This document shows, piece by piece, positions 1 to 58,031 of a stretch of 58,031 nt of DNA (positions are counted from its first letter, which is position 1; the number at the start of each line of letters is the position of its first letter). A program made the position numbers and the translations under genes. This DNA is from a virus (taxonomy: Duplodnaviria; Caudoviricetes). Under the pieces are notes generated by a model. That model made no database searches and was not told where the DNA came from. It worked only from the letters and a program-made list of their open reading frames with translations. The DNA is taken from IMG/VR virus record IMGVR_UViG_3300022074_000043, positions 1-58,031 of that record; one strand, written 5' to 3'.

Positions 1-451
1 CTAGTTCATCAGATATGCGCCACGAATTGCGCCATTCTCTAGTGCTCGGTAATTGTTGCTTTTTGCATATTACCATCTTCGGCTTATTGCCGCTATCCCA
101 ATTCTGCCAGACGTGCTGTGGCACATCTTTCTGAATTAGGTACTCAATCGCTTCTTCTTCAGTCATCGCACCGACAGGCTCTGTCTGGTGCAACAAGTAA
201 CCTCTTGTATGCTTCTTGAAGTCGGGCTGCGCTTCGTCCTTTGCCAGTTCGTGATACACCCACACAGGTGGCAGGATACCGCCCTGTAGCGCACACGCCA
301 GCCAGTTAGGGTCAGGCACAAGTATCTTGGCGCACTCATCTACGCTGTCTTCATAGACCACACGGTAGTCTGACTGCACACCGTCTAGGTTTTCCTTTGC
401 CCAGCATAGGCGGTCAAATAGGTGAGTGCCTTTGAACTCTGGTGTCTGCAT
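1..451 (-). CDS. Tail-module hypothetical protein, partial (runs off window)
   Basis: Hand translation MQTPEFKGTHLFDRLCWAKENL...WRNSWRISDEL; ATG overlaps stop of upstream gene (TAATG); no stop before position 1. Confidence 0.75.
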   Translation of the reverse strand, partial: MQTPEFKGTHLFDRLCWAKENLDGVQSDYRVVYEDSVDECAKILVPDPNWLACALQGGILPPVWVYHELAKDEAQPDFKKHTRGYLLHQTEPVGAMTEEEAIEYLIQKDVPQHVWQNWDSGNKPKMVICKKQQLPSTREWRNSWRISDEL

Positions 452-837
452 TAGGCGAGGTCTCCGAATATTACTACAGAACAACCGGCTGCTATTGCAC
501 CTGTGTTTAAATCTGCTTGAGTCCCATCTTGGGCACGGTATGACTTTATATTGAAACTAGATGTAGTTTTACTAAAATAAGCAGCATTGCCATTATTTGT
601 TGTAGTTGAACTATTGCCCATAACAATGCGATAATTTACATCAGACATAGCATTAGTTATTGAAAAACTGTAATCGCCAGTCCCATTATCTACAAAACTT
701 GTTATGCCCTCTGCATCATCAATCCCGTCTGCAAAAAAGGTAACACTGCCCTTCGCACTACCATTCACAACATAGTTCGTGGCGATTGACCCAGCGGTGC
801 TGTGTTCCAGCGTATCTGCTACAATTTTTCCAGCCAT
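451..837 (-). CDS. Short tail-fibre/tip-like protein (GDLA-ending paralogue)
   Basis: N-term KIVADTL, core DNGTGDYS, C-term FGDLA shared with two upstream genes. Confidence 0.65.
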   Translation of the reverse strand: MAGKIVADTLEHSTAGSIATNYVVNGSAKGSVTFFADGIDDAEGITSFVDNGTGDYSFSITNAMSDVNYRIVMGNSSTTTNNGNAAYFSKTTSSFNIKSYRAQDGTQADLNTGAIAAGCSVVIFGDLA

Positions 838-1253
838 TATGCTAAGTCTCCTAATGAACCAAAACTAATAAAAGTTGCTTGGTCTGATGCTAGCGCACCA
901 TCAGAAGTAGTTATTTGCATACGAAATGATGACGTTGTGTTTGGAAACTGACCATCAGGAATATTAAAATTTCTTTCGCTAGTGGTTGATTTTCCTGATG
1001 TCCCAAAAACAGCGTATAAAGCATTTCCCATATTGTTAGTTCTTGCTGAAGAATAATCAGATGTTCCGTTATCTGTTAATGAAGCGCAATTAAAACTGTC
1101 CCCATAACTTATAGTTCCAGCGGAACCGTCAAATTCCCCCCACGCCTTCGCCAGCCCCTGTTGCAGAGACTGCGTAGCAGTAGCACCAACAGTCACTGTG
1201 ATGTCGTTGGCGGTGGTCTTGCCAGTGAGGGTATCTACTTTTATCTCACTCAT
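837..1253 (-). CDS. Short tail-fibre/tip-like protein (GDLA-ending paralogue)
   Basis: MSEIKVDTLT, AKAW..F, DSFN.ASLTDNGTSDY, LGDLA. Confidence 0.65.
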   Translation of the reverse strand: MSEIKVDTLTGKTTANDITVTVGATATQSLQQGLAKAWGEFDGSAGTISYGDSFNCASLTDNGTSDYSSARTNNMGNALYAVFGTSGKSTTSERNFNIPDGQFPNTTSSFRMQITTSDGALASDQATFISFGSLGDLA

Positions 1254-1603
1254 GCTAGATCTCCGTGTGCTGACGTTGCAAATGAAGCATCTACTAATGC
1301 AAAAGAGTTGTTATAAATATAAACATTTGCTTCACCAGTAGATAACGTGTTCGGCTCTGTGTTGAAATTTCCAAAAAATCCATCTGCGCCAACGTGACTG
1401 TAGCTAGTATTATTGAACGAGTTTGTCCAATTTAAATCATAGTTTCCAGTAGCACTATCAGTAATACTGCTTACATTTAAGCTGTCATTAATTACTTGAG
1501 AACTACTTACGTTTGACCAACACTTCGCCGCACTCTGCTTAGTCAGAGTGACAGGACTGGTGCCATCACTTGCTGTGATTGTGTCTGCTCTTAACTCGCT
1601 CAT
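1250..1603 (-). CDS. Short tail-fibre/tip-like protein (GDLA-ending paralogue)
   Basis: Start revised to MSELRADTIT (ATGA overlap with upstream stop); AKCW, DSLNVSSITDSATGNY, HGDLA. Confidence 0.65.
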   Translation of the reverse strand: MSELRADTITASDGTSPVTLTKQSAAKCWSNVSSSQVINDSLNVSSITDSATGNYDLNWTNSFNNTSYSHVGADGFFGNFNTEPNTLSTGEANVYIYNNSFALVDASFATSAHGDLA

Positions 1604-2082
1604 GCTATCACCAATGTACCACCAGTAGAGACTGTGATAACCACCCCTGTTGCTAACGTCAACGGACCTGCACAAAGAGCATTGTCCGTACCAGCAATCG
1701 TCACACTTGTATCAAGTTGCTTTTCGTGTACACGGAAGATATCGCCCCTGCCGCTCGCTTCATCGCCCGTGATGCCGTTGTCACCCTGAAAGTATCCAGC
1801 CTGCTGAAAACGAATAGCTCGTTCTGAAAATCCACGGTACACAACGTACACGTTATTGGTGCCAGAAGATGGCGCGGCGTCAAAGGTCAGTGAGGTGCCG
1901 CTGGCTGTGTATGACTTGCCAACCCCCGGCTCCTGTTGGACGTTGTTTACAAAAACCTCTAAGTCTTCAGATACGTTCACGGCGCGGTTTAGTGTGAACA
2001 CGGTCGTTGAACCATCGCCATTGAAATACTGGCTGGTTGGAGATGCTAGGGATTTTGCGGGTGCGCCGCCTACATAGCTCAT
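1600..2082 (-). CDS. Tail-fibre adaptor-like structural protein
   Basis: FNGDGSTTVFTL...VNNVQQEPG..Y...LTF..AP beta domain plus C-term NALCAGPLT...LVI; paralogue at 57385. Confidence 0.6.
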   Translation of the reverse strand: MSYVGGAPAKSLASPTSQYFNGDGSTTVFTLNRAVNVSEDLEVFVNNVQQEPGVGKSYTASGTSLTFDAAPSSGTNNVYVVYRGFSERAIRFQQAGYFQGDNGITGDEASGRGDIFRVHEKQLDTSVTIAGTDNALCAGPLTLATGVVITVSTGGTLVIA

Positions 2083-2086
2083 GTTC

Positions 2087-2623
2087 TTAGCCCGCTATCT
2101 CTGTTGCTGAGATGAATGAGATGCCTCTTTCCGTGTAATTGGCATCTTGGTCGCCAAGTGTTCTATTGATGTAGAGTGTGTCGTCAGTCATAAGTTGTAT
2201 GCCAACCTTGTATGTGATTGTTGAGGTTGTTGCTGGCGTGTCGAAATAATCATATCGAGCAATGTTTGGCGTAGAGTTGTTATCCGAAAGGCGAAAAGTT
2301 CTCGTTGCCATACTAACACCAACCTTCCGACTTCCTGCCGCCGCATGTCCAAGTTTGGTGCTATCTCTGTAGAAAAAGAAAACGTGTTCCCAATCATTTC
2401 CTTCAACACCAAATTCCACGAAGACATGCGCCTGTAGTTGAATGACACTTGATGCGCTTGCTGGTGTAATGTTGACTGTTAAATCTGTCAGTGCAGTGTT
2501 AGTAACTGCTGTTAGCGACACTGAGTTCGTGCCAGTAAACATCGTTCTCTGCACCTGAATGATGCCCCCAGACGGTATGCCCGATGCCGCTACACCACCA
2601 TTTATGACTTTAGAGATAGGCAT
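2087..2623 (-). CDS. Tail-fibre tip-like protein
   Basis: GGIIQVQ...LTVNITP.SASSVI...TYKV...ISATEIAG; paralogue of 56253-56810. Confidence 0.6.
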   Translation of the reverse strand: MPISKVINGGVAASGIPSGGIIQVQRTMFTGTNSVSLTAVTNTALTDLTVNITPASASSVIQLQAHVFVEFGVEGNDWEHVFFFYRDSTKLGHAAAGSRKVGVSMATRTFRLSDNNSTPNIARYDYFDTPATTSTITYKVGIQLMTDDTLYINRTLGDQDANYTERGISFISATEIAG

Positions 2624-2952
2624 CAGGTGATCTCCAGAATTGACATTGTTACGTCCGCGCCGCTTGCCTGACTAGCCGTAACCTTCAGCACATCTGATGC
2701 GTTCATAACAATCTTTTGATCACCCCCAACTGCAACGAGCGAAGATCCAACAGGGACGATTGCGTCCTTTACGATATACACATTGTCGCCATCATTGTTT
2801 TCTAATTGCACATCCACCGTGATTGTAGATGTCAGGATGTTAGCCACGTTCAGGCCGATGATGGTTGTTTCTGTAGCGCCGGGGCAGGTGTAGATTGTAG
2901 CCGGACTCGTACCTACCGCTGTGTCTGTGACTGTCTTAAACGAGTTCGCCAT
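2623..2952 (-). CDS. Virion structural protein (small beta-rich)
   Basis: Coupled ORF in tail operon, MANSFK...IYTCP...ILEIT. Confidence 0.55.
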   Translation of the reverse strand: MANSFKTVTDTAVGTSPATIYTCPGATETTIIGLNVANILTSTITVDVQLENNDGDNVYIVKDAIVPVGSSLVAVGGDQKIVMNASDVLKVTASQASGADVTMSILEIT

Positions 2953-2956
2953 GTCT

Positions 2957-3337
2957 TTATCCTAACGCAATTGCAAAAGCCAGCGCTTGCGGGTCTTGCT
3001 CTGTAAACCCTTGTACGCTTCCGCTAGCATCTAAAAAAACCATTTTTTCTGCTGGCAAGGTACAAAATATTGTACGGGTTCCTGAAGTCCAATTCACCGC
3101 AGCATCTGAATTACTGGACTGCAAGATAGTTGTACGAGCTAATGTCGTGCCAGAAGTCGTGTAGGTGCCAATACCTGTCTCAAAGTCCGTTCCATCGGTG
3201 CATGTATAGTAGGTAGTGTTGCCATCACCCACTTCACCAAATGTTTCAAAACCAGTTACCGCGCCAGCTAGTGTGTATGTGCCAGTGCCTGTGGTGGTTG
3301 TGGTTTCTTTTACACGATCTTTAAGGACCAGTGCCAT
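2957..3337 (-). CDS. Tail structural protein
   Basis: MALVLKDRVKETTTTTGTGTYTL N-terminus typical of phage tail proteins; ends ALAFAIALG. Confidence 0.6.
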   Translation of the reverse strand: MALVLKDRVKETTTTTGTGTYTLAGAVTGFETFGEVGDGNTTYYTCTDGTDFETGIGTYTTSGTTLARTTILQSSNSDAAVNWTSGTRTIFCTLPAEKMVFLDASGSVQGFTEQDPQALAFAIALG

Positions 3338-3765
3338 TACTTCAACTCAATAGTTAAGTTACTTGCATTGATTCTAAAGATGTCTCCACTGGCTATCGTT
3401 TTGTTAGCGTCGAGTGCGCCAACGAACAAAATGTTTCCAGAGCTAGCCGCGTCTACAATAAAGGCATGTGTAATAGTGTTTGATGTACCCGTGGATGCAG
3501 GAAACTCAATGTTTGCCGCGTTTGTTACCGTTTGTTGGTCAGCAGAAGAAGAAGCCAAAGTCCAATTTGCTGCTGTGACTTGCTGTCTAGCGTAACTTCC
3601 AAAAGTAGCTTCTGTTAATGAGCCAGCTTCCGCGTCACTTACTGCCGTTGCTAGCCCAACATAAATACTGTCGCCCGGGGTCGAAAGACTTCCAGCGTTA
3701 TTTTTGAAGAGAAAGCTAAGAAGCTTGTTCTCCAAGTAGGTGGTTGCTGCGTTTGATGTTGCCAT
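3337..3765 (-). CDS. Tail structural protein
   Basis: YLENKLL...YVGL.TA...YARQ...IEFP...G.ITH..I.DA.SSGN.L pattern of phage tail proteins. Confidence 0.6.
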   Translation of the reverse strand: MATSNAATTYLENKLLSFLFKNNAGSLSTPGDSIYVGLATAVSDAEAGSLTEATFGSYARQQVTAANWTLASSSADQQTVTNAANIEFPASTGTSNTITHAFIVDAASSGNILFVGALDANKTIASGDIFRINASNLTIELK

Positions 3766-3781
3766 CGTTCTTTACTCCTAG

Positions 3782-4429
3782 TTAAGTGCGTGGCCTATCA
3801 GGTAGACCTCTCCTGTAGGCATCGCTATTCTCTCTAGCTTCTGCCAAATCTTTTAGACGCTGTATTTCCTGTGCAAACCTTTGTTCGTACAGTTGCATCA
3901 TGTCTGCTTCGCCCTTCATGTAAGTATACGCCTCGACAAGTGAGCCGTAAAGAAGGACGTTTGGAGCGTTAGTGCTCAGCCAGCTTGTGCCACTGTCAAC
4001 TCCTGCCGTTAAGCTGGTTGGGCGATAGTAATAATGAAGTTCTGTTGTATAGGCTGCGTCTGGTGTGGGGCTAAGTATAAAATTGTTTACATCAAATACA
4101 CCGTAGTATTTTGGTGTACCGTTAGCATTCGTATCTATCGCATACCGTTGAATAAAGTTCACATCCTTAAAATCTAAAAATGATTTGCTACCTGCTGTGG
4201 TTATCTGTAGAGAAAAAGGGGCAAGGTAATCACTAGGAACCGTCAAATATTCACTTCCAAGTGTTAGTGTGGCATTTGCGTTTTTGCGAAATAGTTCTAA
4301 GTCAACAAGTGTAAACACCCGGTCTTCTGCGCTGCGTATAAACACAGGCAGGTTCGTCACGAAAGTTGTTTCCGTGTTCTCTGCAAAATCCTGAATAGCT
4401 GTTTTTAGCTCTGCGTATGTAAAAGACAT
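3782..4429 (-). CDS. Head-tail adaptor / tail tubular protein A-like
   Basis: TYAELKTAIQDF...FI..AE.R...GTPKYY...PTPD..Y..ELHYY.RP...LLYGSLVEAY. Confidence 0.65.
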   Translation of the reverse strand: MSFTYAELKTAIQDFAENTETTFVTNLPVFIRSAEDRVFTLVDLELFRKNANATLTLGSEYLTVPSDYLAPFSLQITTAGSKSFLDFKDVNFIQRYAIDTNANGTPKYYGVFDVNNFILSPTPDAAYTTELHYYYRPTSLTAGVDSGTSWLSTNAPNVLLYGSLVEAYTYMKGEADMMQLYEQRFAQEIQRLKDLAEARENSDAYRRGLPDRPRT

Positions 4430-4439
4430 TTTATGTTCA

Positions 4440-5093
4440 CTATACTATTGTTATGTTTCCAACCATGCCGCTATGAGTGGTGCATTGATATACCAAAGAC
4501 GTATCACTAGGCTCATGCGGAACAATAAATTGAGTTAACCCCTGAGTGCTATTGAAATTATCTGTAACACCTGTTGTAAAAGCCGAGCCGCCAGAAGAAG
4601 TTCTTATCTGTAGCGGGTGACCGCTAACATACGAAGAGTTATCTATCAGGTAAGTGTGACCTTTGTAAAAGCTAAAATTGGGGTTGTTTCCAGCAGTAGC
4701 TCCCGGTCCAGAAAATTGATAAGCAGATCCTGTCGCCGCAGTCGTTGTGTATTTAGTCACTGGACCACTAGTTTCGTCGTTCAATTTAAGCCAGTTACCA
4801 CCATGAGCAAAATAAAGACCACCCGTTGCATGAACATGAGCCACAGCCCCGTGATATGTGGATGCACTTGGTAAATCACTAAGAGCAGCGTAATAAAATA
4901 CTATTTTATTGGCCCCGGAACTAACGTCCAAAAGACCGTTTGCATCTATAATATCCGTTAGGACATTGGAACTATTACCTAACGCTGCATAAATCTCATC
5001 AAAGTTATCGTTTATTTTGTCCGCACCAACACGAAGACTGTCTCCAGTGCCGTCATTTGCCGTTGTTCCAATTCCTACTGCCTGCTTTGCCAT
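4440..5093 (-). CDS. Virion protein with T4 gp9/gp10-like N-terminus and cupredoxin-like C-terminus
   Basis: KQ..GIGTTANDGTGDSLR.G..KIN.NF.EIY; C-term HPLQI...YQCTTHSGMVG. Confidence 0.55.
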   Translation of the reverse strand: MAKQAVGIGTTANDGTGDSLRVGADKINDNFDEIYAALGNSSNVLTDIIDANGLLDVSSGANKIVFYYAALSDLPSASTYHGAVAHVHATGGLYFAHGGNWLKLNDETSGPVTKYTTTAATGSAYQFSGPGATAGNNPNFSFYKGHTYLIDNSSYVSGHPLQIRTSSGGSAFTTGVTDNFNSTQGLTQFIVPHEPSDTSLVYQCTTHSGMVGNITIV

Positions 5094-5669
5094 TTAACCC
5101 TCGTCGAAAGTCTTATTTGTTGAGTCGAGTGTAACATTTGTTGCGTCAAAGGTCGATGCGGCTGTAGATGACGCTGTTCCGGGTGCAACAGTTATATTAA
5201 GTCCGCCCCCTCTTAAATTACCAACAGATGCTGTGCCAACCGCAGTTATGGTGTAAGAATTAGAGTCTACAACAGTAATTGAAAATCCTGCGGCCTTTTG
5301 TAGATTAGCAGAAGTAAATCCGTCAAATGCATTTACCTTACGAAAAATAACAACGTCCGATGTGCTGCGGTTATGAGAAGGCTCAAACACAGTTATAACT
5401 GAAGATCCAGCCGTTCCTGATTCAAAAGGATTTGGGGTTAGAAGAAGTCTTTGACCTTCTGTCTCAGTCCGTTGATCTGGTCTTGGCTGATACAAAGCTT
5501 GCGGGTCAGAACCCGGACGTATCGGCTCTAGCTGCGGGTGCTTTGGCTCGTACTCATCCGGGCCAACTTTAGCGCCATTCCACTCAGTGATCATTTCAGC
5601 CAGACGATACCGAAACCCGGATCTGTCTGAGTAACCCCAAGCTTTTTTACCTGAAGCATATCGCGCCAT
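5094..5669 (-). CDS. Virion structural protein
   Basis: YASGK.A...DRSGFRY...EWNG..V..DEYEPKHPQL N-domain plus small beta-barrel domain. Confidence 0.55.
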   Translation of the reverse strand: MARYASGKKAWGYSDRSGFRYRLAEMITEWNGAKVGPDEYEPKHPQLEPIRPGSDPQALYQPRPDQRTETEGQRLLLTPNPFESGTAGSSVITVFEPSHNRSTSDVVIFRKVNAFDGFTSANLQKAAGFSITVVDSNSYTITAVGTASVGNLRGGGLNITVAPGTASSTAASTFDATNVTLDSTNKTFDEG

Positions 5670-6337
5670 TAGTTAACCCTCAAGTATTGTATACTTGGCT
5701 GAATCTTGAGTGGCACACGATCTTCGTCTTCTGCCGCCGCACGTTGGAACTCTTCTTCGTACATGGACTTCAGCAACTGCACACGTTCTGGTGCCTTCTT
5801 TACAGATAAGTAGTACGCCAAGCCAGCTACCATACAAGGGTAGAACCGGAAAGGCAGATCATTTGTATTAACTAGCGTGTCGGCATCTTCAATACGAGAC
5901 ACATAGTAGTACACCAACGTGTCAGTGGAGTTTTCGGGTGTGGTCCACAATGTAATCTCTGGGATAATCTTGCGGTTGTAGTAATACTGGCTAGGACGGC
6001 CTTGTGTTGTCTTGTTAGGCAGTGCCAAGTATTCTGCGCGGGACATGCGGGTTAGCTCGTAGTCTACACCGCTGCGACGAATCACAACTTCTAGCAGGTC
6101 AGTGTATGTTGCGTTAAATGCGTAGGTAGCTGTGCCCTGAGTCAAAGCTTGTGTGCCTTGCTTCACTGTCCACAAGTTAAGACCACGGTTGGCCCAATCC
6201 GCAAACATTAAGTTAAGAGAGCGACGTGCTGTTTTAGCATCGTAGCCCGTGCGTAATTCAAGACCGCACCGCTCGTATGCTTCTTCGATAATCTCAGCTA
6301 CGTCTAGCTCAAAGTTGTACGATCCTGAAGTTGCCAT
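5669..6337 (-). CDS. Head-tail connector/adaptor protein
   Basis: IIEEAYERCG...ARRSLNLMFADWANRGLNLW...GRPSQYY...LAYYLS; position after capsid cluster. Confidence 0.65.
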   Translation of the reverse strand: MATSGSYNFELDVAEIIEEAYERCGLELRTGYDAKTARRSLNLMFADWANRGLNLWTVKQGTQALTQGTATYAFNATYTDLLEVVIRRSGVDYELTRMSRAEYLALPNKTTQGRPSQYYYNRKIIPEITLWTTPENSTDTLVYYYVSRIEDADTLVNTNDLPFRFYPCMVAGLAYYLSVKKAPERVQLLKSMYEEEFQRAAAEDEDRVPLKIQPSIQYLRVN

Positions 6338-6544
6338 TTACTTCTTCCTGTGTGTGCCGCCGTAACCTTTTTTGACTACGCCTTTACCAATTAAAATGTC
6401 TTTTTGTGTAACCTTTCCGTCACCACTTAAATCAGGGAAGTTACCGCCGCCCATTTTAAAACGATTCCGCATAGGACCTTTGCTGTTACGAGTGGGCATA
6501 GACATAGCGCCGCCCATAGCTTTACGAGGAGAACAGTGTGACAT
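6338..6544 (-). CDS. Small basic protein with EF-hand-like loop
   Basis: PDLSGDGKVTQKDIL; GG motifs; coupled to neighbours. Confidence 0.6.
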   Translation of the reverse strand: MSHCSPRKAMGGAMSMPTRNSKGPMRNRFKMGGGNFPDLSGDGKVTQKDILIGKGVVKKGYGGTHRKK

Positions 6545-6822
6545 TATTTCTTCCTTCTCTTTAGTGATTTAACACGACGTGGCTTGCCTGCTGGCTGACC
6601 TAAACTTTTCTTCTGTGATATTCTACTACGTTTTTCAGCGGCTGTCATTTCTCCCGAGGTTTTGGGAGTTTTAGAACTGACACGTTTGGAGGGGCGGCAA
6701 TATGGAGTACCCCGTTTTTCACCCTTGCGACGCCCACACGGCTTCCCCGTGCGTACATCTTTCCATTCTTCTTTGAACCACCGCTTGAGTGACGCACCTT
6801 TTTTGGTCTTTCTTACTGCCAT
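6544..6822 (-). CDS. Small highly basic protein
   Basis: LKRWFKEEWKDV.TGKPCGR...PYCRPSKRVSSKTPKT; K/R-rich. Confidence 0.65.
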   Translation of the reverse strand: MAVRKTKKGASLKRWFKEEWKDVRTGKPCGRRKGEKRGTPYCRPSKRVSSKTPKTSGEMTAAEKRSRISQKKSLGQPAGKPRRVKSLKRRKK

Positions 6823-6823
6823 A

Positions 6824-7318
6824 TTAATATCCTGCGGCCCACGCTACAGACACCATTAGAAACGCAAACAATGCTACAGCAACTAGAATAACACCCCCGA
6901 TTATTAAAGTAGTCTTTATGGCTTCCTCTAGTTCTTGCTGCTTTAACCTTTGTTCTTTTCTAGCCTGCGCGGCCTGCTCCTTTGCTTCCTGTATCCGTCT
7001 GGCTCGTTCATCTACAATACTCTGCCAAGTCCCCGGTCCAAAGCGCATATCGACCAGTGTACGCATTTCGTTTATTTTTTCTTGCGCTAACCTAGCATCT
7101 ATAACTTCTTGCGCGACCTTATTAATACCAAACTGATCACCTATTCCTGAACCTGATTTCTTCGCACGTTGTTCTTGTACCTGCTTCTCGCCAGTTAGTA
7201 GACTGTCTATCTGACCAGCTATCTGTCCTATATCCTGCGCTGTGGATATGTTTTCTTTGATAAATTTGACAGACTGCTGTACTAGAGCAATTCCGGTCAG
7301 CACTTCTGCCACTACCAT
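6824..7318 (-). CDS. Coiled-coil protein with C-terminal transmembrane helix
   Basis: Hydrophobic C-terminal ~25 aa; GGAGA SD upstream. Confidence 0.65.
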   Translation of the reverse strand: MVVAEVLTGIALVQQSVKFIKENISTAQDIGQIAGQIDSLLTGEKQVQEQRAKKSGSGIGDQFGINKVAQEVIDARLAQEKINEMRTLVDMRFGPGTWQSIVDERARRIQEAKEQAAQARKEQRLKQQELEEAIKTTLIIGGVILVAVALFAFLMVSVAWAAGY

Positions 7319-7359
7319 TTTTATCTCCCTATCGTGGCGTCAGCTTTATGTCGCCACTA

Positions 7360-7533
7360 TCAATATATGTTGGTTGTGCGGTACTTGTATGTTCCACCTT
7401 TGGCTTTTTTAGTTTTGTTCCCCCAGTTTGCTGCACCGACTTTACGACACTTGGCGATTGCCCCGCTTGCATACGCCGACGGGAAGACCTTATATCTGCG
7501 CTTAACTTTTTGGTAACATGCATCTTTAGCCAT
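7360..7533 (-). CDS. Small basic protein
   Basis: Start revised to MAKDACYQKVKRRYKVFPSAYASGAIAKCRK. Confidence 0.65.
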   Translation of the reverse strand: MAKDACYQKVKRRYKVFPSAYASGAIAKCRKVGAANWGNKTKKAKGGTYKYRTTNIY

Positions 7534-7684
7534 TCTTCCTTTTCCTTTTTGCTGCACAGTGTGCCTTTTCACTAAACCCGCGTGGACGTTTGCAGTTTAC
7601 TTTTGTTTTACGTTTTTTACTCCACTTGCTTTTTTGTGGAGGCTTTGACACCTGCTGTCTCATTGACCCACGCGATATCGCCAT
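7526..7684 (-). CDS. Small basic protein (52 aa, not in ORF track)
   Basis: Hand translation MAISRGSMRQQVSKPPQKSKWSKKRKTKVNCKRPRGFSEKAHCAAKRKRKNG; fills operon gap. Confidence 0.6.
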   Translation of the reverse strand: MAISRGSMRQQVSKPPQKSKWSKKRKTKVNCKRPRGFSEKAHCAAKRKRKNG

Positions 7685-7847
7685 CTCTGTTCTCCAAAAA
7701 ATCATCCCACAAGACTGTTAACATCTTGTGATTTTCGCTAACTTTCTGATTTATTACAGCCGTATCTGTCTTTAGATCTACAATCGACATTGCAATCCAA
7801 GCCACAAAACCAAGTATAGCCGTAACGAATATGTTTAACATTTCCAT
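7617..7847 (-). CDS. Small membrane-anchored coiled-coil protein
   Basis: N-terminal hydrophobic helix followed by heptad stretch. Confidence 0.55.
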   Translation of the reverse strand: MEMLNIFVTAILGFVAWIAMSIVDLKTDTAVINQKVSENHKMLTVLWDDFLENRDGDIAWVNETAGVKASTKKQVE

Positions 7848-8122
7848 CTCCGCCGGGCAGCGCAGATACGCTTTTTAGGCGTCTTGCTACAATTAATGTT
7901 GTGCATCTTCATCTGTCCTTTTGAACGACTACAGTATGAAGCGCGACGTTTAGCAGATGCTGACCCCTTCTTTACTTTACCAGTAACAGCGGTCTTTAAC
8001 TTTGACCCGGGGTTGGCACGGCGGTACGCCGCCACACCAGCCTTGGTCATCCCCGCTCCAGATTTTGTGGAGCGGAAATTTTTCTTGTTACGACTTGGCA
8101 TTTTGGCTGGCTTTCTAGCCAT
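7835..8122 (-). CDS. Small highly basic protein
   Basis: Start revised to MARKPAK; GAGMTKAGVAAYRRANPGSKLKTAVT...RRASYC.RS.GQM...ARRRWKC. Confidence 0.65.
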   Translation of the reverse strand: MARKPAKMPSRNKKNFRSTKSGAGMTKAGVAAYRRANPGSKLKTAVTGKVKKGSASAKRRASYCSRSKGQMKMHNINCSKTPKKRICAARRRWKC

Positions 8123-8394
8123 TAGCCAAAGAATCCAGTGAGCGAATCCACGTTGGTAAGCGTCACATGACACTCGTCATCGAAGATCATACCGTGATCG
8201 GGTATGGTGATTTGATTGTCATCCGATGTGTGAAACACCATAGACAGTTGAGTTGCACCGCCGCTGCCGTTTTTAAACACCACCGCAGGTGACCCGCTGG
8301 AAGCTGTCTTTACATAGAAAGCTTTTAAACGATTTCTACCACCCAGCACTGTTCCGGTAGCTGTAACTGTTTTTGCTGTAATAGAAGCAGCCAT
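8122..8394 (-). CDS. Putative virion protein
   Basis: GGAGG SD, small beta-rich protein downstream of capsid. Confidence 0.6.
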   Translation of the reverse strand: MAASITAKTVTATGTVLGGRNRLKAFYVKTASSGSPAVVFKNGSGGATQLSMVFHTSDDNQITIPDHGMIFDDECHVTLTNVDSLTGFFG

Positions 8395-8406
8395 TACGCC
8401 CTCCTA

Positions 8407-8616
8407 CTAGCTAAGTGCCGCGCCTATAGCGGTAACCCAAGCAGCGCCTGTGTTGATTACCAAACAATACTCGTTGTTACCAGAACCATTGTCGCTGATT
8501 ACATAAACAGTCCCTTCGGGAACATCCGCGTTTGCTGGAAGGTTCGCAGTTGTAACAACCGGATAAATGAAGGCCGCGTCAGACTTGACGGGACCGGAGA
8601 AAGTAGAACGAGCCAT
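8407..8616 (-). CDS. Putative capsid-associated protein
   Basis: MARSTFSGPVKS N-terminus, AGGAG SD, directly after capsid gene. Confidence 0.6.
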   Translation of the reverse strand: MARSTFSGPVKSDAAFIYPVVTTANLPANADVPEGTVYVISDNGSGNNEYCLVINTGAAWVTAIGAALS

Positions 8617-8679
8617 TTAGATCTCCTGTCGTGGCTAGTGTCAGCCGCACCATGCGACTGTCAGGGATAAGTGATTATA
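8617..8679 (-). promoter_or_regulatory. Candidate -10 box plus structured 5' leader covering the SD
   Basis: TATAAT at 8679-8674; hairpin CAGTCGCA-TGG-TGCGGCTG; ATCCCTG can pair with CAGGAGAT. Confidence 0.4.
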
Positions 8680-8682
8680 CAT

Positions 8683-8711
8683 AAAAAAAGGGCGACTGAA
8701 TAGCCGCCCTT
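8683..8711 (-). terminator. Rho-independent terminator after major capsid gene
   Basis: AAGGGCGGCT-ATTC-AGTCGCCC followed by T7. Confidence 0.75.
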
Positions 8712-8731
8712 CTACTTTATTATGCCTACAA

Positions 8732-9643
8732 TTATGCGCCCGGTGAACCGAATACACAACGTGGGTCTGAGAAGCCGAAGCTGTAACGCTCACGGGCCTT
8801 GAACCGCATGTTACCAGTGTCGAAGTCTGGGTCCATGTTAGTTGCAAGAGCAGAACGCTCAAAGTGCTTTAGGCCATTCGGTGCGTCAGTCTTGATGAAA
8901 AACGCATCAGTGTCGGTCAAGTAGTCGTTGACTACATAACCTTCAGGCAGCATGCCTGATGACTTGATAGCGTTGATATCATTGTCGGCTGTACCTACCC
9001 GAAGGTTTGATACGAGCAGACGTTCTGCAACGAACTGCAACTGACGTGGGATGATCAGCTTCATACCACGAAGAGCAACAATCAGGCCACGCTCATCAAC
9101 AAAACCAGCAATGTTGATCAGAGCGTCTTCCAAAGAAGTTTCGTTCAAATCAGCAGCTACTGATGGTTCGTTGGCGAAAGTGCCACCTGATGTCAGCGGG
9201 TGCGATGCATCACAAAGAGCAACACCGTCACCGCCAGCAAATGCGCCAGCAGAGAATGCGTTGTTCAGGATTGATGCAGCTTTAACCTGCTTTGTGTGTG
9301 CCATTGACCGTGCGAGTGCACGAGTATAGCGAGAGGCCAGACGATCATACAGATTGTCTTCAACAGCTTCTTCAGTGATTGAGAAAGCCATTGCTACTGT
9401 CTCGTGGTTGTACCGAGCAGTGTAAGCTTCCTGTGCATCGTCGTAAGATACACCTGTGCCTTCACCTTTAGTCGGCGCAGCCCCGAAACCTGACAGCATT
9501 ACCTCTTCTTCAAAGGCACGATCTGATGCCTCAGTGTCGAAGATTTCAGAATGCTGACCTTCGTAGCGACCATATTCCATACCAAAGAGAGCGTTTAGAC
9601 CCGGCTCTAGTTCTTTGGCGAGTTGTGCGCGAGAAATAGCCAT
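8732..9643 (-). CDS. Major capsid protein
   Basis: MAISRAQLAKELEPGLNALFG...YNHETVAMAFSITEEAVEDNLY...FKARERYSFGFSDPR; size and position after scaffold. Confidence 0.9.
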   Translation of the reverse strand: MAISRAQLAKELEPGLNALFGMEYGRYEGQHSEIFDTEASDRAFEEEVMLSGFGAAPTKGEGTGVSYDDAQEAYTARYNHETVAMAFSITEEAVEDNLYDRLASRYTRALARSMAHTKQVKAASILNNAFSAGAFAGGDGVALCDASHPLTSGGTFANEPSVAADLNETSLEDALINIAGFVDERGLIVALRGMKLIIPRQLQFVAERLLVSNLRVGTADNDINAIKSSGMLPEGYVVNDYLTDTDAFFIKTDAPNGLKHFERSALATNMDPDFDTGNMRFKARERYSFGFSDPRCVFGSPGA

Positions 9644-9656
9644 TATCTACACTCCC

Positions 9657-10271
9657 TTATGAAATAGCGGCTTCAGAATCAGACTGAAGCAGCGCGTGAT
9701 TGTTAAGCATCACAATCATAGGAATACCAGCGGCAGTGAAGTCGGCGTTCTCGGCGTCATCCAAAATACCCACAATCTTCAAAGGAAGAGAGGCGTTAGA
9801 TGAATCGAGAGTTGCGACATCAAGCTGTGCGCTAGAAATGCCTGTGGTTGTGCTACCGCTTGCACCACTGTTGAACTGTGAGTTCTCAAAAATGGCAGCA
9901 ACAGCAGTTGCTTTGTTAGTGATGGTAGCGTCTGTCGCGACTATAAAGCGCTGGAGCGGGTTGTCGTACACAAACCCGATGATATCGAAGTTTGTGTCGG
10001 CACCTGAACCGGGCCAGTAGTTTGAGAAGACTTTCTTACCAGTCGTTGATGATACATATTCACAGCCAGCAAAAACGCCAACGGGAGCCTCAGTATCGCC
10101 GGATGCAGAACAAATAACGATTTCACCACCGTTATCGGCCTTTACCATTGATCCCTGAAAGATCGCGCTAGCGGCGCTGTCGATGAAGTATGCATTAGTA
10201 CCTTGAGTAGCTGGTGCGCTACCTGCGGTATTAATCGGCTTGAGGCCGAAGGCAACATTAGTGTTTGCCAT
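9657..10271 (-). CDS. Capsid decoration/minor capsid protein
   Basis: MAN...FGL.P...IFQG..V...GVF.GC.Y...V.DNP...F; immediately upstream of MCP. Confidence 0.6.
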   Translation of the reverse strand: MANTNVAFGLKPINTAGSAPATQGTNAYFIDSAASAIFQGSMVKADNGGEIVICSASGDTEAPVGVFAGCEYVSSTTGKKVFSNYWPGSGADTNFDIIGFVYDNPLQRFIVATDATITNKATAVAAIFENSQFNSGASGSTTTGISSAQLDVATLDSSNASLPLKIVGILDDAENADFTAAGIPMIVMLNNHALLQSDSEAAIS

Positions 10272-10298
10272 TACTTACTCCTTATCAGATTAAGGGGA

Positions 10299-10751
10299 CT
10301 AATCTTTGCCCCCGAATGATACACGACTTTGCCTATCGTTATGGATAGGCATTGAGGGATGTTGTTCCCTCATCAGGTTATCGTCAACGGCCTTCATTTG
10401 ATTGCGGGTCTGCTCCCGATAATACTCAGTTCTTTCTTCAACCGTTTCTTCTGGAATCCGTGCAAGCATTAAACCGCCTACACCAATGACTCCACTGTAC
10501 TTACCATCATCAATTGTTGGAAACTGATCAGCCAGATCTGGATATTCATCCGCACGGACTGGTTCCCATCCTTCCCGCAGCTTTGCGGCTACATTTGTGC
10601 GATCATCTTCACCACGAATTGATGTGCGGATCCAACGATGCTGATAGCCTGCTGGGGCTTCAGGTGCTGCCAACTTTGATGGCGGTGTCCACGGCTTACG
10701 CCGTGTGGTTTTTGCGCGTGATGTTGATTCGCGTGTAGTTCTATCAGCCAT
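10299..10751 (-). CDS. Conserved head-module protein
   Basis: Start revised to MADRTTRES; W.PPS.L.APE.P.GY.HRWIR...LREGWEPVR...GGLMLARIP. Confidence 0.7.
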   Translation of the reverse strand: MADRTTRESTSRAKTTRRKPWTPPSKLAAPEAPAGYQHRWIRTSIRGEDDRTNVAAKLREGWEPVRADEYPDLADQFPTIDDGKYSGVIGVGGLMLARIPEETVEERTEYYREQTRNQMKAVDDNLMREQHPSMPIHNDRQSRVSFGGKD

Positions 10752-10755
10752 GTCC

Positions 10756-11649
10756 TTACTCCTTAACGTACTTTGCATATTCTTCAAGCGGAACATTCAA
10801 GCGTTTCGCAATGGCAATTTGCGAAGGCGTAAGTTTGACTGTTCTGCGCTTCTTTGGTGATGACGACTTAGAAGCCGTGGACTCAGCAGAAGCGACTCTG
10901 GGTCCCGTATCACGAACCTTTTCCTTAAACTTATGAGGAAACTCGGTCCGTATTCTACGATCAAGCTCATTATAGTACTCATCGGACGATGGGTCAAATC
11001 CTTCATCCTCAATTAATTGCCTATGTAGGCCAAAAGCAGCATATGTCATGGTTTGATCCTGCCCAAACCACTCATTTTTGGTCGCCCAAGCCTCTGCCTT
11101 GGGGTCTGGTGCGGCTTGTTGTTGCGGCTGTGGCTGTTTTTGTTGCTGTTGCGGCTGTGCTTCAACAACTTCTGCCGCCGCTTCGCGCTTAGATTTAGAC
11201 TCTTCTAACCGTGCCTGATCTAAAGCCAGCTTACTTAAATTCTTTTGCGCCTCAAACATGGCTTCAGCATCGCCGTCGTCATATGCTTTTTGATACGCCT
11301 GCTTGGCGGATTCAATCTGCGATTCAACACGACTACCAAACTCACCCTGATAAGACTTATCTAGGTTTTCTAGCTTTGACTTTAACTCTTCATTTTGTTT
11401 CTTAACGGCTTCGGCATATTCAATAGCAGCTTGTCTTTGCCGTTCTTCTTCACGGTACTTGCCTGTAAGTGTGCGAATGCGCCGTTGAACAGACTCCGAA
11501 TATGAAGCAAGCTCTTCCTCATTGTCATTCTTGGGCGCTTCTTGATCATCTTCAGGCTCGACGTTCTCTTGTTGCTCTACAGCAAGTTCCTGTGAATCAT
11601 CTTCTTGCTCAATGATTTCCAGTTCTTCTTTTTCTGCTACATCAGACAT
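10756..11649 (-). CDS. Capsid scaffolding protein
   Basis: Acidic coiled coil, DPKAEAWA..NEWFG, C-term LT.SQ.AIAKRL.VPLEEYAK. Confidence 0.7.
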   Translation of the reverse strand: MSDVAEKEELEIIEQEDDSQELAVEQQENVEPEDDQEAPKNDNEEELASYSESVQRRIRTLTGKYREEERQRQAAIEYAEAVKKQNEELKSKLENLDKSYQGEFGSRVESQIESAKQAYQKAYDDGDAEAMFEAQKNLSKLALDQARLEESKSKREAAAEVVEAQPQQQQKQPQPQQQAAPDPKAEAWATKNEWFGQDQTMTYAAFGLHRQLIEDEGFDPSSDEYYNELDRRIRTEFPHKFKEKVRDTGPRVASAESTASKSSSPKKRRTVKLTPSQIAIAKRLNVPLEEYAKYVKE

Positions 11650-11651
11650 AC

Positions 11652-12086
11652 TCAGACTCCGTATGTTTTTATATCATCTGGGTCGATGATGGTGGCAATG
11701 ACTTCATCGTCATTGATAATACGAACCTCGCCGCCTTCAATGTTAAAGCGAGATCCAGCGTAGCGCCCAATACACACCCAGTCGCCTTCCTTGCACCACG
11801 GCTCACAATTGTCGCCGAACTTATTGGGGTCTTGATATGCGAGGGGGCCAACCTTTACGACATAAGCTACGGTTGTCGCACGGGCTTCTTTTTCACGAGC
11901 GGCATCAGGGATGTAAACGCCGCCGTCAGTTTTTTCTCTGCCCATATAGGGCATAACAAGAATCCGCCAACCTGTGGGCTGCGGTACTCGTTCTGCGATT
12001 GATTTTGATTTTGCAGCTTCTTCGGCTTGTTTTTTAGCACGTTGCTGCTCAAGGATGTAGTCAGGTACTAAGAGAGTCTTCGTCAT
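11652..12086 (-). CDS. groES: Co-chaperonin GroES-like protein
   Basis: P.GWRILV...KTDGGVYIPD...VVKVGP...KEGDWV..GRYAG....GGEVRIINDDEVIA; start revised to MTKTLL. Confidence 0.85.
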   Translation of the reverse strand: MTKTLLVPDYILEQQRAKKQAEEAAKSKSIAERVPQPTGWRILVMPYMGREKTDGGVYIPDAAREKEARATTVAYVVKVGPLAYQDPNKFGDNCEPWCKEGDWVCIGRYAGSRFNIEGGEVRIINDDEVIATIIDPDDIKTYGV

Positions 12087-12270
12087 AGTTAGCCTTTTGT
12101 AGCAGGGATTTAAGTTCATCAAGAGCAAAGGCGACACCCTGTATTTCGCCAACTCTTGCTTTGTAATCTTCGTAGCTAACAGCACTGCCGCTAGTCACTG
12201 ATAGACTAAGCTCTTCTATTCGGGTATTCAAGAGTCTTTGGTATTTTTTTAAAAAATCTATTGCGTCCAT
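12061..12270 (-). CDS. Small helical hypothetical protein
   Basis: G....YEDYK..VGEIQG...A; coupled ORF. Confidence 0.65.
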   Translation of the reverse strand: MDAIDFLKKYQRLLNTRIEELSLSVTSGSAVSYEDYKARVGEIQGVAFALDELKSLLQKANYDEDSLST

Positions 12271-12677
12271 TACATACCACAGTCGCAGTCAGGTTTACCG
12301 CAGTCACATGGGCCTTCTTCATGCTCACCGGGCAAATCTGTCATCGGACCGCCCCCAGCCCACTCTGCACAACTGTTCTTAGCACTGCACATAAACTTTA
12401 GCAACTGACAATAGCCAACCTCACCAGACTCATCTTTCATGCACTGCTGCATGTGTTCCGTGATATTAAACACGGAACAGGTTCCACAGCTTTCTTCTGG
12501 GTTGATAGCTGGCCCATACTGATTTTCTTTAACAGCAAGACGACGGTTTTCTTCGTTAGTATCAACGTCCTGTGTAGCAATCGGACAAGCCTCTTCCATC
12601 GGCTCAACAGGCATGCCGTCCTGAATAGCTTTGCTCAAGTCCATACCGTCTGGAATTAGCGTAATTTGTATTTTCAT
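12270..12677 (-). CDS. Cys-rich putative metal/Fe-S-binding protein
   Basis: CGTC..F...C...GYC....FMC.AKNSC.EW spacing reminiscent of HiPIP; extra CDC..PDCDC tail. Confidence 0.5.
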   Translation of the reverse strand: MKIQITLIPDGMDLSKAIQDGMPVEPMEEACPIATQDVDTNEENRRLAVKENQYGPAINPEESCGTCSVFNITEHMQQCMKDESGEVGYCQLLKFMCSAKNSCAEWAGGGPMTDLPGEHEEGPCDCGKPDCDCGM

Positions 12678-12686
12678 TGTCTTCCC

Positions 12687-13736
12687 TTAATATAAGCCAA
12701 TGTTGTTTAAAGATGGTACTGGGTTGTCTAAAGTAGGCTGTCCTAAAAACTGACCAACTCCTGTAGAAAACACACCTAATAGTTGAGGTGTTTTTGGATC
12801 GTACTTTTGCATAGTGGTTTCTGGTCTTGTAACACCAGTGCTGAACTGTGATTTAGCGTCTTCAAATCCCTGTACAGGAGCCTGTTCAGTAACCGACTCT
12901 ACTGGGGAAGAAGCTGTATCGGGGCTAAGTTCTAATCTAAGTCTGTCTGCTAAACTTTCTATACCCGTCTTTGTAGCGGATGTAGCTCTAGAAACCTCTC
13001 CAGTGCCTATACCAAGAACAGCGCGTAAGGCAGTAGAGTATGGGCTTTCATCTACATTCTGGAAATCCGGTGTAAAAGGTGTGCCTGCGAGACCGTATTC
13101 TCTTGGTGCTAGAAGACCCACACCCGGAAGAATCGAGCCGAGCATACCAAAAGCAGCAGCGTCCATCAGTCCTAATTGTTCAAAATTTGATTGCACCGGG
13201 CCATAGTAAGTCTCCGGCGTTGTAAATAATGTTTGTAAGCCCTTCCTTAATTCACCCGGTTCAGCGGTTGCAAACTGATTGTTGTAGCCCGGAAGATTAG
13301 GATCATTGGTTGGATTAATAAATTTTGAGTAATTATTATACGCAGTCGCAGCGTTGTTTATGTTTTTGTATTTAACATTTTTAGGATCTATCCCCAAAAA
13401 CTTGCTAAAGGCACCCTGTTTGCCGTATGCATTATCTGCTGTAATACCTTGGTTTTCGACGAACTGTCCAAAAGACGGAGCACCCGCTATAGTAGCGCCG
13501 TACTTAGTGCCATACATAGCGCTAGCCAAACCGGGGCTAAACTTACCAGCACTCATCGCAGCTTGCGCTGCCGACGCTCTGTTTCTCTCCACCTCGTTCT
13601 TAGCTAATTCTTTTGTAGCGTCAGATCCACTGTTTGGTCCAACTTTACCGGGAGAGGAGAAGGATCCATCCGGCTCCTTACCGAAGTCACCTTTTTGCTT
13701 ATTAGAATCTGGTTCTAAGCCGCCGAGATCAGCCAT
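12687..13736 (-). CDS. Hypothetical protein, possible internal virion protein
   Basis: 349-aa low-complexity G/S/P-rich ORF with one hydrophobic segment. Confidence 0.6.
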   Translation of the reverse strand: MADLGGLEPDSNKQKGDFGKEPDGSFSSPGKVGPNSGSDATKELAKNEVERNRASAAQAAMSAGKFSPGLASAMYGTKYGATIAGAPSFGQFVENQGITADNAYGKQGAFSKFLGIDPKNVKYKNINNAATAYNNYSKFINPTNDPNLPGYNNQFATAEPGELRKGLQTLFTTPETYYGPVQSNFEQLGLMDAAAFGMLGSILPGVGLLAPREYGLAGTPFTPDFQNVDESPYSTALRAVLGIGTGEVSRATSATKTGIESLADRLRLELSPDTASSPVESVTEQAPVQGFEDAKSQFSTGVTRPETTMQKYDPKTPQLLGVFSTGVGQFLGQPTLDNPVPSLNNIGLY

Positions 13737-14125
13737 TATTTAACTCCGCTGAACTTCATGCCTTGAATTGCTTTGCCTCCACCACGACAACTCATGTACT
13801 TGCCGTCTTTTGCAACAACAGGTGGATTCATTTCATCTCTAGGATCTTCTAAAGTGCCGGGGTTGTCAGTCTTATCCTGTTCGTAGCTTTTGGGCTTCTT
13901 ATCTTTTTTCTTCTTATCAGACATTGTACCAATCCTTGTGTCTTCAGTGAATATACGCTCTGCATCTTCAAAGCGTTGCATCTTCTTGCGTAGCTCTGGA
14001 GAATAACTGTCTAGTATTTCAGACCCGCCGTCTTTGCGACCACGAGCCTTCTTCATAAGCTTGTTTGCTTTTGGCCTGCTAATGTTTAAATCGTCAGCGA
14101 ACTGACTTATTCTGGGCTTTGCCAT
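13736..14125 (-). CDS. Charged hypothetical protein
   Basis: Ends AKDG...RGGGKAIQGMKFSGVK. Confidence 0.6.
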   Translation of the reverse strand: MAKPRISQFADDLNISRPKANKLMKKARGRKDGGSEILDSYSPELRKKMQRFEDAERIFTEDTRIGTMSDKKKKDKKPKSYEQDKTDNPGTLEDPRDEMNPPVVAKDGKYMSCRGGGKAIQGMKFSGVK

Positions 14126-14261
14126 AACTTATTATCTCTTCGATTGTTCTACCGCACCCGATACATCTTATACCATCTTCGTCAAGCGTACAAACACCTA
14201 TGCACGGACTGTTACTCTTTGTTGTCTTTGTGTTCGTGCCCCATCCAGATCCCGAAGACAC
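14094..14261 (-). CDS. DUF1289-like small Cys protein (55 aa, not in ORF track)
   Basis: Hand translation ...SPCIGVCTLDEDGIRCIGCGRTIEEI...; GTG start with GGAG 9 nt upstream. Confidence 0.65.
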   Translation of the reverse strand: MSSGSGWGTNTKTTKSNSPCIGVCTLDEDGIRCIGCGRTIEEIISYGKAQNKSVR

Positions 14262-14424
14262 CTGTCATTACTCCCATAACTACGCTTACAAAAGCAGACT
14301 GCGACGCCGTCGGATCTTCCAAAGCCATAAACCATTCAGCACAGCGCCACGACATAGCCGTACTAACCAACATCATAAATCTTGGTAGAACCTTCCAGCG
14401 TAGAAACTGCTCTACCGTAATCAC
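14212..14424 (-). CDS. Small two-TM membrane protein
   Basis: W..LPR.MM...WFMAL.DPT..QSAFVSVV.G..TG.F; follows holin. Confidence 0.65.
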   Translation of the reverse strand: MITVEQFLRWKVLPRFMMLVSTAMSWRCAEWFMALEDPTASQSAFVSVVMGVMTGVFGIWMGHEHKDNKE

Positions 14425-14816
14425 TTAGACACACCCTTGAACTTTTCAAAGCTACGCATTCCACCCAAACCGAGCATGCCAAGCAGTACAGTCATCAAGC
14501 TTTCCATGTCAAAGGCAGGCATCGGCGGTACTTCAAGTCCCATGTAGGCTGTAACGAAATCTGTCGCCGGGAATAAAACAAAGTGCGCCATTAACGCAAT
14601 ACCGCATGTCCAGCCGATGAACGGACGCCAACCCGCCACAAATATACTACGGTGCTTGGCCTCTTCAGCGTTTATAGCAAGCTGACCTTTTGCAAGTTCC
14701 TGTGCATGTTTATCTGCCATTGTGGCAAGTTCATGCGCCAGCTTGTTTTTCTGATCTTTGTCTTCAATAAATTTATCCAGCAGTCCTGTGACTGGTCCAA
14801 TCAGTGCTTGAATCAT
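14421..14816 (-). CDS. Holin (3TM, GTA-holin-like)
   Basis: IN..EA.H.S.FVAGWRPFIGW.CG...GMLGLGGMRSFEK; start revised to MIQALIGP. Confidence 0.8.
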   Translation of the reverse strand: MIQALIGPVTGLLDKFIEDKDQKNKLAHELATMADKHAQELAKGQLAINAEEAKHRSIFVAGWRPFIGWTCGIALMAHFVLFPATDFVTAYMGLEVPPMPAFDMESLMTVLLGMLGLGGMRSFEKFKGVSK

Positions 14817-15016
14817 AGTTTTGACCCTTTCAACGGTATACACCTGTACGATTTTGGCATAACCTTGCCCTTGTTGTACTGAGCAATATCGTTTGCCATA
14901 TCATAAGCTCGGCTAGCACATCTTTCCTGTGTTTTGTAAGGCCCTCTTGTGTCGTGGTACTGATAACAGTTTTCGGGCATCGCCACACTGCAAGCAATGA
15001 CTAGAACCTTAAACAT
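14813..15016 (-). CDS. Small four-Cys protein (DTRGPYKT family)
   Basis: MFKVLVIAC...C....DTRGPYKT...C..R...RC; paralogue at 39655. Confidence 0.65.
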   Translation of the reverse strand: MFKVLVIACSVAMPENCYQYHDTRGPYKTQERCASRAYDMANDIAQYNKGKVMPKSYRCIPLKGSKL

Positions 15017-15111
15017 TACATACACAAATCTTCGTACTTAGTTGTATGCCGCCTGTGCTCGGACATATCACCAACTCTGTATAACCAGAACTTTTTAAGC
15101 CATCTAATCAT
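15016..15111 (-). CDS. 31-aa peptide (not in ORF track)
   Basis: MIRWLKKFWLYRVGDMSEHRRHTTKYEDLCM; ATGA overlap with portal stop and TAATG overlap with next gene. Confidence 0.55.
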   Translation of the reverse strand: MIRWLKKFWLYRVGDMSEHRRHTTKYEDLCM

Positions 15112-17513
15112 CGTCCACGATTTCTCGCCAAGTCAGCCTGCGTGTTAATGCGGTATACGTTGACATCGTTTCTTTCGTCGGCAATGTCACGCTGCACAGA
15201 CATACGCTGTTGTGCTAGCTGCATAGCCTGAGTAATCTTGGCCTGATCGATCTGATAATCCATTGCATCGTTTTGCATCTTGCGTTGGATTTCCATCTGA
15301 TCGTTTGCTAGCTCTTGCTGACGGATCTCTACCAGCGGATCGCCCTGCTGTGCAGGCATCAACATAGGTGCAAGCTGCTCCAGTGTTTCTGCAATCTGCT
15401 GTGCAACCATAGCTTCCACTACATTTGGATCAATCTGCGGGATAGGTTCACCAGCAGCTTGTGCCTGCTCAATACCTTTTCTAAATACTTCCTGAACAAT
15501 ATCACGCGCAAACATTGAGACGTGATCCTGTACATGTGACTGCAACGCCAAGAAGGCTTGTGGGTTTGCTGCCAGCGCAGGTGACTGCAACAGCGCCGCG
15601 TGTACACGGATGTGTGCGCGGTGATCCTGCTGCGGGAATGCCTGCGGTGGCTTTCCCTTCATTGCTTCTGAGTTTTCTGTCGCCGGGTCTTTTGGTGCAG
15701 GTGGTTGCGGTGGCGGCAATATGCTGTCGATGTTCTTAACATCCAGCGCGTCATACATCCGGCGGTAGGCTTCATACAGATTGTGCATCTGCGGGGCAGC
15801 CTGTGCCAATTGCAGTTGTGTCTGCGCCAGTGATAAGCGCTGCGCCATAGAAAAGATCGACGGGTCAGAGACAGGAAGAATATCTACACGCCCGTCGAAA
15901 TCCTGAGCCATAATCTGTGGGTCAATGTTTGCCCCAACAGGATAGGGATAAGGCATAGGATTATTAGCAAAGATCTGCGACAGCATCCTAAACTCTGACT
16001 TTTGTGCATAGTGCAGGCGCTTGTGTATGCTTGATATAACCTTTGAACCCTGCTCAATCAGGGCCACTGTTGTTCCCACGGGAGCCTGTGCGTTGACATC
16101 TGCGACTTTTGTGTCCGCAACTTGTGCAAATCGTCTGCCCGAATCAACGACCACCCCGAGTAATTGAGCCAACGTACCAGAAGGCTCCTTGTATGGGAGT
16201 GGCATAAGAGCATTGCGAATATCACCGCCGGGAACATCAAGATCGCGGAACTCGCCCGGGTTAACAGGGTCATCGCTGTTTCTAATGCGGACGCCACGCG
16301 CTTTGAAACCGCCCGGTAGGTTCGACAAAGTACCCGCATCGATAAGCTGACGTAAGATTGAAGTCGCTGCACGGCTCAAGCCCCCTATCATGTGCAACAG
16401 GCCGAAACCATAAAAGCCCAGACCCGGCAAAAACTTATAGTGTACAAAGTAATCGCGCTTGCGGCGCATCGGATCATCTTCACGATAGTTGCGTACTACC
16501 GAGAGAATTTTTCCCGAATCTGCGTCCATAGTGACAATATACGGCAGTTTGATACCTGTTGGCTCACCTGACTGATCCATGTCTTCAAACCCGTCAAGGT
16601 CAAGATCAACATGGACTTCATATAGTGTAACCAGTTCATCAGAATAACCCGGACGCAGCCCTTGAATTTCATCAGCTTTTCCACGGACTGTTGAGTCACT
16701 TTCGTCAGTTTCGCTTGGAGATAAATCAACATCTCTATATATCCCTGCAACTTGTAGCTTCCGTATGTCATTCTCTGTCATACGAAAGACGTGTGTGTAA
16801 CGCTCCGCAGTGCGTATGTCAGAAGCTGCATACGGAACAACCAAATCTTCAGCAGGCACAAACTTTGACACCGCACGTTGCTTGGTTTCGTCAAAGTACA
16901 CCTTCTTGAAGGTCGAACCAGTAATCGGCAAATAGAACAGCATCTGATCTGTATCCTGATCAAACTCTTCCATTATCTCGGTAATCTGGTAATTCATATA
17001 GTCCTTGACACGCTGGGCCTGATCTTCCAACTCGCGTGTCTGTGCACCCAGTATTTGTGTCTTTACAGGACCGCCCGGTGGTAACATCTCACGATACGCC
17101 TGCGCCTGAAACTGCGTTACAGCTTCCGCCAACAACGGATGAGTCACACCACTAGCACCCATAAACGGCTCGTTGCGCTCTTCATAATTAATGCCGAGCA
17201 GACCCAGCCCCTTCGCAATAGCTGTTTCCCAATCTTCACGCGACGACTTGTCTTCGTCAATCTTTGAACTAAGGTCCGAGGACAAAGAGCCAAGGTCCGA
17301 ATCGTCCAAGATCTCAGCTAAGTTAGCATTGTGATCATAGACCTCAGCCTCTACTTCCATAGCCATCTCTTCTTCACCAACTAACTCAATGCCGGGCGGA
17401 AGATCTGGTAAATCCGTATTCGGTACTTGAACCTCGGTCATGGCTTGTTCAGCAGTCATGCCGGGACCGCCGGGTCCCATAGCCATGTCAACCATCTGTG
17501 GTGGTAATGCCAT
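15108..17513 (-). CDS. Portal protein
   Basis: 801 aa, PF.GASGV.HPLLAEAVTQFQAQAY.E..P..GPV, GS.FKKVY.D, YGFGL.H.IGGL, DAGTL.NLP.GFK; long C-terminal helical barrel. Confidence 0.85.
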   Translation of the reverse strand: MALPPQMVDMAMGPGGPGMTAEQAMTEVQVPNTDLPDLPPGIELVGEEEMAMEVEAEVYDHNANLAEILDDSDLGSLSSDLSSKIDEDKSSREDWETAIAKGLGLLGINYEERNEPFMGASGVTHPLLAEAVTQFQAQAYREMLPPGGPVKTQILGAQTRELEDQAQRVKDYMNYQITEIMEEFDQDTDQMLFYLPITGSTFKKVYFDETKQRAVSKFVPAEDLVVPYAASDIRTAERYTHVFRMTENDIRKLQVAGIYRDVDLSPSETDESDSTVRGKADEIQGLRPGYSDELVTLYEVHVDLDLDGFEDMDQSGEPTGIKLPYIVTMDADSGKILSVVRNYREDDPMRRKRDYFVHYKFLPGLGFYGFGLLHMIGGLSRAATSILRQLIDAGTLSNLPGGFKARGVRIRNSDDPVNPGEFRDLDVPGGDIRNALMPLPYKEPSGTLAQLLGVVVDSGRRFAQVADTKVADVNAQAPVGTTVALIEQGSKVISSIHKRLHYAQKSEFRMLSQIFANNPMPYPYPVGANIDPQIMAQDFDGRVDILPVSDPSIFSMAQRLSLAQTQLQLAQAAPQMHNLYEAYRRMYDALDVKNIDSILPPPQPPAPKDPATENSEAMKGKPPQAFPQQDHRAHIRVHAALLQSPALAANPQAFLALQSHVQDHVSMFARDIVQEVFRKGIEQAQAAGEPIPQIDPNVVEAMVAQQIAETLEQLAPMLMPAQQGDPLVEIRQQELANDQMEIQRKMQNDAMDYQIDQAKITQAMQLAQQRMSVQRDIADERNDVNVYRINTQADLARNRGR

Positions 17514-17839
17514 TAAAATGTTCCTTTGAATGTGCCGCCACGGGCTTTCATCATAACTCCGCCGTACTTCTTACCTTTGATTGTCTTGCCCGGTAATGTA
17601 CCGCTGGTGTCAAACGTAACACCTGAAGACTTCTTTTTTGCCACTGGTCGCTTTGGTTTTGACTTCGGTAACACAGTTGGCGTTGTTTCTTTAGTTAGGT
17701 CTTCAAAAGCCAAAGGGTCACGCAACCTTTTTGGTTCAGCAATACCACGAAACTCTGGGTCACGGCGCTGTGCAATGCCGCGAAACTCTTTCTTCTGACG
17801 CGACTTCTTGTGACTTGTAATACGTTTTCTTGATGCCAT
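17513..17839 (-). CDS. Basic hypothetical protein
   Basis: K/R-rich, EFRGIA repeated twice, ends KARGGTFKGTF. Confidence 0.6.
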   Translation of the reverse strand: MASRKRITSHKKSRQKKEFRGIAQRRDPEFRGIAEPKRLRDPLAFEDLTKETTPTVLPKSKPKRPVAKKKSSGVTFDTSGTLPGKTIKGKKYGGVMMKARGGTFKGTF

Positions 17840-18021
17840 TAGAACACCCCCTTAAATCTTTGTGGACGGGCAATGGGGCTAAAGCCCTTGACCATGCCAC
17901 CGTTTGTTTTCTTAACAAGTTTAGATAGTGTCTTTGCTTGACTAGCATGCGCCTTCGATGCCTTTTCAAGTTTCTTGACTACCTTCTTAACTTTTGTTTT
18001 AGATTTTCCAGTTATCATCAC
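17839..18021 (-). CDS. Small basic protein
   Basis: KVKKVVKKLEKASKAHA.QAK.L...GGMV...FKGVF. Confidence 0.6.
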   Translation of the reverse strand: MMITGKSKTKVKKVVKKLEKASKAHASQAKTLSKLVKKTNGGMVKGFSPIARPQRFKGVF

Positions 18022-21000
18022 AGCACTTCCCTAGCCATCGCGCCAATGCCAGATCTTACCATACCACCAGCCGCACGTCTAATGGGGCGTTGTGCTGTTT
18101 CCTTGGTTGCCGGGTCTCTTAAATTTACTATGCGAAGTGGTGTTGCGTAGTCAGTAGCTAGTTCATCCTTTTTCGCCTGTAAAGATCCTTTTTGATTGTC
18201 TGCACGTTCTACCGCAAGTCTGAGTTCCTCTTTTTTGTTGCTAATATCATTAACAACTCTCTGACTTTCCGAGTCGATCATATCTCCGTCTGTGCCCGTG
18301 CGAATGATACGTCTACGAATGCCGCTAGCATCAACTCTATATTCGTTGGGGTCGTTCTTTATCTCTTCCAACCGTGCTTCTAGCGCTTTTGTTTCTTTAT
18401 CTAGCTGCGTTACCCTTGCTTCTGCTTGTTTTACCTGATCTTGAAGCGGTGCCAGTTGTTCAGCTACATCAGCGTCGTTTGGATCAATGCCCCGGACAGT
18501 GAACTCTGATTTGGTGGTGTTTCCGTTGCCAAAGACAATCGGGTTTGGATCTTGGCTGTTGTTGCGTAACTCAACTCTGCCGCCAGCATTTGAAAAACCT
18601 TTAAGCGACTTGTCTACAGCACTTCCGTAGTTTTTTTGAAAAGCCGGGTTCTCGGATCTGCCGGGTGCGGTAGATAGATATCTTGCGTCAGGGAATATAA
18701 CACCGTCTAAACCAAGCTGTTCAGCCTGTTTGATAGCTGATCTAGTAGCAAACTCATAGAACTGTGAGTCAGCTTTTCCAGTGGCATACGGGGTTGGTGC
18801 CTGAAATCCTCTGTTGCCGCCTGTGTCTATCGCGTCTTTGGCTATCTTTTGTAGCTGCTGTAATACAGCGCCATCCGGTTCGGCTTCTATGGCGTTTTTA
18901 TAATCTAGACTTGCTTGCAAAGCTTGACCAGCTATACCGTCTGCTTCAGTCTGAGTATCTGCTAATTTAGCTAAAACGTCGTTACGCTGACTGTTAGTAA
19001 ACACTGCTGCCGCGTGTTCAACAACATTTTCTAAGCTGCTTTCAAACTGAAAGGCTTCATCAAAAATACTTTCGTGTCCTGTTCCCCCAACTACCTCGTC
19101 TTGTACTTGTTCAAACGCAGGAAGAAACTTATTTTTATAGAAGTCTTTGCCCAGCTTTTCCTTTAAGTGCTCCAAGGCTCTTTCTTCTAACTCCTTAAAC
19201 TCATCGCTTTTAGGTTCGTAGAACCTTCTAGAAGCGACTTGTTGCTCTAGTCTTTGCTTCAACCCAGCGCTAACATCTTCGGGCAAACTCAGCACGGCAT
19301 CAACAAACTCATCTGAGTCAAATATTATTTTTTGAGCCGCTGTGTCTAAAAATTCTCCCCCGCTGTCATTAACATATGCGCGTAATCTCGGTACAAACTG
19401 AGTGAAGTCACCATTGGTATCGTCAAAAGCCATTCTGACTGTGTCAAGAAGTGCGTCAATGCTGTCTTCAGACATGCTGCCGCCGCTACCAACTTGTGCG
19501 TCAACGGATGCAATCATTTGATCTCTTACTGCATCAAGATAATCGTCGCTTCTATCCCCACCTTGTTTATAGTCACGCATGTAGTTGTAAATTGCTGCAC
19601 GAATGTCATCGTTTTGATCAAGGTCATTTATAAGATTCATGCCGTGTTTGTACACACTAGTGATTTCGTTATCCGTAGCTAACGTGTAAGTAGGTGTGGC
19701 CTTTAGTGTGGGGTCTTCCTTGAGCCGATCAGCCTCATCCTGATATTCTTTTATCTGCTTGGTCAGTGTTTCATTACGACCCAAAATTTCTGGCTTTATA
19801 GACTCCAGCTTCAGCATCTTCTCGTGCACTTCTTTTGTGTACGGTATCTTCACACGATTTGCTGAACTGTAAGCGATGAGTCTATCTTCTAGACTCTTAA
19901 CGTAACCAGCGCCAACTTTTGAACCACTAGAAATGTTTGACACTGCATTTGACTGGATCTCGTTAACCCACAGATAACGTCTTCCGTTGTCATCATCCAT
20001 GATTTGAAATCTTAAATGACCATAGTAGCCCGGATAGTTATCATAGTAGCCGTGGTTAACACCTCTGTCGTTTGGTTTAATTCTGCCGTATCCCGGCACA
20101 TCTATCGTCGGCACTGAGTTACTGTAGACAATAACACCGCGCTCTTGTCCCAGCGCTCTGTCATCAGATCTATACTGTGCAGTGGTGTAAGGTAAATCAT
20201 TACTAAACGGACCTTCAGTAACGTCGGGCGCTAAAGGACCAGTACCACCTTCCAAGAACAGACGTTCAACGGTCTGCGGCACACGAGATTGTACCAGTGT
20301 ACGCATTTCGTCTATTGTGTACTTTTCGTCCGGGTTGGCAATCAGGATATTCTCTAGCTCCGAACCAGCTATCTCGCTTCTGCCGCCCGGTGTTTTGGTG
20401 TCATTATTGAAGTGAGCCAAATAGTCTTTTGCAGACAACTCACCGCTGGCAGAAAACTTTAGACCTTTCGGATCCAGAACTAGCTTTTCAAAGCTAGTAG
20501 CAATGGGTGAGTAATGCATCACCGTGCCACCAAACTGATCAGGCATAGAACCAATGGAAATTACATCCGTAGCGTGTAACCCCGGTGATTCATCTAGCGC
20601 ACCAATACCCAACTGAACTGGTGGGTTTATGCCGTCGTTAAGTGGCTTAAAACCTGTAGACTGTGCCAAAGAAAGCGGCATCGGCGGGATAGCCTCATCA
20701 CCTAAATCTACTCGTGCCGGTGCCTGTGGTGCGGCTAAGTCATCACCCTGCAACTGCTGTAAAAACGCAGCTTCATCGGCTTCATTGACTGTGTTTTCAA
20801 GTGTGATTGGGTCAAACTGGTTGTTATAAAGTGCGGCCTGTTCTGGTGTTAGTTGTTCTAGCTCTGTACCTCTACGACCAGCCATCTCGTTACTGACAGC
20901 ATTAAACTGTCTCAGCAAGCGTCCTCTGACCGAATCCAACCCTTCATTTGATGTTACTTGTGGCAATAACATGTTGTCGGTAAAGAACTCATCATTTGTC

Positions 21001-21737
21001 AGATCAGGGAACAGGGCAGCTTCACGATATCGCGCTAGGACTTCGTCCTGCATACCCTCGACAATGTTCATGTCACCGTCAAGAAAAGCACCCTGCGTGA
21101 AAAAGTCCATGTTATCTGAAATTCTATCATGCGCGGCGATCAACTCGTCTTCAGACAACGCACCAAAACTACGGCGCTGGAAGTTCATCATAGCACCATC
21201 TACAAATGCTTCAGTTCCGATTATATCAGTTATGGTTCTAGGAACAGAGGACTCAGGTTCGCGGCTCAAGGCTTCACGCACTCTGCCATAGATTCTTTTG
21301 GCTGCTGGCGTTGCAGCTTCGACCACCTTTTCGCCAACCGCGCCGCCGACTGCACCAATACCCGTACCAATAGCAGCGGACTTGATTGTGCCCTCTACAC
21401 CTTCGCCTTCACCAGCACCATATATCCCACCTTCGATTGCACCAAGTTTCGCTGCGCCTCGGATCCCGGTGCCTATACCTGCTCTCAGTAACCCGATACC
21501 AAGACCAACGCCCGTGGGTATCGCACCTGCGATCTCGGTCCCGTATGCTGCCACTGGATTTGTCTCGCGAAACTGTTCTATGTCCTCGCGAATATCTTTG
21601 ACTTCTTGTTGGTAGGTTCTGTCGCTTGCTGCGGCTCTTGCCATAGCTTCTAGTTCGTCACCAAAACCAAAAGTCAGGCCCTGACCTGCTGCTCTAAGCA
21701 GATTGCCTGCATAACTTGTACGGGGTTGTTCAGCCAT
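18018..21737 (-). CDS. Large (1239 aa) putative internal virion/ejected multidomain protein
   Basis: N-term GQGLTFGFGDEL...NP..A...EIAG with Gly/Ala hydrophobic stretch; central GHLRF...LWVNEIQS domain; C-terminal coiled coil. Confidence 0.6.
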   Translation of the reverse strand: MAEQPRTSYAGNLLRAAGQGLTFGFGDELEAMARAAASDRTYQQEVKDIREDIEQFRETNPVAAYGTEIAGAIPTGVGLGIGLLRAGIGTGIRGAAKLGAIEGGIYGAGEGEGVEGTIKSAAIGTGIGAVGGAVGEKVVEAATPAAKRIYGRVREALSREPESSVPRTITDIIGTEAFVDGAMMNFQRRSFGALSEDELIAAHDRISDNMDFFTQGAFLDGDMNIVEGMQDEVLARYREAALFPDLTNDEFFTDNMLLPQVTSNEGLDSVRGRLLRQFNAVSNEMAGRRGTELEQLTPEQAALYNNQFDPITLENTVNEADEAAFLQQLQGDDLAAPQAPARVDLGDEAIPPMPLSLAQSTGFKPLNDGINPPVQLGIGALDESPGLHATDVISIGSMPDQFGGTVMHYSPIATSFEKLVLDPKGLKFSASGELSAKDYLAHFNNDTKTPGGRSEIAGSELENILIANPDEKYTIDEMRTLVQSRVPQTVERLFLEGGTGPLAPDVTEGPFSNDLPYTTAQYRSDDRALGQERGVIVYSNSVPTIDVPGYGRIKPNDRGVNHGYYDNYPGYYGHLRFQIMDDDNGRRYLWVNEIQSNAVSNISSGSKVGAGYVKSLEDRLIAYSSANRVKIPYTKEVHEKMLKLESIKPEILGRNETLTKQIKEYQDEADRLKEDPTLKATPTYTLATDNEITSVYKHGMNLINDLDQNDDIRAAIYNYMRDYKQGGDRSDDYLDAVRDQMIASVDAQVGSGGSMSEDSIDALLDTVRMAFDDTNGDFTQFVPRLRAYVNDSGGEFLDTAAQKIIFDSDEFVDAVLSLPEDVSAGLKQRLEQQVASRRFYEPKSDEFKELEERALEHLKEKLGKDFYKNKFLPAFEQVQDEVVGGTGHESIFDEAFQFESSLENVVEHAAAVFTNSQRNDVLAKLADTQTEADGIAGQALQASLDYKNAIEAEPDGAVLQQLQKIAKDAIDTGGNRGFQAPTPYATGKADSQFYEFATRSAIKQAEQLGLDGVIFPDARYLSTAPGRSENPAFQKNYGSAVDKSLKGFSNAGGRVELRNNSQDPNPIVFGNGNTTKSEFTVRGIDPNDADVAEQLAPLQDQVKQAEARVTQLDKETKALEARLEEIKNDPNEYRVDASGIRRRIIRTGTDGDMIDSESQRVVNDISNKKEELRLAVERADNQKGSLQAKKDELATDYATPLRIVNLRDPATKETAQRPIRRAAGGMVRSGIGAMAREVL

Positions 21738-23227
21738 TAATAATATTCTCTAGCAGGTGGGGGTGCATCGTCTTCAAACTCTTCGCCGTCCAGACTAATA
21801 AAACCGCCTTGACGAAAACGCATCAAGGCCATAGTCATACTATCACAGAAGTCATCATGGTCGCCATTAGGAAATGATGCGATCTCTTCAATGACTTCGT
21901 CAGCGAATTTTTCACCAGCAGGATACCATACTTTGCCTGATTCAAAAATAGGAGACACAATATGCATGCGGGTTGTTTTGTCCATACCCCCGCCACCGCG
22001 CTTGCGACCCGGACTGAACGTGGCAACAGGCAAATTTATCATACGCATCTCATCAGCCAGCGGCTGACCCGACGCTTTCGCCTCTATCAGCATTAACTCT
22101 GGTTCCCAATACTCATATTCTTCCTGTGCTATTGCCTTGAGTTCAGGAAAATTCCACCGCCCCTTCTTCGCATCCATCAAAATCAAATGCTGCTCACCAT
22201 TTGAATGCGGCTGAAACACGCCCCACGTTGTAATCGCAGAGTAGTCAGCCGTCTCTTTTTTGCTGTACGCAGTGTCATAAGACTGAATTATGTAGTCCAA
22301 CTCAGGTATTGAGTCCTCTCCCCACTCCTTCCACCACTCCCGCTTGACCATAGCGGTCGCTTCGGACGTGGGATTTTGTTGCCACTGAGCATTCCATTTG
22401 CCCACGGAAAGCGAAGCTTTTACCTTCAGTAACTCTTCTTTTTGCCAAAATTCAGGCCATAATGGTTCCCCCGACGGCATTATTGCAGGAAATTCAACGA
22501 CTTCCCACTGATCAGCCATCACATCTTTGCCCATCGCGGTCAGTAACCTGCCCGTAATATCCTTCTTTGACCACCGAGTTTGGACAATAATAATTGATCC
22601 ACCCGGCTGCAAACGCTGCCGGGGGCCAGATGTGTACCACTCCCACGCATTATCATAGGCAGACGCAGACAAAGCGTCCTGTTCCGAGTGCGGGTCGTCG
22701 ATAATCAGCAAATCAGCACCACGACCAGTCATTGCAGCACCCACCCCGGCTGCAAAATATTCCCCACCAGCGCTAGTCTCCCACCGACCTGCCGCTTGGC
22801 TATCCGGTTTTAAGTCTGTATTCGGGAAAATTTCGTGATAATGTGGGTCAGCAATCAGATCACGAACCTTTCTGCCGAATCTTACAGCAAGTTCCGTGTT
22901 CATAGTAGCCTGAATAATTTTTAATTTTGGATTTCTACCTAAGAACCAAGACGGCATAAGATAGGATGCAAATTCAGATTTAGAATGACGGGGGGGCATG
23001 TTTACAATCAAACGCTTCAAGTTACCCGCCGCGATCTCTTCTAGCTTTTCCGCTATGATTCTATGGTGGGTCCCCTCTATAAAGCCGTCATACACATGCT
23101 TTACATACGACATAAAATTATCTTGGGCCTTGGACCTTGTTTCTAGGCGCTGTTGGTGCTCTTCCAGTAACAGGATTTCCTTTAGGACTTCCTCTGGCAG
23201 CAGGTCTAGGTTTTGCATGTCTGTCAT
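21737..23227 (-). CDS. terL: Terminase large subunit
   Basis: RLIVNMPPRHSKSE Walker A, GRGADLLIIDDP Walker B, QSYDTA and FPNG.HDD..DS nuclease motifs. Confidence 0.95.
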   Translation of the reverse strand: MTDMQNLDLLPEEVLKEILLLEEHQQRLETRSKAQDNFMSYVKHVYDGFIEGTHHRIIAEKLEEIAAGNLKRLIVNMPPRHSKSEFASYLMPSWFLGRNPKLKIIQATMNTELAVRFGRKVRDLIADPHYHEIFPNTDLKPDSQAAGRWETSAGGEYFAAGVGAAMTGRGADLLIIDDPHSEQDALSASAYDNAWEWYTSGPRQRLQPGGSIIIVQTRWSKKDITGRLLTAMGKDVMADQWEVVEFPAIMPSGEPLWPEFWQKEELLKVKASLSVGKWNAQWQQNPTSEATAMVKREWWKEWGEDSIPELDYIIQSYDTAYSKKETADYSAITTWGVFQPHSNGEQHLILMDAKKGRWNFPELKAIAQEEYEYWEPELMLIEAKASGQPLADEMRMINLPVATFSPGRKRGGGGMDKTTRMHIVSPIFESGKVWYPAGEKFADEVIEEIASFPNGDHDDFCDSMTMALMRFRQGGFISLDGEEFEDDAPPPAREYY

Positions 23228-23233
23228 GCCCAA

Positions 23234-23262
23234 ACGATAATATCAGTGAATGAATTTATCAA
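23234..23262 (-). promoter_or_regulatory. Sigma70-like promoter for terL, possibly leaderless
   Basis: TTGATA-17nt-TATCGT, then 6 nt to ATG at 23227; no SD. Confidence 0.5.
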
Positions 23263-23270
23263 CCCTGCAA

Positions 23271-23349
23271 ATTGTGCACAATCGTTCGCAGCTTGTATAC
23301 AATATAGGGGGGTGGGGGTCTGCCACAGTCAAAGTTGATTGTCAATCAA
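23271..23349. other. Palindrome cluster and G-run in divergent intergenic region (candidate packaging/terminus or operator region)
   Basis: ATTGTGCACAAT 23271-82, TTGTATACAA 23293-302, GGGGGGTGGGGG 23307-18, TTGATTG-T-CAATCAA 23335-49. Confidence 0.45.
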
Positions 23350-23473
23350 AATCAGTAACCCCATTGTTGCCAATATAGCAAAACACTTTTGCGAATTATT
23401 GGGGTAATGCTGCGTTGCTATCCGTCGTACAATCTTATCAAGAACCAACTGTGTCTGAAGGGAGAAATGGACA

Positions 23474-23725
23474 ATGGCTAAATACTCAGCGACTCAAGAC
23501 TACACGCACATCGCCGCGTCATACGGCGGCGGTGGCGTCATCACTTACCCAGACAGCGACACGCTGGCTGTGCTAGCGAAGCGCATAACAATGGCGCACA
23601 CTCTACCCAGCATGGACAAGCGGCGGCTGCACGAGCCTATCTATGTCCGCAGAGGCAAGCGCACAATTGGCATGTATCATCTGATCGATGGTAAGCTGAA
23701 GCTCCAACGCAAGATGAATCAATAG
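23474..23725 (+). CDS. Hypothetical protein (cassette 1)
   Basis: GAAGGGAG SD, own terminator. Confidence 0.65.
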   Translation: MAKYSATQDYTHIAASYGGGGVITYPDSDTLAVLAKRITMAHTLPSMDKRRLHEPIYVRRGKRTIGMYHLIDGKLKLQRKMNQ

Positions 23726-23728
23726 GAT

Positions 23729-23755
23729 GAAGGCGGCGCAAGCCGCCTTCTCTTT
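23729..23755 (+). terminator. Rho-independent terminator
   Basis: GAAGGCGGC-GCAA-GCCGCCTTC then TCTTT. Confidence 0.7.
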
Positions 23756-23763
23756 CCGCCAAG

Positions 23764-23797
23764 CGCGGCGCGGCGGCGGTCGGGCGCAGGTCGCAGA
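23764..23797 (+). repeat. 34-bp direct repeat, copy 1
   Basis: CGCGGCGCGGCGGCGGTCGGGCGCAGGTCGCAGA, identical to 24308-24341. Confidence 0.95.
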
Positions 23798-23931
23798 ACG
23801 CAGATCGATTATTGCATTTTTAACAAAAGACATTTGCCAAACTAGCTATTGTATTAATCCATTGTAAAGACTACCTTGGATACATGGGATTTACCCATAC
23901 ATGTTAACAGTCAAAAGAAAGGGATAGCTCT

Positions 23932-24243
23932 ATGACTGATATCAACATCACAATCACCGTCGCCGCAGACGGTAAACCTACAGTGAAGGTAGGCAACGCG
24001 CCTGTGACTGTAGCCAACACCCGGACGCACAAGCGCGGTCCGATGTTCGACGTAATCAAGCGTGACGTTTTAGCTACGCTGAAACAGCGTCGTCATACAA
24101 AGACGACGTGCAAATACCTGAAACGTGAGTTAGGAATAACCACCAGTCAGGTTTATAACGCGGTATACCAGCTACGCGCTGACGGCTTCGCTATCGACAG
24201 CCGAAATGGCAGCGGGTCGTTTGGGTATCGTTTGGTCGGGTAA
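23932..24243 (+). CDS. Winged helix-turn-helix DNA-binding protein (cassette 2)
   Basis: VLATLK...YLKRELGITTSQVYNAVYQLRADGFAIDS....GYRL matches the HTH_11/BirA-type wHTH pattern. Confidence 0.75.
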   Translation: MTDINITITVAADGKPTVKVGNAPVTVANTRTHKRGPMFDVIKRDVLATLKQRRHTKTTCKYLKRELGITTSQVYNAVYQLRADGFAIDSRNGSGSFGYRLVG

Positions 24244-24258
24244 TATCCCGCCCGACTC

Positions 24259-24299
24259 GGCGGCTGTGGTGTTCTCCCTACCACAGCCGCCTTTTTTTT
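24259..24299 (+). terminator. Rho-independent terminator
   Basis: GGCGGCTGTGGT-9nt-ACCACAGCCGCC then T8. Confidence 0.85.
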
Positions 24300-24307
24300 A
24301 CACAGAA

Positions 24308-24341
24308 CGCGGCGCGGCGGCGGTCGGGCGCAGGTCGCAGA
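24308..24341 (+). repeat. 34-bp direct repeat, copy 2
   Basis: Identical to 23764-23797. Confidence 0.95.
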
Positions 24342-24404
24342 TTGTTATTGTTTTATATATTTATTTATGGGATAATCTTATATAACCATTGGAAGGGATA
24401 TCAA

Positions 24405-25034
24405 ATGGAACAAGTAAAACTAGATTTTCCGATGCTGTCGAAGCCGTCAAAAATGCCCGGCTATTCGATCAACCGCGACGCTAGGCTGTGTCATACTGGG
24501 TCGAAGCTTCGCAAGGTCAAGGGCAGCACATGCGAGAATTGCTACGCATGCAAAGGCCGCTATAACATGCCAAACGTGATCGACGCGATGGCGCGGCGCG
24601 AAGTGTTTTTCAATGCGTTGGATTTTGTCCCGCGCATGGTCGCGCTATTGCACAGCAAGCGGGTGGCAAAGCATCCAGAATTTAGATGGTTTGACAGCGG
24701 CGACGTTGACAGCGTCCCGATGGGTCTAAACATTCTAGACGTTTGTGATGCGACGCCGCATCTACAACACTGGATACCAAGCCGCGAATATGGCATCTGG
24801 GCAAAAGTGTTAAAGCTTCGCAAGCTTCCCGACAATGTCACGTTGCGTATGTCCGCAACAATGATAGACGGCATACCCGCCGGATCATGGGAAAACACTA
24901 GCACGGTAAATAGCAAGGCGATGGCAGGTCATATCGGGCACCGATGCCCCGCGCCGCAGCAGGGCAACAAATGCGCCGATTGCCGCGCATGCTGGGATCG
25001 CACAATTGAAAACGTCGCATATATCGAACACTAG
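24405..25034 (+). CDS. GP88-like Cys-rich protein (cassette 3)
   Basis: LSKPSKMPG.S...C..G..L......C..CYA.KG.Y...FRWFDSGD...HW.P.RE...CPA..QG..C..CR.CW; start revised to MEQVK with GAAGGGA SD. Confidence 0.7.
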   Translation: MEQVKLDFPMLSKPSKMPGYSINRDARLCHTGSKLRKVKGSTCENCYACKGRYNMPNVIDAMARREVFFNALDFVPRMVALLHSKRVAKHPEFRWFDSGDVDSVPMGLNILDVCDATPHLQHWIPSREYGIWAKVLKLRKLPDNVTLRMSATMIDGIPAGSWENTSTVNSKAMAGHIGHRCPAPQQGNKCADCRACWDRTIENVAYIEH

Positions 25035-25040
25035 GACAGC

Positions 25041-25070
25041 AAGCCTAGCTGGTTTACCAGCTAGGCTTTT
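25041..25070. terminator. Hairpin terminator between convergent genes
   Basis: AAGCCTAGCTGG-TTTA-CCAGCTAGGCTT then TT. Confidence 0.75.
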
Positions 25071-25076
25071 GCTATG

Positions 25077-25517
25077 TCACGCCGCCGACTCGCCGTCCGC
25101 AGGTTGCAGGTCGCAGATCCACCGTGCAAGGGCGCAGGTGCGAAGCGCAGAAGGCGCAGATCGCAGGTCACCGCACCATGAGGCCGCAGATCGCAGGTCG
25201 TCGATCCTTGAACCTTGCAACTTGGCTGCTAAACTACCGTCAAATAAAAATATATCACTCGTCGAGGGGCAGTGTAGCAGGAAAAAACTTACGCCATTAC
25301 AGCGCGTATGCCCTAAATGCCAAGCAATCTGGGACTTTGATACAGATACCTTCCCATTTTTAATTATTTTTAATTCACACCATATCGGCACACCATCCAT
25401 GCACAGATATACGTCTGGCATACCTTCACCAGCCCTATTCTCTATTCGCTGGAAGTGGGTCTTTTTCGGTAAATTCTGCTTCAATGAGTTCCACAGACTG
25501 CGTTCTGTCTTTGGCAT
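25077..25517 (-). CDS. VRR-NUC/Holliday-junction resolvase-like PD-(D/E)XK nuclease
   Basis: E..LW..L...RIEN....G.PDV......WCELK........QIAWH......G..FFL. Confidence 0.75.
   Translation of the reverse strand: MPKTERSLWNSLKQNLPKKTHFQRIENRAGEGMPDVYLCMDGVPIWCELKIIKNGKVSVSKSQIAWHLGHTRCNGVSFFLLHCPSTSDIFLFDGSLAAKLQGSRIDDLRSAASWCGDLRSAPSALRTCALARWICDLQPADGESAA
25098..25198 (+). repeat. Cluster of (C/T)GCAG(GT/AT/AA) heptamers
   Basis: Nine copies at 25098, 25105, 25112, 25133, 25146, 25155, 25162, 25185, 25192; same heptamer ends the 34-bp repeat. Confidence 0.8.
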
Positions 25518-26028
25518 CTTCAACCCTTTTCATCTCAGGTTCGGGGAATGCGGCTGGATATTGTTTTCTAATAGCGGCGAGTCTGGCAACAATATCATCA
25601 CGCGACATGTTGTCGAGTTGATGCACATGCGTCGACTCTCGCCTGTCGATGGTCAAACCACCCAGACTGGATCTAATCTTTTCAGCATTGATGGCAGCAC
25701 TGAATTGTCCAGCCTCTTCAGCAGATATAGACAATTCTTCAAATCGTTTGAGTTGATTGATCAAGGTCACGCCATATCTGCGTTCTCTGGCTTGCCGCAT
25801 GTCTTTGATCAGTTCGGGTACTTCAGGGAACGACTTACCATCAAGCAACTTGGCGGCATGTTGTGCGGCACTACCTTCAGCATAGCCAGCTTTTCTAGCA
25901 CACTCAGCATTGGAATATTTGCCCTCGACATAATACTTGGCAAATTCACGCTGTCTGTTGGTAAGCCCAGCAGGTCTACCAGCTTTTCCTATAGTGTTTT
26001 CTGTGGGTTTATCCTTTTTATTTTCCAA
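25435..26028 (-). CDS. terS: Terminase small subunit
   Basis: LTNRQREFAKYYVEG..SNAECARKAGYAE.SA...AAKLL HTH, A.EAGQFSAAINAE..R; start uncertain (TTG 26028 or 26052). Confidence 0.8.
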   Translation of the reverse strand: MENKKDKPTENTIGKAGRPAGLTNRQREFAKYYVEGKYSNAECARKAGYAEGSAAQHAAKLLDGKSFPEVPELIKDMRQARERRYGVTLINQLKRFEELSISAEEAGQFSAAINAEKIRSSLGGLTIDRRESTHVHQLDNMSRDDIVARLAAIRKQYPAAFPEPEMKRVEDAKDRTQSVELIEAEFTEKDPLPANRE

Positions 26029-26053
26029 AATCCATCCTCGTACAGACTCCAAA

Positions 26054-26132
26054 GTGTTACAGTGATACAGAAGTGGTACAGCTACAACCGTTGCTCAGTA
26101 AGGGTTGTATCACTTGTACCGTTTGTATCACT
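26054..26132. repeat. Imperfect inverted repeat built from GTGATACA/GGTACA-like units
   Basis: AGTGATACAGAAGTGGTACAGCTACAACC versus reverse complement of GGTTGTATCACTTGTACCGTTTGTATCACT. Confidence 0.65.
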
Positions 26133-26200
26133 ATTTTCAGAAAAAAATAAATTAAATCGTTTACCCGTAGAAAACATTATATGTCCTGTTATTTTTATGT

Positions 26201-26228
26201 TTGACCACATGGGATATTATGCTAGGAT
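26201..26228 (+). promoter_or_regulatory. Early promoter
   Basis: TTGACC-16nt-TAGGAT with TGn extended -10; ATGGGAT motif in spacer. Confidence 0.55.
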
Positions 26229-26295
26229 CTTACTAAATCAGGTGTTAATTGTAAAGCACCAAGGTTCAAGGTTCAAGGTAGAAGGGGTTCTTACC

Positions 26296-26430
26296 ATGAA
26301 ACATAAACTAGTTACAGTGGGTTTAGCCAGACCCAAACTACGTCATCGTGTGTTGCACATTACGATCAACAATCGTGCGTGGTTGAAACAGGCTATGTCA
26401 AAACCAATGACAGTGAAGGGATCAAAGTGA
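26296..26430 (+). CDS. Small basic early protein (44 aa)
   Basis: MKHKLVTVGLARPKLRHR...; AGGGG SD; TGATG coupling to next gene. Confidence 0.5.
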   Translation: MKHKLVTVGLARPKLRHRVLHITINNRAWLKQAMSKPMTVKGSK

Positions 26431-26642
26431 TGTCAGGGGTAAAATATATAACTGTTCGGGAGCGTGACACTGGCCTTGAGTATATATGGTCTATGGCAGA
26501 GGTTCTTGAAGAAATCAATCGTGACAGATCGGAAGACTGGACGCCATACGATGAGACAGATTGGCGTGAGGGTTTAAGTGAATTTACCGAATTCGATCTA
26601 ATTTATGTAAAAGGAGAAAACCAATGCAAGCATATTTCATAA
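26430..26642 (+). CDS. Early hypothetical protein
   Basis: Start revised to MSGVKY; VLEEINRDRSEDWTPYDETDWREG. Confidence 0.65.
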   Translation: MSGVKYITVRERDTGLEYIWSMAEVLEEINRDRSEDWTPYDETDWREGLSEFTEFDLIYVKGENQCKHIS

Positions 26643-27031
26643 ATCCATTTAGTCAGAACGTCACGACAGTTGACTATGACGGCAATTACGAAAGCATTGG
26701 TCGCATGATCGATGCCAGCCGTGGTTATTTCGATGTCGTGCGTCTGGATCAAAATCAAGATGCGGCCTTTGTTGATGATGAAGGTTTGTATGTTGAGAAC
26801 CAGCGTTTTTGGATTCACCGCAATTATCCCCAGCCGCTAGCTGGCAAGGCACTTATATTGGGCTGCAACGATGAGGGTGATTCTACTGAACCAAAGACCA
26901 GCTTTGAAGAGTTGGTCGGTGATATCCGGTTCATTGGTGATCGGTTTGAGTTGGCCTTGTTGCACAAGTTTGTCGGGCAGATCGATGACTACCGCCCACA
27001 CTTTTTCACTGGCATGAAGGAGATTGCGTGA
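26624..27031 (+). CDS. DUF3846-like protein
   Basis: INPF...V..V.......I...I......DVV......AFVDDEGL.......F......PLAGKALILG.NDEG. Confidence 0.65.
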   Translation: MQAYFINPFSQNVTTVDYDGNYESIGRMIDASRGYFDVVRLDQNQDAAFVDDEGLYVENQRFWIHRNYPQPLAGKALILGCNDEGDSTEPKTSFEELVGDIRFIGDRFELALLHKFVGQIDDYRPHFFTGMKEIA

Positions 27032-27267
27032 TGAACTATTTAAAAGACATGACCAATGAAAACCTAAAAGAATGTCTTTTGTGTGACATGGAAGGTTTAC
27101 GCGAGGGTGGATGGATTCCTGATGATGATAGCATTGACGCTACGGTTTCAGTGATCGAAGAAGTGTTCAGACGCATTGACGTTTATTCTAACAAGAGGAA
27201 GCCGCATGACCTTCATGCGTTGTCCAACAAGTTAATCACAAATGCTTTGAAGCGAGGGGACGAATAA
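27028..27267 (+). CDS. Early hypothetical protein
   Basis: Coupled ORF, AAGGAG SD. Confidence 0.6.
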   Translation: MMNYLKDMTNENLKECLLCDMEGLREGGWIPDDDSIDATVSVIEEVFRRIDVYSNKRKPHDLHALSNKLITNALKRGDE

Positions 27268-27737
27268 TGGGACTGGATATGTATTTGCGCGGCGACAAGT
27301 TTAAGCGCACCGAATTGAAGCGTGATGAGTCGGGCGAACTGGAGCGCACTGAAGATGGGGATATCACCCCCATCAATGTGCCGATGGTTGATGGCTTTGA
27401 GCGCACGTCAGAAACTTTGCGGATGGGTTATTGGCGCAAACATGCGCCATTGCATAAACTCATTGTCGATACGTTTGCGGACGGTGTTGATGAGTGTCAG
27501 GTCATAGACCTGAGTGCCGATGACTGCCGTAAGATAGCACAGATGCTACGGGACAGGGAGTTTCCCAACTTCCATGAGTGCGATGGGTTTTTCTTTGGCA
27601 AAGGTGACTGGTGGCTTGAATGCGTTGACTCTGCTGATGAAGATGCTGAAGTGTTTGAACGTGCGGCTGAATGGTCGGAGTCCGACAGTCAAAACGATGC
27701 CTACTGGCATTCGGTTGAGTATCAGGCAAGTTGGTGA
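27267..27737 (+). CDS. Conserved phage early protein
   Basis: MGLDMYL...YWRKH..LH......DEC...GFFFG...Y.ASW family pattern. Confidence 0.7.
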   Translation: MGLDMYLRGDKFKRTELKRDESGELERTEDGDITPINVPMVDGFERTSETLRMGYWRKHAPLHKLIVDTFADGVDECQVIDLSADDCRKIAQMLRDREFPNFHECDGFFFGKGDWWLECVDSADEDAEVFERAAEWSESDSQNDAYWHSVEYQASW

Positions 27738-27775
27738 GGAGTGATGATGATAACGGAAGATAGAAAGGATTGGGG

Positions 27776-28084
27776 ATGAGTAAGGCAACGAAATATGATG
27801 AGGTTCAATGGCAGATTGGGTATGAGTATTCAAACCCACCAATGCCCCACTTCATAGGCAACAGCGATACAGTAGATTTAGATCGCTGGGATGATGAGAT
27901 GGAAGAACATGAGCCAGACACAGAATGCATGGCTATCGTGTTTGATGAGGCACTTGTCGAACCCATTAAAAAAATCTTGTACAACAAAGTCGAAAAAATG
28001 CGCGACGTGTACATGTGTGATGAGGTTGATGTGTTTGCATACGAGGTTCGGAGAGAACTGCCGAAAGAACACAGGAAGGACTAA
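27776..28084 (+). CDS. Early hypothetical protein
   Basis: Acidic ORF in early operon. Confidence 0.6.
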   Translation: MSKATKYDEVQWQIGYEYSNPPMPHFIGNSDTVDLDRWDDEMEEHEPDTECMAIVFDEALVEPIKKILYNKVEKMRDVYMCDEVDVFAYEVRRELPKEHRKD

Positions 28085-28086
28085 AA

Positions 28087-28341
28087 ATGATAACGCTTGA
28101 ATTAACATCAGTTGACCACCTGACAGGTCGTGACGCTGATCCAATATTTTTGGTTGGTGACAGGTTTACTGTCACCACCCGCAACATGCAATGGGGTGAG
28201 GTCGAGCGTGAGGTAACCGTCATCAATGACGGCCTGTGTCGGCATGATGGATACTTTGTTGCAGAGTCGTATGGCTATTTGAAAGACGTGATCCAGAACA
28301 AGTTGATCACACGCGGTGCATTTATAGCAAGGTCGAGGTGA
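28087..28341 (+). CDS. Early hypothetical protein
   Basis: AAGGA SD, coupled. Confidence 0.6.
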   Translation: MITLELTSVDHLTGRDADPIFLVGDRFTVTTRNMQWGEVEREVTVINDGLCRHDGYFVAESYGYLKDVIQNKLITRGAFIARSR

Positions 28342-28586
28342 AGATAATGCCAGCACAACGCGCCAAAGGTACAAGGTACGAGAAGTATCACACGAAACTA
28401 GACCAAAGAACGTGGGCTAGTATAAATCGGCATGACGATAAGGAACGTCAGCGCGACAAAGAGGCATGGGCGGCGCACACTGCTGCCCTGCCGGATGATT
28501 GTTTCGCCGATGATGTGCGGGACAATGACTGTAGTGTCTATTATAGTAAAAGCTGCATGGAAGGAAGGAGACTTGATAATGACTAA
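28338..28586 (+). CDS. Early hypothetical protein
   Basis: Coupled ORF. Confidence 0.55.
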   Translation: MKIMPAQRAKGTRYEKYHTKLDQRTWASINRHDDKERQRDKEAWAAHTAALPDDCFADDVRDNDCSVYYSKSCMEGRRLDND

Positions 28587-28872
28587 ACCAAAGAATTTTG
28601 AAAACATGACGATGGAAGAGCGTCAAGAATATTGGGCAAAGCAACGCGAGCAGGAAGCAATGGTGCGTGAAGCACTGCTGTTTCAGATCCGCGAAAAGTA
28701 TCCATCGATGGTCGAGAACGTGGAAGCACTGGTCAATGTTGCCAACAGTATCGGCGATGATCTTCAGTGGCATGGCGTTGAGGGTGTTACCTGCGCTGAC
28801 ATGCACAAGCTGATTGACACGGCTAATGCTGTTCGCCGCTTGTTTCATCTCGACATTGAGGAGCATGGGTGA
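28579..28872 (+). CDS. Early hypothetical protein
   Basis: Start revised to MTKPKNF with AAGGAG SD. Confidence 0.6.
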   Translation: MTKPKNFENMTMEERQEYWAKQREQEAMVREALLFQIREKYPSMVENVEALVNVANSIGDDLQWHGVEGVTCADMHKLIDTANAVRRLFHLDIEEHG

Positions 28873-29060
28873 TGAGTAAGTATCTGCTGATCATGGTCAC
28901 TATGACCAGTTTCAATGGTGGTACGGTCAATGTGATCAGTACACACGACACAATAAGTGAGTGCCATGTGGCACTCACCCAACACGGGTTCACAGACTCA
29001 CAGATGCAAAACACTTTCTGCCTTATCACGGAAGAAGGTGTGGATTGGAAACTTAAATGA
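28869..29060 (+). CDS. Small protein with hydrophobic N-terminus and two Cys
   Basis: KYLLIMVTM...TISEC...FC. Confidence 0.55.
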   Translation: MMSKYLLIMVTMTSFNGGTVNVISTHDTISECHVALTQHGFTDSQMQNTFCLITEEGVDWKLK

Positions 29061-29233
29061 GTGTGCCTAGTTGGGAACAATTGATTGCGGATCTGCGGAT
29101 ACTGCCTGTGGATCGCGAATATGATACGCTAGGACGTATCAAAACCAAAAAGCGTTTGCGTAGTAATGTTAATTTTAAGAAGGAGTTAGCTTATGGGCAA
29201 AGTCAAGAGCATGATGATGGACATGGAAAATAA
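29057..29233 (+). CDS. Early hypothetical protein (58 aa, not in ORF track)
   Basis: Hand translation MSVPSWEQLIADLRILPVDREYDTLGRIK...; ATGA overlap. Confidence 0.5.
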   Translation: MSVPSWEQLIADLRILPVDREYDTLGRIKTKKRLRSNVNFKKELAYGQSQEHDDGHGK

Positions 29234-29396
29234 GTTCATCGAAAAGATTGACTCTATTATTGGCGAGTGCGAGACATGGCATGAGTTTACCAGCCGTATG
29301 GAAAGCCACATGCACTTGGTGGATCACAACCCGTTGGATGAGACAATGGACGTGCTGGCTGAGTCGTGGTCACTGTATTGGGAGAAGCACCAATGA
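29193..29396 (+). CDS. Early hypothetical protein
   Basis: MGKVKSMMMDME; AAGGAG SD. Confidence 0.65.
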   Translation: MGKVKSMMMDMENKFIEKIDSIIGECETWHEFTSRMESHMHLVDHNPLDETMDVLAESWSLYWEKHQ

Positions 29397-29611
29397 TTAT
29401 TAAACTGGAAGACATGGTCGATACAGCATACGGCGTTGCAAAAGTGATTGGCATAGAGGAAGTGCGGCGCGGTGAAAAGTATGGTCACGATTGTTTGGAA
29501 GCCAACATAGGTTCAAGGGGCGATGACCGCAGGTTCAAGTATGTATTTGATCTGAACAATGGTCACTGGTGCCGTGGAACACAGATAAAGGGTAAGGTCG
29601 ATGAAGGATAA
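29393..29611 (+). CDS. Early hypothetical protein
   Basis: Start revised to MIIKLED (ATGA overlap). Confidence 0.6.
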   Translation: MIIKLEDMVDTAYGVAKVIGIEEVRRGEKYGHDCLEANIGSRGDDRRFKYVFDLNNGHWCRGTQIKGKVDEG

Positions 29612-29774
29612 TAATCTAGTGTATGTGGCAGAAGAACGGCGCAGGCTGATGCGTGAGTTCGGCGACATGATATTTGATGGCGCAGATCAGGCGGACATTG
29701 ATGTTAAGTACAAAGAGTATGCGGCGATGAGACAACTAGATAATGATGGAGTAAAGTATGTCCCGTTGTTCTGA
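29601..29774 (+). CDS. Early hypothetical protein (57 aa, not in ORF track)
   Basis: Hand translation MKDNNLVYVAEERRRLMREF...GVKYVPLF; fills gap. Confidence 0.55.
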   Translation: MKDNNLVYVAEERRRLMREFGDMIFDGADQADIDVKYKEYAAMRQLDNDGVKYVPLF

Positions 29775-29997
29775 AACGAGTAAAGCAGCGCACATAATTA
29801 ATGATGCGATGGAAGCGTTTGCAGAAAAGAAGCTGGATCCTGACATGGTTTCTTTCCTGCTGATGTGCACGGCCTTGTCAATGGTGTTGCGTAATAACCC
29901 GCGCTCGCCTTGTGCAGTAACGCAGATGATCGCGTCTGCGATGGAGTCGGCTGTTGTGTCTGTGTTAGATAATGATGAAGAGGAAACCAAACATTGA
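29758..29997 (+). CDS. Early hypothetical protein
   Basis: GGAG SD, helical. Confidence 0.6.
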   Translation: MSRCSETSKAAHIINDAMEAFAEKKLDPDMVSFLLMCTALSMVLRNNPRSPCAVTQMIASAMESAVVSVLDNDEEETKH

Positions 29998-30374
29998 TTA
30001 TACAAGGTGATGGAAGCTGGGAAAAGCTGATGGATTACGGCAGATGTCCAAGGTGCAAGGGCACAGTAAACCAGATCGCAAAGCCACATGCGAAGCGCGA
30101 GTGCGTGTCGTGTGGCCTGACGATAATTGACAACAGCGCACAGTCCTATAAAATAATGGATGATAAACCACAACAGGGGTCTGATATGTACGAGACTAGG
30201 CTGGAAGCCACTGAAGACATGATAGCAGCGGATACTAGAAGTCCGATGTCTTGGTCTGATGCTGTGTCTACAATCGAAAGAGTTCTGGAAGAGTATCTAA
30301 ACGATCCAGAACCAGTCCACCACACGTTAGAGTCAGAGGTACGGGAAGCATGGAACAGGATACTGCGGGGCTAG
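29994..30374 (+). CDS. Zn-ribbon-containing protein
   Basis: CPRC...CVSC. Confidence 0.55.
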   Translation: MIIQGDGSWEKLMDYGRCPRCKGTVNQIAKPHAKRECVSCGLTIIDNSAQSYKIMDDKPQQGSDMYETRLEATEDMIAADTRSPMSWSDAVSTIERVLEEYLNDPEPVHHTLESEVREAWNRILRG

Positions 30375-30538
30375 GTCGTATAATAAGGGTACTTGACGAA
30401 GAGTACACACAGTTGCAAGCTGCGGGGCTATATCGGGAAGCCGACAGGGTTTTCAAACGTAAACAAACATATGTTGATATGAGGAACGAAGCTAATGACA
30501 GACAACGTAGTGTATTTGGAACAGCCAAACAAAATTGA
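30350..30538 (+). CDS. Hypothetical protein
   Basis: Overlapping coupled ORF. Confidence 0.5.
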   Translation: MEQDTAGLGRIIRVLDEEYTQLQAAGLYREADRVFKRKQTYVDMRNEANDRQRSVFGTAKQN

Positions 30539-30734
30539 AGTTGTACTGGATCCAGTACCTGTTGTATGCGAGTACGCATCGAAGATATACAAAGATGTCG
30601 TCATCTTGGGAGAAGCCGAAGACGGATCTATCAAGATGATGACCACACAAGAAGATGTGGCAGATATATTATTTTATTTAGAGTCAGCTAAGTTTTCACT
30701 TCTGGGTGTTGGGCTGCAAGAACCAGAAGACTAG
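30495..30734 (+). CDS. Hypothetical protein
   Basis: DVVILG..EDG......T....DILFYLE.AKF.LL pattern. Confidence 0.65.
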   Translation: MTDNVVYLEQPNKIEVVLDPVPVVCEYASKIYKDVVILGEAEDGSIKMMTTQEDVADILFYLESAKFSLLGVGLQEPED

Positions 30735-30754
30735 CACACTATGAAGGGGCGCAG

Positions 30755-32212
30755 ATGGAATTTAACTACAAAACAAAACCGTATCAACACCAGCATGAAG
30801 CTTTGTTGAGAAGCTACGATAAGGTTAACTACGGTTACTTTATGGAGATGGGCTGTGGTAAATCGAAGGTACTCATCGACAACATGGTCTGGCTGTACGA
30901 ACAGGGCAAGATCGACACCGCCATCGTTGTCGCGCCCAAGGGTGTGTACAGAAACTGGCAGGTATCAGAAATACCGACTCACCTACCAACGGACGTTGAA
31001 CACGAGGTTTATGTTTGGACTCCGTCTCCAAACAAGACCCAAGCTGAACGCCTCAAGGCTGGGGTTGAAGAGCGTGATAAGCTCCGCATCCTGCTGGTTA
31101 ATGTTGAAGGATTTGCAACGCCGAAGGTCAGCAAATTTGTGGGTATGTTCATTCGCGGCGCGTCGTTCCTACTTGCGGTCGATGAATCAACAACTATTAA
31201 GAACCCCAAAGCCAAGCGGACTAAGGCTCTGGTTAGCCTTGGTCAAGAGGCATCGTATCGGCGTATACTTACAGGGTCGCCCGTTACGAAATCGCCGATG
31301 GATTTATACTCGCAATGTGCCTTCATGTCCAAACGACTACTGGGCTTTGAGTCCTACTACGCATTCCAAGGACGTTTTGCAATCACAAGAACACAGCGGA
31401 TGGGCGGTCACAGTTTTCAGCAAATCGTGGGATACAGAAATCTGGAAGAGCTTGCTACCAAGCTGGATACATTCTCGTATCGTGTAACAAAAGATCAGGC
31501 ACTGGATCTGCCAGACAAGATATACACAACCCGCGATGTGTCGCTGACCAAAGAGCAACACGACTATTACATATCCTTGAAAAATGCGGCTATCGCTTTG
31601 CTGGATGATGGTGAACTGGTAACAGCACCGTCTGTAATGACACAGATGCTGCGTCTACAGCAGGTGCTGTGCGGACACGTTATGTCGGACGACGGAGAAC
31701 TGATAGAGTTCCCAACTAAACGAATCGATGCGCTGATGGACACGATAGATGAGATGTCTGGCAAAATAATTATCTGGTCAAGGTTCCGGTACGACATCAA
31801 GAACATAGCCGCCAAGATAGCCAAGGTTCACGGTTCAAGTTCCGTGGTCACATACTTCGGAGATACTTCGGACGATGACAGACAAACGGCAGTTCGCAGG
31901 TTCCAGTTTGAAGATGCGAGGTTCTTTGTGGCAAACCCTCAGACCGCAGGCTATGGCCTGACGCTGACTGCTGCAACCAACGTGATCTATTACGCTAATG
32001 ATTTTAACCTAGAAACACGGGTGCAGTCGGAAGATAGAGCGCACCGTATTGGTCAGGACAAGGCAGTGACATATGTAGATTTGGTAAGTCGGTCTACTAT
32101 TGATGAGTATATAGTCAAGTCTCTTCGCAAGAAGATTGATCTGTCGGCGAAAACTCTTGGGGAAGAAGCTCGTCGGTGGTTAGAGCTAGCACCCCGCCGA
32201 AGTGACGGTTAG
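30755..32212 (+). CDS. SNF2-family (SF2) helicase
   Basis: FMEMGCGKSK, VDEST, ILTGSP, G.GLTLTAA, QSEDRAHRIGQ. Confidence 0.9.
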   Translation: MEFNYKTKPYQHQHEALLRSYDKVNYGYFMEMGCGKSKVLIDNMVWLYEQGKIDTAIVVAPKGVYRNWQVSEIPTHLPTDVEHEVYVWTPSPNKTQAERLKAGVEERDKLRILLVNVEGFATPKVSKFVGMFIRGASFLLAVDESTTIKNPKAKRTKALVSLGQEASYRRILTGSPVTKSPMDLYSQCAFMSKRLLGFESYYAFQGRFAITRTQRMGGHSFQQIVGYRNLEELATKLDTFSYRVTKDQALDLPDKIYTTRDVSLTKEQHDYYISLKNAAIALLDDGELVTAPSVMTQMLRLQQVLCGHVMSDDGELIEFPTKRIDALMDTIDEMSGKIIIWSRFRYDIKNIAAKIAKVHGSSSVVTYFGDTSDDDRQTAVRRFQFEDARFFVANPQTAGYGLTLTAATNVIYYANDFNLETRVQSEDRAHRIGQDKAVTYVDLVSRSTIDEYIVKSLRKKIDLSAKTLGEEARRWLELAPRRSDG

Positions 32213-32534
32213 CGACACGTTGTAGGTCTGGATTTTTGGAGAATTGATGAGGGTAAAGATGACATTCGTTTGTAATTCGATCAACGTACAAGAGACGAAC
32301 TCCAAGTTTCTGCTGACCTTGTTTGAGAGTGCGGCTTATAACGGACCCGTCTTTCCGCCGACTTACAGTCTTCACATCGAAGAGATGGATTTCGCCTTTC
32401 GGAGTCAAGGCTATAAGATCCACTGGTCCCTGTTCGATAAAGGGAGAGTAGACGTAACAGCCGCGACCGATTAGCCAAGCGGCTGCGATGAGTTCAGATT
32501 GTTTACCATATGCGATGCGATGATCTGGTTTCAT
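32115..32534 (-). CDS. PD-(D/E)XK endonuclease, antisense to replication operon
   Basis: Start revised to MKPDHR; G..SE..A..WL...G..V..P.....PVDLIA.......FDVKT. Confidence 0.7.
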   Translation of the reverse strand: MKPDHRIAYGKQSELIAAAWLIGRGCYVYSPFIEQGPVDLIALTPKGEIHLFDVKTVSRRKDGSVISRTLKQGQQKLGVRLLYVDRITNECHLYPHQFSKNPDLQRVANRHFGGVLALTTDELLPQEFSPTDQSSCEET

Positions 32535-32541
32535 TTGGTAC

Positions 32542-32619
32542 TTGACTATCTTTTTAGTTATCAGATAAGGTAAGACTAGCAGATAAGAAATTAGGAGACA
32601 ATAGGTGGATACAGATAAG
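32542..32619 (+). promoter_or_regulatory. Candidate promoter with three CAGATAAG direct repeats
   Basis: TTGACT at 32542; CAGATAAG at 32562, 32580, 32612. Confidence 0.45.
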
Positions 32620-32757
32620 TGGAAATCAGTTGCAGTTTCAATTGACATATACAAATTATTGAAGGCAATGGCAGAGAAGAGCGACAGAAGTGTAAGCAAG
32701 CAGGTCGCGCACATTGTCAAGAAAGAATACGAAGCGGGTAAAAAAATATCCGCTTGA
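32605..32757 (+). CDS. Ribbon-helix-helix (Arc/CopG-like) regulator (50 aa, not in ORF track)
   Basis: MDTDKWKSVAVSIDIYKLLKAMAEKSDRSVSKQVAHIVKKEY; GTG start with AGGAG SD. Confidence 0.7.
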   Translation: MDTDKWKSVAVSIDIYKLLKAMAEKSDRSVSKQVAHIVKKEYEAGKKISA

Positions 32758-32785
32758 CACGGTGATCGCACTCTATAAGATCACC
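32754..32785 (+). promoter_or_regulatory. Replication-operon promoter with overlapping inverted repeat
   Basis: TTGACA-16nt-TAAGAT; GGTGATC-N11-GATCACC. Confidence 0.55.
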
Positions 32786-32829
32786 ACCCACAGCCGAAGG
32801 GCTTAAACTTTAACAGAAGGAGAAGGAAG

Positions 32830-33393
32830 ATGGCTGATTGGTTCCAGCTACTAGACGAGGAAGTCGATGCCGATAAGTTCGACAATGTAGATACGAAAGG
32901 CGCGTCGCGTCTTTCAACTCTAATTCGTGAGTCTATCAAGGCTGACGAAGATATCGCTGCCGCAGAGCAGTATCTAAAAGATCTCAAGTACAAGAAGCGT
33001 AAGATCAACGAAGAAGATATCCCTGCCCTGATGCAAGAGATGGGTGTGGATAGTCTTGAAGTTGATGGCAACAAGATAAAGCTCCGTCAGTTTGTACACG
33101 CCCGTATTACGGACGACAAACGCGATGAAGCTTTTGCTTGGTTACGTTCTATTGGCGAAGGGGACATCATTAAGAATGATGTAACTGTGTCATTTAATAC
33201 CGGACAAGACAATGTGGTGGGGGCAGTCGTAGACGATTTGCGAACACAGGGTCTTGATCCAGTACAGAAGACTCACGTCCATCCACAGACGTTAAAGGCG
33301 TGGGTAAAAAACCGGATAGAGTCGGGAAACGATATCGACTTTGAAACATTCGGTGTGTTTGTAGGAACTGAAGCGAAGATAACTAGGAGCTAG
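32830..33393 (+). CDS. Conserved replication-module protein
   Basis: IP.LM.E.G...AF.WLR..G.GDIIKN...VHPQTLKAWV; precedes SSB-like gene. Confidence 0.75.
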   Translation: MADWFQLLDEEVDADKFDNVDTKGASRLSTLIRESIKADEDIAAAEQYLKDLKYKKRKINEEDIPALMQEMGVDSLEVDGNKIKLRQFVHARITDDKRDEAFAWLRSIGEGDIIKNDVTVSFNTGQDNVVGAVVDDLRTQGLDPVQKTHVHPQTLKAWVKNRIESGNDIDFETFGVFVGTEAKITRS

Positions 33394-33400
33394 AAAGAAG

Positions 33401-34201
33401 ATGGCTGAAACAGCAGTAGCAGAAAAAAAGTCCACGGCTGTGGCAAATATAATTGACGATCTGTACGCGAGTGCAGGTGAAGGTCTGGAGAATGTAACCG
33501 CAGAAGATATGCAGATTCCTTTTCTGCGTATCCTGCAACCTCTGTCACCGCAGTTGAACAAGCAGGACTCAAAGCACATCAAAGGTGCTTCGGGTGGTGA
33601 CCTGTTTAATACTGTGACTGGTGACTTTTGGGATTCGGAGGAAGGCGTGAACGTAATCCCGTGCGCCTACACCATGAAGTATCTGGAGTTCCAGCTACGC
33701 GAAAATGGTGGTGGGTTTATGGGTGAACTGGATCCAAATAGCCCTGACATCCGTAGCACGGAACGTGTCGGTGCTAACGAAATGTTACCATCTGGTAACG
33801 AACTCGTGAGGTCGGCGCAGTTCTTGGTGCTGGCATTCGGTGAAGGCGGTGTACCGCACCAGATGATATGCGATATGAAGAAGACTCAGATGAAGATCGC
33901 CAAGCAGTGGAATACCCGCCGCGCTGGCATGAAGATCATGCATCCAGAAAAGGGTTTGTTCACACCACCTATGTGGGCCACTGTGTGGAAGCTGACCTCT
34001 GTGCAGGAGAGTAACGACAAAGGTTCGTGGTTCAACTACCAGATAGCGCAGGGCGATATCCAGAAGGTAGATCCTGCTATCGTAACCCAAGCCCGTGACT
34101 TGTATAACCAGTTTAAGAAGGGCGAGATCAAGACAGCCGCAGGCACGGCTGATGAAATGAACCAGTCTACTTCGGACATTGGAGACGATGTACCGTTTTA
34201 A
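33401..34201 (+). CDS. Putative single-stranded DNA-binding protein
   Basis: GLEN....D..IPFL.ILQ.LSPQ...N.KG.WF; acidic tail DDVPF. Confidence 0.65.
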   Translation: MAETAVAEKKSTAVANIIDDLYASAGEGLENVTAEDMQIPFLRILQPLSPQLNKQDSKHIKGASGGDLFNTVTGDFWDSEEGVNVIPCAYTMKYLEFQLRENGGGFMGELDPNSPDIRSTERVGANEMLPSGNELVRSAQFLVLAFGEGGVPHQMICDMKKTQMKIAKQWNTRRAGMKIMHPEKGLFTPPMWATVWKLTSVQESNDKGSWFNYQIAQGDIQKVDPAIVTQARDLYNQFKKGEIKTAAGTADEMNQSTSDIGDDVPF

Positions 34202-34202
34202 T

Positions 34203-34314
34203 TCGCGGACGTTATGAGCGCAGTCAGGGGATGCGTTAAGGTTGATTAGTTCCGCGATGGTGGCTAACAACACCGATTAAGCTAATCAACCACCCCTGCA
34301 TAACCAACATGGGG
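34203..34314 (+). ncRNA. Candidate structured RNA / cis-regulatory leader of primase
   Basis: Four nested stems plus two additional complementary pairs (see findings). Confidence 0.55.
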
Positions 34315-34321
34315 CAGACCA

Positions 34322-35857
34322 ATGAACATAGATGAACAGTTCATGGCTGCGTTTGAAGGCTTCGGCGCGGCACATGGACAGACACAAATATCTGATGAAC
34401 GACGGGCTGGCAAACAGAAAGCCAAGTCGTACATCGTAAGGAAGCCACTAACATTAGATTTGATTCGGGCACACCTACAGGGGTTGAATGGTGTTGGATC
34501 TATTCCTATCAACGAACACAACAAGTGCAAGTTTGGCGCTCTTGATATTGACCAGTATCCTCTTGATCTGGTGGCAATAGACAAGAAGCTGCGGGGTATG
34601 GAAGTACCCTGCGTTGTATGTAGGAGTAAGTCCGGCGGTGCCCATATATTCTTTTTCTTTAGTGATTGGATTAGCGCAGGAGAGTTGCGTGACAAAGCGT
34701 CAGAGATTGCTGCCTATCTTGGATACGGTGGCTGTGAGATATTCCCAAAGCAAGAACAGATTCTTGTCGAGCGTGGCGATGTTGGTAACTTTATTAACCT
34801 TCCGTACTTTGATGCGGAACAGACTCTCCGCTACGCGATTGACGAAGATGGCGAACCCGCATCGTTAGAAAGATTCCTTGAACTTGTCAGTGCCAGATCT
34901 GTAAACCCAAATGTTTTTGTTGGTTTGACGTTTGGTGAACAGGTTGATGAGTTTGCGGAGTGGTCCCCCTGCCTGAACTGCATGTTCGGGCAGGGGATAC
35001 CTGAAGGTACGCGCAACACAGTTATGTTTGCGGCGGCAGTAGCATGTAAAAAAGAAAAGCCAGAAAGCTGGAAGCAGCGTCTGGAAGAAATCAACATGAA
35101 GTACTGCACCCCACCCTTGCCAGCTACAGAGATCGTGACGATTCAGCAGCAGCATGAAAAGAAAGAGTACGGCTTTCCGTGTGATCAAGAGCCACTGAAG
35201 TCGTTCTGCAACAAGAGTCTATGCAAGACAAAGAAGTATGGTATCGGGTCCAGCGTCACTAGCGTTGAGGTCACGGGTCTATGCGTCGTTAAGTCTGAGC
35301 CACCTGTGTGGTTCTGTGACGTAGGCGGGAAGCGTGTCGAGCTAACAACAGACGATCTACAAACACCACAGCGTTTTCAAAAGGCATGCATGGAACAAAT
35401 ACATATCATGCCACCAATGATGAAAATCGCTGACTGGCAAGTCATTGTGTCGGCAATGATGGAAGATATGAGTGAGATAGAAGTGCCGGAAGAACTGACA
35501 TACAAGGGTCAGTTCATGGATCTGCTTGAAGCGTTCTGTGACGGCAGAGTACAAGCACAGTCCGCTGAAGAGCTAGCACTGGGCAAGCCGTTCACTGATG
35601 ACGAAGAGGGCAAAACATTCTTCAAACTTGAAGCATTGATTAAGTATCTACGAAACAACAAGTTTGATAGCTACAGTCGTGGTCAGATACAGGAACGCCT
35701 GAAAGAATTAAATATTGATGGTACAGCCAATGGACAGAAAAGATTCAACACAAGCAGGGGAGACACTAAGCCTATGCGCGTGTGGTGGGTGCCATCATTC
35801 AGTACCGAGGTTCAAGTACCAAGGATCGATGTCGGGGAAAACGAGGTGCCATTCTAA
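34322..35857 (+). CDS. Archaeo-eukaryotic-type primase with PriCT-like domain
   Basis: HL.G..G.G..P......CKFGALDID, RSKSGGAH.F.F, EIFPKQ, GNFINLPYF, G.RN..MF. Confidence 0.8.
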   Translation: MNIDEQFMAAFEGFGAAHGQTQISDERRAGKQKAKSYIVRKPLTLDLIRAHLQGLNGVGSIPINEHNKCKFGALDIDQYPLDLVAIDKKLRGMEVPCVVCRSKSGGAHIFFFFSDWISAGELRDKASEIAAYLGYGGCEIFPKQEQILVERGDVGNFINLPYFDAEQTLRYAIDEDGEPASLERFLELVSARSVNPNVFVGLTFGEQVDEFAEWSPCLNCMFGQGIPEGTRNTVMFAAAVACKKEKPESWKQRLEEINMKYCTPPLPATEIVTIQQQHEKKEYGFPCDQEPLKSFCNKSLCKTKKYGIGSSVTSVEVTGLCVVKSEPPVWFCDVGGKRVELTTDDLQTPQRFQKACMEQIHIMPPMMKIADWQVIVSAMMEDMSEIEVPEELTYKGQFMDLLEAFCDGRVQAQSAEELALGKPFTDDEEGKTFFKLEALIKYLRNNKFDSYSRGQIQERLKELNIDGTANGQKRFNTSRGDTKPMRVWWVPSFSTEVQVPRIDVGENEVPF

Positions 35858-37371
35858 TGGAAACTACAATCTTCGGACCACCCGGCACGGGTAAGACAAC
35901 CAGACTTATATCAATCGTGGAAGACGAACTGTCTCGCGGCACACCACCAGACAGGATTGCATTCGTTTCGTTTAGCCGGAAGGCCGCAGAAGAAGCGCGT
36001 AACCGTGCGGCAGAAAAGCTGAACATGGATGCAGAACAGATGGTGTGGTTTCGCACACTACACTCACTGGCCTTTAATTCGCTGGGACTGAATAGTCAGA
36101 AGGTGTTGAAGGATGCAGACTACACAAAGATAGGAAAGTATCTAGGGCTGGAGTTTTCTTCCAATTCGTCTGTAAAAATGTCTGACGGCATATTGTTTAC
36201 ACCGGGGCGTAGCGGTGATGCCTACTTGTCATTAGTTCAAATGGCGCGTGTCACAGGCAGAACATTAGAACAGCAGTTTTCTGTTACAGCAGACCGCAGG
36301 TTGCATTACCAGCAATTGAAGTTGGTGGATCAGGTATTGCGTGACTACAAAAAAGAAACAGGCAAGCTAGATTTTGTTGACATGATCGATGAGTTTGTAG
36401 CCGAGGGCCAAGGTCCGACGTTAGATGTCTTGATTGTAGACGAAGCACAGGACCTTGTACCTATGCAGTGGCGCATGGTTCACGATGTCCTAAAGAAAAA
36501 GGCCAAGCGTATTTATTACGCAGGCGATGATGATCAGTGCATTTATTCTTGGATGGGTGTGGACGTGGGAGACTTCTTGCAGTCGTCAGAAAATAAAATA
36601 GTATTGGATAAGTCATACAGGCTTCCCACGGCAGTGTATGACTTAGCAGATTCTCTTGTAAAACAAATAGATATACGACAGAAAAAAGTGTGGTCACCGA
36701 CCGATAAAACCGGGACAGTTGTCTGGCATCGTGATATCCTAGATGTGGACATTACAACTGGTGAGTGGCTAATCCTTGCTCGTACAAACTTTATCGCCAA
36801 CAGAATCGCAAATGACCTTAGAGAACAAGGGTTCCTGTATTGGCGCGAAGGATCCGGTTGGTCCATTTCCCCCAATGTGTTAACTGGTATTGAGGTATGG
36901 CTTAGACTATGCAAGAACAATCATTTGTCCGCAGCGGAACTGAAGAGTTTATCAACCCAATTAAATTCAACTGTTATCACAAAAGCTGGCAGAAAAAAAC
37001 TTGCAACCCTAGACCCCGAAGTAACCTACACGCTAACAGATATAAAGAACCTGTGCGAACTGAGTGCGACATCACAGATGCCGTGGCACGAAGTGTTGAA
37101 AGTGTCGGACAAGGAGCGGATCTACATTACTTCTGTACGGCGGATGGGCGAGTCTATCTTATCGGGCAAGCCGAGGATTCGGATATCGACGATTCACAAA
37201 GCCAAAGGTGGCGAGGCGGATAACGTCGCCCTACTTCTAGATTCATCACGAGCATGCGCTGAAAGCACCGATCAGGCGTCTGAGATACGGACGTTCTACG
37301 TCGGGCTTACTCGTGCCAAAAAAGCGCTACATATAGTCGAGTCACAATCACAGTATGGGTTTCAGTTATGA
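35857..37371 (+). CDS. UvrD/Rep-like SF1 helicase
   Basis: GPPGTGKT, SFSRKAA, TLHS, VDEAQD, AGDDDQ.IY, STIH.AKGGEAD, FYVG.TRAK; start revised to METTIF. Confidence 0.9.
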   Translation: METTIFGPPGTGKTTRLISIVEDELSRGTPPDRIAFVSFSRKAAEEARNRAAEKLNMDAEQMVWFRTLHSLAFNSLGLNSQKVLKDADYTKIGKYLGLEFSSNSSVKMSDGILFTPGRSGDAYLSLVQMARVTGRTLEQQFSVTADRRLHYQQLKLVDQVLRDYKKETGKLDFVDMIDEFVAEGQGPTLDVLIVDEAQDLVPMQWRMVHDVLKKKAKRIYYAGDDDQCIYSWMGVDVGDFLQSSENKIVLDKSYRLPTAVYDLADSLVKQIDIRQKKVWSPTDKTGTVVWHRDILDVDITTGEWLILARTNFIANRIANDLREQGFLYWREGSGWSISPNVLTGIEVWLRLCKNNHLSAAELKSLSTQLNSTVITKAGRKKLATLDPEVTYTLTDIKNLCELSATSQMPWHEVLKVSDKERIYITSVRRMGESILSGKPRIRISTIHKAKGGEADNVALLLDSSRACAESTDQASEIRTFYVGLTRAKKALHIVESQSQYGFQL

Positions 37372-37649
37372 AAAGATCAGAAGTATTAGATACAGCTAAA
37401 GGTTACGTCACGCAGGATCGTGCGGCACAGCACGGTGACATGGAAGACAACTTTAAAAACATTGAAACCGTGTGGTATTGGTGGGATAGCATCAAGCCTG
37501 ACGATCTTCCGGTTGGTGCGGACTGTGCCGTAAAAATGACATTGTTGAAGATAGCTCGTATAGCATCGAACCCATATCATGCGGACAACTGGGTAGATGC
37601 TTGTGGATATTTAGCGTGTGGGGGTGAGGTGTCAACTGATGAAAGCTGA
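37368..37649 (+). CDS. DUF6378-like protein
   Basis: L..A...V..DR...HG....NF..I...W...M.LLKIAR......DNWVD..GY. Confidence 0.7.
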   Translation: MKRSEVLDTAKGYVTQDRAAQHGDMEDNFKNIETVWYWWDSIKPDDLPVGADCAVKMTLLKIARIASNPYHADNWVDACGYLACGGEVSTDES

Positions 37650-39510
37650 TCTGTTTGACTTTGAGGATACATGGGTTCCGCCATCGTCGTTCCCTGATCT
37701 AACTAACTGTGACCGCATAGCAATTGATTTGGAAACATGTGATCCAAACCTGACACGGCTCGGTCCCGGCTGGTGCCGTGATGACGGGTACGTTATAGGC
37801 TACGCTGTGGCGGCTGGTGACTTTGTGGGCTACTTCCCTGTACGCCACAAGTCGGGCAACCTGCCTGAGAAGCTGGTAGTAAACTGGCTGAAGAAGCAGT
37901 TAGCTACACCCAAAATTGAGAAGGTCATGCACAACTCTATGTATGACTTGGGCTGGCTACGTTGGGCAGGGATAGAGGTCCAAGGTCCGGTAATCGACAC
38001 CATGATAGCCGCGCCGCTGCTGAACGAGAACCGCCTGTTCTACAACCTGAACTCTTTGTCTAAAGAATATCTGGGTGAAACAAAAAACGAAAAGATGCTA
38101 CGCGCTGCGGCGGAAATGTATGGTGTAGATGCTAAGAGCGGCATGTGGCAGCTAGACTCCAGCTTTGTAGGCAGGTACGCGGAGCAGGACGCTGCTGTAA
38201 CCCTGCGCCTGTGGGACAGGTTGCGTATCGACATTGTGGCAGAAGAGTGTTCATCCATCTTCAAGCTTGAGTCGTCGCTGTTACCTGTGCTGCTAGACAT
38301 AAAGCAGCGCGGTGTTCGGGTAGACACAGATAAAGCGGAGCAAGTCAAAAAGGAATTGCTGTCAAGAGAGAAGACACTACTTAAAGAAATAAAGGAAGAG
38401 ACCGGAGTCACCGTCGAGCCGTGGGTGGCTACATCTGTGGCAAAGGCGTTTGATGCCCTTGGGCTTAAATATCATAGGACAGAAAAGACTGACGCCCCCG
38501 CCTTTACAAAACAGTTTTTGGCGAATCACGAGCATCCAATAGCTAAAAAGATTGTACGTCTTCGTGAGTTTAACAAAGCTAACACCACGTTTGTGGAGAC
38601 TATTCTTGAGCATTCGCATAATGGTCGCATACATTGTGATTTTAACCCTCTTCGTTCAGATGAAGGGGGCACAGTTACAGGACGATTTTCTTCGTCCAAC
38701 CCCAACCTTCAACAGATCCCGGCGCGTGACCCGGAAATAAAAGCAATGATTCGTGGTCTATTTATACCAGAAGAAGGTCACAAGTGGGGAAGTTTTGACT
38801 ACGCATCACAAGAACCGCGCTGGCTGGCACACTACTGTGCACAGATCAAAGGTGCAAACAGATCACCAGAGATAGACGAAGTCGTTGAAATGTACAAGTC
38901 CGGTAATGCTGACTTCCACCAGATGGTGGCAGACATGGCAGGCATTAGCCGCAAGGAAGCAAAGACAGTTAACCTTGGTATCATGTACGGCATGGGGCGT
39001 AAGAAACTGGCTGGTGTGTTAGACGTAACTGAAGATGAGGCCAAGAGTCTGCTGAATAAGTATCACGAGCATGTGCCGTTTGTGAAAGGCATTGCCGACA
39101 TGACAATGAATCACGCTGGGGACAAGGGCAGCATCCGTACAATACTGGGGCGTAAGTGTCGATTTGACAGGTGGGAGCCAAGGTCGTTTGGTTTCCACAA
39201 AGCACTACCACTAGAAGAAGCCGTCGAAGTATACGGCGGTAGGGGCATGATCAAACGTGCGTTTACATACAAGGCGCTGAACAAACTAATCCAAGGTTCA
39301 AGTGCCGACCAAACAAAGAAGGCGATGGTAGATTGTTACAACGAAGGACTGTGTCCTATACTTACAGTGCATGATGAGTTATGCTTTAACATTGAATCCA
39401 AAGAACAGGCGGACAAAGTTGTAGAAATTATGACAACGTGCATACCTGACCTAAATGTGCCCTTTGAAGTTGACACAGCTATTGTAGACAACTGGGGGCA
39501 GGTAGAATGA
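37639..39510 (+). CDS. polA: DNA polymerase family A with 3'-5' exonuclease
   Basis: ExoI IAIDLET, ExoII HN..YDL, ExoIII YAEQDA; TGRFSS.NPNLQQIP, DYASQEPR, AKTVNLGIMYG, VHDE. Confidence 0.95.
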   Translation: MKADLFDFEDTWVPPSSFPDLTNCDRIAIDLETCDPNLTRLGPGWCRDDGYVIGYAVAAGDFVGYFPVRHKSGNLPEKLVVNWLKKQLATPKIEKVMHNSMYDLGWLRWAGIEVQGPVIDTMIAAPLLNENRLFYNLNSLSKEYLGETKNEKMLRAAAEMYGVDAKSGMWQLDSSFVGRYAEQDAAVTLRLWDRLRIDIVAEECSSIFKLESSLLPVLLDIKQRGVRVDTDKAEQVKKELLSREKTLLKEIKEETGVTVEPWVATSVAKAFDALGLKYHRTEKTDAPAFTKQFLANHEHPIAKKIVRLREFNKANTTFVETILEHSHNGRIHCDFNPLRSDEGGTVTGRFSSSNPNLQQIPARDPEIKAMIRGLFIPEEGHKWGSFDYASQEPRWLAHYCAQIKGANRSPEIDEVVEMYKSGNADFHQMVADMAGISRKEAKTVNLGIMYGMGRKKLAGVLDVTEDEAKSLLNKYHEHVPFVKGIADMTMNHAGDKGSIRTILGRKCRFDRWEPRSFGFHKALPLEEAVEVYGGRGMIKRAFTYKALNKLIQGSSADQTKKAMVDCYNEGLCPILTVHDELCFNIESKEQADKVVEIMTTCIPDLNVPFEVDTAIVDNWGQVE

Positions 39511-39662
39511 ATTGTTGGCATTGTAAAACTGAGCTTATCTGGGGCGGTGACCACGATCTTGAAGAAGAGGATGAGTATTACTCAATGGTCACAAATCTTC
39601 ACTGCCCAACCTGTGAGTCACATGTAGAGGTGTACTACCCAAAGGAAAAAGAAAATGTTTGA
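39507..39662 (+). CDS. Small Zn-finger protein (51 aa, not in ORF track)
   Basis: MNCWHCKTELIWGGDHD...TNLHCPTC.S.VEVY.P; ATGA overlap with polA. Confidence 0.7.
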   Translation: MNCWHCKTELIWGGDHDLEEEDEYYSMVTNLHCPTCESHVEVYYPKEKENV

Positions 39663-39864
39663 AGCGATGGTGTTAGTCTGCATGATGGGCAATCTGCAAG
39701 ATTGTTTTGTGGCTGATGATACACGCGGCCCATACAAGACTATAAATCAGTGTATTGATAGAACCACTGAGATGGCAGCGCAGCTAGTTACGATAAATGA
39801 AGATCATGTGGTTATGGGTGTGCGCTGCGATCCGGCTAAACCACCCGAAGGTTTAGAAACCTGA
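39655..39864 (+). CDS. Small four-Cys protein (DTRGPYKT family)
   Basis: MFEAMVLVC...C....DTRGPYKT...C..R...RC; paralogue of 14813-15016. Confidence 0.65.
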   Translation: MFEAMVLVCMMGNLQDCFVADDTRGPYKTINQCIDRTTEMAAQLVTINEDHVVMGVRCDPAKPPEGLET

Positions 39865-40007
39865 CAGGTTTCACCCTGACAACAGTCATCAATCACAGCC
39901 TTACAGTAGTGACACTGTCCGTGTCCGTGCACTTGAACCACTTTTAGGGGTGATTGACAGCGCGGACAGCGATTCTCAGGGACTTGAGGGTGTAATGATA
40001 CGGTCAT
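39804..40007 (-). CDS. Small Cys/His-rich Zn-binding protein
   Basis: CPRC......VHGHGQC..C....DDCCQGE. Confidence 0.55.
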   Translation of the reverse strand: MTVSLHPQVPENRCPRCQSPLKVVQVHGHGQCHYCKAVIDDCCQGETCQVSKPSGGLAGSQRTPITT

Positions 40008-40090
40008 TGTAAATTAGCTCGACGAGAATCGATGTTTTTATTTAACAATTTCAGTGATTTATTACTAAGGAAAACAAGCGTTTTATTTCC

Positions 40091-40543
40091 CTAGTTGTCT
40101 TGTGACAGGTCGCGAATCCGTTTGACCAGCCTTTTAGCCCGGTTCGGAACCTGATCATGCCACCTAGAATCGACCATTTCGTCAGCCATTCTGTGCCAAT
40201 CCCGTGCGTCACACCCAGCTTTCATGCCTTTGAACTTGGACAGACGTGGGTAGCCGAGGTTGAAGCACATGTTGGCGATGACCAACTGAGCTTCTTCTGG
40301 TAGATCGTCGAAGTCGTCGTACAGTCTGTGGCAATCTTCGATGGTGACAAGGATGTCCAGATCGAATACCTGCCGCACCCGCTCTTCTGATACAGGTGTG
40401 CCGACTGGCTGACCGTGTTCTGGGTCAGCATCTTTGATTAAATGCCCGATTCCGAAAGTTGGCAGAGCAAGATGATCTAAATATATCTCGTACTTACAAC
40501 CTTCATCGTCCGCTAATTCTTCGCGTAGCTGATCTTTGTTCAT
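40091..40543 (-). CDS. Lysozyme (T4-like, GH24)
   Basis: DEG....IY.D....PT.GIGHL catalytic E-D-T triad, NM.FNLG..RLSKF..M, DSRW..QV..RA.RL. Confidence 0.9.
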   Translation of the reverse strand: MNKDQLREELADDEGCKYEIYLDHLALPTFGIGHLIKDADPEHGQPVGTPVSEERVRQVFDLDILVTIEDCHRLYDDFDDLPEEAQLVIANMCFNLGYPRLSKFKGMKAGCDARDWHRMADEMVDSRWHDQVPNRAKRLVKRIRDLSQDN

Positions 40544-43500
40544 GCTTGCCTCAATCTCTGTGCTAGTTCCTGATCTCTCGGGTCAGGTAATGTCGTAGGA
40601 CCGATGTTCAAGGGCCGAGGTGGTTGAGCCGGGAAAGTAGCGGGGGCTGCCGAAGGGGCTGGAACAGCCCCCGCTAGTTGCGCTTCAGCAGGAGGAGTTG
40701 CCGAAGCAGCAGAACCTTGAGTGCGTGGTGTCTTTAAAAAATCGTCGCTTATAGTATCAGGTATCCGTGATCTAGCTGCATCTTGTTTAACAATTGGATT
40801 GTTATCTGTTTCCAGATCAACAGAACCACCATCAGCTTTACTTAAAAGATCTTCACCCGTCAAGGGGAGACGCATAAAATCGCGCCGTCTAGCAAAGATT
40901 TCACGCATTGGAAACTCACCACCAAACTCACGGACGTTTTTTCTTGCTTGTTTTTTGACCTCTTCAGATGGTGTAAAGGGTGTAAATATTCCACGCATCA
41001 ATTTATTTACGTTACCAACCTTGGCTTTCTTTAAAGTCTTTCGTATTTCCTGATCGCTCATGCCCAAAGTCCGCATGTCTTTTATCATCCCAAACATTCG
41101 GTTTTGTTCACGGAATAAAACCTGATTTGCTTTTTCATACACAGATAGGATGTTGTCAGGGTTTAAAGCCTGTTCCACACGAGCGGCACGGTTAAATATC
41201 TGGGCTGCACTTGATACAGACCTTTGATATTGATAGCCGCCATACTGAACAATTTTGTCTGACTTTACATCAACTTCGCGTAGACCAGTTAAGATAGATG
41301 CCACTTCTTCTTCTATCTGTCTTACGTTTCCACGCGCATCTCTGCCATCAGGTGAGAATAAAGCCGTAGCTATTCTACCCGGAACAAAGCCCACTTCGCC
41401 ACCAAGTTCTGCTTTTGCTCCAATTGTACCAGCCGTCTGCTCTATGATACCGGGCGTAAAGGCACCAAGTACATGAGCTATACTTTTCGTCCATTGTTCA
41501 TAAGTGGTATCAACTTTAAAATCACCAGAACCCTTGTTGTAGATGACAGCACCTGTTTTTGTCCTGCCGCCCCTGCCTCTTTCGGATACGTCCGCTAGTT
41601 TTTCAAACAGTATGGAGTCTTCCAGAAACGGGCTAGCTAGCTCATGTGTTACGTCAACAAGTGCGCTAGTAAGGAACTTGTCGGTGTCGTACTGGTTCAA
41701 AACACCTTCTCTGTGTGCCTTCATTATAGCTCTGGCTGGACGCATCCAATAATCGTATGGATTGGTGTAACTAAAATCTACATACCCAGTGACATAGTTC
41801 TTGTTGTCTTTGCCTTTTTTAACACTGGTAGGCACTAACGTAGAAGCGCGGCTCCAGTTTGCAACGCGGCGCTGCAATGCGTCCATCTGTTCCTGACCAA
41901 CACCAAGAGCGTACATACCGATACCTTGAACCGCTGGGCCTGCTACACCAACTGTACCCATGAAGCCCAGCAAACGACGCATGCCTATCTCTCTGATTTT
42001 AGATGCCGCTGCCTCTGCTGCTTCTGGACTAAGATTTTTAAAAGCACTGGCGCTAGTTCCTAGTTCTTTCGCCGCGTAGCTCAATGTGTTTGCACTGGTA
42101 CGAATGATTTCAGCGGGGAAGGCAATAAAGTTACCAAGCGGAGCTTTACGCAGCAGCTTAATAGCTTCTGGTACACGCTCATAGTTGGGGACAACATTCT
42201 TAACGATGTCCGCAGCATAAGAATCTAGATCATCAAAGCCCATCTGTCTGGCGTACTGTTCTGCGTTGTTAGCATCACCCATTGCGTTGATTACTTTTTG
42301 ACGTTCAAACTGAAAGTTATAAATCTTCCAAATATCGTCACCACCTTGATACCAACTTTTTGCAAGATCACTTGCGCCCTTGAGTGGCTTTACCGCAGCA
42401 TTATCAATAAGTTGACCCAGCTTATTTCTGCCTAGAGTCCGTCTGATTAGGCCCTTGTCTCTAGTAATATTGACACCCATTTCATCAATATGACCTTTTA
42501 ATGAACCACCAATACCCTCTTCAATAAGCTTGTCCATTTCTTTGATTTGAGTTTGAGTGCCTACGACACCTAGACGTTGTAGCTTGCCGTAAAAAAGTTC
42601 ACGCTGAACATCATCTAACCTGTGTATGCTAGAAAAAACTGTTTGTATTGACTCGCCAAGATTACCGCCCCTACCTAAATTACCTTGAGCCATAGCAAAG
42701 AGTGCTGATGAAGTTACGTTTCTAACCTGTGTAATAGGTGACAGAACTGTCTTAGCAAACTGCACCTGACCTTTAGCTCTAAGAAAGTTTCCATAAGACA
42801 TGCGATATAAAAAGTCGCCGGGAGTACCCCTAGCCAGTGTTAACTGAGTAAGTTCACTGTACATAGATCCACCAATTTTTTCCCCAATTCTACTGGTAAA
42901 TCCGTGTTTTGCGTATGACCCTGTTAAGGCACCGTACTGTATGTCCCCGATTTTATCTAAGTTTGTTATTTCCCCGTCCACTACGTTAGGTTTAGTGCCA
43001 AGTACCTTGTATTGTTTTTTTAGTGGACTTTTATCGGGGATAGATTTAAAGGTTTCGTCAGATATTATTTCGTCACCAACTTTAGATGGGTTGTCGGGGT
43101 CTAAAAACTGTCTAGCTAGATAGTTGTAGTATGAATCGGTAGCGCGGAAACTCGCTAGATCCGTTACTGTTGACATAAATGCATCAATGGGATCTCTTAT
43201 TTCACCCAGCACAGCACGAAGTACGGGCTGATCTAATGGCTTTTTTGTTAACATAGACGTGCGTAATCTGTCGCGTACAACTCTGTCAACGGTTCCGTCT
43301 TGAGCGTTTGGACGTGCAGGCTTTTTGTAGTTTTCAACAAACTGATCAACTATTTGCTTTGCATATTCAGGTCTGACACGAGCATTAATACCGACACCCG
43401 TTGTAAAATCATCTACATCTAGTTTACTGACGAAACGACGATACATATCCAACGCTACGTCTGGATTTTCTTCGTAAAACTTAATAGCGTTGTCGTATGA

Positions 43501-44850
43501 TTCCTTAAACAGGTCTGTCTTAAACCAGTTTGGATCTTCAAACGCAGCATAAGTGCGCCGAATGAACTGAGACAGTTGTTCGTCAATGATTTGTTTTATG
43601 TCTGGAAGAATACCGGACTGCACAAACGGCGAAGAAGCAATAGACGAAGTTAGTCTATCTATTTGTCTTCTTGCTACCAGTGCCTGCTTCTGCATAAAGT
43701 CCGGCAGAAACTGCACAAGATCTTCGTTTCTTGTGACATCTATTTCTTTACCTAGTCTAGAAGCTTCACGTTTGGCACCATCTATAAACCCCGGATCGCG
43801 AGTCAAGAACCCATAGAACAAGTTACCAACTTCTACTTTGTCAAGTCCAGAACCTTCTGTCAGTATGTTTCTAAACTCAGCGTAATCATTCTTACTGCCT
43901 TTGAATGCTTGATTAATTGATCTGTCAATTCTTTTTGCGATTCTGCTTGCTTTTGTAACCTGCTGTTCGATATCACCAACGATCTTGGATCTTTTCTCAA
44001 ATGCGTTAGCTGGCAAAAACCCACGAGAACGCAAACGCCCAAGTATTTGATCCAAAGCTTCACTCATTGGAGTGCCGCCGCTGGTTGCCTTTTGCACAAT
44101 TCTGTTTGTTGCTTCTCCGCCTTTAGCGATGATAGCGTTTAGACCTACAGTGTCGCCAAACTCAGTGGTTGCTTCGACTGCTTCTTTACCCAGAACACCA
44201 ACTGTTTTAAAAATCACAGGCAGCGATGCCGTAACACCCGCCGCTTCTGCGGCAAACTTCAACCTGTTTCCAAACCTACGGGCGGCTTCTTCTCTTCCCG
44301 ACAAGCCAATGTCTTTGCTAGTCATTGTATAACCACGGCCCACGAAGTCACCAATAGTTGTGGTGCCATCGGATGCAACCATACCATCAATAACACCTGC
44401 CGCGCCTATACCTGTAAGCGCAGTTGTTGTCCTGCTAAGATTTCTTAGTTTAGCTAGTTTAGATGCGGCACCAACGGCACCAAGACCGGGTACAGCAAAC
44501 TGTACAAGAGCCTGTGTAATCTCACCAGTCAGTCCAGTAGGGTCAATGCCAAGGTCATCTTTGAGTTGATTTTTAGCTTCTGTGACACGTCTGCTGTAGT
44601 TTGTATCGTTTATAGCATCAGGAACAAGTGCAGCAAGTTCAGCTAAACCAGAGCCAGCTTCAATCAAACCACCGACAACGCCTTCACCAAACTCTTGAAG
44701 CACACCTTCATCAGCCGGGTCTACCGGAACATCCGACCCAGATTGTCTTGGATTTTTTTCAAGATACGTCCTGATTTTAGACATAGCTTCTGCTGGAGAA
44801 GTGCCGTCTGGCAGTTCGTATTTTTGGCCTTCGTATGTAAAGACGGTCAT
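40540..44850 (-). CDS. Large internal virion/DNA ejection protein (1436 aa)
   Basis: Size, position after pilot-like genes, helical; Y..GDD.WK...F..E, AA.IV.N..PNY...P, P.GNF.AFP.EI.RT. Confidence 0.65.
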   Translation of the reverse strand: MTVFTYEGQKYELPDGTSPAEAMSKIRTYLEKNPRQSGSDVPVDPADEGVLQEFGEGVVGGLIEAGSGLAELAALVPDAINDTNYSRRVTEAKNQLKDDLGIDPTGLTGEITQALVQFAVPGLGAVGAASKLAKLRNLSRTTTALTGIGAAGVIDGMVASDGTTTIGDFVGRGYTMTSKDIGLSGREEAARRFGNRLKFAAEAAGVTASLPVIFKTVGVLGKEAVEATTEFGDTVGLNAIIAKGGEATNRIVQKATSGGTPMSEALDQILGRLRSRGFLPANAFEKRSKIVGDIEQQVTKASRIAKRIDRSINQAFKGSKNDYAEFRNILTEGSGLDKVEVGNLFYGFLTRDPGFIDGAKREASRLGKEIDVTRNEDLVQFLPDFMQKQALVARRQIDRLTSSIASSPFVQSGILPDIKQIIDEQLSQFIRRTYAAFEDPNWFKTDLFKESYDNAIKFYEENPDVALDMYRRFVSKLDVDDFTTGVGINARVRPEYAKQIVDQFVENYKKPARPNAQDGTVDRVVRDRLRTSMLTKKPLDQPVLRAVLGEIRDPIDAFMSTVTDLASFRATDSYYNYLARQFLDPDNPSKVGDEIISDETFKSIPDKSPLKKQYKVLGTKPNVVDGEITNLDKIGDIQYGALTGSYAKHGFTSRIGEKIGGSMYSELTQLTLARGTPGDFLYRMSYGNFLRAKGQVQFAKTVLSPITQVRNVTSSALFAMAQGNLGRGGNLGESIQTVFSSIHRLDDVQRELFYGKLQRLGVVGTQTQIKEMDKLIEEGIGGSLKGHIDEMGVNITRDKGLIRRTLGRNKLGQLIDNAAVKPLKGASDLAKSWYQGGDDIWKIYNFQFERQKVINAMGDANNAEQYARQMGFDDLDSYAADIVKNVVPNYERVPEAIKLLRKAPLGNFIAFPAEIIRTSANTLSYAAKELGTSASAFKNLSPEAAEAAASKIREIGMRRLLGFMGTVGVAGPAVQGIGMYALGVGQEQMDALQRRVANWSRASTLVPTSVKKGKDNKNYVTGYVDFSYTNPYDYWMRPARAIMKAHREGVLNQYDTDKFLTSALVDVTHELASPFLEDSILFEKLADVSERGRGGRTKTGAVIYNKGSGDFKVDTTYEQWTKSIAHVLGAFTPGIIEQTAGTIGAKAELGGEVGFVPGRIATALFSPDGRDARGNVRQIEEEVASILTGLREVDVKSDKIVQYGGYQYQRSVSSAAQIFNRAARVEQALNPDNILSVYEKANQVLFREQNRMFGMIKDMRTLGMSDQEIRKTLKKAKVGNVNKLMRGIFTPFTPSEEVKKQARKNVREFGGEFPMREIFARRRDFMRLPLTGEDLLSKADGGSVDLETDNNPIVKQDAARSRIPDTISDDFLKTPRTQGSAASATPPAEAQLAGAVPAPSAAPATFPAQPPRPLNIGPTTLPDPRDQELAQRLRQA

Positions 44851-44859
44851 CTAAAGCCC

Positions 44860-46116
44860 CTAGGATGTTGCGTCTTCGTTACCTGTTAGCGGAATAGTGT
44901 CTGAACTTCCGGCATTACCTGATGATTGTCCTGTTGCAAGATCATTAAGAAGTGCGTTTATCTGATCAGCCGTTATTTCACCTGATAGTATTTTTGAAAC
45001 TAAATCTGTGTCTCTGGCTAACAGACGTGCCACAGCTTCAGGGATGTTTCTTGCCATTAGGGCCTGTGCAGCCTGCACTTCAGCACCCGGTGTTTTAGCA
45101 GAAGACATATTATACAAAGCCAAAGAATCTTCAAAGCTTTTTCCTGTCCTTGCCATGATTGCTTCAACTTCGCGGATCATCTTTGGATCTTGATCCAGTT
45201 CAGCTTGCTGTAGGGCGGCGGTGATAGAAAGTTTATCCAACGCCAGTTCACGAGCGGCAGCGTTAGCAGCGGCAGCGTCTTCTTGTGACAACACACGTTC
45301 AGCAGCAGCCATGTTGATCTTCTGCTCCTGCTCACGCTCATCCTGTTTTCCGCTAGCAAAAGTACCAAGGACCGAGGACAAAGCTGAAACGGCGTCCTGA
45401 CTCATGCTACCCGTTCCGCTACCTGCGGCGAACTTCAGGCCACCAAGCATCATCAAGAAGTCACGGTCTGTTCTTACGTCCTTGGCCTGTGTTACACCTG
45501 CTTCAACTAAAAAGTCTTTAGCTTCTTGGAATTTTTGTTTGCGTGTCTTTTTATCAGCATCTTCGGTTCCACTCATACCAGCAATTCTATCTAGGAGTTC
45601 ATCCATGGCGCTCTTTGCAGGTTTTTTGCCTTTTTTATCGTCTGGAGACTTGTCTGTTACACCACCAGTTTTTGGCTTGGGCTGGATAAATGAATCAGGA
45701 ACATCGTCTAATATACCGGGGGCACTACCGCCAATTCTTCTTGACTCTTCCGCTTCGTCATCGCTTCTTTGGTTTGTTGGTGGTGTCATACCCGGATCTG
45801 TTTGCGGTCCTACACCTTCAAACTCACCTTGATTTGTTGTGGTTCCACGGTTACGGGCAGCTAACTCAGTGGGGCTAAGAACAGGAACAGGCCCACTAAG
45901 ATCGATCACTGGATTTTGCGTGGCTACCTGTCTACGATTAACCAAACCCTGATCAATAAAAGGATTTCCTGTTGTGGATGTGGCTTTTATTAGCTCTGGG
46001 CCAGATGCATTAATACCAACAGGACCACGAGCCATTGCAGCCCGTTGCTGTGGCGTAGTAAACATTCTGCGGTTTAGTACAGGATTTCTGAGTCTACCTA
46101 GTTCGTCACGAATCAC
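44860..46116 (-). CDS. Putative internal virion protein
   Basis: Low-complexity N-half, helical C-half; ejection gene cluster. Confidence 0.55.
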   Translation of the reverse strand: MIRDELGRLRNPVLNRRMFTTPQQRAAMARGPVGINASGPELIKATSTTGNPFIDQGLVNRRQVATQNPVIDLSGPVPVLSPTELAARNRGTTTNQGEFEGVGPQTDPGMTPPTNQRSDDEAEESRRIGGSAPGILDDVPDSFIQPKPKTGGVTDKSPDDKKGKKPAKSAMDELLDRIAGMSGTEDADKKTRKQKFQEAKDFLVEAGVTQAKDVRTDRDFLMMLGGLKFAAGSGTGSMSQDAVSALSSVLGTFASGKQDEREQEQKINMAAAERVLSQEDAAAANAAARELALDKLSITAALQQAELDQDPKMIREVEAIMARTGKSFEDSLALYNMSSAKTPGAEVQAAQALMARNIPEAVARLLARDTDLVSKILSGEITADQINALLNDLATGQSSGNAGSSDTIPLTGNEDATS

Positions 46117-46126
46117 TGACTATCTC

Positions 46127-46915
46127 CTAACCAAAGTAGTTGTAGGCACCAAGGCCAGCTATACCAAGACCTGCAAGCTGCTGCATTGTGCTTGGATCTG
46201 GTGTGGACTGTGTGCTGGTTGTCTGCTGCAATGCAGGTACACCACGGAAGATGTCTGACAAGAAGCCAATCTCTTGGTACGGAAGCGCTTGCTGTGCCAA
46301 TAGGTTTTGACGTGCGGCATCCAGTTCAGTTTGAGTCTGACCCTGCATCAAGCTACCGATTCCAAGAAGCGTATTAATGTCCTGCACACCCATCTGCTGT
46401 GCGGCTGTACCCAACTGACCAAATCTTGCAGAGGCTTGCTGTGCAGCTTGCTGCGCTTGTTGAAACCCTGAAGCCCGAAGCTGACCAGCGGTTCTAGCCT
46501 GCTGCTCTAACGTACCACGAGCCAACTCACCAGATGCTACGGCTGAACGAGAACCACCAAAGGCTCCTGCACCAAGAGCCTGACCAGCTAGCTGACCTTG
46601 CTGCATAGCACCACCACGAGCTATGTCTTGCAAAGACTGATCTACAACAGTGCTTTCATATGGATTCATAAATGCGGCTGCGCCACCCGGCCCAGCAAAT
46701 TGAGTTGCTGCATCTAGATATGGCTGATAGGCACCAACACCAGCGCCAGCTAATTGTGCCGCTTGCTGCTGCTGTTCAGACAGGCCAGCAACTTGCATTG
46801 GCGCATAAGGCATTCCTGTGCCTTTTAGCGCCTTTGCCTGTGCAAATATGTCAGCTAGATACTGTTCCTGAAACGGGGCAAGTCTTTGGGTTACTTCTTG
46901 TGTTTGTGTTGCCAT
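46127..46915 (-). CDS. DNA pilot/transfer-like internal protein
   Basis: Q/A/G-rich, FMNPY...V, GAFGGSR, C-terminal hydrophobic Gly helix. Confidence 0.65.
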   Translation of the reverse strand: MATQTQEVTQRLAPFQEQYLADIFAQAKALKGTGMPYAPMQVAGLSEQQQQAAQLAGAGVGAYQPYLDAATQFAGPGGAAAFMNPYESTVVDQSLQDIARGGAMQQGQLAGQALGAGAFGGSRSAVASGELARGTLEQQARTAGQLRASGFQQAQQAAQQASARFGQLGTAAQQMGVQDINTLLGIGSLMQGQTQTELDAARQNLLAQQALPYQEIGFLSDIFRGVPALQQTTSTQSTPDPSTMQQLAGLGIAGLGAYNYFG

Positions 46916-47805
46916 TACGTTGTGGCCTCCAATTCTGCCATCATATCATAGAGACGCGCCGCCCCAATGTCTCTATCCCCGCCGCCTGCACCACGCACGG
47001 CTTTGGCGGTTAGTACAAATTCTCCATCCGATAATCTAGCAGGCACTGAGTCAGAGGTGCCTGTTCCGGGTCCAGCGACCTCACCTCTTACGGGTACATC
47101 ATAACCCATAGCGCCGCCTTCTGCAAACCGTACAGCGTCTACGTCATACTGGAAGTCTGGTCGTTGCGCTGCGCTTTTAGCTTGCGTGTATGCTGCTTTT
47201 TGCGCGGGATTATCTAAGTCGTATTTCTCACCTTGGAACATTATGTCCCAAGCTTCACCCTGTGGGTCTGGACGAGGAGTCCCACCTTGCTCTTCTGGCC
47301 CACCAAGTAAGCCGAGTGCACCAGCAGCGCCAAGACCCAAGCTACCAGCCATCAAATAATCGCCTGTGTCCATACCACTAAAGAACTCGCCTATGCCGCC
47401 TGAACTAGCGGCGTCACTAGCTCCTGCAAGTTTGTCGGCAGCTTCGGGGAAATATTGTTCACCCTCCGACCCGTAAAAACCAGCATCAGCGGGGGTAGCA
47501 CCCGGCACACCGTACAGGGACTGTTGCATACCCGTTGCACCAAAAGGACCGCTGGTTATGTTTTGTGCTGACGAACTCATTAGATTTGGTGACACAAAGT
47601 TAGTTACGCCGTAAGCTAGCGCAGCATTTGTCAAAGCATCGTTGACTGATTTGCCGCCAGCTAGACTACCGATCCCAGAACCAAGGGCCGCGCCTGCCGG
47701 ACCACCGAAGTAAAACCCAGCAGCGGTGCCTGCTAAAGATAGCAAGTCACCTGTGTCAGTGTCACCCAACCCCAATGCTTTTCCAAGATCACCAAATAAT
47801 GCCAT
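46915..47805 (-). CDS. Internal virion protein
   Basis: Gly-zipper N-terminus; FAEGG...GPGTGTSDSVPARLSDGEFVLTAKAV. Confidence 0.65.
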   Translation of the reverse strand: MALFGDLGKALGLGDTDTGDLLSLAGTAAGFYFGGPAGAALGSGIGSLAGGKSVNDALTNAALAYGVTNFVSPNLMSSSAQNITSGPFGATGMQQSLYGVPGATPADAGFYGSEGEQYFPEAADKLAGASDAASSGGIGEFFSGMDTGDYLMAGSLGLGAAGALGLLGGPEEQGGTPRPDPQGEAWDIMFQGEKYDLDNPAQKAAYTQAKSAAQRPDFQYDVDAVRFAEGGAMGYDVPVRGEVAGPGTGTSDSVPARLSDGEFVLTAKAVRGAGGGDRDIGAARLYDMMAELEATT

Positions 47806-48032
47806 TACGCTACCTTTACCGTACCACTGTCATTATACAGTGCTCCTGTCTCAAGTCCAGTGGCGCTTGTAGGCAGGTCAGTTAGTGTTATTTTAGTACC
47901 ACGCAACTGACCGGGGTTGCGTTCCTGTTCAATAAATATTTCCAGTGCCCTAACAAGATCCTGCATATACGAAGCAGTGTAATCTTGCGGCGGTTCTGGT
48001 AGTCTTGGTGGTGCAATTTCGTTGCTAGCCAT
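47805..48032 (-). CDS. Small tail-associated protein
   Basis: P.LP.PP..Y......LVRALE; LPTSATGL..G.LYN.SGTVKV. Confidence 0.6.
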   Translation of the reverse strand: MASNEIAPPRLPEPPQDYTASYMQDLVRALEIFIEQERNPGQLRGTKITLTDLPTSATGLETGALYNDSGTVKVA

Positions 48033-51000
48033 TAGCGTCTGCCATCCGGTCTTATGTCTACTCGTGGGCTACCCAGCTTCCACTTAGATCCAAGGGCCGT
48101 GCTTTCAACTCTAAAGGCAAAGGACCTGCCACGGATTCTAGCGTGTACTTGGTTTGTGTATTCTTCTACAGGTGTAACCTGCGTCCTAGTTGCGGTGCCA
48201 GACCCTGTGTTGTTAAAGTCTTCTCCCGGGAAGTTACGCGCCTTTATAGTAAATGTGGCCTGCGGTGTACTCAGAGCCGTAGATCCGGCAAATGTCAGAT
48301 CCGGCACGATCCTACGGATATACAAGAAATGATCCCCGTCCTGTATGTCCATAGCTGCTGACTCAATATATGAAGTCATTGCAGAGCCGTCGTCATCGTG
48401 ACCAAACTCGTGATTGTATAGATACCCACCTTCTGTAGCTAAAGGGAAGTTCCGAGTTCCACGGTCCAACCACGCATTTCTTGAGAGCGTACCGTAATAC
48501 CATATCTTATCTAGATAATTGTATACCACATAACGATCATTGTCTGTAGCACCTGAAGATGAATAAAACCAAACCGCCTCACCAAACTCAGAGTTTACAC
48601 CAGCATATACTTTGTCTAGCTGCTCAATATTTATGTCCTGAAACACATGATCCTTGACAGTGCAGGGTAGCTGAGTTGTCTGACCAGCGTAGACATAGAA
48701 GTTATCGATGCCCATCCAGAACACAAAATCTTCGGTTGCTGCAACCGCATTGGGACCAGCGATAGTGATGTTGTTGGCTAGCTGTTGTAGACCAAAGGTG
48801 AACGGCGGACCGATAAATCTGAGTGAGTTAAGAGCCGTGTCTGTCCACACCAAGATCTCACGTTTTGTTTCGATGGCTTTTACAAAGGTAGACCCAGAGC
48901 CAAGACGTAAATCTCCAGCGGTGTTAGTCGCGGCTGGATACCAAGTGGTGGGATTTTCCTGACTTGAAAAGCGAATCAATAAAGGATCTTGTACTCCGTC
49001 ACCTTGAACTGCGGTTGGATCGCTATTGATAGCATCACAACCAAAAGCAAGGACGTGACGGTCACGGTCAGATACCATGACCTGCTTGCATTTTGTAGGA
49101 ACAGATGTCTTTGTGCCAGTTATCGTAGATAACTCTTTTGCTCGTGCACCTGTGCCAAGACTTCTCTCCCAGTAAAAGATATTAGAGTCTCTTGGATTGA
49201 TGAGCAGATCTTCGCCAAAATTATCATGTGACCACAGTCTAATCTGCGTAGTTGTAGTCAAACCACCAGATGCTGCCTGTCCCCACCCGAAGTAGTCATT
49301 ATTTGCGTCGGCGTTACCTTTTATGAGGGTGACCAGTGTCCCATCAGCATGAGTTCTTGCTACAACAAAAGAACCAGTCCCCGCTAAATTTGTAGATGCA
49401 CCTGATCCGGCGTGACCTCGCACAACGGTAAGATCGTTAGTAGCCACGTTTGTCACAAAAACAAATTCAAGTTGTGGAGCAGCAGCGGTTGGATCACCAA
49501 GAAGCAGTATATCGTTTGCTACTATCCCCGTGGCACTGGCGACTGTTAGTGTTGTGTCTGTTGAACTAAAGGTGCCACCTTCGTTGATTGTGGTTTGAAG
49601 TGGACTTGATGTTAATCCACCATACAATCCCGCACCCCAACCAGTACCACCAACCGTCGTGTCTAATCCTACATTTATTTGATAATTTGCTATCGTAGGA
49701 AAACTACGACCAGTGACGGTAAGTGTTAAATTGTTTGCACTGGTCGAGCCACCAATATTTGCTCCAGCTAAAGTTATAGTGTCATTGACAGCGTATCCTG
49801 TGCCAATTGCGGTTATTGCATCTACCGCATAAACACCCGAACCGTTAACTGATACTGTAAATGCTGCACCAGAGCCGCTGCCACTGGTGCTTGCTTGTGT
49901 GACACCGCTAAATGAAACAGTGGTTAGATCAGTTATAGTAAGAACCAAATCGTTAGCTGGAGTTCCACCACCAATTGAGGCGGTGTTACCGCTAGAATTT
50001 GTGCCAGTGCTGTTGTTGCCAGCTATGGTTATTGTATCATTGATTGCATATCCCGATCCGATAGCAGTGATTGCGTCTACCGTATAACCGCCCTGACCAT
50101 CAGTTGTTATAGTAAATTTAGCCCCTGACCCACTACCGCTTGTGCTTGTTTGAACGACATCTGTGAAAGTGCCTGTACCTATAGATGTTCCTGAAAGCTG
50201 TGTGACAGTCAAAACTATATCATTGGCTGGAGTCGTACCACCCACGCTGGTTCCAGCAATAGTGATTGTATCGTCTACAGCATAGCTTGAACCTACGGCT
50301 GATACGCTTATACTGTAACCACCCTCTCCGTTCGTTGTTACACTAAACTGTGCGCTTGAACCACTGCCACTGGTACTTGTTTGAGCTACGCTATTGTGCG
50401 TTGTGCTGCCGACAGAAGAGCCAGCAAGGTGCGTTATAGTGAGCGTTAGGTCATGCGTTCCTTTTGTACCGCCAAGGTTTTGACCTTCTATCACTATTTC
50501 TTCACCGACAACGTAACCAGATCCAATGGCAGTCACAGTCACGGTATAGTTCCCAGAGCCAGCGACTACGGTAAATGTTGCGCCTGCCCCAGATCCGCTC
50601 GTGGTTGTTTGAACAACACCTGTGGTTGTTGCACTACCTGTAGAGGCACCAGAAATAGTGACATTACCAACACCATTACTACTTGGAGATGAAAACGTAA
50701 GAGCGCCAACACCTGTGCCAGCCGCACCAACGGTAACTGTTTTTATACTTGTTCCACTAACACCTGTACCGGAAAGACTGACCGCTCCAACACCACCGCC
50801 ACCCACTCCGCTATCACCAGAGGTGGCAGTTTTAGATGTGCCAGCAGAGGTAACAGTTGTAACCCCACCGTTTGTTGCAGTGGCAACTGTTATTGTTAGG
50901 TTGTTAGCTGAAGTGGCTCCGCCAAGACTCGCTCCATTTATAGTTATCGTGTCATTAGGTGCATATCCAGTTCCAGCCGATGTAATTGAAGAAACTGTAT

Positions 51001-51592
51001 AACCACCGTTTCCGTCCGTGGTTACGGTAAACTCAGCACCGCTGCCTGTTCCACTAGTGGCATTTTGAGTAACTTGAGTAAATGTTTTAACGAAATCATT
51101 AATAAATATTTCATAACTTGCAGCGTTTACAACTCTAGTCACTTGATGTTCTGCGTTCAATAATGCAGCCGTTATATTCCCGCCTAAACCTTCGGCATTG
51201 GTAAAAGTAACAAAGTCGTTTTCGTTGGCACCATGATTATTCTGATTTACAGTTACTGTTCCGCTGCCGTTGGTGGCAGAGAACGTCACGTCACCTTGCG
51301 TTGTTGTGCTGCGTATTGGAGTGACATCGTTGAACGACTCACCTTCTTCAACATAATATTTAAGATGTGTACCCACACCCAGAAAATCTGAACCATCAAG
51401 AGCAATCCAGTTATGCAGTGCCCTCGCTGACCCCAAATAGGTGCTAGATGCGTACTTAACCCAGCCACCAATTTTTTCAGGATACCCCAAACGAAAACGC
51501 ACCTTATCACCGTCACGCCATCCACCCTCATTTGAGTATGAGGTAAGGTCGTTATTGATGCCCGGTCTGAATTGTAGTTTGGATAATGGCAC
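48032..51592 (-). CDS. Tail nozzle/stabilisation (tail tubular B-like) protein with inserted repeats
   Basis: L.F.PGI......Y..EG.W...DKVRFR.G.PEKIGGW; WS.DNFGEDL; DPL.IRFS.QE; R.RGR; ends DI.PDGRR. Confidence 0.7.
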   Translation of the reverse strand: MPLSKLQFRPGINNDLTSYSNEGGWRDGDKVRFRLGYPEKIGGWVKYASSTYLGSARALHNWIALDGSDFLGVGTHLKYYVEEGESFNDVTPIRSTTTQGDVTFSATNGSGTVTVNQNNHGANENDFVTFTNAEGLGGNITAALLNAEHQVTRVVNAASYEIFINDFVKTFTQVTQNATSGTGSGAEFTVTTDGNGGYTVSSITSAGTGYAPNDTITINGASLGGATSANNLTITVATATNGGVTTVTSAGTSKTATSGDSGVGGGGVGAVSLSGTGVSGTSIKTVTVGAAGTGVGALTFSSPSSNGVGNVTISGASTGSATTTGVVQTTTSGSGAGATFTVVAGSGNYTVTVTAIGSGYVVGEEIVIEGQNLGGTKGTHDLTLTITHLAGSSVGSTTHNSVAQTSTSGSGSSAQFSVTTNGEGGYSISVSAVGSSYAVDDTITIAGTSVGGTTPANDIVLTVTQLSGTSIGTGTFTDVVQTSTSGSGSGAKFTITTDGQGGYTVDAITAIGSGYAINDTITIAGNNSTGTNSSGNTASIGGGTPANDLVLTITDLTTVSFSGVTQASTSGSGSGAAFTVSVNGSGVYAVDAITAIGTGYAVNDTITLAGANIGGSTSANNLTLTVTGRSFPTIANYQINVGLDTTVGGTGWGAGLYGGLTSSPLQTTINEGGTFSSTDTTLTVASATGIVANDILLLGDPTAAAPQLEFVFVTNVATNDLTVVRGHAGSGASTNLAGTGSFVVARTHADGTLVTLIKGNADANNDYFGWGQAASGGLTTTTQIRLWSHDNFGEDLLINPRDSNIFYWERSLGTGARAKELSTITGTKTSVPTKCKQVMVSDRDRHVLAFGCDAINSDPTAVQGDGVQDPLLIRFSSQENPTTWYPAATNTAGDLRLGSGSTFVKAIETKREILVWTDTALNSLRFIGPPFTFGLQQLANNITIAGPNAVAATEDFVFWMGIDNFYVYAGQTTQLPCTVKDHVFQDINIEQLDKVYAGVNSEFGEAVWFYSSSGATDNDRYVVYNYLDKIWYYGTLSRNAWLDRGTRNFPLATEGGYLYNHEFGHDDDGSAMTSYIESAAMDIQDGDHFLYIRRIVPDLTFAGSTALSTPQATFTIKARNFPGEDFNNTGSGTATRTQVTPVEEYTNQVHARIRGRSFAFRVESTALGSKWKLGSPRVDIRPDGRR
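49705..51095 (-). repeat. Five ~70-85-aa protein repeats inside tail nozzle gene
   Basis: Unit Q.STSGSGSGA.F.V...G.G.Y.V...A.G.GYA..DTITI.G...GG.T.ANDL.LTVT; boundaries approximate. Confidence 0.8.
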
Positions 51593-51603
51593 GACGATTT
51601 CCT

Positions 51604-52620
51604 TTAGGCTTGAGGTCCTGTGATTGTACCACTGTTTGTTAGTGTAACAAAGCTACTGCCTCTAATTGATTTGCCAGCAGCGCCGCCAGCAGAACCATTT
51701 GAAACACTGCCGTTAGAGCCAGAAGAACCAGCATTTCCAAAAGCCCCGCCCGAACCACCAGTACCAGCATTAGTGCCGCCAGCACTCCCGCCGCCAGCAC
51801 TTTGATTATACCCAGACCCCGAACCACCAGCACCACCACTTGTGGAGCCGGTGCTTTGACCTTTGCGGTAGCACTGAATTCTACAAGTCTCCCCTCCTTG
51901 TGTTTGATAAGTTGCATACTGAAAAACGCCCGAAGAATACCCATCATATCCAGTGTATGGATTAGGACAATAATTGCCTACGTTAGTGTATGAAGTACCG
52001 CTATTGCCTGAAAAACCAAGACTGGGACACTCGCTACCGCTTGTGACAAAAACATAATATGTGGTGGTGCCAGATGTAGTGGTTTGAGATCCGCTTCCAC
52101 CTGTCCCGCCACCGCCACCGCCCGAGCGGATGGTCCCGTTATTTACTAAGGTGCATGCAACATCAGCTTCAAAAGCGTCACCCCCAGCCGCGCCAGCCGC
52201 GCCCCCAGCACCTGTTATAGTACCGTTATTGGTTATGCTGATAGAGCCAGATAGACCCGTGTTTATCTGTAGAGCCTCGTTTGATGTGCTTGTCGCCCCC
52301 AGTTCAACACCGGAGTTGATAATAATTTGTTTTGGATAATCTACGGCGTAATCAGAACCAAACACAGTTGACGCATTTTGATTGGTTGCACCTGATGAAT
52401 ATGTTTTACGAAAAGCCCTAGCTGTGTTCTTGAAATCATCTAAAGATATAACGCCACTAGTAGGTACGCTAGCAGCGGCATTTGTTAAACCCCCCACAGT
52501 GGGGTCTAAAATGTTGCTGCCGCTTCTGTATAACTGCGAAAAACTAACAGAGTTGTTATTGCCCCCTATATACTCTGTTCGCAAATCACTAAACGATATG
52601 TTAGTGGATCCTATAGGCAT
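51604..52620 (-). CDS. Glycine-rich receptor-binding adhesin (T-even gp38-like)
   Basis: NNGTITGAGG..G...GGDA, NNGTIRSGGGGGG, polyglycine tracts flanking a Cys/Tyr-rich insert. Confidence 0.6.
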   Translation of the reverse strand: MPIGSTNISFSDLRTEYIGGNNNSVSFSQLYRSGSNILDPTVGGLTNAAASVPTSGVISLDDFKNTARAFRKTYSSGATNQNASTVFGSDYAVDYPKQIIINSGVELGATSTSNEALQINTGLSGSISITNNGTITGAGGAAGAAGGDAFEADVACTLVNNGTIRSGGGGGGTGGSGSQTTTSGTTTYYVFVTSGSECPSLGFSGNSGTSYTNVGNYCPNPYTGYDGYSSGVFQYATYQTQGGETCRIQCYRKGQSTGSTSGGAGGSGSGYNQSAGGGSAGGTNAGTGGSGGAFGNAGSSGSNGSVSNGSAGGAAGKSIRGSSFVTLTNSGTITGPQA

Positions 52621-53288
52621 TATGGAGACCCAAATCCTGTTATGTCTTGAGCAGATGTTAGAGAGCCGTTACTCGCTATCTTCAAAACAGTGGTGCCGTT
52701 GTATTTAAAGAGTAAGTCATTGTCCCCAGAATCTAAAACTACCTCCCACTTGCTAGTTCCGAACTTCAAGCTCTGACCACCCATAAGGATGTCGTTTGAG
52801 TTTGCGTCAAGATCTCCACCAAGCTGCGGAGTAGTGTCATCGACTAAATCATTTTTGTTATTGAATAATTCAGTGACAACTCCGCTAGATCCGCCACCAT
52901 CTGCCGTCACTTCTTTTACAACACCAGCGGCTATGCTTACAGAGTTACTTGAAGATGGAGTTACACCTTTGTAAACGACGGTGCATGTTTGATTCGTACC
53001 GTTTTTTATAATGAAGTTTTTCTTCTGATCGGTTGGAGTTATCTCTAGTTCAAAAGAGGCACCCGGAGTGCCTGTCAAAAGAATTACTTTATTCATTCCG
53101 TTGGTGACAGTTCCATCTATTGTCTCAAGATCAAACGCTGTGCCAGAGTTACAAGTTATGGTTGTTTGACCATGTAGACCTGCATCTATAATATCAAAGT
53201 TGTTATTTGTTGTTGCACCCCAAGAACCCGCCTGCTCACCAGAGCCGGGTTTTTCTATACCGGAGTTAGCTGTGTATGAAGATGCCAT
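52620..53288 (-). CDS. Tail fibre/baseplate-proximal protein
   Basis: MASSYT...IE....GEQAG.WG.TTN.N...ID; DTTPQLGGDLD.N motif. Confidence 0.65.
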   Translation of the reverse strand: MASSYTANSGIEKPGSGEQAGSWGATTNNNFDIIDAGLHGQTTITCNSGTAFDLETIDGTVTNGMNKVILLTGTPGASFELEITPTDQKKNFIIKNGTNQTCTVVYKGVTPSSSNSVSIAAGVVKEVTADGGGSSGVVTELFNNKNDLVDDTTPQLGGDLDANSNDILMGGQSLKFGTSKWEVVLDSGDNDLLFKYNGTTVLKIASNGSLTSAQDITGFGSP

Positions 53289-54002
53289 CTAAACCACCAT
53301 ATCTGTCCAAGTTTCTATTGTATCACTAGCGTTTACTTCTGTCCATGTACCGCCAGTGTGCGTAATAGCTGACCACGGATCCGGCGCAACTCTCTCAATG
53401 CCCGTCCACAATATAGCACCATTTGTCGTCTTAACAAACACCGCTTCAATAGTAGCAGTTCCCTCTTCTATAAAAGTGCCAGCAGCAGTCTTAACAAACA
53501 CCGCTTCAAGGTCACTAGATATTGACATCAACCTAGCGCCTACTAAAGTCTGTGTGAAATCAGCAGACTGTTCAGATGTAGCTAATCGTAATCTAGTACC
53601 TACTAAAGTCTGTGTGAAATCAGCAGACTGTTCAGAAACTCCATGCTTTATAAGCCTCGCTATCGTAGTTTGAATAGCAGATGCTGTTAGCTCTGATACA
53701 GCAATTCCTACAAATGTTCCTGTTGTAGTTTGATCAAACTGGGTTGTGATAACCGCAGCACCAGTGCCGATAACTTCCCCAGAAACCGACTGTGTGAAGT
53801 TGGCGCTTGCTTCTAGTATACCAAGCAAAACCTCAACAGCTATGGAAGTTTTACTTGATGTGCCAATCATGTAAGAAGTGCCGACAAACACGGGGCTTGC
53901 AGTGCTAGTCTGATCAAACTGAGATGTAGCTGTAGCCGTTGCTGCTCTTAGTATGGCAGCTTCCGATAAAGATCGTGCAGCTATGGCGTCAAAAGCAAAC
54001 AT
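53289..54002 (-). CDS. Tail protein with 20-aa repeats
   Basis: SEQSADFTQTLVG x2 and EAVFVKT x2; 60-bp DNA periodicity (53539/53599, 53428/53488). Confidence 0.65.
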   Translation of the reverse strand: MFAFDAIAARSLSEAAILRAATATATSQFDQTSTASPVFVGTSYMIGTSSKTSIAVEVLLGILEASANFTQSVSGEVIGTGAAVITTQFDQTTTGTFVGIAVSELTASAIQTTIARLIKHGVSEQSADFTQTLVGTRLRLATSEQSADFTQTLVGARLMSISSDLEAVFVKTAAGTFIEEGTATIEAVFVKTTNGAILWTGIERVAPDPWSAITHTGGTWTEVNASDTIETWTDMVV

Positions 54003-54003
54003 T

Positions 54004-54366
54004 TTATTCTTCCGGGTACTTTTTCTTTATCTCAGCAACATGCGCTTGCCATGCTTCAAGGCCATTTTCTGTTATATACTCTAGCTGACTCATGGGATCT
54101 CCGTAAGCAACCACCCTTTTCCGTAGCCAAGTTGGTACAACTTCAGGCTCATCTTCTACTGGGGCAGGCTTGACGCTAGCTGTGCTAGTCAACCCTTTAG
54201 ACACAAAGCTAGGGGCAACCCCAATCTTAGGAGCAAACTGATGTGCGGCATCATCAAGATCTTCCTGTGTCATATCAGAAGATAAAATAATCTCTGCCCA
54301 GCTACCATCAGAGTATCTAAGTGTAGCTATTCCATTTTCTAGTTTTTCTACTGTGTACTGTGTCAT
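54004..54366 (-). CDS. Tail-fibre assembly-like protein
   Basis: Start revised to MTQYTVEK; C-term R..AY.....QL..I...G..AW......IK.KYP. Confidence 0.55.
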   Translation of the reverse strand: MTQYTVEKLENGIATLRYSDGSWAEIILSSDMTQEDLDDAAHQFAPKIGVAPSFVSKGLTSTASVKPAPVEDEPEVVPTWLRKRVVAYGDPMSQLEYITENGLEAWQAHVAEIKKKYPEE

Positions 54367-54518
54367 TTCCATTTTTCCAATGGGCACCTTGCATTTTGCA
54401 AATGCACTTTAACCTTCATTATACACATGCACTTCTTGCATTGCGAAATAGACTTTCTATACCACTCACATTCTTTGCATATAGCTAATCGTTCATCAGG
54501 AATCACGATAAACTTCAA
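54363..54518 (-). CDS. DUF6171-like Cys-rich microprotein (51 aa, not in ORF track)
   Basis: ERLAICKECEWY.....QCKKCMCIM.VK......RCPLEKW; start uncertain (TTG 54518 or GTG 54506). Confidence 0.65.
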   Translation of the reverse strand: MKFIVIPDERLAICKECEWYRKSISQCKKCMCIMKVKVHLQNARCPLEKWK

Positions 54519-54531
54519 TCTGCGCCTAGCA

Positions 54532-54705
54532 TCAGTCAGCATCCGCTATGGTCAGTTCGCCAGCTTCTACTTGGCGCATGATTTCTGCGTAGTGGCGGTT
54601 TGCTGGGTCAAGGGGGACTGACATCTCAGTGCCATCAATAGTGGCTTTGATACCAGCTTGATTGTCATCCATGTCATTATAATATTGTGCGCTAGTAATA
54701 TTCAT
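54532..54705 (-). CDS. Small tail-fibre chaperone-like protein (57 aa, not in ORF track)
   Basis: MNITSAQY...IKATIDG.EMSVPLDPANRHYAEIMRQVEAGELTIADAD. Confidence 0.7.
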   Translation of the reverse strand: MNITSAQYYNDMDDNQAGIKATIDGTEMSVPLDPANRHYAEIMRQVEAGELTIADAD

Positions 54706-54707
54706 GT

Positions 54708-55751
54708 CTATAACTCCGCATCCGCTGTGACGTGTCCTAGCCAGTACCTACCTGCCCCTGTCTGATTACAGCTTTTGTACACATTCACGCCGTTCTTACC
54801 ACTTTGTTGAAAAGCCGCAGATGTCGAAGGAAATCCGCTACTTGCCCACTCAGTCCAAGTGTAAGTTGGTGTGGCTCTCATTTCTGTGGCGTGTTTGAAG
54901 GGAACATGGTAGTTGACACCTGAAGTAGCATCACAGGTCGTTCCTGCTGTATTGCCGTCAGTTGCTTTTTCATAATACCGATGACACCTAGCCAACTCAT
55001 CGCCATAGCTACGATGCTCAAACGGCGTGGCTGTCTCGCCTACTTCTAGCTGGATGCCTGTAATAAAGAAGGTGCGACTTGTGCTGTCAAAAAAAGATGT
55101 TGCACTTGAGTATACCCTGTTTCCGCTAGTTCTCGTTGCCCAAGTGTTACTAGCAAATGTTCCGTCAGTGAAGTCTGAACCTGCATGAAGCCAAATACCA
55201 AATTGAAAACTTCCAGCATTATCATCGTCTAACGCGCCAGTTGTATCTGGCACAAAAGTTAACGATACCTTGTTCCAAGAAGTTGTAACGTCAAATGTCT
55301 GTGTGTTAATTCTATCGTTATCATTATCTTTCATTTCAACTGTATAGGTTGCGCTTGCATTACCTTTTACATAAAAAGAAAGAGTAAGTGATTCTGCACT
55401 ACTTGTTCCCTTTTTTAAATGCTGTAAGTTTTGCCCTTCAAGAATTTGAATAATCCCAAAATTCTCACCTGCGGCAATAGTTGTGTCTGCTGTGGTACAC
55501 TCAAATTTTAAGGAATTTGCAAAACCGTCAGGGCCATCAGCTACTTGTGACATAGTTGCGCGACCTGCGGTGCTACCTGTAAAAACTTGGAATCTATCTA
55601 CAGTAAAATATCCGTTTGCCGAACCCACTCCTGTACTACTCGTACCCCTCTGCGCCACCTGCATCGCACCATTGATGATGAGGTTGCGACCTGTCAGGCC
55701 ACCAGCATCTGCGCTACCACCTAAATCGGCTATGTCTCTGGCTCTGCTCAT
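54708..55751 (-). CDS. Tail fibre protein with carbohydrate-binding-like domain
   Basis: RNLIING.MQVAQRGT, VDRF, TLSFYVK, TG.QLEVG..ATPFEHRSYGDELARC.RYY, MRA.PT. Confidence 0.75.
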   Translation of the reverse strand: MSRARDIADLGGSADAGGLTGRNLIINGAMQVAQRGTSSTGVGSANGYFTVDRFQVFTGSTAGRATMSQVADGPDGFANSLKFECTTADTTIAAGENFGIIQILEGQNLQHLKKGTSSAESLTLSFYVKGNASATYTVEMKDNDNDRINTQTFDVTTSWNKVSLTFVPDTTGALDDDNAGSFQFGIWLHAGSDFTDGTFASNTWATRTSGNRVYSSATSFFDSTSRTFFITGIQLEVGETATPFEHRSYGDELARCHRYYEKATDGNTAGTTCDATSGVNYHVPFKHATEMRATPTYTWTEWASSGFPSTSAAFQQSGKNGVNVYKSCNQTGAGRYWLGHVTADAEL

Positions 55752-55755
55752 ATCG

Positions 55756-56247
55756 TTATCCTAAATGTGTGAATGTGACGTGTGAGTAAACAGAGGCAGT
55801 GTAAACATCATGGGCATTGTCCCTCTGAATGAATTTAAGAGTGTCATTTGCGTTAAGCAGAGCAGTTAGCGAACCGTGCCAACCACGTTCGTTGTGATTG
55901 AAGAACCTTTGGTAGAGAACGCCGTTTTTCAATAATTGGAAATCTGAACTTGTTGCGGTTGCAATTAATACTGAGAACGAGGCAAAGTAGACACCTCCTA
56001 CTGGAGCGGTGAATAACCCTGTACTAGTGTTGTAGTAGGAACTCGCGTTTCCATCGCCATCTTCCGCAATGACAGACATAGGCAATCCATCATTAGCGTT
56101 ATTGTCATGATAAGCTGCCGTTTCATCACCTATCGCACGAACATGTATGCGCTTTGGCATAATCACACGCCCACTGCTATCAATCGTCAGCGCGTTGTTG
56201 CTGTTCGTTGGATCTTGGATCTCACTGACTTTTAAGATGCTGGTCAT
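55756..56247 (-). CDS. Short fibre-tip protein with C1q-like domain
   Basis: MTSILKVSEI; YNTSTG.FTAPV.GVY..S, L..NDT. Confidence 0.65.
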   Translation of the reverse strand: MTSILKVSEIQDPTNSNNALTIDSSGRVIMPKRIHVRAIGDETAAYHDNNANDGLPMSVIAEDGDGNASSYYNTSTGLFTAPVGGVYFASFSVLIATATSSDFQLLKNGVLYQRFFNHNERGWHGSLTALLNANDTLKFIQRDNAHDVYTASVYSHVTFTHLG

Positions 56248-56252
56248 ATTTT

Positions 56253-56810
56253 TTACCCCGCTATCTCTGTTGCACTAATAAGAGAGATAAAACGCTCAAA
56301 CGCAGTGCTGTTTGTGTCACTGACTGTTCTGTTTAGGTAAAGTATAGGATTACCCCCCTGAGTGGTGTGCATACCTATTTTATATGTTATTTGAGATGTG
56401 GTGTTTGGTGTATCGTAATACTGAAAAGCAGCACTACCTTCCGCTGTACTAGAGGTGTCTGTCGAATTGTAGCTAGAAAAAAATAATGAAACGCCTACGT
56501 TTCTGTTTCCAGCAGTTGGGGCTGATAATTTAGTTGTGTCTCTAAAGAAAAACAAAACTGTTTGATAGATTCCGGCGTTGTTATTCCACTCACCGTTAAC
56601 CATGCCTTCCAACTTGATAACACTGCTCGATGATTGTGGTGTGATGTTCACAGTCAAGTCAGTAAGAACAACGTCTGTATTTGTTGTGCAAGTGATCGGA
56701 TTGGTGCCAGTAAACATCGTGTGTTGCGTTTGAATAATACCGCCTTGCGGCATAATAACCTTGTTGCCAACGGTTTTCGGAGCGATGTTGTCTACATAAA
56801 GGGTACTCAT
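56253..56810 (-). CDS. Short fibre-tip protein
   Basis: MSTLYVDNI; paralogue of 2087-2623 (ISATEIAG). Confidence 0.65.
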   Translation of the reverse strand: MSTLYVDNIAPKTVGNKVIMPQGGIIQTQHTMFTGTNPITCTTNTDVVLTDLTVNITPQSSSSVIKLEGMVNGEWNNNAGIYQTVLFFFRDTTKLSAPTAGNRNVGVSLFFSSYNSTDTSSTAEGSAAFQYYDTPNTTSQITYKIGMHTTQGGNPILYLNRTVSDTNSTAFERFISLISATEIAG

Positions 56811-56819
56811 ATCGTTATC

Positions 56820-57377
56820 CTACTGACTATCCGTGATGCGTTCAAACATAATTGATGTTCTATCATAATCAGTGTTACCTGCGATGTTACTCCCAGACCC
56901 CAAACTGGCAGTTTCAAGTCTGAATCTAAATGTTGATGCGTTTGTAACATTGACTAGAATACAACGGGTCATTGCACCACCGCCATTGGGGTCACTAGCA
57001 GTGCCTCTCATATTCAAATAACCCCTTCGGTCGTAGGTAGAACCGCTGTCTGCCGACACATCTACATCAACAGTTACAACCGTGTCGCTATTAGAGGTGA
57101 TGATTTCTACTTGAGGCGTTACTTTATACAAGCCGGTTTTGGGAAATGTAAAAACTCCACTACTTTCGGTCATACCTATCCCAGCATATGCAAAAGTAGC
57201 ATCGTCAGTTCTTTCCCAACCACTAATAGTTGCAAGGTCTGTAGTAAAGTTAGATGTCAGCCGCCAAGCGTCTATCTCGACCGTATTTGGCATACTGACC
57301 TGACCACTGCTATTAATAGTGATGCCTGTAGTCCCCGCCGCATTGTTAATTTGGTCTACATTTAATATCGAAGCCAT
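56820..57377 (-). CDS. Short fibre-tip protein
   Basis: MASILNVDQI; GMTESSGVFTFP.TGLY.V. Confidence 0.65.
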   Translation of the reverse strand: MASILNVDQINNAAGTTGITINSSGQVSMPNTVEIDAWRLTSNFTTDLATISGWERTDDATFAYAGIGMTESSGVFTFPKTGLYKVTPQVEIITSNSDTVVTVDVDVSADSGSTYDRRGYLNMRGTASDPNGGGAMTRCILVNVTNASTFRFRLETASLGSGSNIAGNTDYDRTSIMFERITDSQ

Positions 57378-57384
57378 CTGCGCC

Positions 57385-58031
57385 TCACAGTATCGTCAAG
57401 TTGCCACTGACCGTGATTGACGTAGATGTGTCAATCGTCAACGGTCCAATAGCCAAAGCATTTTTAGTTGAGCCAATAGTGGTATTCTCATTCACCGTCT
57501 GATTATTAGTACGGAAAACAGCCGTGTCTACCGTGGTGTTAGTCGTCTGAAACTGCGGCGCAGTTATCTCACCAACAAACGTACCGCCGCTAGCTTTGCT
57601 CACTGTATCAGTCACGCTAAATGCGCGGAAAGCACGAATGACAACCTCATCATTGAGCGCCGCGCCGCTGGCTAACGTAATCGTGGTGCCGCTGCTTGGT
57701 GTATAGTCTGTCGTATCCAGATGAATACCATTTAGATACACATCTACATCGTTGCCACTAAACGCCAAGATAGCGCCTGCGTTGTCCGCCCCGGTAAATA
57801 CTGTCTGACTAGCTGTTGCAATGTACTTATATACCTGCATTGCATAAGACAGGGGCTGGTCAACGGCGCGACCAAAGAAGCGCACAACAATCTCATCCGT
57901 GTTAGCTGGAGCTTCGGAAAAAGTCAGTGTGTTCGCGTAGGCCGTATATGAAGCGCTGCCCCCCGGTTCCTGAACCACGTTGCCCACAGTCACAAGTATA
58001 GCTTCGCCGCTGACTACATTCTGCGCCAGTG
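57385..58031 (-). CDS. Tail-fibre adaptor-like protein, 5'-partial
   Basis: Frame open to window end (LAQNVVSGEAILVTVGNVVQEPG); two beta repeats plus NALAIGPLT...LTIL C-terminus. Confidence 0.7.
   Translation of the reverse strand, partial: LAQNVVSGEAILVTVGNVVQEPGGSASYTAYANTLTFSEAPANTDEIVVRFFGRAVDQPLSYAMQVYKYIATASQTVFTGADNAGAILAFSGNDVDVYLNGIHLDTTDYTPSSGTTITLASGAALNDEVVIRAFRAFSVTDTVSKASGGTFVGEITAPQFQTTNTTVDTAVFRTNNQTVNENTTIGSTKNALAIGPLTIDTSTSITVSGNLTIL

Follow-up and report, generated by a model that had tools for sequence, protein, structure and literature searches.

What occupies the 120 nt (34202 to 34321) between the stop codon of an SSB-like gene (34199 to 34201) and the ATG of a primase gene (34322), in an operon where the junction 5′ of the SSB-like gene measures 7 nt and the helicase ORF and the primase gene overlap? 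The initial annotation of the 58,031-nt stretch of viral DNA analyzed here (the window) had placed in this gap a compact RNA element of six helices, proposed as a riboswitch-like translational switch, a ribozyme or processing site, or an SSB- or primase-responsive leader for the primase, helicase, and PolA genes. To our knowledge, structured RNAs controlling phage replication genes have been described in very few model phages, T4 gene 32 being the classic example.

The gap, its flanking genes, and its helices

The downstream gene had been labeled as a primase, and this label held, with the refinement that the enzyme is of the archaeo-eukaryotic (AEP) type; the protein matched PF22548 (E 2.6e-15) and the primase family PHROG 21866 (E 4.2e-85). 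The SSB label of the upstream gene fared less well, since its product matched the Pam3 gp34-like family PF23977 (E 2.3e-58) and falls in PHROG 2402, of unknown function. An AF2 model of this protein (pLDDT 70.9) gave weak Foldseek matches to the gp32 cores of T4 and RB69 (E 0.06-0.07, probability 0.77-0.82), and three of its BFVD matches are annotated as single-stranded DNA-binding proteins (E 2.5e-4 to 1.5e-3). In the PDB, the sequence search returned no match at E ≤ 1, and neither sequence nor Foldseek gave a match at E ≤ 0.001. The protein also carries an acidic, SSB-like tail that ends in DDVPF. We consider it likely to be an OB-fold, SSB-like protein, its identity as an SSB being more tentative. 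A DNA search of a phage collection with 33401 to 35857 yielded only two matches, of 55 to 60 nt, within the primase gene of Acinetobacter phages, and ARAGORN detected neither tRNA nor tmRNA in the window.

Several simple explanations of the gap were discarded. A read-through or frameshift fusion of both genes is at odds with the lack of a constant frame in the gaps of relatives and with an in-frame TAG at 34247 to 34249. An 11-codon ORF starting with the ATG at 34215 has no conserved counterpart in the related locus L004. No sigma-70-like promoter site was returned by the scan of the element, and a weak candidate seen by eye (TTGATT-17-TAACAA) is lost in L004.

As seen in the table, all six proposed helices occur in the gap, together with the CCCC (34293 to 34296) and GGGG (34311 to 34314) tracts that had been suggested to pair with each other.

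Features of the primase leader and its neighborhood in the window
Feature	Positions	Strand	Description
SSB-like upstream gene	33401..34201	+	Pam3 gp34-like, 266 aa, C terminus ...GDDVPF
S0	34203-34209 / 34251-34257	+	TCGCGGA/TCCGCGA; crosses P3 and S2
P5	34211-34216 / 34299-34304	+	GTTATG/CATAAC; closes nested layer; specific to window clade
S1 hairpin	34217-34222 / 34232-34237	+	AGCGCA/TGCGTT, one G.T pair
S2 core helix	34225-34230 / 34293-34298	+	G-run CAGGGG / C-run CCCCTG
P3 hairpin	34240-34250 / 34281-34291	+	carries apical hairpin P4
P4 apical hairpin	34259-34262 / 34271-34274	+	GGTG/CACC
Spacer, SD, and start	34305..34324	+	A/C-rich spacer (part of AACCAAC); SD-like GGGG 34311-34314; ATG 34322-34324
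Primase gene, AEP-type (archaeo-eukaryotic)	34322..35857	+	511 aa; directly downstream of element

The 5′ strand of S0 begins 1 nt past the stop codon, and its 3′ strand directly follows the 5′ arm of P3. The arms of P3 had initially been given as slightly longer (GGTTGATTAGTT, 34240 to 34251, with AGCTAATCAACC, 34280 to 34291, including one T.G), and P3 is joined to the C-run by a single A (34292). The 9-nt loop of S1, GTCAGGGGA, displays the G-run, and the motif AACCAACNNGGGG occurs at one place in the window at 0 mismatches.

The helices fall into two crossing layers that use almost entirely separate nucleotides, T34251 being the sole shared base. Therefore, the layers do not compete with each other, and one pseudoknotted fold is a simpler description than the switch first suggested, which this arrangement weakens. 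Most likely, the predicted fold is a compact double pseudoknot, in which S1 would combine with S2 in an H-type geometry and S0 with P3. As read from the sequence, in seven of eight lineages the loop of S1 can pair with a downstream strand, a loop 1 of 1 to 2 nt would cross a stem 2 of 6 to 8 bp, the junction between the stems has 0 to 1 nt, and loop 3 is of sufficient length to span stem 1. By steric reasoning alone, P5 would be incompatible with a coaxial S1 and S2 pseudoknot, and some conformational alternation may occur.

Conservation, covariation, and strand preference

Marine phages of an abundant but uncultured group carry the element repeatedly: 37 IMG/VR contigs have its 18-nt 3′ motif in exact form, and the gene pair was found at 60 IMG/VR and 43 metagenome loci. 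Gap length in the relatives varies between 32 and 226 nt. The helix proximal to the ATG was better than at least 95% of dinucleotide shuffles in 30 of the 38 unique homologous gaps, although such controls overstate significance because the sequences share ancestry. The 3′ arm of this helix stops 18 to 34 nt before the primase ATG. A helix with a G-rich 5′ arm and a C-rich 3′ arm is the family-wide core, also seen in the GenBank metagenome-assembled phages DSL-LC04 and 023Pt_psg01, and the sequences of its arms differ widely among lineages. The short forms consist of this GC-rich stem only, a plain hairpin of 8 to 13 bp whose 5′ arm begins 5 to 9 nt past the stop codon.

At least seven long-gap lineages (the window clade and at least six others) add S0, S1, and P3 at fixed positions with different sequences. 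An S0 analogue of at least 6 bp, starting 0 to 5 nt past the stop codon, was present in 10 of 14 long-form representatives and had 10 different sequences. Seven of the eight long-form lineages have the flanking helix S1 (5 to 7 bp), for which at least six different sequences occur; the shuffle p values were 0.0002 to 0.07 in seven lineages and 0.67 in L046. Leaving aside the CA that pairs in S2, the S1 loop comprises the S2 strand with 1 to 2 nt on its 5′ side and 0 to 1 nt on its 3′ side. Of the 15 long-form sequences, 12 have P3 (at least 7 bp) together with its single-A linker, and six different pairs of arms occur among them. Two loci, L002 and L003, whose upstream protein is 91% identical, entirely lack S0, P3, and P4, and close relatives form a natural “deletion series” from the plain hairpin to the multi-helix fold. 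Insertions and deletions make the interior hypervariable, its length running from a few nucleotides to about 170 nt. The spacer and SD are kept in many lineages, and the only invariant columns among the 15 long-form sequences are the G-run, the C-run plus GC, the A/C-rich spacer, the SD, and the ATG; hence no conserved core resembling a ligand pocket is seen, which speaks against the “riboswitch-like” description given initially.

These comparisons were made mainly with anchor-based scripts. A covariance model built from six near-identical gaps of the L037 type was too sequence-specific; over 45 sources, it returned those six, L049, L052, and weak reverse-strand or unrelated matches. MAFFT with RNAalifold recovered only 4 pairs from 23 short-form gaps because the 3′ arms were misaligned, and a second MAFFT subset was likewise out of register. 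MAFFT also placed the S1 region of the lineages in different registers, and S1 was therefore tested by script.

Of the 246 pair cells examined within the window clade, 94.7% are paired, compared with 37 to 45% in slid controls. Seven pairs have changed on both sides, a number reached by 5 of 500 shuffles, and the covariation score of 0.192, against 0.102, was reached by none of 500; these statistics have two deep lineages as their basis. The window and L001 differ in the 120-nt gap only by 34214 A>G and 34301 T>C, which together form one compensatory pair in P5. In the L004 group, the register of P5 is not kept (66.7% of cells paired), whereas S0 is paired in 100% of cells and shows a compensatory A-U to G-C change. 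Within the clade, S2 likewise carries a compensatory A-U to G-C change, S1 one compensatory and one one-sided change, and P4 three compensatory pairs. Hence both the nested helices and the pairings first drawn between their bulges covary in relatives, to a degree unusually rich for an element of this size. Overall, these comparisons confirm that the gap holds a real, evolutionarily conserved folded RNA, as the initial annotation had supposed.

Folding energies, computed with the pseudoknot-free model of ViennaRNA, gave a divided answer to the claim that the gap folds better than shuffled sequence. The inner hairpin (34240 to 34291) did so clearly (z -4.69; 0 of 200 shuffles as good), but the 132-nt stretch spanning the whole gap did not (MFE z -1.57; 17 of 200 shuffles folding equally well), and the minus strand of the gap had a z of -0.78. 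The whole-gap MFE is thus weak evidence, and the case is carried by the comparison with relatives. G-U pairs had been taken to indicate RNA rather than a DNA cruciform. This view was upheld, as the plus strand folds more stably than the minus strand in 32 of the 45 unique gaps (Wilcoxon p 2e-4; mean -4.0 kcal/mol) and some changes yield G.U pairs that would be A.C mismatches if read on the opposite strand. The strand preference supports a structure at the RNA level, on the sense strand.

In RNA-labeled sequencing runs, a fraction of 0.06-0.07 of the words was present. RNA-library contigs cover the element only at 34267 to 34417 (X2) and 34295 to 34447 (X4), where DNA carry-over is possible and RNA ends are not readable. 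The remaining contigs lie at 34459 to 34672 (X1), at 33401 to 33575 (X3), and at 34475 to 34791 and 34625 to 34661, and none spans the whole element.

A possible role at the primase ribosome-binding site

The C-run, located 12 to 19 nt upstream of the primase SD, is complementary to it. The proposed pairing of CCCC with GGGG is possible, amounting to -6.2 kcal/mol alone, and the two conformers were computed at -32.0 and -27.8 kcal/mol, a difference of about 4. Nevertheless, the accessibility of the SD in the window is ordinary (0.29, the 11th lowest of 54 window genes, whose median is 0.46). In relatives, the mean SD accessibility is 0.19, a value from a gene set that differs from the 54-gene window set. 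When the 5′ arm was masked, SD accessibility went down in 17 of 45 gaps and up in 5 of 45. In L008 and in L021, L024, and L032, the C-run lies outside the main hairpin yet still beside the SD, and the MFE structure pairs it with the SD; in L056, L057, and L099, the SD lies inside the hairpin itself. Since a C-rich arm pairs with any G-rich SD by composition alone, this complementarity is weak evidence.

On these grounds, we put at about even chances that the element is an undescribed cis-acting mRNA leader that sets the expression of primase against that of the SSB-like gene before it. The leader would be a structured sense-strand segment of the polycistronic mRNA, from the stop codon of the SSB-like gene to about 20 nt before the primase RBS, and would act in cis after transcription, setting the amount of primase, with helicase and PolA, relative to the SSB-like protein. 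The fold would occupy the C-run, which could otherwise pair with the primase SD. Its base probably falls in the stretch covered by a ribosome that terminates on the SSB-like gene, whose translation would therefore have to open the fold. We infer both the translational effect and its direction from this arrangement. If the ratio of primase to SSB-like protein is indeed controlled in this way, the element would show how stoichiometric and catalytic parts of a replisome are balanced within one operon; if it is a stabilizing hairpin with decorations, it would be ordinary.

A more elaborate proposal, which we regard as unlikely, is that the long form is a self-contained double-pseudoknot sensor of about 100 nt that would gate the replisome genes by SSB binding, by readout of the terminating ribosome, or by self-cleavage. 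Were it true, it would represent a new class of phage regulatory RNA spread over many marine viral contigs, and sensing through a gp32-like SSB would mean that autoregulation logic had been transplanted onto primase. A comparable architecture is known from the alpha-operon S4 site of E. coli, a leader with a nested or double pseudoknot that is bound by a ribosomal protein and includes the RBS and start codon in its fold. Both are leaders of about 100 nt with crossing helices beside an RBS, and translation control, established at the S4 site, would be a further likeness. However, the RBS and start codon of the element lie outside its fold, and its context and sequence are unrelated to those of the S4 site.

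Alternative readings and known RNA families

A possible, though not probable, alternative to a translational leader is that the GC-rich stem halts 3′ exonucleases or part of the polymerases, as a decay barrier or transcription attenuator. The mRNA of the SSB-like gene would then outlast or outnumber the primase-helicase-polymerase part, and the extra helices would add stability only. The universal part of the element is indeed a simple GC-rich stem of 8 to 13 bp directly past the stop codon, and its polarity, G-rich 5′ and C-rich 3′, is shared with canonical terminators of the window near 23.7, 24.3, and 25.05 kb. Intrinsic terminators and intercistronic attenuators, such as the rplL-rpoB attenuator hairpin of E. 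coli, resemble the element in having a GC-rich stem with a G-rich 5′ arm, located in an operon after a gene probably needed in quantity. Of the features of an intrinsic terminator, the GC-rich stem-loop is present (S2 plus P3 in the window), but a U-tract is found only in L059 and L060, the IMG/VR relatives at the greatest distance, where TTCTTTTT immediately follows the stem and completes an intrinsic terminator of canonical form. In the window and most lineages, the tail is instead A/C-rich (CATAACCAACATGG in the window), although genuine U-tract terminators occur elsewhere in the same genome, and a terminator scan returned none in the gap. Moreover, simple stability leaves unexplained the position-specific, covarying S0, S1, and P3, which cross the stem, and the junctions of 1 to 2 and 0 to 1 nt.

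Alternatively, the element could be a protein-binding translational operator, on which the SSB-like or another phage protein would nucleate at the pseudoknot and spread over the spacer and RBS, shutting down the replisome genes whenever there is a surplus of free protein. We consider this quite unlikely. It would follow T4 gene 32, except that control would fall on the next gene. One account of this operator (PMC535899) describes a folded pseudoknot 5′ of a less structured RBS stretch and, in the unstructured part of operators of this type, UUAAA/UAAA repeats. The element shares this layout, with a predicted fold at 34203 to 34304 followed by the A/C-rich spacer and SD in a replication-module leader, as in T4 and RB69, and with an SSB-like gene adjacent; the upstream protein, as noted, is weakly gp32-core-like in structure and has an SSB-like tail. 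In contrast, the T4 operator precedes the SSB gene, which is the gene it controls, whereas the element lies downstream of the SSB-like gene, and the gene controlled would be primase. The element is also larger, with four to six helices in about 100 nt where the T4 pseudoknot has about 28 nt, shares neither sequence nor an Rfam match with that operator, and has no UUAAA/UAAA repeats in 34305 to 34321. The plain hairpins of the short forms and the tentative SSB assignment argue further against an operator.

It is very unlikely that the inverted repeats work as DNA, extruding hairpins when the DNA is single-stranded or supercoiled and serving as a replication origin or primase recognition site. 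The position directly 5′ of the primase gene would suit such a site, the primase gene itself contains another conserved hairpin with a related motif, and four of the six copies of CCCCTGC in the 58 kb fall within 34293 to 35760. However, six copies are near the chance expectation for the whole window (5.0), on which account an iteron or origin reading of this motif was rejected; in relatives, its positions are mostly the two hairpins. The cumulative GC skew turns at about 24 to 26 kb and about 40 kb, with gene orientation, and not at 34.2 kb. Furthermore, the G.T pairs favor the sense strand, and the ends of the element follow the stop codon and RBS, not any DNA landmark.

A ligand-sensing riboswitch or self-cleaving ribozyme appears highly improbable. 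An almost fully paired, pseudoknotted leader of about 100 nt would fit such a class, and the C-run:SD pairing, with conformers so close in energy, could serve as an expression platform. Against this stand the hypervariable interior, in which only helix and RBS columns are invariant, the loss of S0, P3, and P4 in L002 and L003, and the lack of any Rfam match at E ≤ 10, all catalogued riboswitch and ribozyme models included; covariance models of HDV-like, twister, hammerhead, pistol, and hatchet cores were likewise without a match at that threshold. The HDV ribozyme has the helix order P1-P2-P3-P1′-P4-P2′, unlike that of the element, S0a-S1-P3a-S0b-P4-P3b. RNase III processing sites have a near-continuous duplex that extends over about two turns (roughly 20 bp); the family-wide stems here have 8 to 13 bp, and a stack of P5, S2, P3, and P4 in the window would reach 28 bp, with internal loops.

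The initial annotation had not recognized a known Rfam class, and this judgment stands. Rfam 15 gave no match at E ≤ 10 on either strand of 33700 to 34800, nor any at the gathering score for the element, be it in the window or in 13 relatives, and a literature search over titles and abstract openings found no description of it. The element is without a match to any catalogued RNA family and is a candidate for a new family entry.

Elsewhere in the window, the sole Rfam match at the gathering score is Mu-gpT-DE (RF03012; 8614 to 8666, minus strand, 74.3 bits), a catalogued phage intergenic motif of unknown function that comes from comparative analysis alone. Its gene context and structure differ from those of the element, at which its model gave no match; both are conserved structured RNAs whose position with respect to a phage gene is fixed.

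Setting of the gap and the core hairpin

In the 58,031-bp virus record, whose completeness is estimated at 99%, the replication module consists of + strand genes between about 23.4 and 39.9 kb. At the module's start stand three strong GC-rich hairpins with T-tracts; these sites, near 23.74, 24.27 and 25.06 kb, resemble canonical intrinsic terminators or attenuators. Two sigma-70-like matches are the best in 28-42 kb, and the total of such sites in the promoter scan was no higher than in shuffles. Since one of them immediately precedes the gp33-like gene, the genes flanking the gap between the gp34-like and primase genes plausibly form one transcript. A copy of Mu-gpT-DE RNA, a known phage RNA motif, was observed in the structural module. 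The closest named records are both metagenome-assembled phages, DSL-LC04 (primase 39.7% identity; so described in PMC10611076) and 023Pt_psg01 (37.1%).

Features of the window, with changes per helix in the window-clade alignment
Feature	Position	Strand	Detail	Two-sided changes	One-sided changes	Cells paired
Mu-gpT-DE RNA (RF03012)	8614-8666	-	74.3 bits (gathering score 49), E 4e-15, full length
GC-rich hairpin + T-tract	about 23730-23760	+
GC-rich hairpin + T-tract	about 24259-24295	+
GC-rich hairpin + T-tract	about 25040-25075	+
Sigma-70-like match	30127-30154	+	TTGACA-16-TAAAAT, 11/12
SNF2 helicase gene	30755-32212	+
Sigma-70-like match	32754-32781	+	TTGACA-16-TAAGAT, 10/12
DUF7307 (Pam3 gp33-like) gene	32830-33393	+
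Pam3 gp34-like gene	33401-34201	+	then 120-nt gap
S0	34203-34209/34251-34257	+		1	none	100%
P5	34211-34216/34299-34304	+	broken in L004 group in this register	1		66.7%
S1	34217-34222/34232-34237	+		1	1	97.2%
S2	34225-34230/34293-34298	+	G-run/C-run	1	none	100%
P3	34240-34250/34281-34291	+		0	1 (A-U to G.U)	100%
P4	34259-34262/34271-34274	+	apical in P3	3	1	100%
SD	34311-34314	+	GGGG
AEP-type primase gene	34322-35857	+	then UvrD-type helicase and family A DNA polymerase
Primase-CDS hairpin	34966-34996	+	CCCCTGCCTGAAC/GTTCGGGCAGGGG

The initial annotation had described a compact, almost fully paired element in the gap, and every string that it quoted was found in its place. Against shuffles, the inner hairpin (34240-34291) was exceptional (z -4.69, 0/200), and the claim weakened for the 132-nt stretch as a whole (-36.7 kcal/mol, z -1.57, with 17 of 200 shuffles as stable; reverse strand z -0.78). 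Folding energy by itself is insufficient to establish the element. As that annotation had supposed, it is not a known class: Rfam gave 0 matches at E <= 10 at the element, which rules out a catalogued family. ARAGORN found nothing, and the promoter/terminator scan gave 0 sites inside the gap.

Querying with the gp34-like protein yielded 60 IMG/VR loci and 43 metagenome loci, 33 of the latter giving a gap, and the primase was the next gene in every gap extracted (its start set by N-terminal alignment). There were 45 unique gaps, two GenBank records included, with lengths among relatives of 31-226 nt. In 30 of the 38 used for the helix-versus-shuffle test, the best ATG-proximal helix (3' arm ending 12-36 nt upstream of the ATG) surpassed 95% or more of 300 dinucleotide shuffles, with a median fraction of 0.007. 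The other eight were locus L006 (0.06), six long forms with short gapless stems (L012, L013, L014, L018, L044 and L046), and L056, whose hairpin over the SD falls outside the search window.

The short-form stem starts 5-9 nt past the stop codon and leaves 18-32 nt to the ATG, always with a G-rich 5' arm and a C-rich 3' arm. Its arm sequences differ widely (GGGGGCGGGG/CCCTGCCCCC, GGAGCAGGGT/ACCCTGCTCC, TTGGGGTGTCGT/ACGGCACCCCAA, AGGAAGACCGCG/CGCGGTCTTCCT; CGCCGGGG/CCCCGGCG in DSL-LC04 and AGGGGGATT/GATCCCCCT in 023Pt_psg01), and one position is G.U in L091, A-U in L037 and G-C in others. Judged from these sequences, the core hairpin is found across a marine phage group, and S2 (CAGGGG/CCCCTG) is the window's local form of this core helix.

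A 12-bp stem, TTGGGGTGTCGT/RCGGCACCCCAA, encloses a loop of 14 nt in L052:2855-2922, 135 nt in L051:3769-3957 and 170 nt in L055:3769-3992, the large insertions sitting exactly in the loop with the stem intact. Despite completely different stems, L037:2492-2564, L049:1968-2035 and L052:2855-2922 have in common the loop TCTAGGTAT-N-AACTAAC, which explains why a narrow covariance model matched L049 and L052; this loop may carry its own signal.

The elaborated form and its covariation

The long form adds helices to the plain hairpin, and its plan is common to the window, L001, the L004 group, L012/L118, L013/L018/L114, L014/L079/L111 and others, L044/L077 and L046, with L026 following it in part. 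S1 flanks the G-run with 5-7 bp in seven of eight lineages (3 bp only in L046) and starts 14-18 nt past the stop codon in most. Its arms change between lineages (e.g., AGCGCA/TGCGTT, GCGTAG/CTGCGT, TACGCCT/AGGCGTA, GGTGTT/AGCATC, TTTGCCT/AGGCAAA and CTGCTG/CAGCAG), with shuffle fractions in the eight lineages of 0.06, 0.07, 0.0004, 0.05, 0.006, 0.0002, 0.67 and 0.02. Leaving aside the S2-pairing CA, the S1 loop holds the S2 strand with 1-2 extra nt at its 5' end and 0-1 at its 3' end, which by known pseudoknot sterics is classical H-type geometry. A single A joins the 3' arm of P3 to the C-run; 12 of the 15 sequences have a P3 of 7 bp or more, built from six different arm pairs, and the gapless search missed it in L044/L077 (stem interrupted) and L026 (wrong C-run chosen). 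The 5' strand of S0 starts 0-5 nt past the stop codon, and its 3' strand lies within the P3 loop, 0-14 nt past the P3 5' arm. Of 14 representatives, 10 have an S0 of 6 bp or more, as ten different sequence pairs (shuffle fractions 0.012-0.116 each); the gapless search found none in L014/L111 (a bulged version is seen by eye) or L026/L113 (a different 5' hairpin).

Covariation in the window clade was evaluated on a six-sequence MAFFT alignment with both helix layers bracketed (41 pairs, 246 cells). Standard pairs filled 94.7% of cells, compared with 90.2% in shuffles, and the covariation score was 0.192 versus 0.102, neither value being reached by any of 500 shuffles; sliding the partners by 1-3 columns left 37-45% of cells paired. 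Two-sided changes occurred in 7 of 41 pairs (5/500 shuffles had as many), counts that represent two deep lineages and hence few events. Between the window and L001, the flanking genes differ by about 3-6% and the gap at two positions only, 34214 A>G and 34301 T>C, which are P5 partners.

Layer A (P5, S2, P3, P4) crosses layer B (S0, S1) on nucleotides that are separate except T34251, and they are separate in other lineages too. In most switches the alternative helices draw on shared bases; one fold containing two pseudoknots (S1 with S2, S0 with P3) is therefore a simpler reading than the switch initially suggested. By steric reasoning, P5 and a coaxial S1+S2 stack would be incompatible, and nested-model energies are close (-32.0 kcal/mol for layer A, -27.8 for S0+S1+P4 plus C-run:SD, and about -33.5, by summing, for S1 + P3/P4 + C-run:SD), leaving some alternation open. 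The window's version is elaborated and probably double-pseudoknotted.

Molecule, role and rival readings

The preference for RNA over a DNA cruciform, first argued from G-U pairs, gained from several changes in relatives that give G.U on the + strand. In 32 of the 45 unique gaps the + strand is the more stable of the two strands (-4.0 kcal/mol as the mean difference; Wilcoxon p 2e-4, on sequences that are not independent), the element's ends follow the stop codon and RBS, and cumulative GC skew turns at about 24-26 and 40 kb with gene orientation, not at 34.2 kb. Together these observations argue for a sense-strand RNA feature; + strand ssDNA is formally possible, and a DNA-level hairpin seems quite improbable. 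On this comparative evidence we consider the element a real, conserved and covarying sense-strand RNA structure of no catalogued family.

The most likely role, to which we give about an even chance, would be to set primase expression, relative to that of the SSB-like gene, in cis and after transcription. Downstream of the fold lie, in order, an A/C-rich spacer, which in many lineages reads AACCAAC, the SD (GGGG or GGAG) and the ATG; as had been pointed out, C-run and SD are complementary. In L008 and L021/L024/L032 the C-run stays beside the SD although the main hairpin uses other bases, and the MFE pairs the two; in L056, L057 and L099 the SD lies inside a hairpin. The shortest gaps (31-32 nt; L056:2019-2056, L099:2005-2041) form a single hairpin, ATCTGCTCTTTGC/GTAGGGGGCAGAT, that takes in the SD and runs up to the ATG, suggesting direct sequestration of the primase RBS. 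In thermodynamic predictions that leave out pseudoknots, masking through the 5' arm lowered SD accessibility by >0.1 in 17 of 45 gaps and raised it in 5; the relatives' mean was 0.19, the median of 54 window genes 0.46, and the window primase had 0.29, the 11th lowest of the 54. These predictions lend modest support to translational control.

A decay barrier or attenuator is a possible but doubtful alternative: L059/L060 carry TTCTTTTT directly after the stem, so attenuator ancestry or role is possible in some lineages, and a canonical terminator in the window is ruled out by the missing U-tract, hairpin-plus-T-tract terminators occurring elsewhere in the genome. The proposed riboswitch fared poorly, as conservation among relatives is not of the riboswitch kind, and we regard a riboswitch or ribozyme as very improbable. 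A recoding fusion of the gp34-like and primase genes was rejected. A protein operator is unlikely.

The gp34-like protein belongs to a Pfam family without assigned function and a PHROG of unknown function, and it ends in ...SDIGDDVPF, a tail similar to the acidic C-terminus seen in bacterial SSB. Its AF2 model (pLDDT 70.9) is beta-rich, and at E <= 0.001 it had no match in the PDB. Among the weaker matches, OB-fold proteins that bind ssDNA dominate, with RB69 gp32 (E 0.062, prob 0.77) and the core of T4 gp32 (1gpc; E 0.072, prob 0.82) among them. BFVD gave 39 matches at E <= 0.001, mostly unnamed, two being named single-stranded DNA-binding protein (ranks 22 and 33) and a third such match following at rank 44 (E 1.5e-3). 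An SSB-like identity is plausible, not established, and the protein may represent an unrecognised phage SSB family.

A second hairpin within the primase gene

A second conserved hairpin was observed within the primase CDS, over the codons for PCLNCMFGQG, with 13 bp, a 5-nt loop and about -33 kcal/mol in 66-nt context. Across 18 distinct relatives that share this peptide, pairing is kept in 99.6% of 234 cells; 15 further sequences encoding PCLSH..., PCLSC...A.. or other variants, without the hairpin, were excluded. Two third-codon pairs are compensatory (AU 7, CG 6, GC 3, UG 1, unpaired 1; and CG 16, UA 2), none of 500 shuffles attained the covariation score, and U.G pairs favour the + strand. 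The motif CCCCTGC is near chance in the window (6 observed, 5.0 expected), with four of the six occurrences, on both strands, within 34293-35760 (1.5 kb). In relatives, CCCTGC/GCAGGG recurs at constant distances from the ATG of the primase gene (-30, +645/+668 and +1222).
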